26,232 bases of DNA. It comes from Cyanobacteria bacterium UBA11367 (GTDB lineage: Bacteria > Cyanobacteriota > Cyanobacteriia > Cyanobacteriales > Coleofasciculaceae). Under the pieces are notes generated by a model. It did not search any database and was not told where the DNA came from. It worked only from the letters and a program-made list of their open reading frames with translations. Made by a program: the position numbers and the translations under genes. Of the stretch, positions 1 to 26,232 are shown one piece after another (position 1 is the first letter of the stretch; every line of letters begins with the position of its first letter). The stretch spans positions 4,146-30,377 of the forward strand of contig DNOY01000251.1 of assembly GCA_003501765.1 (NCBI GenBank), in the 5' to 3' direction.

Positions 1-16
1 GGAAAAAGTCATCAAA

Positions 17-55
17 CCCTCTCCCCTACTCCCCTGCTCCCCCTCATTCAAAACA
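17..55. repeat. C/T-rich dispersed repeat (ctcccctactcccctgctccccctc), related to copies at 11948-11985 and 14866-14905
   Basis: Direct reading shows the shared motif 'ctcccc(c)tactcc..gctcccc' at 11948-11985. It also resembles 14866-14905, which lies inside a CDS. Confidence 0.4.
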
Positions 56-104
56 GATACAGCGGGCACTGCTGTAACAGCCAAAAACCAACAACCAATG
101 AAGA

Positions 105-125
105 ATTAGTCATTAGCCATTAGCA
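105..125. repeat. STRR-like heptamer tandem repeat (ATTAGTC/ATTAGCC, 3 units)
   Basis: The sequence is attagtc attagcc attagca. It overlaps the last codons (LMAND-stop) of the minus-strand aminotransferase. The same CATTAGC heptamer recurs at 19810-19830. Confidence 0.6.
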
Positions 126-1299
126 CTTCCACCAACTTATCAATATCTTCAAAATTGCTAAAATAATGAAGGCAAGCACGAATGCAATCTGGATCCCGGA
201 GAGTGCGCAACAAAAAGCCTTGTTCCTCCAAAGATTTGACTAATTGATGAGATGATTTGCCATTAGTTAAGACAAAGGAAACTAGGCCAGATTGGGGTGG
301 TGAAGTTAATAAACAGCGGACTGATTTTACCTCAGATAAACGCTGCCACAGATACTTACTCAGTTGACAAATTTGCTGGTAACGAGCTTCTCCAGTGCCC
401 CATGATTGATGAAGTGCGATTGCGGCTTGCACTCCCTTATACAAAGGATAGGCTGAAGTCGCCACTTCAAAACGTCGGGCATCAGGTTGCCAACCAATCG
501 GTTGTCCGACTTTATCTACAATAATACCGCGCCAACCAATAAAGGTAGGATTAAGTTCTTCTAGTACTTCAGGTTTGATATACAAACCACCAATGCCTCC
601 TGGTCCGCACCACCATTTGTGACATGTAAAAGCATAGAAATCTACTTCTAATTCTGTTAAGTTTAATGGCAAAAGTCCGACAGATTGGGCTGCATCCACT
701 AAAATTTTTACAGGTTGACTATGAGGAGAGTAATCGCGACAAGCTTTGACTATTTCTGCTAATGGTAAAACTTGTCCTGTATTCCATAAAACATGACTCA
801 ATACTACTAATTTGGTGCTAGGTTGGAGATGTTGGAGAATGACTTCTGTGGGATTTCCTTCATTCAAAGTTGCCATAATTGGACAAAAAGAGAATTCCAC
901 TTCAAACCGTTGTGCAATTTCTTGGACTGTGGCAATGATACCAGGATGTTCGCAATCAGTGAGGAGAATGCGATCGCCTTTTTGCCAGTTAATTCCCCAC
1001 AAGGCAATATTACAGCCAACTGTGACATCTTCGGTGAGGGCGATTGTTTCTTTGGATACTCCTATTTCTGAGGCAATTGCACCTCGGGTAAGATTAGCTT
1101 CTGCGATTACCCAATCATTTACTTTACCAGAGAAAGGTCCGGCTTCCTGAATATAGTGATAGGCTTTTTGAATAGCGGTGATAGATTCTTGTGGTAGAGG
1201 ACCTTGACCGCCAAAATTAAAATATCTTTTGTTGGCTAAGGCTGGGAATTTCTGTCGGTATTGGGCAATTGATAGGGATGGATTGGTAATGCTCGTCAT
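106..1299 (-). CDS. Class V (fold-type I) PLP-dependent aminotransferase / cysteine-desulfurase-family enzyme
   Basis: The track gives ORF 106..1359, which starts on TTG. The ATG at 1299 (MTSITNPSLSIAQYRQKFPAL) is the more plausible start. Class-V signatures present are 'YFNFGGQGPLP', 'LSHVLWNTGQVLPL' and 'FTCHKWWCGPGGIGGLYIKPE', with the PLP-lysine-type HK motif. The stop is TAA at 106-108. Confidence 0.8.
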   Translation of the reverse strand: MTSITNPSLSIAQYRQKFPALANKRYFNFGGQGPLPQESITAIQKAYHYIQEAGPFSGKVNDWVIAEANLTRGAIASEIGVSKETIALTEDVTVGCNIALWGINWQKGDRILLTDCEHPGIIATVQEIAQRFEVEFSFCPIMATLNEGNPTEVILQHLQPSTKLVVLSHVLWNTGQVLPLAEIVKACRDYSPHSQPVKILVDAAQSVGLLPLNLTELEVDFYAFTCHKWWCGPGGIGGLYIKPEVLEELNPTFIGWRGIIVDKVGQPIGWQPDARRFEVATSAYPLYKGVQAAIALHQSWGTGEARYQQICQLSKYLWQRLSEVKSVRCLLTSPPQSGLVSFVLTNGKSSHQLVKSLEEQGFLLRTLRDPDCIRACLHYFSNFEDIDKLVEVLMAND

Positions 1300-1717
1300 G
1301 GCAGTAATTGGGAAGATATAGCAATCCTTATTTTGCACTAAATATTGGTCAATCTCCAATTCTGTATTCCTGAGAGCCTAAAGTTATATAAAATACTCAG
1401 TATCTGGAACCGATCGCATTTATAAATTGAAACCCAGGATCTATTTCTCGAAGGCATGAGGGGTCATACCCCTCTTGTGTCATAAATAATTAACTGATAT
1501 TAAATACTTATTAAGTGCAGGAGCTTTTCGTTAGCTGTGCCATTATTACCTGTTAGATATAGAAAGCTAATCAGGTGGAAAAAAGAGATAGAGTTTTCAG
1601 CATTTTTGGCTATTTCAGATTAAGTTTTGTCACCTAATTTTTTGGTCGTATTCCGGTACGTCCACTAGATTACTATCGGTAAATGAGAAAAGTTTTTCTG
1701 AATTGGAGTAAGTGCTT

Positions 1718-2494
1718 ATGAATCGAGAGCAATTCTATGCAACCATGGCAGGGAAAGGGACATTAGATTACGAAATCTACCTCAATACTCAAACCCTTCT
1801 CTCATGTCAAAAAGATTTTGACGATTTTTGTAACCAAGATGAACTTCAGTTTCAGATAGTCCATCAGTCTGAAGAACTTTGGATGAAACTAATCGCCTAT
1901 ACTCTCCTTAACATTGATGAGTATATACAAGATGAGAAAACAAATCTGGTATTAACTCTCTTCAATCGAGTTCATCGGATTCAAAAAATATTAATCGATC
2001 AATTGCCAATCCTGGAAACAATGTCACCCAAGGATTACCAAGAAATTCGTGCCAACTTAGGCAATGGTAGCGGACAGGAATCTCCAGGTTTTCGTACTTT
2101 AATGAAAATGTACAAACCTCTCTGGCAATCCTTTAAAACCTGTTACTTAGATCGACACCAATTGAATTTAGAGCAAATTTACAATACTGAGTATTCCCAT
2201 TGTGATGCTTACATGGTTGCCGAATCATTAGCTGAATATGATGAGTTATTCCAAAAATTCCGATACTATCATATTCAGCTTATTTATCGTACCATTGGGA
2301 TGGGTGCAAATTCTCTCAAAGGACGTTCAGTAGAGCTATTGAGAGAAGGAATGCAGAGTAAATTTTTCCCTGAACTTTGGGAAATTAGACATAAAATGAC
2401 CAATAATTGGGGTAAAGAATACGGTCAAATTAGAGATTCTCTCGGTCAAAATTTAGAAACATCCCAGCAAGAAAAAGTAATGGTTGAAGTGTGA
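1718..2494 (+). CDS. kynA: Tryptophan 2,3-dioxygenase
   Basis: The translation carries the TDO hallmarks 'LDYEIYLNTQTLLSCQ' and 'ELQFQIVHQSEELWMKL', matching the bacterial KynA pattern 'LxYxxYLxLdxLLsaQ...hDExlFIvxHQxxELWxKL'. The track ORF starts at GTG 1712. A GGAG at 1705-1708 sits 9 nt before the ATG at 1718, so I prefer 1718. Confidence 0.8.
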   Translation: MNREQFYATMAGKGTLDYEIYLNTQTLLSCQKDFDDFCNQDELQFQIVHQSEELWMKLIAYTLLNIDEYIQDEKTNLVLTLFNRVHRIQKILIDQLPILETMSPKDYQEIRANLGNGSGQESPGFRTLMKMYKPLWQSFKTCYLDRHQLNLEQIYNTEYSHCDAYMVAESLAEYDELFQKFRYYHIQLIYRTIGMGANSLKGRSVELLREGMQSKFFPELWEIRHKMTNNWGKEYGQIRDSLGQNLETSQQEKVMVEV

Positions 2495-3627
2495 ATAAAC
2501 AGGATTTTTTCATTCCCAATGGCATCTATCTCTTAAATCATTCCGTAGGATGTCTCCCGCGCACAACTGCCTTCGCGAAGGAAGAGTTTTTCGAGATGTG
2601 GAAATTGAAAGGGGGTGAAGCGTGGGGAGAATGGCTGAGTTTGCTAGACGGATTTTGCCACTCTCTTGCCACATTACTCAATGGACATCCCGATGAGTTT
2701 TGCCCCCAGACTAATTTGTCTTCAGCTATCTCGAAAATTTTGCTGTCTCTTCCTCTCCGTCGAGACAGAAATAAAATCTTAATTTCTGAAATGGATTTTC
2801 CCTCAATGGGATTTGCTATTTCTCAGATGAAAAGAATGGGATATCAGCTTGAAGTAATCCCTGCAAAAAATGGCAGGTTGTCTCTGGAAAGCTGGAAAAA
2901 GTATCTCAAACCAGATGTGGAATTGGCATTGATTACCCATGTTATTTATGGGAATAGTTTCCTCAATCGTGTCCAAGATATCCTTGACTATGCCAAGGCA
3001 GAAGGAATTATTACGGTGGTGGATATTGCCCAATCGGTTGGGGTTGTACCTATTAATCTCCGGCAATGGAATGGAGACTTTGTAATTGGTTCCTGTATTA
3101 AGTGGTTATGTGGGGGAGCAGGTGCAGGATTTATGTGGGTAAATTCTGAGAAAGTTACCAATTTTCAACCGATGGATGTAGGGTGGTTTTCTCATGAAAA
3201 TCCCTTTGAATTTGAGATTGATAATTTTCGCTATGCCCAAACTGCGAAACGGTTTTGGGGTGGTACTCCTTCTGTTTTACCTTTTGCGATCGCGAAATTA
3301 AGTATTGATACAATCAATCGTATCAGTGTCAATCGCATCCGACAACACAACCAAAGGCTAACACAACGTCTGATTGAGGTGGCTGTGGCGCAAAACTTGA
3401 AAGTCTTGACTCCTTTAGATTCTAGCCAACGTGGGGGGACAGTTGTAATTGCGTTTCCCAATCCCATGGAGGCTTATCAAAGATTCAAGGAAGCAAACAT
3501 TCTTATAGATATGAGACCTAATTTTGGTCTCCGCTTCTCGCCTCACATCTATAATGATGAGGCAGAAATCGATCGAATTCTTGATTTGCTAACCAGCGAT
3601 TGCCACTTATTACCAATTGCGTCCTAA
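2491..3627 (+). CDS. kynU: Kynureninase (class V PLP fold)
   Basis: The GTG start overlaps the kynA stop as 'GTGA' at 2491-2494, a translational-coupling arrangement. 'GIYLLNHSVGCLP', 'ITHVIYGNSF...VDIAQSVGVVPINL', 'GSCIKWLCGGAGAGFMWV' and 'VGWFSH' align with the kynureninase motifs 'VIYLDGNSLG', 'THVNYKTG', 'GCTYKYLNGGPGSQAFVWV' and 'SGWFGH', as recalled from memory. Confidence 0.75.
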   Translation: MNKQDFFIPNGIYLLNHSVGCLPRTTAFAKEEFFEMWKLKGGEAWGEWLSLLDGFCHSLATLLNGHPDEFCPQTNLSSAISKILLSLPLRRDRNKILISEMDFPSMGFAISQMKRMGYQLEVIPAKNGRLSLESWKKYLKPDVELALITHVIYGNSFLNRVQDILDYAKAEGIITVVDIAQSVGVVPINLRQWNGDFVIGSCIKWLCGGAGAGFMWVNSEKVTNFQPMDVGWFSHENPFEFEIDNFRYAQTAKRFWGGTPSVLPFAIAKLSIDTINRISVNRIRQHNQRLTQRLIEVAVAQNLKVLTPLDSSQRGGTVVIAFPNPMEAYQRFKEANILIDMRPNFGLRFSPHIYNDEAEIDRILDLLTSDCHLLPIAS

Positions 3628-3640
3628 ATCTTTCTTGTTT

Positions 3641-3699
3641 GTAGTAGGCACTTTAGTGCCTCAAAAGCTGATAATGTCAGGCACTAAAGTGCTTACTAC
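3641..3699. terminator. 20-bp inverted repeat (1 G·U/mismatch) with 19-nt spacer between convergent kynU and kinase genes
   Basis: The arms are gtagtaggcactttagtgcc (3641-3660) and ggcactaaagtgcttactac (3680-3699). The inner part ggcactttagtgcc is itself palindromic. No U-tract follows on either strand, so the terminator role is inferred only from its position between two gene ends. Confidence 0.35.
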
Positions 3700-3725
3700 G
3701 AACCTTAACTATCAACTATCAACTA

Positions 3726-5150
3726 TTATTGGCTAATTGGAATTTCAATGATAAACTCACTTCCTCTACCAAATTCACTATTAAATGATAATTTACCTTG
3801 GTGCTTTTCCACAATTATTTGATAGCTAATTGTCAATCCCAAGCCCGTACCGGAGCCAACAGGTTTTGTCGTAAAAAATGCGTCAAATAGTCTCCTTTGG
3901 ACATCTTCTGTCATCCCCAATCCATTATCGCTAATAGAGATGGTTATGCGATTATTATCAACGACATCAGTTTTAATCTTAATTGTAGGAATGGGACAAA
4001 GATCCAAGTCGCAAGTCTGATTTTTCAACTCAGAATCTCTTTCCTGAAGTAGGACACACGAAGCAACAGATAAACTCCTCCTTTCCTCAATATTTTTATT
4101 ATCCATTCCCGATTTCTTAATTTTATCCTCTAGCGCATCAATAGCATTAACCAAAATATTCATAAATACTTGGTTAATTTGACCTGCATTACATCTGACT
4201 TTAGGTAAGTCACCGTATTCTTTAATTGCATAAATTTCGGGCTTTTTACCTTTAGCTTTGAGGCGATGGTGCAATAGTAAAAGCGTGCTATCTATCCCTT
4301 CATGAATATCAGTTAATTTCCGTTGGGCTTCATCAATATGGCAGAAATTTTTTAGTAATAACACAATTTGGCAAATTCGTTCCGCACCTACCTCCATCGA
4401 TTTCAGCATTTTTGGTAAGTCTTCTTCTAAAAATTCTAAATCTAATTCCTCAATTTTATCATTAATTTCTGGTGTAGAATTACCGTAGGTTTTTTGATAT
4501 AGTTCAATTAGTTCTAAGATTTGTTGAGTATATTGCTTGGTAAGAGAAAGATTGCTATAAATAAAGTTGAGCGGGTTGTTAATTTCGTGAGCTACACCTG
4601 CTACCATCTGACCGATACTTGACATTTTATCGGCTTGAAATAGTTGGGTTTGAGTTTTTTGTAACTTTTTTAATGTCTCTTCAAGTTCTAAGGTTCTTTG
4701 CCTTTCTTTGGCTTGGGATCGCAACAATTCTTCATTTTGTTTTTCCAGTTGCTTTTGCAGATTTCTCAGGGTTAAATGGGTTTTGACTCGACACAATACC
4801 TCTGTGGGTTGAATCGGTTTGGTAATGTAATCAACTGCCCCCACATTAAACCCAGTAACTTTATCTCCTGTATCGCACAGCGCTGTCATAAAAATTACAG
4901 GAATATCTTGAGTTGCTTGGTTGGCTTTTAATAAGCTACAGGTTTGAAAGCCATCAATTCCCGGCATCATCACATCTAGCAAAATTAGATCTGGCTTACT
5001 ATATTCTGCTTGCTGAATGGCACTCTCACCATCTAGCGCCACCAAAACCTTAAATCCCGCATCTGTTAAATACTCGAAGATTAACCCTAAATTGGTGGGA
5101 TTGTCATCAACGATTAAGATTTTGCTTGTTTCATTGCTTTCCACAGTCAT
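3726..5150 (-). CDS. Hybrid two-component protein: N-terminal receiver (REC) - coiled coil - HisKA - HATPase_c
   Basis: The REC domain is 'ILIVDDNPTNLGL...PDLILLDVMMPGIDGF...PVIFMTA'. The H-box is 'AHEINNPLNFI'. The C-terminal ATPase G-boxes are 'DNGLGM' and 'GSGTGLGLTIS'. The start is ATG at 5150. Confidence 0.85.
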   Translation of the reverse strand: MTVESNETSKILIVDDNPTNLGLIFEYLTDAGFKVLVALDGESAIQQAEYSKPDLILLDVMMPGIDGFQTCSLLKANQATQDIPVIFMTALCDTGDKVTGFNVGAVDYITKPIQPTEVLCRVKTHLTLRNLQKQLEKQNEELLRSQAKERQRTLELEETLKKLQKTQTQLFQADKMSSIGQMVAGVAHEINNPLNFIYSNLSLTKQYTQQILELIELYQKTYGNSTPEINDKIEELDLEFLEEDLPKMLKSMEVGAERICQIVLLLKNFCHIDEAQRKLTDIHEGIDSTLLLLHHRLKAKGKKPEIYAIKEYGDLPKVRCNAGQINQVFMNILVNAIDALEDKIKKSGMDNKNIEERRSLSVASCVLLQERDSELKNQTCDLDLCPIPTIKIKTDVVDNNRITISISDNGLGMTEDVQRRLFDAFFTTKPVGSGTGLGLTISYQIIVEKHQGKLSFNSEFGRGSEFIIEIPISQ

Positions 5151-5464
5151 ATCCCGCCAGCCTTCCTATCTAATTCTCTTTCTCTTATTATTTTCTAAAT
5201 GACACTGTTTTAATAAATACTTAACAATTTATTACAAATCCCGATCTAACTAGTTGGATAAAAGTAACCTGTACAGTCTTAAGTCCATTGTTTTAAGTTT
5301 TGTTATCAATACCGGAGTGGTAAAAGAGGATAATTTAAAATTTTCATGAAACTTAACATAGTTGAATATATTTAAAGCTAACTAGTTATAGAATATCTCC
5401 TATTTGAATAATTTTCTTTCACATTACACCTCTCACTTATCAGATAGTTTTTGAGCTTAATCAA

Positions 5465-8400
5465 TCAAATACTACCGTTATATTGTTCGATAATTTCTCG
5501 CAATTGTTTCAGCTTAAATCTTTTAGCAAGCTGACGAATGTGGGTGGCTAAATTATCAAATTTACTATCTAATTTTTCGAGGTAATCTGCTCGCTCGATA
5601 ATTCCTTTAATATCACCCATTTTCACTAATTCTCCTAGCGTGGTAAGTTCAGAAACTGGTAAGCTGGCAACTATGAGTGAATTAGGATGGGGCGATCTAT
5701 TTTTCTCAGATTCGCGATCTTCGTAAATCCATTCTAGTCCTAAATGGTAAGAAATCACATTCAAAAGATTCTTTGATTTGACAGGTTTGGGAATAAAAGA
5801 TTGACAACCTGCTGCCAAACTTTCTTCCTGAATTGTCTGGGAAACACTTGCGGATAATGCGATGGTAACTGTATCTCTAAGCTGAGGTAGCTTCCGCAGT
5901 CTTCGGGTAGCTTCTAATCCATCTATGTTTGGCATAATCAAATCCATTAAAATCAAATCCGGTACAAAATCTACAGCTTGCTTGAGGCAGTCTTCCGCAT
6001 CTACTGCTTCCTTAATTTCAAATCCTAATGGTTTTAGTATTGCTAATAAAAGAGTACGGTTAACTCTATTATCATCGACAATCAAGATTTTGTGTTTCTC
6101 CCCTTTAAAACTAACAATCCGCCGATTTAGGGGTGGAGGAGCTTCTTCCCATTGGGAAACTGTAGGCAATTCTAAATCAAACCAAAATACACTCCCTTTA
6201 CCCGGAGCACTAGTGACATGAATTTCGCTATTCATTAGTTGAGCTAATTTTTGACTGATACCAAGTCCAAGTCCACTTCCTTCAGAGATATGAGTAGAAT
6301 CTCGCACTTGATGGAATGGCAAAAATATTTTTGCTAATTGATTAGGTGATATACCAATACCAGTATCTTCAATTTGAAAGCGGATTTTGGTAGTTGTGGG
6401 TTGTGGGTTGTGGGTTATGGGTTGTGGGTTATTGATTATTGGTCGAGGGCAGAGAGAATTAGTCCTTTTTTTTATAGTGAATTTTGACTTGTGAATTGGT
6501 TTATATGTTGTTGGCTCTATATATGAGTAATTAGTCATATTTCTGAATTTTGACTTGTGAATCTTGACAGGTGAAGTGGGGGAATATCCTACTTTTAAAT
6601 TTACTTCTCCTCGATCGGTAAACTTGATAGCATTACTGAGTAAATTGCTAATAATTTGCCGCAATCGTTTCTCATCGCCAATAATTCCGTTAGGTAGGGG
6701 TGACAACTGTTCGTAAGTAAATGTAATGTCTTTTTGTTCGGCACGTATTTGAAACAAATTGGCAAGACTTTTGAGGAAATTAGGAAGATGAAACTCTGTG
6801 GGAGATAGCTCCATTTTCTGGGCTTCAATTTTGGATAGATCTAAAATATCTTCAATCAGAGTAAGTAGATGTTCGCCACATTGGTAAATTATGTTTAGAA
6901 TATTCTGTTCTTCTTCGGTTAAATTACTGTCATTTTTTAAGATTTGAGTGTAGCCAAATATGCCATTAAGGGGAGTACGGAGTTCATGGCTCATATTTGC
7001 CAGGAATTCACTTTTGGCACGGTTGGCTACTTCTGCGGCTTCTTTGGCTTGTTGGAATGCTGCTTCTTGTTGCTTGCGATCGCTAATATCGATATAAGCA
7101 ACTACTGCTCCATAATTGGGGAGAGGAATGGGTGCAGCAGTAGCACTTAACCATACAACTTTTCCATCTGGCTTGACAATTCCTGCTTCAAAGTTTTCAA
7201 TTACTTTGTTTTCTTTTAAGGCTTTCATGGGGGCAAATTCAGAGCGAGGAATTTGACTGCCATCACTGCTAATAATTGACCATTTTTTATGGTTAAAGTC
7301 GCATTCAATGCCTTCATCATCAGACAAGCATAAAAATTTTTCGGCTCCGGTATTGGCTTCGATGGTATTGCCCCATTTATCTGTTAGAGAAATGCCAATA
7401 GGTAAAATTTCAAAGAGGGTTTGATACTTTAATTCGCTTTCGCGCAAGGCTTCTTCCATTCGTTTGCGATCGCTAATATTGCGAGATATGCCCCGATAAC
7501 CGCAAAATTGCCCCTTTTCATCAAAGATGGCAACGCCACTGGTTTCCAAAACTACTGCATGTCCATCTTTGTGGATGAAGGTATTTTCCATACAAGTAAA
7601 TGAATCGTGGCTGGAAAAAATATCGTCAAAAAAATGGGCAAGGCGATTCGCATCCCGCCAACTCATGAAATTATATGGAGATTGATCTTGAATTTCCGCT
7701 ACACTGTAGCCCAATAAATCTATAACTTTAGGACTGATGTAGCGATAAACTCGGTCTCTATCCATTTCCCACACCCAATCGCTGGTAGTTTCTACTAAAT
7801 TTCTGAATCTTTCTTCACTTTTACGCAACTTTTTCTCGGCTTGTTGCCGTTTCCTCAGAGCAGCTTGCTGTTCGTTAATATCTTCACATACTGTAGTAAC
7901 ATATTGTGGTAATCCTCGCTCGTTTTTGATTGAGGATACTGTTAATCTACCCCAAACAATCACACCATCTTTACGGATATATCTTTTATCAATTGTGTAG
8001 CTTTTTCGTTTGCCTTGCAATAGGGAAACAAACAAATCTCGATCCAGGGATAGATCCTCTGGATGGGTAAATTCGGCAAAATTAATTCCGACTATTTCGG
8101 TGGGAGAGTAGCCGAGAAAACGACAATTAGCTTCATTGCTGGCAAGGACAAACCCATCGAGATTCACTAGAGCAATTCCTACAGATATATTATCAAAAAT
8201 TGAGCGAAATCTTTCTTCACTTTCTCGGAGTGCGGCTTCCACTTGTTGACGAATCTTGCGGGATTCTTCCCTAACTTCAATTTGGGATTTTATCTCTCGA
8301 TTTCCATATTTTACCTCCTCTTTGTGTAGATTGGAAATATCGGTGGCAATACTATCAATTCGGATCGCTTTGCGATTTGAATTTCTGTTTAATCGCCATC

Positions 8401-8704
8401 GATGAGATAGCCAGCGAGTTTCTCCACTAGGGTGGAGGATTCGATACTCTAAATTCAGTATCCCTAGGGAGAATATCAAGGGTAGTTGATATTCTACTCG
8501 ATCCCGATCTTCAGGATGAATTACTTCTTTCCATAGATACTTATTTTCAATAAATTCAGAGAAATCTCGTCCGTATACAGTTGCCGCACTTGCACTTAAG
8601 CAAAGGCTTTCCCAAGTCATCGGGTTTACTGATAAAGCTACCTCGCTAAAATTTTTGAGAATATCTTCCAACCATTTCTGGTTTGCTCTACCTGTTTTCT
8701 TCAT
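5465..8704 (-). CDS. Multi-PAS sensor hybrid histidine kinase (PAS x3-4, HisKA, HATPase_c with large insertion, REC, ~120-aa unassigned C-terminal tail)
   Basis: PAS-like segments include 'TSDWVWEMD', 'NISVGIALVNLDG' and 'PIGISLTDKWGN'. The H-box is 'MSHELRTPLNGI', the N-box 'LLSNAIKFT', and the G-boxes 'DTGIGI' and 'GSGLGLGIS'. The REC domain is 'ILIVDDNRVNR...DLILMDLIMPNIDG'. The start is ATG at 8704. Confidence 0.85.
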   Translation of the reverse strand: MKKTGRANQKWLEDILKNFSEVALSVNPMTWESLCLSASAATVYGRDFSEFIENKYLWKEVIHPEDRDRVEYQLPLIFSLGILNLEYRILHPSGETRWLSHRWRLNRNSNRKAIRIDSIATDISNLHKEEVKYGNREIKSQIEVREESRKIRQQVEAALRESEERFRSIFDNISVGIALVNLDGFVLASNEANCRFLGYSPTEIVGINFAEFTHPEDLSLDRDLFVSLLQGKRKSYTIDKRYIRKDGVIVWGRLTVSSIKNERGLPQYVTTVCEDINEQQAALRKRQQAEKKLRKSEERFRNLVETTSDWVWEMDRDRVYRYISPKVIDLLGYSVAEIQDQSPYNFMSWRDANRLAHFFDDIFSSHDSFTCMENTFIHKDGHAVVLETSGVAIFDEKGQFCGYRGISRNISDRKRMEEALRESELKYQTLFEILPIGISLTDKWGNTIEANTGAEKFLCLSDDEGIECDFNHKKWSIISSDGSQIPRSEFAPMKALKENKVIENFEAGIVKPDGKVVWLSATAAPIPLPNYGAVVAYIDISDRKQQEAAFQQAKEAAEVANRAKSEFLANMSHELRTPLNGIFGYTQILKNDSNLTEEEQNILNIIYQCGEHLLTLIEDILDLSKIEAQKMELSPTEFHLPNFLKSLANLFQIRAEQKDITFTYEQLSPLPNGIIGDEKRLRQIISNLLSNAIKFTDRGEVNLKVGYSPTSPVKIHKSKFRNMTNYSYIEPTTYKPIHKSKFTIKKRTNSLCPRPIINNPQPITHNPQPTTTKIRFQIEDTGIGISPNQLAKIFLPFHQVRDSTHISEGSGLGLGISQKLAQLMNSEIHVTSAPGKGSVFWFDLELPTVSQWEEAPPPLNRRIVSFKGEKHKILIVDDNRVNRTLLLAILKPLGFEIKEAVDAEDCLKQAVDFVPDLILMDLIMPNIDGLEATRRLRKLPQLRDTVTIALSASVSQTIQEESLAAGCQSFIPKPVKSKNLLNVISYHLGLEWIYEDRESEKNRSPHPNSLIVASLPVSELTTLGELVKMGDIKGIIERADYLEKLDSKFDNLATHIRQLAKRFKLKQLREIIEQYNGSI
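6395..6572. repeat. Repetitive block inside the kinase CDS: GTGGGTT heptamer array (6395-6443) plus two perfect 18-bp direct repeats gaattttgacttgtgaat (6492-6509, 6555-6572)
   Basis: Direct reading of the DNA. On the minus strand it encodes 'NNPQPITHNPQPTT' and a duplicated 'IHKSKF' between the N-box and the G1-box of the ATPase domain. Confidence 0.7.
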
Positions 8705-8730
8705 TTGTTTATGTGGGAGGTTAGAAATTA

Positions 8731-8808
8731 GTTGACAGTTGACAGTTGACAGTTAATAGTTACTCATATTCGCTTTCTATCAATTATCTCCTATCAATTG
8801 TCAATTAT
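8731..8808. repeat. STRR heptamer arrays (GTTGACA x3.4, then CTATCAA-type units)
   Basis: The sequence is gttgaca gttgaca gttgaca gtta..., followed by ctatcaattatctcctatcaattgtcaatt. The same GTTGACA unit recurs at 13366-13406. Confidence 0.7.
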
Positions 8809-8847
8809 TCCCCATTCTCCCAAAATCAGTAATTTTTCACAAGATAT

Positions 8848-17230: not shown

Positions 17231-18840
17231 ATTCTTTTCTCAAAACCCATCCATTCCTTCTCCCGCAGTAAAAACTTCTGTACCTTCCCTGTCGCAGTCT
17301 TCGGTAACTCACAAAACTCCACTTCCCTGGGACATTTAAACCCAGCTAAATGTTGGTGACAAAAACTCATAACCTCCTTCTCACTTACCACCATCTCCGG
17401 CTTTAAAGTCACAAAAGCCTTAGCCACCTCACCCCTTTTCTCATCCGGAATTGCAATTACCGCCACTTCCAATACCGCCGGATGTTTGTAAATTGCCCTT
17501 TCCACCTCAATCGTAGAAATATTCACGCCACTACTAATAATAATATCCTTCGCCCGATCCCTCAGCTCAATATAACCATCAGGATAAACCACTGCTAAAT
17601 CACCACTGTGAAACCACCCACCCCGAAAAGCATTTTTAGTACCCTCCACATCATTAAAATAACCCTTCATCACATTATTTCCCCGCATCACCACTTCCCC
17701 CATCGTCATACCATCAGCAGCAATATCATTCATATTTTCATCCACCACCCGCATCTCGGCGGCATGAATATAAGGTACACCTTGTCTGGCTTTTAATTTT
17801 GCCCTTTCATCCATTGGTAAATCATCCCAAGGGGCTTGCCATTCACAGACACTATGGGGACCATAAGTTTCAGTTAAACCATAAACATGAGTAATTTCAA
17901 TCCCCAACTCTTCCATAGATTGAATAATCGTCGGTGAAGGTGGTGCGCCTGCGGTAGCGACTCGTAATTTATGGGATAATTTTAAGGTTTTAATGGCTTT
18001 ATCATTGACTAACATAATTAAAATAGTCGGGGAACCACAAAAATGAGTTATTACCTCAGACATGAGTAAAGAAATAACCGTTTCTGGATAAAACTTCCGC
18101 AAACAAACATGAGTCCCCCCAACCGCGATTACGCCCCAAGTAAAACACCACCCATTACAATGAAACATGGGCAAAGTCCACAAATAGACAGTGCGACTAT
18201 CCATTCCTAATTCCAAAGCTTCACCCAAAGCATTTAAGTAAGCCCCGCGATGGGTATACATCACTCCTTTCGGTTTGCCGCTAGTACCGCTAGTATAGTT
18301 AATGGAAATTAAATCATTTTCGTCTTCTAAAGGAGATATCAGTAATTCAGATGCCTCGGTAGCTAAGAAACCTTCATAATCTAAATCAGACAAATTTTCC
18401 CCAGTAACTTTAGCTTCCTCATCTATAATATTCACAATAGCTTCCACTGTCTCTAATTTATCCCGTATTGGTGCTACTAAATTAGATAACTCCTTATCAA
18501 CAAATAACAAACGCGCCCCAGAATCATTTAAAATATACCGAATATCCTTGGGCGCAAGACGAATATTAATCGCTACCAAAATACCACCAGCTAAAGGCAC
18601 GCCGAAATGTGCTTCAATCATCTGGGGAATATTGGGACAAAGGAAGGCAACTCTGTCACCTTTTTTTAAGCCCCATCCCTGTAAAGCACTAGCAAGCTGC
18701 TTAACTCTCTGGGCAAATTCTTGATAACTCCATTGTTTTTCCCGGTATATTACCGCAGGTTTATTACGGAATACCGCAGCATTGCGATCGAGGAAGCTTT
18801 GGGGGGTGAGGTGGTTGTAGTAAACTTCAGGAGGAGACAT
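17224..18840 (-). CDS. AMP-dependent synthetase/ligase (acyl-CoA synthetase family)
   Basis: AMP-binding motif I is 'YTSGTSGKPKGV', followed by 'YGLTETYG' and 'GWFHSGDLAV'. The track ORF starts at GTG 18891. The ATG at 18840 (MSPPEVYYNHLTPQSFLDRNA) is the more typical start. Confidence 0.85.
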   Translation of the reverse strand: MSPPEVYYNHLTPQSFLDRNAAVFRNKPAVIYREKQWSYQEFAQRVKQLASALQGWGLKKGDRVAFLCPNIPQMIEAHFGVPLAGGILVAINIRLAPKDIRYILNDSGARLLFVDKELSNLVAPIRDKLETVEAIVNIIDEEAKVTGENLSDLDYEGFLATEASELLISPLEDENDLISINYTSGTSGKPKGVMYTHRGAYLNALGEALELGMDSRTVYLWTLPMFHCNGWCFTWGVIAVGGTHVCLRKFYPETVISLLMSEVITHFCGSPTILIMLVNDKAIKTLKLSHKLRVATAGAPPSPTIIQSMEELGIEITHVYGLTETYGPHSVCEWQAPWDDLPMDERAKLKARQGVPYIHAAEMRVVDENMNDIAADGMTMGEVVMRGNNVMKGYFNDVEGTKNAFRGGWFHSGDLAVVYPDGYIELRDRAKDIIISSGVNISTIEVERAIYKHPAVLEVAVIAIPDEKRGEVAKAFVTLKPEMVVSEKEVMSFCHQHLAGFKCPREVEFCELPKTATGKVQKFLLREKEWMGFEKRIH

Positions 18841-19042
18841 GATCGGGGTTATTTTACTTATTTTGGTTGGCCTAATTATAGGCGATCGCACCTGCCCATG
18901 TCAGGGGATCTGAGATCTTGCTGCAATCTCAATACAATAAAATATCTGCTGCTTTTTGGACAATATAGTAGATGTTAGTAACTGTTGTTGCTAGATCTTA
19001 ACCTAGACAGTCATTCATCAAGGGTAGAAGATACATTTAGCC

Positions 19043-19555
19043 TCAATCTAACCCTAACAGCACAATTATAGTACCCAATGTTACCATCAGTACAATTAGA
19101 GACATCATTAAATATCCTACTGCTGCAAACCAACTAGTTCCACCACATCTCCTGAGAGCCTGCTTTAGAGACTCTTCCGATAAATTTAACCGTCGCAACC
19201 TATCAATCTTGTTACAGGTGTGTGAGTAATACCAACGATTTCCATAAACTCCACAAATCATTGCCAAAGCAATACCAAGGATATTACTTAAAACTACTGG
19301 TGGTTCTTCATAGTTTAAAATTCCGACAAATAAAATGTATTCAAGTATAGATTCAGCAACGATAATCCCATAAAAGATCAAGGTAATTTTGTACATCTTT
19401 CTGTATGGCAACCAAAGCCCAGAAATCAAAAAAGCAGCAACATTGAAGCCAGATTCATTCCCTTCTCCAGATAGAAAAGCAGACCATCTACTGAGATAGT
19501 AACCAGAATTATTTCCCACAAACGCTCGAATTTCTTGTTCAGTAGGGGTTGGCAT
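19043..19555 (-). CDS. Small membrane protein, DUF2628-like (uncertain)
   Basis: 'GNNSGYYLSRWSAFLSGEGNESGFNVAAFLISGLWLPYRKMYKI' resembles the DUF2628 consensus (yY..kW......sfNwaAFlfg.fWl.YRKMY), as recalled from memory. A hydrophobic C-terminus follows. Confidence 0.45.
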   Translation of the reverse strand: MPTPTEQEIRAFVGNNSGYYLSRWSAFLSGEGNESGFNVAAFLISGLWLPYRKMYKITLIFYGIIVAESILEYILFVGILNYEEPPVVLSNILGIALAMICGVYGNRWYYSHTCNKIDRLRRLNLSEESLKQALRRCGGTSWFAAVGYLMMSLIVLMVTLGTIIVLLGLD

Positions 19556-19666
19556 CGTGTACTCCTCTCTCTCTAAATCAAGTACGGACTGGTTGAGTTA
19601 TAGTAACAGGAAATCACAGAGAATCTCTAGCTCTGTGCCCCAAAGTAATAAAAGTCGCGGTATCCA

Positions 19667-19740
19667 ATAGACATCTCCAAAAACGGGGTTTTTATCTAGA
19701 TAGGGTAAGGGTTTGAGATTATTTTTTGGAGATGTATAAT
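19667..19740. mobile_element. MITE-like element, copy C (forward)
   Basis: The sequence is atagacatctccaaaaacggggtttttatctagatagggtaagggtttgagattattttttggagatgtataat. Confidence 0.7.
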
Positions 19741-19810
19741 AGACCTCTCCAAAAAACAATCTCAAACCCTTGCACTGTCAAGCTCAAAACCTAATTTTGG
19801 GAGATGTATG
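19741..19810. mobile_element. MITE-like element, copy D (reverse), abutting copy C
   Basis: The reverse complement, catctcccaaaattaggttttgagcttgacagtgcaagggtttgagattgttttttggagaggtct, matches the family consensus. Confidence 0.65.
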
Positions 19811-19830
19811 TTAGCGATTAGCCATTAGCC
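19810..19830. repeat. Heptamer repeat GTTAGCG/ATTAGCC x3
   Basis: The sequence is gttagcg attagcc attagcc. It is the same unit as at 105-125 and sits just downstream of the trpE stop. Confidence 0.6.
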
Positions 19831-19842
19831 CTCAAATAAATT

Positions 19843-21369
19843 CTATCTTCCCAAACAACGAATCGCTTCTAACATCCCTTTCGCCTTATTCAGCGTCTCC
19901 TCATATTCCTTTTCTGGGACAGAATCGGCTACTAAACCCGCACCTGCTTGAACTGATACAATATGCTTGCCATCCTCTGTCGGACGAACTACCATAGTCC
20001 GAATTGCGATCGCGCTATTTAACTGTCCTTCAAAATCGTACCACCCATAAACTCCCGAATAAGGCCCTCTCCTTTCTCCTTCCAATTCGTGGATAATTTC
20101 CATAGCTCTAATTTTCGGTGCGCCGCTCACCGTACCTGCGGGAAAACAAGCCTTTAATAAATCCCACGCTGTTTTCCTTTCATCCAATTCTCCCACCACA
20201 TTACTAACAATGTGCATAACATGGGAATATCGCTCTATAACCATTAACTCATCTACTCTCACAGAACCACTTTTACAGACTCGCCCTAAGTCATTGCGCC
20301 CCAAATCTACTAACATAATATGTTCGGCAACTTCTTTGGGATCTGCTAATAATTCTGCCGCTAAAGCTTCATCTTCGCGATAATTTTTCCCCCGCCATCT
20401 TGTCCCGGCGATAGGGCGTAAAATTGCTTGGAGTCCTCCTGAAGGTAACCTATTCGCTTTTACCATCACTTCCGGACTAGAGCCAATAATTTGCCAATCC
20501 CCAAAATTAAAATAAGCCATATATGGGGAAGGATTAATCAATCTGAGGGAACGATAAAGAGCAAAAGGATCTCCCTTATATTCTGCCGCCAAACGCTGAG
20601 AAATAACCACCTGAAAAATATCGCCAGCGCGGATATAATCTTTAGCTTTTTGGACATTAGCACAGAATTGGGTAGCTTCCGTATTGCTAGTATAAGCTAA
20701 TTTCTGACTTGTACTATCTGGCGGGATCCATTCCAAAACCGTATCTCTACCAGATAGAGGTAACTGAAGCTTGTGTACTAATGCGCGAATGCGATCGCAA
20801 GCTGTCTGATATACTTGCTCCAAATCTACAGTAGCATCCCGCAAATCCGCATAAACCACCGCCCAAATCTTCCGTTTCACCTGATCGAAAATAATCAGAT
20901 TATCCACCTGCATCCATATCCCATCCGGCAAATCATTATCTCCTACCGGATAAACAGGTACTCTAGACTCAATCCACCGAATTAACTCATAACCCCAAAA
21001 CCCAAACAAACCACCAATTCCTGGCGGTAACTGAGGCAACTTAACTGGCTTAATCGGTTGCAAACAATTAGCCAAAGCCTGAAAAGGATTACCTTCAAAT
21101 ATAGTAACCGAACCATCCCGATGAGTTTGAGTAGTGCGATTATCTTTAGCTGACAATACCCACAAAGGATCGCAGCTTAATAAACTATAACGTCCCACAT
21201 TTTCCCCACCTTCCACCGATTCCAGGAGAAAGCTGTAAGGTTGTCCCGCACAAATTTTATACCAAGCCGATACAGGGGTTTCCAAATCCGCCACCCACTC
21301 TTGGTATACCGGGATAAAATTTCCCTCTTGCGACAATTGACGAAATTGAGAAAAATCTGGAGAAATCAT
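19843..21369 (-). CDS. trpE: Anthranilate synthase component I
   Basis: The translation is a chorismate-binding enzyme with 'LLESVEGGENVGRYS', 'GDIFQVVISQR', 'PSPYMAYFNFGDWQIIGSSPE' and 'GAGLVADSVPEKEYEET'. The start is ATG at 21369. Confidence 0.9.
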   Translation of the reverse strand: MISPDFSQFRQLSQEGNFIPVYQEWVADLETPVSAWYKICAGQPYSFLLESVEGGENVGRYSLLSCDPLWVLSAKDNRTTQTHRDGSVTIFEGNPFQALANCLQPIKPVKLPQLPPGIGGLFGFWGYELIRWIESRVPVYPVGDNDLPDGIWMQVDNLIIFDQVKRKIWAVVYADLRDATVDLEQVYQTACDRIRALVHKLQLPLSGRDTVLEWIPPDSTSQKLAYTSNTEATQFCANVQKAKDYIRAGDIFQVVISQRLAAEYKGDPFALYRSLRLINPSPYMAYFNFGDWQIIGSSPEVMVKANRLPSGGLQAILRPIAGTRWRGKNYREDEALAAELLADPKEVAEHIMLVDLGRNDLGRVCKSGSVRVDELMVIERYSHVMHIVSNVVGELDERKTAWDLLKACFPAGTVSGAPKIRAMEIIHELEGERRGPYSGVYGWYDFEGQLNSAIAIRTMVVRPTEDGKHIVSVQAGAGLVADSVPEKEYEETLNKAKGMLEAIRCLGR

Positions 21370-21490
21370 AAATCTTGGGGAGTGGAATAGCGGATGCCCT
21401 GGTGGGGAGTGGGTATAAAGAGGGGGATTGGAGATAGAGAGGGGCTAATAACTAATCCAAAAAACGATCGGTCATGCCACTTCTCTATTT

Positions 21491-21522
21491 CCTACTCCCT
21501 ACTCCCTACTCCCTACTCCCTA
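21491..21522. repeat. STRR heptamer array CCTACTC x ~4.5
   Basis: The sequence is cctactc cctactc cctactc cctactc ccta. It lies between psaD and trpE. Confidence 0.75.
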
Positions 21523-21526
21523 AAAA

Positions 21527-21952
21527 CTAGGATTCGTAAGTTGCCTTACCGCTGAACTTAACTGTAACGGGTTCGGGATTGCTACCGATATTCCGGTCAA
21601 TTTTACCGTTAAATTCGCGACCTGCGTTAACCTTTTCTGGGAAGACACCATCTGCTGGGTGCAGGTATTGGGTTTCACCGTTAGGAAAAACGCGGTAAAT
21701 CTTATAGTCGGTGATTTTGGGCTTAAATGCTGTCCGGAGTTGAGTCCCCAATGCCAGACATTGTTCTTTGCGGGCTAGATAGAGGAGGTTTTCCCCTTCA
21801 TTCATGACGGCTGCGCCACCTGTGGGCATTTCAAAGACTTGTTCTTTGGTGCTAGTCCAGGTGATAGCGTATTTCTCTTCGACTTCTGCCTTGGTAAGTA
21901 ATCCGCCAGTGCTGCCGCCAAATTTGGGAGCGGTCCCGGTAAGTTCTGCCAT
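21527..21952 (-). CDS. psaD: Photosystem I reaction-centre subunit II
   Basis: '[22 protein letters not shown]', '[34 protein letters not shown]' and '[29 protein letters not shown]' are strongly conserved PsaD blocks. The track ORF begins at TTG 21967. The ATG at 21952 (MAELTG...) matches known PsaD N-termini. Confidence 0.9.
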
Positions 21953-22089
21953 AATGTCTGATTTCAACTTATATAGGCCATTTAGGGAATGCTATCACTG
22001 AGGTTGCTCTTGTCCTACTACTTTGTCAAGAACTGTAACAGTTTGTAATTGATTTTTGGTTTAGGTCTTGGGAGGAAGAAGTCCAGAGC

Positions 22090-24165
22090 TTAACCACTAA
22101 CCACAATCGGCACAGTAAAGTGAAATTGAGCCCCCATATCTTTACCTCCAGAATTAGCCCAAATTTTTCCGCCCCACCCCTTGACAATTTGACGACAAAT
22201 TGCTAATCCTAAACCAGTACCGCCAGTAGTCCGTCGCAGGGCACCTTCTTCTTGATAAAAGCGATCGAAGACATATTCTAAGCGATTGGGTTCGATACCA
22301 CGTCCAGTATCAGCGATGGTAACTTCTATGGTCGCAGCGTCGTGGAGTTGGATACTAATGGTGATATCTCCTTGTGGATTGGTAAATTTGCAAGCATTGT
22401 CGAGGAGTTTGACAAGTACTTCGACTAACCATTCACCATCGGCTAGAGCTAAAGGGATACCATCGGGGAATTGAGAAGTAATGTGGGGATAGAGTTTTTG
22501 GGAGTAATGTGCCCGAATTTGACTGAGGGCTAATTCAACACATTCGGAAAGGATCAGGGGTTCAGGATGCCATTCTACGCGATCGCTCTCTAAACGGGAT
22601 AGGGTGAGGAAGTCTTGGACTAGTTTCCGCATCCTTTCGGAATCAGCCAAGGCAGTCTCTAACATGACTTGGCGCAATTCTCCTGGCATATCGGGTTCTT
22701 GTGCTAGACTTTCCAGACATACTCTAATTGTCGATAGGGGAGTCCGCAATTCATGACCTGCGATCGCGACTAGGTTACTGCGGGTGCGATCGAGGATCTC
22801 TAGTTGTTGGTTCAAATTTTGTAAATTAGTATAGGCAGCGGCTTGAATTAATGCTACCCCAACTTGAGTTGCGATCGCTTCTACTAGGGCTAGTTCTTCA
22901 TCTTTCCAGCGATAGGGTGTTGCCAGACAATGGTGTAATTCCACCATTCCCAATAACTGACCTTGATAGAGTACTGGTACGATTAGCCAAGAGCGCATAG
23001 CGAAGGTTTGGACTAAATTCTTGAGAGTTGATGATGGGGAATTTGGTTTTTTTCCTTTGCTCTGATTTTCGGTTAATTCTTTGATAGTGTAAATTCGGGG
23101 ATCTTGTGCTGTATCTTCGATGAGAATGGATTGGTGATGTTGTGCGATCGCTTGAAATAGGCAATTATCTTGTAAAGGCCATTCCTGTCCCATGGTGGAG
23201 GTTAGGTTTATTTCCTCTCTACCTTCGATCCCTAAATATTCGTGATTGATGATGGCTGAGACATCTGTTGTCTGGCAACGGTAAATCAAACAGCGACAGC
23301 ACCCAAGTGCTTTGCCCAATTCCTCCACAGCAATTTCCAAAATCTCATGGGAGTTGAGAGAATTTCTGATTGCTGATGTAATTAAGTTCACTAAACGTTC
23401 CCGCTGTTGTTGAGTATAAATGGAACGATAGGCTTTCAGTAATTTATACTGCCCTGCTTGTAAATAGGTTACTAATCTCTCTACAAAAGGATTTTCATTG
23501 GCATTGCCTTGAGTTTTATGTTGGAAATTTTGATTTAAAATCTCTTCTTTTGTTCCCTCTTCACTCTTGTCTATTCCTTGTTTTTTACCTTTAGTTTTTG
23601 ATTTTTGATTTATTAGATACTGAGTTTTTCCCTGTGCAATTTTGGTTGCTAAATCTGGGCGATATATCTCAATACGATTTAAGAGTAATTCAGCCGCTTT
23701 TATGGTAACCTGACGGTCAAAACTCCAGATTCCCTCAAAGCGACGGGCATGATCCATGTCAGCATAAGCAGGATCGGATACAAGTGTCGTCTTTTCTCGA
23801 CATATCAGGCAGTTGGCATACTCCTTGGCAACTATCACCAAATGCCACTCTTGACTCAAAGCATCTTCTGAATCGAAGGCAATCATCTCGTGGGAGTCGT
23901 TGCTGTTGTTAAAGTCCGTTTCTGGTGCTGCTAACACATACAGTTGAGAGGTGATTTCCGCAAGGCGGCGATATCGGTGCGCTTCTTGACGGTAGAATCT
24001 CTCTCGCTGAAAGCAAGCAATAATTAGAGGTGGATCTGAAGTCGCCAAAACCCGATCTTCCATGGCATGGGAGAGTGCCGTCAAAGACGACTTGAAATAG
24101 ATTTGTTGCCGTAGATGGGGAATGGCTTCGACTAAGCTACTTAGTACCGAAGTTTGGATAATCAT
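22090..24165 (-). CDS. Sensor histidine kinase: N-terminal sensory domain (DICT-like?) - GAF - HisKA - HATPase_c
   Basis: The H-box is 'AGHELRTPLSTI', the N-box 'LLDNACKFT', and the G-boxes 'DTGRGI' and 'GTGLGLAICRQIV'. The central GAF-like region is 'EILEIAVEELGKALGCCRCLIYRCQ...'. The N-terminal ~150 aa, 'PLIIACFQRERFYRQEAHRYRRL', looks like a cyanobacterial DICT sensory domain, but I am unsure of that. Confidence 0.8.
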   Translation of the reverse strand: MIIQTSVLSSLVEAIPHLRQQIYFKSSLTALSHAMEDRVLATSDPPLIIACFQRERFYRQEAHRYRRLAEITSQLYVLAAPETDFNNSNDSHEMIAFDSEDALSQEWHLVIVAKEYANCLICREKTTLVSDPAYADMDHARRFEGIWSFDRQVTIKAAELLLNRIEIYRPDLATKIAQGKTQYLINQKSKTKGKKQGIDKSEEGTKEEILNQNFQHKTQGNANENPFVERLVTYLQAGQYKLLKAYRSIYTQQQRERLVNLITSAIRNSLNSHEILEIAVEELGKALGCCRCLIYRCQTTDVSAIINHEYLGIEGREEINLTSTMGQEWPLQDNCLFQAIAQHHQSILIEDTAQDPRIYTIKELTENQSKGKKPNSPSSTLKNLVQTFAMRSWLIVPVLYQGQLLGMVELHHCLATPYRWKDEELALVEAIATQVGVALIQAAAYTNLQNLNQQLEILDRTRSNLVAIAGHELRTPLSTIRVCLESLAQEPDMPGELRQVMLETALADSERMRKLVQDFLTLSRLESDRVEWHPEPLILSECVELALSQIRAHYSQKLYPHITSQFPDGIPLALADGEWLVEVLVKLLDNACKFTNPQGDITISIQLHDAATIEVTIADTGRGIEPNRLEYVFDRFYQEEGALRRTTGGTGLGLAICRQIVKGWGGKIWANSGGKDMGAQFHFTVPIVVSG

Positions 24166-24446
24166 TCAAATAGGAAGTTTTCTGACTTTCTTTTGGAGAC
24201 GAGCGCTTGACAATTTGCCGATTTTATGGTTATTTTTCCCTAAAATTAGATGGATATCGATCGGGTTGTCGCGAGAGAGATTGTCAACTACCCACACTAA
24301 CCTAACGGTACAGTGTTTGCTCTGCGGGAAACCGTAGAGCTTTGTTGACCAGCCTAAGTTCTTGTTAAGAACTGCGTGATTAGGGTCATGATAGCTTTAA
24401 ATGCTTGCCAGTTTAAAGCTCTATCGTCTGAAATCAAACAAACGGG

Positions 24447-24613
24447 TCTTCCGTACTTAGCCTGCTAATTTATTAAGAAAAATCATTTCAGCTATGGTCA
24501 GGCCATGATTGTTGGCAATGTTTAAGTCAAAAATAGTCTTTTGAAAGTAAGTTCGGGCAGAATTGGCTTTGTGACTCCTTAAACTAATATTTTGGCATAC
24601 TAAGTACGGAAGA
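24447..24613. repeat. Perfect 14-bp inverted repeat (tcttccgtacttag / ctaagtacggaaga) flanking 139 bp
   Basis: The arms lie at 24447-24460 and 24600-24613. It sits in a 488-bp non-coding gap between two minus-strand genes. Confidence 0.5.
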
Positions 24614-24653
24614 TACGAACCTCCCTATTTCTCAATAGGGGAAATATAAAATC

Positions 24654-25121
24654 TTACAAAAACCGACTTAAATCAAAATCACCTTCAGAGACTTCTTCGT
24701 TCAATCTTTGATTACTCAAAATCAACAAAAGCCGTTCTGTATAGTCTACAGCGCCCACAAACTCATCTCGCAAAATCTCCAATCCCCCATTGGCATACTC
24801 TTCAAAAATATGAATCCTTTCCTCCTCAGCGCGAGCGTCAAAAGCAGAAAGTATTTTGGCTTCCTTCTTTTGTGCGATCGCTAATAACTTCATGATGACA
24901 TCATATCCCCTAGAAACAAAGATCTCTAAGGCAATCGGCCCAGGTTCCCTTTTGGCAACGATTCCCAGAGGCGATCGCTTTTTCTTTTTTGCCCCCATTG
25001 CGGCAGCAAAGGCGATCGCGTCTGCGTAGGTTTGAAATGGTCCAGTTGTCTCTGCTGAGGCGACTAGGGCTTTCACTAAATCTGCTTTATCTTTCGCTAC
25101 CCTAATTCTGTTTCCACTCAT
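24654..25121 (-). CDS. Hypothetical protein (Lys-rich central patch), unrecognised family
   Basis: The track ORF runs 24654..25181 with a TTG start. I prefer the ATG at 25119-25121 (MSGNRIRVAKDKADL...). Codon use is consistent and the reading frame stays open. I recognise no motif. Confidence 0.5.
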   Translation of the reverse strand: MSGNRIRVAKDKADLVKALVASAETTGPFQTYADAIAFAAAMGAKKKKRSPLGIVAKREPGPIALEIFVSRGYDVIMKLLAIAQKKEAKILSAFDARAEEERIHIFEEYANGGLEILRDEFVGAVDYTERLLLILSNQRLNEEVSEGDFDLSRFL

Positions 25122-25260
25122 TATCTGTTTGACGATATTTACTGATTCTGGTATTAATACTATGTAACTCTGAACTATCAACTGTCAATCATGGGTAGCA
25201 GAGAATAGGAATTGGGGAGTAGGGATTAGGAAAGATTTATTAGCGATTAATAACTAGCAC

Positions 25261-25298
25261 CTATCCACTATCAACTATCCACTATCAACTATCAACTG
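25261..25298. repeat. Heptamer array CTATCCA/CTATCAA x5
   Basis: The sequence is ctatcca ctatcaa ctatcca ctatcaa ctatcaa ctg, immediately upstream of the ATG at 25303. The related 'aactatcaactgtcaatc' lies at 25173-25190. Confidence 0.7.
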
Positions 25299-25302
25299 CG
25301 AT

Positions 25303-26172
25303 ATGTCTAAACTCGATACCATACTCAAATTTATTGACCAAATTGAATCTGAAAATCCTGGCGCTTCAGCTTATGAAATTGCCAATAAACTCCGGGGATA
25401 TACAAAAAGAAATTACACCACTCAGCTATGGAGTATCGCCACTGGATATGAGCAGGAATATATTGAAGGAGAATGGGCGGGAAAACTTAATATCGAAGAC
25501 TTGAGTTTAAGTGGAGAAATTACTGACTTAGGTCATTTAATTGCATCTCTTTCCGATCGAATTAACCAACCGGGACTGCAATTATCAGACTTGACAAAAT
25601 GGACAGGAGATCATACCTCTTGGGCTGGAGATATTGGTTCGGCAATTATGATTTATCGGGCTAACTCAGATACGAAAGAAATTCAAACATTAGGAGAATC
25701 CCTCAACCGCTTGGCTGGATTTTCAGACTATACTGCTGATATTGCTGCTTGTGTTATTGGGGCAACTATTAATTATGGCAAGTACGGTTTGATTTCTCAA
25801 GCAATTTATCAATATAATCTGATTCCATATAGACAGCATGTTAGGACGTTTATTCAAAATGAGCTTGGTGGCATTATTCAAGGTAATAAACTAAATAATC
25901 CTGCTGAAATTGAAGCGAATATAGCTCAAGCTGTCTTAGCTTGTATTGGTTTATCTACAGCGCCAGATTGGGTGAAGTCTTTCAAGGATTTATCTGGATT
26001 AAACTTAAAAAAGATGTCAGGCACTAATCGAACAGATATTCTCCAGGCTTCCCTGCACTTCCTCGCTCATTTGGTCAAGATGGGTGGTTTAGAATCCTTG
26101 AAATTTAAACCTTATCGGATGGCAGGAATTCGTTGGTTGGGAAATCTAAGTCAGGAGGTAATTGTCAGTTAG
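25303..26172 (+). CDS. Hypothetical protein, unrecognised family
   Basis: A 289-aa ORF with an ATG start. It is divergent from the 24654-25121 gene, and both are flanked by heptamer arrays. I recognise no motif. Confidence 0.5.
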   Translation: MSKLDTILKFIDQIESENPGASAYEIANKLRGYTKRNYTTQLWSIATGYEQEYIEGEWAGKLNIEDLSLSGEITDLGHLIASLSDRINQPGLQLSDLTKWTGDHTSWAGDIGSAIMIYRANSDTKEIQTLGESLNRLAGFSDYTADIAACVIGATINYGKYGLISQAIYQYNLIPYRQHVRTFIQNELGGIIQGNKLNNPAEIEANIAQAVLACIGLSTAPDWVKSFKDLSGLNLKKMSGTNRTDILQASLHFLAHLVKMGGLESLKFKPYRMAGIRWLGNLSQEVIVS

Positions 26173-26232
26173 TTATTAAACTTCGTATTCTCGGATTCAG
26201 GCAAGAGATCTAATAAGCTGCTACGCATTTAA

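Follow-up and report, generated by a model that had tools for sequence, protein, structure and literature searches.

A short-form, kynA-kynU-like gene pair in a cyanobacterium: a probable two-gene operon of the anthranilate branch of the kynurenine pathway

The closest described counterparts of the locus considered here are the canonical tryptophan 2,3-dioxygenase (TDO, KynA), represented by the enzyme of X. campestris (xcTDO, PDB 2nw7; NCBIfam TIGR03036), and the canonical kynureninase (KynU), represented by that of P. fluorescens (PDB 1qz9; TIGR01814). In canonical operons kynA precedes kynU, sometimes with a 4-nt overlap; the three-gene operon kynA-kynB-kynU includes a linked formamidase gene, and Bradyrhizobium, for example, provides a precedent in which canonical kynA and kynU overlap by 4 nt without a kynB beside them. 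In xcTDO, His55 is the distal histidine, Phe51, Tyr113 and Arg117 bind the substrate, Tyr24 and Tyr27 come from the adjacent subunit, and Thr254, located on the flexible GTGGSSG loop, binds the ammonium and carboxylate groups of the substrate (PMC2652831). As to the step between the two enzymes, the conversion of formylkynurenine to formylanthranilate by kynureninase is a recognised option of the pathway (PMC4646340).

We analysed a stretch of 26,232 nucleotides from Cyanobacteria bacterium UBA11367 (GCA_003501765.1 DNOY01000251.1:4146-30377), referred to below as the window, whose cyanobacterial host is reflected in the presence of psaD. The features discussed are as follows.

106..1299, minus strand: L-cysteine/cystine C-S lyase (C-DES) ortholog, 397 aa, a neighbour outside the module
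1300..1717, no strand: intergenic region between the C-DES gene and the TDO operon, presumably with both promoters and the operon 5' leader
1458..1474, no strand: GC-rich hairpin or palindrome GAGGGG-TCATA-CCCCTC, stretching to 1455-1477 with one mismatch
1718..2494, plus strand: short-form tryptophan 2,3-dioxygenase family gene (kynA-like), 258 aa
2491..3627, plus strand: short kynureninase-like class-V PLP enzyme gene (kynU-like), 378 aa, GTG start
3637..3703, no strand: 25-nt inverted repeat, 92% complementary, 17-nt spacer
19843-21369, minus strand: trpE (TIGR00564, 524.6 bits against a cut-off of 517.7)

The kynA-like and kynU-like genes probably form an operon of two genes that serves the branch of the kynurenine pathway leading to anthranilate; both enzymes are divergent short forms. 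Although the mechanically defined frame of the first gene opens with a GTG at 1712, its likely start is the ATG at 1718, and protein P0001 has the same length as the product counted from this ATG and is 100% identical to it over 99% of the query. The preliminary description had reported a GTGA overlap of the two genes, which the coordinates bear out: the GTG of the kynureninase-like gene (2491-2493) shares bases with the TGA stop of the TDO gene (2492-2494). The same GTGA overlap is found in two related cyanobacterial contigs, and in Nostocales HT-58-2 the PLP gene begins a few bases past the TDO stop, apparently at a GTG. Because of this conserved overlap, the two frames are one transcription unit and are probably coupled in translation. 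The corresponding locus of a Coleofasciculaceae MAG is 100% identical.

The TDO-like protein matches Pfam PF03301 with 102.4 bits (cut-off 34.9), and its top PDB match is xcTDO (2nw7, E 2e-21), with which it shares the Pfam family. The heme histidines, on which the TDO assignment had been made to depend, are both found on alignment: the proximal ligand His240 of xcTDO corresponds to His185 in the 258-aa numbering and is invariant in 20 of 20 family members, and the distal His55 corresponds to His49, likewise invariant in the subfamily. The further substrate-side residues F51, Y113, R117, Y24 and Y27 of xcTDO, including the carboxylate clamp Tyr113/Arg117, are represented by F45, Y107, R111, Y18 and Y21, and together with L28 all of them are invariant in the short-TDO subfamily. 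Thr254 is replaced conservatively by an invariant serine (Ser199), and the surrounding GTGGSSG loop by a different invariant motif, SLKGR. In contrast to the canonical enzymes, with which it shares 25-30% identity, the short form comprises approximately 245-258 aa against 280-300 aa, lacks about 45 aa in its central part and carries a conserved C-terminal extension; its score with the equivalog model TIGR03036 (125.8) is about a third of the cut-off (390.7). The subfamily is highly conserved internally, with a mean column identity of 76% across phyla. The AlphaFold (AF2) model of the protein, built on an alignment of 20 sequences from a family too uniform for the purpose, has a pLDDT of 44 and is too poor for a fold search. 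Considering the conserved residues, the protein may be predicted to catalyse the conversion of L-tryptophan to N-formylkynurenine.

The kynureninase-like protein matches the Pfam domains Aminotran_5 and KYNU_C (the latter with 41.6 against a cut-off of 27), and its top NCBIfam match, covering the full length, is TIGR01814, yet with 106.6 against a cut-off of 246.4. Its AF2 model (pLDDT 90) has the fold of kynureninases, with TM-scores of 0.89-0.92 to them. The second-best NCBIfam matches are SufS-type models (92 bits), some JGI records call the relatives selenocysteine lyase/cysteine desulfurase, and a DxAQS motif is common to this protein and desulfurases. On these grounds the enzyme could be taken for a cysteine desulfurase or C-S lyase that forms a unit with the divergent C-DES-like gene, the TDO-like gene being incidental. 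We regard this as highly improbable. The profile of the PLP family gives 153.7 bits with the P. fluorescens kynureninase and at most 94 with cysteine desulfurases and other non-kynureninases, and in a neighbor-joining tree with few outgroups (SufS, C-DES and one Haloferax class-V enzyme, all outside the kynureninase clade) the short family is sister to canonical kynureninases with a bootstrap of 99. Furthermore, the 12-residue loop with the catalytic cysteine of SufS (GHHC) is absent across the family, as it is in kynureninases; a phenylalanine stacks on PLP where desulfurases carry histidine; the motifs GWFxH and RF..GT are of the kynureninase type; the partner gene is nearly always of the heme dioxygenase type, and the adjacency to C-DES is limited to the closest relatives. 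The earlier assignment to kynureninases rather than to other class-V enzymes thus stands, with the tree, profile and structure comparisons in agreement.

Among the positions conserved with kynureninases are S36, W64, W69, F129, D201, K227, W256, H259, G281/T282, R375 and Y382 (P. fluorescens numbering wherever the 1qz9 enzyme is discussed). Lys227, Asp201, Arg375 and Phe129, which we take to form the PLP Schiff base, to contact the pyridine nitrogen, to bind the substrate carboxylate and to stack on PLP, respectively, correspond to K204, D178, R348 and F103 and are invariant in the short family. Trp64, Gly281/Thr282, Trp256 and His259 (W45, G258/T259, W232 and H235) vary little or not at all, serine replacing T259 in one sequence; Trp64 and Gly281/Thr282 are the form seen in most of the bacterial kynureninases compared, in contrast to the human enzyme, which has His and Ser-Asn. 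Nevertheless, the short enzymes form a separate sister clade with 22-29% identity to canonical KynU and a length of about 370 aa against 400-415 aa, and they depart from it at positions that are invariant among the seven canonical sequences compared. Tyr226, which precedes the PLP lysine and is presumably important to the catalytic activity of the P. fluorescens enzyme, is replaced by Val or Ile, and Asp132 by Met, Val or Ile; also invariant in the short family are Gln in place of His204, His in place of Asn35 and Cys in place of Asn230. Two further invariant replacements are Tyr228 to Trp and Pro380 to His, and Gly258 of the GWFGH motif is Ser. NCBI labels the family members only as aminotransferase class V-fold PLP-dependent enzymes. 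Judging from sequence and family placement, the enzyme should cleave kynurenine to anthranilate and L-alanine. As a whole, the kynA-kynU reading of the operon is upheld by the heme histidine and the phylogeny but has to be qualified, as both proteins belong to short divergent subfamilies far below the equivalog cut-offs; and it is because of substitutions at positions invariant in the canonical enzymes that we can only infer the exact chemistry of both.

The second class-V gene, which diverges from the operon, had been described as linked to the module. Its frame extends mechanically over 106..1359, but the likely start is the ATG at 1299, as in the gene call of the related locus L086 and in the alignment with C-DES. 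The product resembles the Synechocystis C-DES over its full length (PDB 1elq/1n2t, 467.8 bits, E 2e-139, residues 16-391 on 9-383), and no difference from it was noted. It is an ordinary housekeeping cystine lyase without evident tie to tryptophan catabolism. The gene adjoins the pair only in the closest relatives (L086) and is absent beside it in the Nostocales and unclassified-cyanobacterium loci (L006-L008) and in other phyla, so that neither the proposed linkage nor a functional unit of three genes could be retained.

The intergenic region between them had been given as a shared promoter region of 350 bp; this length holds for the mechanical frames (352 bp), while the likely starts leave 418 bp. 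Conservation with L085 and L086 covers several blocks of 1300..1717, among them the 60 nt immediately upstream of the TDO start. A scan of the region for the sigma-70 consensus found no promoter-like site, and a search of a 441-bp intergenic region against Rfam gave no meaningful match. The hairpin with a 6-bp stem described at 1458-1474, GAGGGGTCATACCCCTC, is exact and occurs once in the window, where 0.01 sites of this kind would be expected. The z-score of its fold is -3.3, for a region picked after the fact. Its stems are invariant across three related contigs (the window and two relatives), and the loop varies (TCATA, TAATA, TATTA). A peptide gene over the hairpin was considered and rejected, the small ORFs not being conserved between the window and L086. 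At the other end of the operon, the inverted repeat at 3637..3703 sits between the convergent kynU-like and histidine-kinase genes and is probably a bidirectional terminator or stem-loop; its core motif has no second copy in the window.

The reported lack of kynB was confirmed for the window: among its scanned ORFs there is no match to the Pfam Cyclase profile, and the motif HxG[TS]HxDxPxH occurs in none of its frames. An alpha/beta-hydrolase-type formamidase might still be encoded there, since the ORF at 25303-26172 has no family match. In this the pair differs from the three-gene operon, and one could suppose that the cassette is self-sufficient, the short kynureninase-like enzyme cleaving N-formylkynurenine directly to N-formylanthranilate and alanine. 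Such a step is the recognised option mentioned above, the family-specific substitutions in the active site could fit the bulkier N-formyl substrate, and in cyanobacteria, as in most other phyla, the cassette consists of the two genes alone. However, canonical kynA-kynU pairs often lack an adjacent kynB, so its absence says little, and in six Pyrinomonadaceae loci the cluster also contains a KynB-like gene of the cyclase family with the HxGTHxDxPxH motif, implying free kynurenine as the substrate in those loci. Direct cleavage is unlikely in our opinion.

The PLP family and its pairing with a heme-dioxygenase-superfamily gene extend beyond cyanobacteria. In the scan, at least 587 species genomes were found to encode a relative of the PLP family, and in 77 of the 79 genomic loci with room to judge the PLP gene adjoins a gene of the heme-dioxygenase superfamily, either a short TDO directly upstream (25 loci) or a PrnB-family protein (Pfam PF08933; 52 loci). 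The PrnB pairs are found in marine Gammaproteobacteria (Shewanella, Halieaceae, Cellvibrionaceae, Endozoicomonas). Their PLP enzymes belong to the same family (44-50% identity) and likewise follow directly downstream; in contrast to the pair studied here, the upstream gene encodes a PrnB-family protein of 390 aa in place of a TDO-family one, and an AsnC- or MarR-type regulator, which the cyanobacterial pair lacks, is often present. We know of no activity assigned to the PrnB-family "IDO-like" proteins. The S. oneidensis gene SO_4413, a candidate member of the PLP family, is annotated as kynureninase. The hypothetical protein upstream of the Bacillus badius class-V gene, considered as a candidate TDO, is not a TDO relative. 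A limited literature search yielded no biochemically characterised member of the short-TDO or short PLP subfamily, and nothing specific was found in the literature on cyanobacterial kynureninase or TDO or on PrnB-kynureninase pairs.

The exchange of the heme partner for a PrnB-family protein, the deep divergence of both subfamilies combined with their high internal conservation, and the O-methyltransferase that is included in the Pyrinomonadaceae clusters would also fit an altered chemistry: the heme enzyme could oxidise or rearrange tryptophan or another indole in a PrnB-like manner, or the PLP enzyme could use a modified kynurenine, to feed a secondary metabolite or signal. We find this improbable, as the TDO-like protein retains the residues that bind tryptophan and heme (Thr254 as Ser), no NRPS/PKS or other biosynthetic genes flank the pair in the window or in the other cyanobacterial loci, and the context of the short TDO in an Acidiferrales genome points to catabolism: there it lies beside a cluster for CoA-dependent degradation of aromatic acids (NF006101-type hydroxylase/reductase, enoyl-CoA hydratase, acyl-CoA dehydrogenase, thioesterase, RidA). 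The supply of a secondary metabolite, suggested in the preliminary description, finds no counterpart in the window, in which no secondary-metabolite genes able to use anthranilate or kynurenine were detected; the AMP-binding protein near trpE, considered as an anthranilate-CoA ligase, is a generic acyl-CoA synthetase and not identifiably such a ligase. As for trpE, it is present as had been stated, beside psaD; however, it lies 16 kb from the operon on the other strand, and nothing ties it to the latter in the two-way turnover of anthranilate once proposed. A more general alternative is that the pair represents a portable cassette of a heme oxygenase (short TDO or PrnB-family) and a C-C hydrolase whose active-site changes may signify non-textbook chemistry, such as formamidase-free cleavage of N-formylkynurenine; this seems to us unlikely.

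Under the preferred reading, a two-gene operon of the anthranilate branch, the pathway could proceed as follows. The heme protein would bind L-tryptophan via the same residues as X. campestris TDO and, judging from these residues, insert O2 across the C2-C3 bond of the indole to give N-formylkynurenine. Deformylation would follow, either spontaneously or through a hydrolase that is unlinked or non-specific. The PLP enzyme, as its family placement, substrate-side residues and gene context suggest, would then cut the Cbeta-Cgamma bond of kynurenine to yield anthranilate and L-alanine, and the anthranilate could re-enter tryptophan synthesis or be released in this host. Two gene contexts from elsewhere support this route: the KynB-like gene of the Pyrinomonadaceae loci would connect the PLP enzyme with a formamidase step, and the aromatic-acid degradation cluster beside the Acidiferrales short TDO would connect the latter with anthranilate. 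As genes of a downstream pathway are not linked to it here, the operon likely serves tryptophan turnover or scavenging rather than the synthesis of NAD or of a dedicated natural product. The route from tryptophan to anthranilate and alanine is rare for a cyanobacterium, though known. Its carriers so far are patchily distributed (the Coleofasciculaceae MAG, a few Nostocales and one unclassified MAG), and the closest non-cyanobacterial relatives of the cassette, found in Acidobacteriota and Chloroflexota, suggest an old horizontal acquisition. The operon bears no compositional sign of a recent transfer, its GC content (0.37-0.40) not being distinct from that of the remaining window.

Provided that the assignment holds, a small number of cyanobacteria are able to break tryptophan down by oxidation into anthranilate and alanine, a capacity seldom considered for the phylum and relevant to nitrogen recycling, to kynurenine- and anthranilate-derived metabolites and to genome-scale metabolic models. 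Characterisation of one enzyme of the PLP family would correct the annotations of its many relatives and would show whether the invariant active-site substitutions alter the chemistry. Should the cassette have a distinct chemistry, a function would also be assigned to the paired PrnB-family proteins of many marine bacteria.

The operon consists of two codirectional genes, from which a third gene, of the class-V PLP type, diverges:

106-1359 (mechanical ORF; likely start ATG 1299, 397 aa, as called in the related cyanobacterial contig L086), minus strand: class-V PLP gene, ortholog of the Synechocystis L-cysteine/cystine C-S lyase C-DES
from 1712 (mechanical GTG start) or, likely, from ATG 1718 (258 aa), plus strand: tryptophan 2,3-dioxygenase (TDO)-family gene
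2491 (GTG) to 3627, plus strand: ORF of the kynureninase-like class-V gene

With the likely start, the TDO-like product has the same length as protein P0001 (100% identity across 99% of the query; both 258 aa). The GTGA overlap of the two genes, on which the preliminary description had relied, is observed at 2491-2494, where the GTG start of the PLP gene (2491-2493) shares bases with the TGA stop of the TDO gene (2492-2494), and two related cyanobacterial contigs share it exactly. In the Nostocales strain HT-58-2 the PLP gene begins a few bases past the TDO stop, apparently at GTG. Nothing in the operon's GC content stands out. The host is a cyanobacterium, given that the window matches a contig of a Coleofasciculaceae MAG at 100% identity and includes psaD.

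The TDO-like protein clears the Pfam Trp_dioxygenase threshold and scores 125.8 bits on the NCBIfam equivalog TIGR03036 (cut-off 390.7). Its identity to canonical KynA is 25-30%, while its own relatives constitute a tight family of short proteins (~245 aa; 67-86% identity to the window protein), with a mean column identity of 76% across Cyanobacteria, Acidobacteriota, and Chloroflexota. The structure prediction (pLDDT 44) was too poor for use. A gap-free alignment to the Xanthomonas campestris enzyme (xcTDO), with residue roles taken from PMC2652831, revealed the following equivalents (258-aa numbering), all of them invariant in the family:

His240, proximal heme ligand: H185
His55, distal His: H49
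Phe51, indole pocket: F45
Tyr113 and Arg117, carboxylate clamp: Y107 and R111
Tyr24, Tyr27, and Leu28, N-terminal, both Tyr coming from the adjacent subunit: Y18, Y21, and L22
Thr254, binding the ammonium and the carboxylate: Ser199

Thus, with both heme-pocket histidines aligned and invariant, the original assignment of this gene to TDO survives the check set for it. In contrast to canonical KynA, the short TDO lacks ~45 central residues, carries a conserved C-terminal extension and, where the canonical enzyme has a GTGGSSG loop, has an invariant SLKGR motif as the remainder of that loop.

The PLP enzyme matches the Aminotran_5 and kynureninase C-terminal domains of Pfam, and its best NCBIfam model is kynureninase (TIGR01814; full length, 106.6 against a cut-off of 246.4), followed by SufS with 92 bits. 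A profile of its family, built from 17 sequences, gave 153.7 bits to the Pseudomonas fluorescens kynureninase and 105-108 to the human one, against 94 bits at most for desulfurases. In a neighbor-joining tree (100 bootstraps, small outgroup sampling) the family is monophyletic (100) and sister to canonical kynureninases (99), with SufS, C-DES, and a Haloferax class-V enzyme falling outside. The best superpositions of the AF2 model (pLDDT 90) are on kynureninases (TM 0.89-0.92, rmsd 2.1-2.3 Å, compared with TM 0.82-0.87 for desulfurases). Residues Ser36, Trp64, Trp69, Phe129, Asp201, Lys227, Trp256, His259, Gly281/Thr282, Arg375, and Tyr382 (P. fluorescens numbering) are conserved, and the catalytic-Cys loop of SufS is absent. 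The enzyme therefore groups with kynureninases, as had been proposed initially, in a distinct subfamily, for which, as for the short TDO, our limited literature search found no biochemical characterisation; names given to its members are generic at NCBI and inconsistent at JGI. A desulfurase or lyase role, to which the SufS score might point, is highly improbable. However, seven positions invariant among the seven canonical kynureninases compared are swapped in this family (Asn35 to His, Asp132 to Met/Val/Ile, His204 to Gln, Tyr226 to Val/Ile, Tyr228 to Trp, Asn230 to Cys, Pro380 to His), the replacements being invariant or near-invariant inside it. It is conceivable, if doubtful, that these active-site changes conceal a different chemistry; an altered chemistry directed toward a specialised product we consider unlikely.

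In a scan with one genome per species, at least 587 relatives were confirmed for the PLP enzyme; gene context was examined in the best 80 of these loci:

25 loci: short TDO directly upstream of the PLP gene (cyanobacteria, Pyrinomonadaceae, Promineifilaceae, Gemmatimonadota, Zooshikella, Shewanella algae group, Oligoflexia)
52 loci: PrnB-family heme protein (PF08933) adjoining the PLP gene (Halieaceae, Cellvibrionaceae, other Shewanella, Endozoicomonas)
2 loci: PLP gene without a complete partner gene, one of them with a TDO fragment
1 locus: contig too short for judgement

The PrnB-paired loci (52 of the 79 judged among the best 80 of at least 587; L023-L084, e.g., L030 8789-9973 and L051 8812-9987) carry a 390-aa PrnB-family protein in the place of TDO and, in many cases, an AsnC or MarR regulator. 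The pairing points to tryptophan as the substrate of these PrnB-family proteins, with a kynureninase-type cleavage following. In Pyrinomonadaceae (six loci, L009-L014; e.g., L013 249-4008) the cassette is extended to four genes, encoding, besides the short TDO and the kynureninase-like enzyme, an O-methyltransferase (PF00891) and a protein of the cyclase family. The cyclase-family protein possesses the formamidase-type HxGTHxDxPxH motif and scores 35.7 on the arylformamidase equivalog (cut-off 223); the O-methyltransferase may point to a product derived by modification of kynurenine or anthranilate. In Acidiferrales (L001 1339-8738) the short TDO, with no kynureninase-like gene beside it, ends a cluster for CoA-dependent degradation of aromatic acids, which includes an NF006101 bifunctional salicylyl-CoA 5-hydroxylase/oxidoreductase-type enzyme (1298 bits), SDR, MarR, enoyl-CoA hydratase, acyl-CoA dehydrogenase, thioesterase, and RidA. 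The NF006101 family also takes in 2-aminobenzoyl-CoA monooxygenase/reductase, which would suit anthranilate catabolism. A non-canonical pair was also seen on a Methylocystis iwaonis plasmid (L091 1542-3604), where a 283-aa "TDO family protein" abuts a generic class-V enzyme of 403 aa, whose position in the tree is basal to canonical kynureninases.

As to the divergent gene, a second class-V PLP enzyme is indeed present, but its proposed tie to the module found no support. It is an ortholog of C-DES (468 bits) and adjoins the operon pair only in the closest relative (L086), being absent from beside the pair in Nostocales, an unclassified cyanobacterial MAG and other phyla; we therefore regard it as a bystander. 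The hairpin at 1458-1474 was confirmed as real and statistically unusual, with invariant stems and a variable loop in three related contigs. Since these contigs show no compensatory changes, Rfam gave no match and no promoter consensus lies nearby, it is left as a candidate operator, RNA stem or insulator. The final ~60-80 nt before the TDO start (1640-1717), including TTGGTCGTATT..GGTACGTCCA and AAGTTTTTCTGAATTGGAG, hardly vary between the window and the related contigs L085 and L086, compared with ~85% identity of their coding regions, and may constitute a leader or regulatory site. A 25-nt inverted repeat (3637-3703; 92% complementary, 17-nt spacer) between the convergent kynureninase-like and histidine-kinase genes probably terminates the operon; the core of the repeat, AGGCACTTTAGTGCCT, forms a palindrome of its own and occurs only once in the window.

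Elsewhere in the window, trpE was found, as reported before, 16 kb from the operon and adjoining psaD. The gene at 8848-11493 (minus strand) encodes an 881-aa protein in which the architecture of the Major Vault Protein is complete, with Vault repeats, Vault_2/3/4 and the MVP shoulder domain (Vault E-value 2.6e-68), and such a full-length homolog is unusual in a cyanobacterial genome. The 1010-aa protein encoded at 13589-16621 (plus strand) has an odd domain combination, an N-terminal PlsY-type glycerol-3-phosphate acyltransferase domain fused to PPDK_N and a PEP-utilising mobile domain. DNA phosphorothioation-associated protein 4 (24654-25181, minus strand; TIGR04062, 192.8 bits) adjoins a 289-aa ORF (25303-26172, plus strand) with no family match in Pfam or NCBIfam.

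The reading frames, their overlap, the conserved residues and the gene context are observed directly, and we infer the substrates and products of both operon enzymes as follows. The TDO-like enzyme would convert tryptophan to N-formylkynurenine, an unlinked or non-specific hydrolase would deformylate it, and the kynureninase-like enzyme would then yield anthranilate and alanine; such a route is probable. The window contains no recognisable formamidase, in line with the reported lack of the kynurenine formamidase gene kynB, nor kynurenine 3-monooxygenase, NRPS or anthranilate-CoA ligase. Direct cleavage of N-formylkynurenine by the PLP enzyme, making formamidase unneeded, is as unlikely as the altered chemistry, and the desulfurase or lyase role ranks after both. 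Canonical kynA-kynU pairs without adjoining kynB occur too, and the Bradyrhizobium pair overlaps by 4 nt. Usually kynA is neighboured by kynureninase and/or formamidase genes (PMC4646340).

Only four of the best 80 of at least 587 loci are cyanobacterial, the same four being most similar to the window PLP enzyme, and the next matches belong to Acidobacteriota (~58% identity), which makes the short-form variant rare among cyanobacteria, with a patchy distribution. The pathway from tryptophan via kynurenine to anthranilate is a textbook one, and what is new here is an instance of it assembled from two divergent subfamilies.

Follow-up and report, generated by a model that had tools for sequence, protein, structure and literature searches.

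The kinase gene and its conserved boxes

The stretch of DNA under study, called the window below, is 26,232 nucleotides long and comes from a cyanobacterium of the Coleofasciculaceae. It carries a gene for a hybrid histidine kinase, and the encoded protein finds an exact match in the UBA11367 MAG. The coordinates of the gene and of the features within it are collected in Table 1. Pfam recognizes a PAS_3 domain (1e-42), a HisKA domain (7.8e-23, aa 563-628), a Response_reg domain (4.2e-22) and a HATPase_c domain (3.9e-24), the last being split into two stretches by an insert. The receiver motifs are IVDDN at 875, LMDLIMP at 919 and IPKP at 971. In a motif scan, the H, N, G1, F and G2 boxes, as well as the receiver Asp and Lys, are all intact. 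With its H box, catalytic boxes, predicted DHp hairpin and Bergerat fold, and C-terminal receiver, the protein has the sequence and predicted fold of a hybrid histidine kinase.

Table 1. Features of the kinase gene and of its loop, with positions in the window
Feature	Position	Strand	Basis or remark
Hybrid histidine kinase gene, 1079 aa	5465..8704	-	ORF list: PAS domains, HisKA, HATPase_c, receiver
Codon of phospho-accepting His573 (H box SHELRTP at 572)	6986..6988	-	Motif and HisKA match
N box, aa 687-696, NLLSNAIKFT	6617..6646	-	Motif; helix preceding the hairpin, AlphaFold segment residues 139-155
Hairpin strand 1, aa 700-707, EVNLKVGY	6584..6607	-	AlphaFold segment residues 161-168, pLDDT ~97
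Loop extension, 63 aa (aa 708-770), predicted low-confidence coil	6395..6583	-	AlphaFold
14-nt (2 x 7) tandem repeat, 2.3 copies, N-terminal edge of loop	6544..6575	-	Tandem Repeats Finder, period 14, 83% matches
First copy (gene order) of the perfect 19-nt direct repeat, translated as IHKSKF	6544..6562	-	Repeat search
Second copy (gene order) of the perfect 19-nt direct repeat, translated as IHKSKF	6478..6496	-	Repeat search
A8 homopolymer run in insert (T8 on plus strand)	6466..6473	-
Heptamer tract, AACCCAC-type units on coding strand, adjoins strand 2	6393..6430	-	Tandem Repeats Finder
Hairpin strand 2, aa 771-780, TKIRFQIEDT, ends in G1 Asp	6365..6394	-	AlphaFold segment residues 232-241, pLDDT ~96
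G1 box, aa 780-785, DTGIGI	6350..6367	-	Motif position
ATP lid, aa 786-815, after G1, with F box FLPF at 794 and G2 box GSGLGLG at 809-815	6260..6349	-	Motifs
Receiver domain, aa 873-984, with DD, D and K residues	5753..6088	-	Pfam Response_reg and motifs

A long loop between the N box and the G1 box

An earlier note on this DNA, made from the sequence alone, had described an insertion of about 70 aa between two boxes lying some 100 aa apart, where 20-30 would be usual. The spacing is indeed long, and the figure was slightly high: N691 (in NAIKFT) and D780 (in DTGIGI) are 89 aa apart, and the motifs themselves are separated by 83 residues. The quoted usual spacing holds for minimal kinases only. 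In 97 homologues of this cyanobacterial family, the distance has a median of 45 and ranges from 27 to 95, and in the syntenic orthologues it is 41 aa. The excess itself is real and depends upon the reference, being 63 aa when the AlphaFold strands set the limits, 57 aa against GacS (7z8n) and 48 aa against the syntenic orthologues; the earlier size was a mild overestimate.

The AlphaFold model of this kinase segment, built with a 70-sequence alignment, reaches a mean pLDDT of 83 and a pTM of 0.75. In the model, the extension is at the tip of a beta-hairpin, the two strands of which are the one that follows the N-box helix and the one that ends in G1. Judging from the strand topology, this tip would be the strand end farthest from the nucleotide pocket. 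Segment residues 169-231, which make up the extension, are predicted without secondary structure, and pLDDT falls below 50 at residues 181-221, with further dips at the ATP lid. Low pLDDT suggests disorder, short of proof, and the extension is probably disordered. The earlier note had assigned the insertion to the ATP-lid region. In the published definition (PMC10017428), the ATP lid is found downstream of G1 and bears the F and G2 boxes. The insert lies upstream of G1, between two strands, so the assignment is not upheld, and the ATP lid of this kinase is of ordinary length.

Repeats in the insert DNA

The insert DNA is 189 nt long, with a GC content of 0.37 against 0.388 in the remainder of the gene. 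The coding frame stays open through it, as had been claimed, while the other five frames hold 3-7 stops each. The heptamer array that the earlier note gave as GTGGGTT is present where it was said to be. On the plus strand, Tandem Repeats Finder reports 5.4 copies of GTTGTGG with 93% matches, and the tract reads NNPQPITHNPQPTT on the minus strand. The 14-mer made of two heptamer units has 4 matches against 0.12 expected from shuffles. Only three consecutive units are perfect, the remaining units carrying substitutions. A quadruplex-type motif (G3N4 x5) falls within the tract at 6398-6428, on the template strand. The unit, CACAACC / GTTGTGG, is free of stops on either strand and appears to differ from the three classical STRR units of Calothrix.

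The loop holds other repeats as well. The third copy of the 14-nt repeat (family D1) stands at 79%, and a tandem of this repeat, CAAGTCAAAATTCA, recurs in a Moorena contig (L006). The direct repeats that had been reported as two perfect 18-bp copies are perfect and encode IHKSKF twice, but are 19 nt in length; their sequence, TGAATTTTGACTTGTGAAT, has 2 matches against 0.03 expected. The copies are 66 nt apart, with 47 nt between them, and are in frame because of this offset. An adjacent GACTAATT pair (6457-6470 and 6529-6542) extends the duplicated unit to about 35-40 nt. When the two duplicated units are aligned, 50 of 80 columns are identical, a score reached by none of 2000 shuffles. A full tandem duplication of 66-72 nt was considered and rejected, as the similarity beyond the 19-mer and GACTAATT, which is to say beyond about the first 40 nt, does not rise above shuffles (217 of 2000).

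Other identities were sought for the insert. Rfam gives no gathering-score match in the window, the sole match in 6250-6750 having E = 0.99, and a search for an intron, a structured RNA, an internal promoter or a terminator found none. Inteins are far larger than 63 aa, and the insert is too small for one and lacks the Cys/Ser ... His-Asn-Cys/Ser/Thr junctions, so this candidate was rejected.

The lineage-specific part could also stem from a mobile or foreign element of small size, for instance a MITE or small dispersed repeat, that landed in the loop and by chance stayed in frame. The sequence is AT-rich and intergenic-looking, the perfect 19-nt direct repeat can be read as a target duplication, and the 19-mer is also present, as a single match, in contigs of Moorena and Microcoleaceae. 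Yet the 19-mer has 7 matches in all in 596 Gb, where roughly 4 would be expected by chance on our own estimate, and both copies of the 19-mer occur only in the species representative (L007), in the same gene. An exact scan of 185,579 species genomes revealed no further 19-mer site in that representative. The 153-nt part of the insert at 6431-6583 was not met again when the window and the loci were searched by local BLAST. Only 47 nt would separate the putative target duplications, and copy 1 belongs to the 14-nt tandem array, which begins with a unit overlapping the ancestral edge of the loop. No inverted repeat lies within 6395-6583, the sole pair in 6300-6700 being at 6305-6348, and the GC content is the same as that of the remaining gene. 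On the genome scan, the BLAST search and the inverted-repeat search, the mobile-element reading was rejected, and we hold it to be very unlikely.

Orthologues and the ancestry of the loop

Gene order around the kinase (vault-protein gene, hybrid kinase, receiver-kinase) is kept in three loci (L001-L003). Two of the syntenic orthologues, one from Limnofasciculus baicalensis (P0003/L002) and one from a related metagenome contig (P0002/L003), share 59-64% identity with the kinase studied here. Like it, they carry a heptamer-derived tract directly before the KIRFQ strand; unlike it, they have the short 41-aa spacing and are devoid of a part of 144 nt in which both the 14-nt tandem repeat and the duplicated 19 nt are found. 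In a DNA alignment, positionally homologous CAACNNA tracts of L002, L003 and L005 adjoin the same strand, and the heptamer tract has been degraded by point mutation in this gene and its orthologues alike. The earlier note had counted the heptamer array as part of the extra DNA, which this shared tract contradicts. About 144 nt of loop DNA are specific to this kinase, namely the 14-nt tandem repeat and the local duplication with its perfect 19-nt core.

The comparison with orthologues proposed at the outset leaves the insertion standing: their loops are shorter, rather than of identical length without the repeats. A repeat-derived, in-frame expansion in a hybrid kinase, as first suggested, is thus confirmed, and lies inside the catalytic domain. 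No relatives between 64% and 98% identity were found, and a metagenome scan with a conserved 32-mer of the G1 strand gave 0 matches and recovered no intermediate relatives; without such relatives, the order of events cannot be reconstructed.

Stability of the loop among assemblies

Phase variation in length had also been proposed for this locus, to be checked by comparing strains. The loop protein is identical in length and sequence across eight assemblies of the species, which are consensus MAGs, several from one series (UBA), in which minority length variants would not show. The insert DNA is nearly invariant, with one synonymous SNP. The assemblies are close, at 98-100% identity, and the near-invariance fits recent common ancestry and constraint equally. 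A metagenome scan in which the two insert flanks could lie at variable distance gave 0 matches and recovered no population variants. A length difference of 221 nt between UBA11166 and the window, at an upstream intergenic AGTTGAC array, was discarded as an N-filled scaffold gap.

A contingency locus, in which slippage of the heptamer or of the A8 run reversibly alters loop length or the on/off state, would draw upon a 7-nt unit and an A8 run within an ORF, in a genome with abundant heptamer arrays, and upon the G3N4 x5 motif that the tract carries on its template strand. One heptamer gained or lost breaks the frame just before G1, with a stop at aa 781-788, and A7 or A9 in place of A8 brings a stop at aa 749-756. 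As a single-unit change truncates the protein, slippage would turn the kinase off instead of varying the length of the loop; a length change that keeps the frame requires three units at once. Against the contingency reading also stand the three consecutive perfect units, which are all that the tract retains, the single length in eight assemblies, and the decay of the tract by point mutation, which is the opposite of active slipping. The claim of phase-variable length finds no support in these results, and a contingency locus of either kind is highly improbable.

The possibility of an artefact of mis-assembled repeat DNA, or of a decaying pseudogene, was weighed too. Repeats do break assemblies here, as the N-gap of UBA11166 shows, and the PAS region has a patch of clustered differences. 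However, the 189-nt insert is present in eight independent assemblies, the 1079-aa ORF is open, its motifs are intact, the fold is confident around the insert and synteny is conserved. Either explanation is extremely improbable. The earlier view of a functional kinase looks sound, given the intact motifs, flanking strands with pLDDT of 96-97 and conserved synteny; the gene is probably normal and its product probably active.

Probable growth in place and the possible role of the insert

The reading that we favour, and regard as likely with good confidence, is that of a normal kinase with a probably disordered excursion of 63 residues at the hairpin tip, which grew in place by slippage and local duplication and is most likely neutral. 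In this process, replication slippage and local duplication would have enlarged the excursion in situ. The starting point may have been an old heptanucleotide tract, CAACNNA, common to the orthologues and directly before the KIRFQ strand. The lineage-specific part of about 144 nt would then have arisen as a 14-nt tandem repeat, the first unit of which overlaps the ancestral '..GTCAA' loop edge, and as a duplication, with a unit of about 40-66 nt, in which a perfect 19-nt core is retained. Three properties may have let the repeats persist: they contain no stops, their total length is divisible by three, and the loop around them would tolerate almost any length.

Alternatively, the insert might be a selected appendage rich in Pro, Thr and Lys, serving as a disordered docking site, a spacer or a regulatory (e.g. 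phosphorylated) segment. Its frame is open, an outcome that mononucleotide shuffling of the insert gives in just 4% of cases; yet an open frame is needed merely to translate G1, G2 and the receiver, and is uninformative on the sequence of the insert. The identity of the loop protein in eight assemblies agrees with selection as well, but assemblies so closely related are too close to reveal constraint. Long loops do occur at the same site: the Coleofasciculus-type homologues P0012-P0017 and P0019 have 78-95 aa there, and the plant cytokinin receptor CRE1 has 71 aa. Even so, loop sequence is not conserved between lineages, syntenic orthologues manage without the extra part, and the insert is of low complexity and repeat-derived. 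A selected role is rather unlikely; most likely the insert has none, and it would at most be a flexible appendage.

A hotspot for repeats across the kinase family

The hairpin loop before G1 is a family-wide repeat hotspot. Of 99 proteins, 8 have repeats with a period of 7 aa in this loop, a count that includes the kinase studied here and the near-identical P0001, and the density of such repeats is 2.4 per 1000 aa in the loop against 0.145 elsewhere in these proteins, which is about 17 times denser. Unrelated heptamers have settled there too: those of L004 are GGTAAGA-type, and L005 has AACAACA. The 26-kb window itself holds about a dozen heptamer arrays by Tandem Repeats Finder, and the intergenic arrays of this genome include GTCAACT-type and AACAACC units. 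Among the arrays of at least 2.9 copies in the window, the kinase tract is the only one wholly inside an ORF. Full-text literature searches returned no description of heptamer arrays in this kinase loop.

A bolder proposal would make this hairpin of cyanobacterial hybrid kinases a site of evolvability, repeatedly seeded by heptanucleotide arrays, and used either as a contingency switch through heptamer or A8 slippage, perhaps aided by the quadruplex-type motif on the template strand, or as raw material for lineage-specific docking appendages that rewire kinase partnerships. We consider this proposal quite unlikely.

As for growth in place with a neutral outcome, it offers a clean case, dated by synteny, in which heptamer repeats of the kind that characterizes filamentous cyanobacteria gave rise to new protein sequence, and points to one hairpin of the catalytic domain as the place where such sequence accumulates across the kinase family. 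The loop is an ordinary example of how such repeat-built loops grow. This is of use in annotation, where Pfam splits HATPase_c at the insert, and in aligning and modelling cyanobacterial kinases; the hairpin may also serve as a permissive site for engineered insertions into histidine kinases. The accepted working of these kinases is unchanged, and an ATP lid that switches length is not supported.

Comparison with known systems

The hybrid (type IB) kinases whose DHp-CA structures are solved, GacS (7z8n), RetS (6dk7/6dk8), ShkA (6qrj) and HK853 (2c2a), share with this protein the same HisKA and HATPase_c core, the same boxes and the predicted fold. They are the top Foldseek matches of the model, with E-values from 3e-20 to 2e-15, and phmmer against solved hybrid kinase structures reaches down to 4e-44. 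The difference lies in the hairpin turn, which takes 10 residues in GacS and 67 here. The sequence of the cytokinin receptor CRE1/AHK4 (7p8e) has 71 unaligned residues at the position of the insert and, like CRE1/AHK4, CheA has a naturally long spacer between N and G1. From these long spacers, the hairpin is known as a site that takes long insertions. To our knowledge, the insertions of CRE1 and CheA are features of whole families instead of single lineages, and we know of no origin of theirs from DNA repeats.

The heptamer contingency loci of Haemophilus influenzae (PMC8262952, PMC3315296) resemble the present tract in that a non-triplet unit lies within an ORF and a change of one unit truncates the product. 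They differ from it in that the tract of the kinase is short, imperfect and without length variation in eight assemblies. Closer to home, heptanucleotide tandem repeats of the STRR type occur in filamentous cyanobacteria, as recounted for Calothrix PCC 7601 and Nostoc by work cited in PMC4692102. For TAACTGA arrays, it has been argued that only stop-free units and orientations can persist within genes (PMC4679880). The kinase tract is like STRR-type arrays in being built of tandem 7-nt units in an array-rich genome. Those arrays are mostly intergenic and under-represented in coding regions, whereas the tract described here is translated, in frame, in a catalytic domain.

Integrity of the kinase gene

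Pfam recognizes in the hybrid histidine kinase several PAS domains, a HisKA domain (7.8e-23), a HATPase_c catalytic domain (3.9e-24) and a receiver domain (4.2e-22). Every testable defining feature of the hybrid-kinase family is present, and a motif search found all catalytic motifs intact. The HATPase_c match falls into two separate stretches, the second being aa 772-847 (profile positions 36-110), and the catalytic domain is therefore interrupted after about profile position 35. The insert (aa 708-770, window 6395-6583) has an open reading frame, with 3-7 stops in each of the other five frames; only 4% of insert shuffles keep the frame open, and its GC is 0.37 versus 0.388 in the remainder of the gene. 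It was found in eight assemblies, including UBA11166, UBA11367, UBA11149, UBA11159, UBA11366, UBA9226 and CTOTU46674, the UBA11367 protein being an exact match to the window kinase. The insert is real, and the kinase gene looks functional from its sequence. The shared occurrence, open frame and intact motifs argue against an assembly artefact or a pseudogene, either of which we consider extremely unlikely.

The C-terminal half of the gene is almost identical between the window and UBA11166, and 73 of their 75 nucleotide differences lie in the PAS region (window 7184-8333, gene nt 371-1520). This region also contains the end of the CTOTU46674 contig, at window 7309. The cluster and the contig end suggest strain recombination or chimeric MAG assembly across repeated PAS domains.

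Features of the kinase gene, its insert and the neighbouring genes (window positions)
Feature	Position	Strand	Details
Hybrid histidine kinase ORF	5465-8704	-	1079 aa, ORF list
Heptamer array	6393-6430		GTTGTGG x5.4 (unit given on + strand), 93% matches
Second short repeat pair	6457-6470 and 6529-6542		lengthens duplicated unit to about 35-40 nt
A8 run	6466-6473
Perfect 19-nt direct repeat	6478-6496 and 6544-6562		copies 66 nt apart
14-nt tandem repeat	6544-6575		includes upstream (gene order) 19-mer copy
G-quadruplex-type motifs	6398-6428	+
	21491-21522
	about 17-42
Receiver-kinase	3726-5150	-
Vault-protein ORF	8848-11493	-	881 aa, directly upstream of kinase
Enolase ORF	12081-13382	+
TGACAGT array	13366-13406		perfect, x5.9

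Structural location and length of the loop

The AlphaFold model (aa 540-870, 70-sequence alignment; mean pLDDT 83, pTM 0.75) matches GacS, RetS, ShkA and HK853. In it, a strand (segment 161-168, aa 700-707, EVNLKVGY) comes after the N-box helix (segment residues 139-155) and leads into 63 residues without secondary structure (aa 708-770; pLDDT <50 over segment 181-221). A second strand (segment 232-241, aa 771-780, TKIRFQIEDT) follows, with the G1 Asp as its last residue; pLDDT is about 96-97 in each of the two strands. Because two strands flank it in the model, the insert is predicted to be the turn of a beta-hairpin, joined at the G1-strand end opposite the G1 box. From this topology we infer that about ten strand residues would stand between it and the nucleotide site. 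The earlier note had placed the insert in the ATP-lid region. The ATP lid proper, which carries the F and G2 boxes, directly follows G1 (PMC10017428); in the query it spans aa 786-815, an ordinary length, and the label is therefore structurally wrong.

From N691 (NAIKFT) to D780 (DTGIGI) the query measures 89 aa. Across the 97 homologues with both motifs locatable, the median is 45 (range 27-95), with 7/97 at 78 or more. The query thus stands at the long end of the range, and loop length is variable throughout the cyanobacterial family. The excess is 57 aa over the solved GacS kinase (10 residues, 67 in the query) and 48 aa over the nearest true orthologues (spacing 41 aa); a published measure gives a distance of 112 for the query kinase.

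Repeat composition and history of the loop

The heptamer array and perfect direct repeat reported earlier are both present, the latter being 19 nt long, not 18. A two-unit heptamer probe gave 4 matches (0.12 expected), and the 19-mer gave 2 (0.03 expected). The 14-nt tandem, the second short repeat pair and the A8 run had gone unreported. On the coding strand, the repeat features read, in order, ...VKIHKSKFRNMTN...PIHKSKFTIKKRTN...NNPQPITHNPQPTT... Aligned with each other, the two duplicated units are identical in 50/80 columns, a score reached by 0/2000 shuffles; minus the 19-mer core, their similarity is not significant (217/2000). All three canonical G-quadruplex-type motifs in the window (G3+N1-7, four tracts) lie within heptamer arrays, and the one in the kinase gene is a putative G3N4 x5 on the template strand.

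The kinases of UBA11166 (P0001, nearly identical to the query), Limnofasciculus baicalensis (P0003) and a related metagenome contig (P0002) share a conserved gene order of vault-protein homologue, hybrid kinase and receiver-kinase, and are thus true orthologues. At the DNA level, a CAAC(C/A)(C/A)A-type heptamer tract lies directly before AAAATYCGCTTTCAA in the L. baicalensis locus (L002), the metagenome contig (L003) and a further homologue locus (L005), where it is AACAACA x6, encoding NNKQQTTNNKQQTT. These tracts align with that of the query. The query tract is thus homologous to them in position and of old standing, and was not recently inserted. The query-lineage-specific part is about 144 nt, from the ancestral '...GTCAA' left loop edge to the heptamer tract, and is itself made of repeats: the 14-nt tandem begins with a unit that overlaps the ancestral edge, and a second copy of a unit of about 40 nt lies 66 nt downstream. 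Both heptamer types resemble intergenic array units in the window, namely AGTTGAC/TGACAGT (8730, 13366) and AACAACC (76).

Origin of the loop extension

Slippage and local duplication would have lengthened the loop in situ, at a hairpin turn whose structure is permissive, and the added sequence would have persisted because it has no stops and keeps the frame. We consider this origin, most likely neutral, to be probable; that the insert is a selected flexible appendage seems unlikely. A mobile-element origin is quite improbable. When one genome per species was scanned for exact 19-mer matches, 7 were found, close to the about four expected by chance (our rough calculation for the amount of DNA scanned), and only the Coleofasciculaceae cyanobacterium CTOTU46674 locus has both copies, being the same kinase gene (99.7% identity over 7.3 kb). 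In Moorena the hit belongs to an independent CAAGTCAAAATTCA tandem. By local BLAST, a 153-nt part of the insert has no other copy in the window or the compared loci, and the insert lacks inverted repeats. An Rfam search for RNA elements had no match, and promoter and terminator signals did not rise above background.

The ATTCACAAGTCAAAATTCA motif also occurs in Moorena sp. SIO3H5 (L006 2516-2544), as a 14-nt tandem (CAAGTCAAAATTCA x2) in an apparently open frame, and in AT-rich non-coding DNA of a Microcoleaceae MAG (L010 1076-1095). The 14-mer may be a repeat type common to these cyanobacteria.

Phase variation

The array has no more than three perfect units in a row. With one unit fewer the frame meets a stop at aa 788, and with one more at aa 781, both close to the G1 box; a change of three units is needed to keep the frame. 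Shortening the A8 run to A7 gives a stop at aa 756, and lengthening it to A9 gives one at aa 749. The expected effect of slippage is therefore loss of the kinase, not the tuning of a lid. The loop has identical length and amino acids in the eight assemblies, with one synonymous SNP, and two metagenome scans yielded no further material. A contingency switch is highly improbable, as the tract is decayed in the query and its orthologues, which speaks against active slippage, and loop length is constant in the assemblies, which are consensus MAGs in which minority variants could still exist. The data do not support the earlier suggestion of phase-variable length.

In the UBA11166 assembly, a 226-nt N run (L001 2744-2969, ~ window 8741) falls exactly in the AGTTGAC intergenic array upstream of the kinase start. 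Such arrays thus break short-read assemblies here, and MAG array lengths are not trustworthy.

Neighbouring genes

The vault-protein ORF encodes a homologue of the major vault protein (Pfam Vault 2.6e-68, MVP_shoulder 1.1e-52, Vault_2/3/4). It adjoins the hybrid kinase and receiver-kinase pair also in UBA11166, Limnofasciculus baicalensis and the third contig, and a cyanobacterial vault-type protein linked to a two-component pair is perhaps worth its own study. The receiver-kinase also has a lineage-specific catalytic-domain expansion, in a different loop (N-box helix to first strand), its domain being 150 aa stretched over 106 profile positions (Pfam). Its N to G1 distance is 73 aa in the window; L002 and L003 have a visibly shorter one and L005 a longer one. 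The enolase ORF ends within the TGACAGT array: the coordinates place its in-frame stop (TGA at 13380) in the third repeat unit, so that the last 14 coding nt are repeat-derived.

A recurrent array site and comparison with known systems

Of 99 proteins (the query and 98 homologues that have both motifs), 8 show repeats of 7-aa period in the loop, the query and P0001 among them. At 2.4 per 1000 aa, such repeats are about 17-fold denser in the loop than elsewhere (0.145), and the cases outside are mostly coiled-coil heptads. A 7-nt unit read through all three frames yields such a period. The peptides vary by lineage (NNKQQTT, KRQEVRG, STINNQP, SPSPITN; weaker QLPITNY, QQPITNN), and at the DNA level this site in homologue locus L004 is occupied by an unrelated array of the GGTAAGA type; arrays have thus repeatedly arisen or been replaced at this loop. 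Of about a dozen heptamer arrays in the window, only that of the kinase loop is fully within a gene. Heptamer arrays are known in filamentous cyanobacteria, mainly as intergenic elements (PMC4692102), and it has been argued that within genes only stop-free units can persist (PMC4679880).

In the literature searched we found no account of heptamer arrays settling repeatedly in this kinase hairpin, and we offer their recurrence there as a modest new observation, not a new kind of system. The query is an ordinary hybrid-kinase family member with an unusually long, repeat-derived version of a variable loop. The hairpin site is known to accept long insertions, and in the plant cytokinin receptor CRE1 (entry 7p8e sequence) 71 residues are unaligned at this position.
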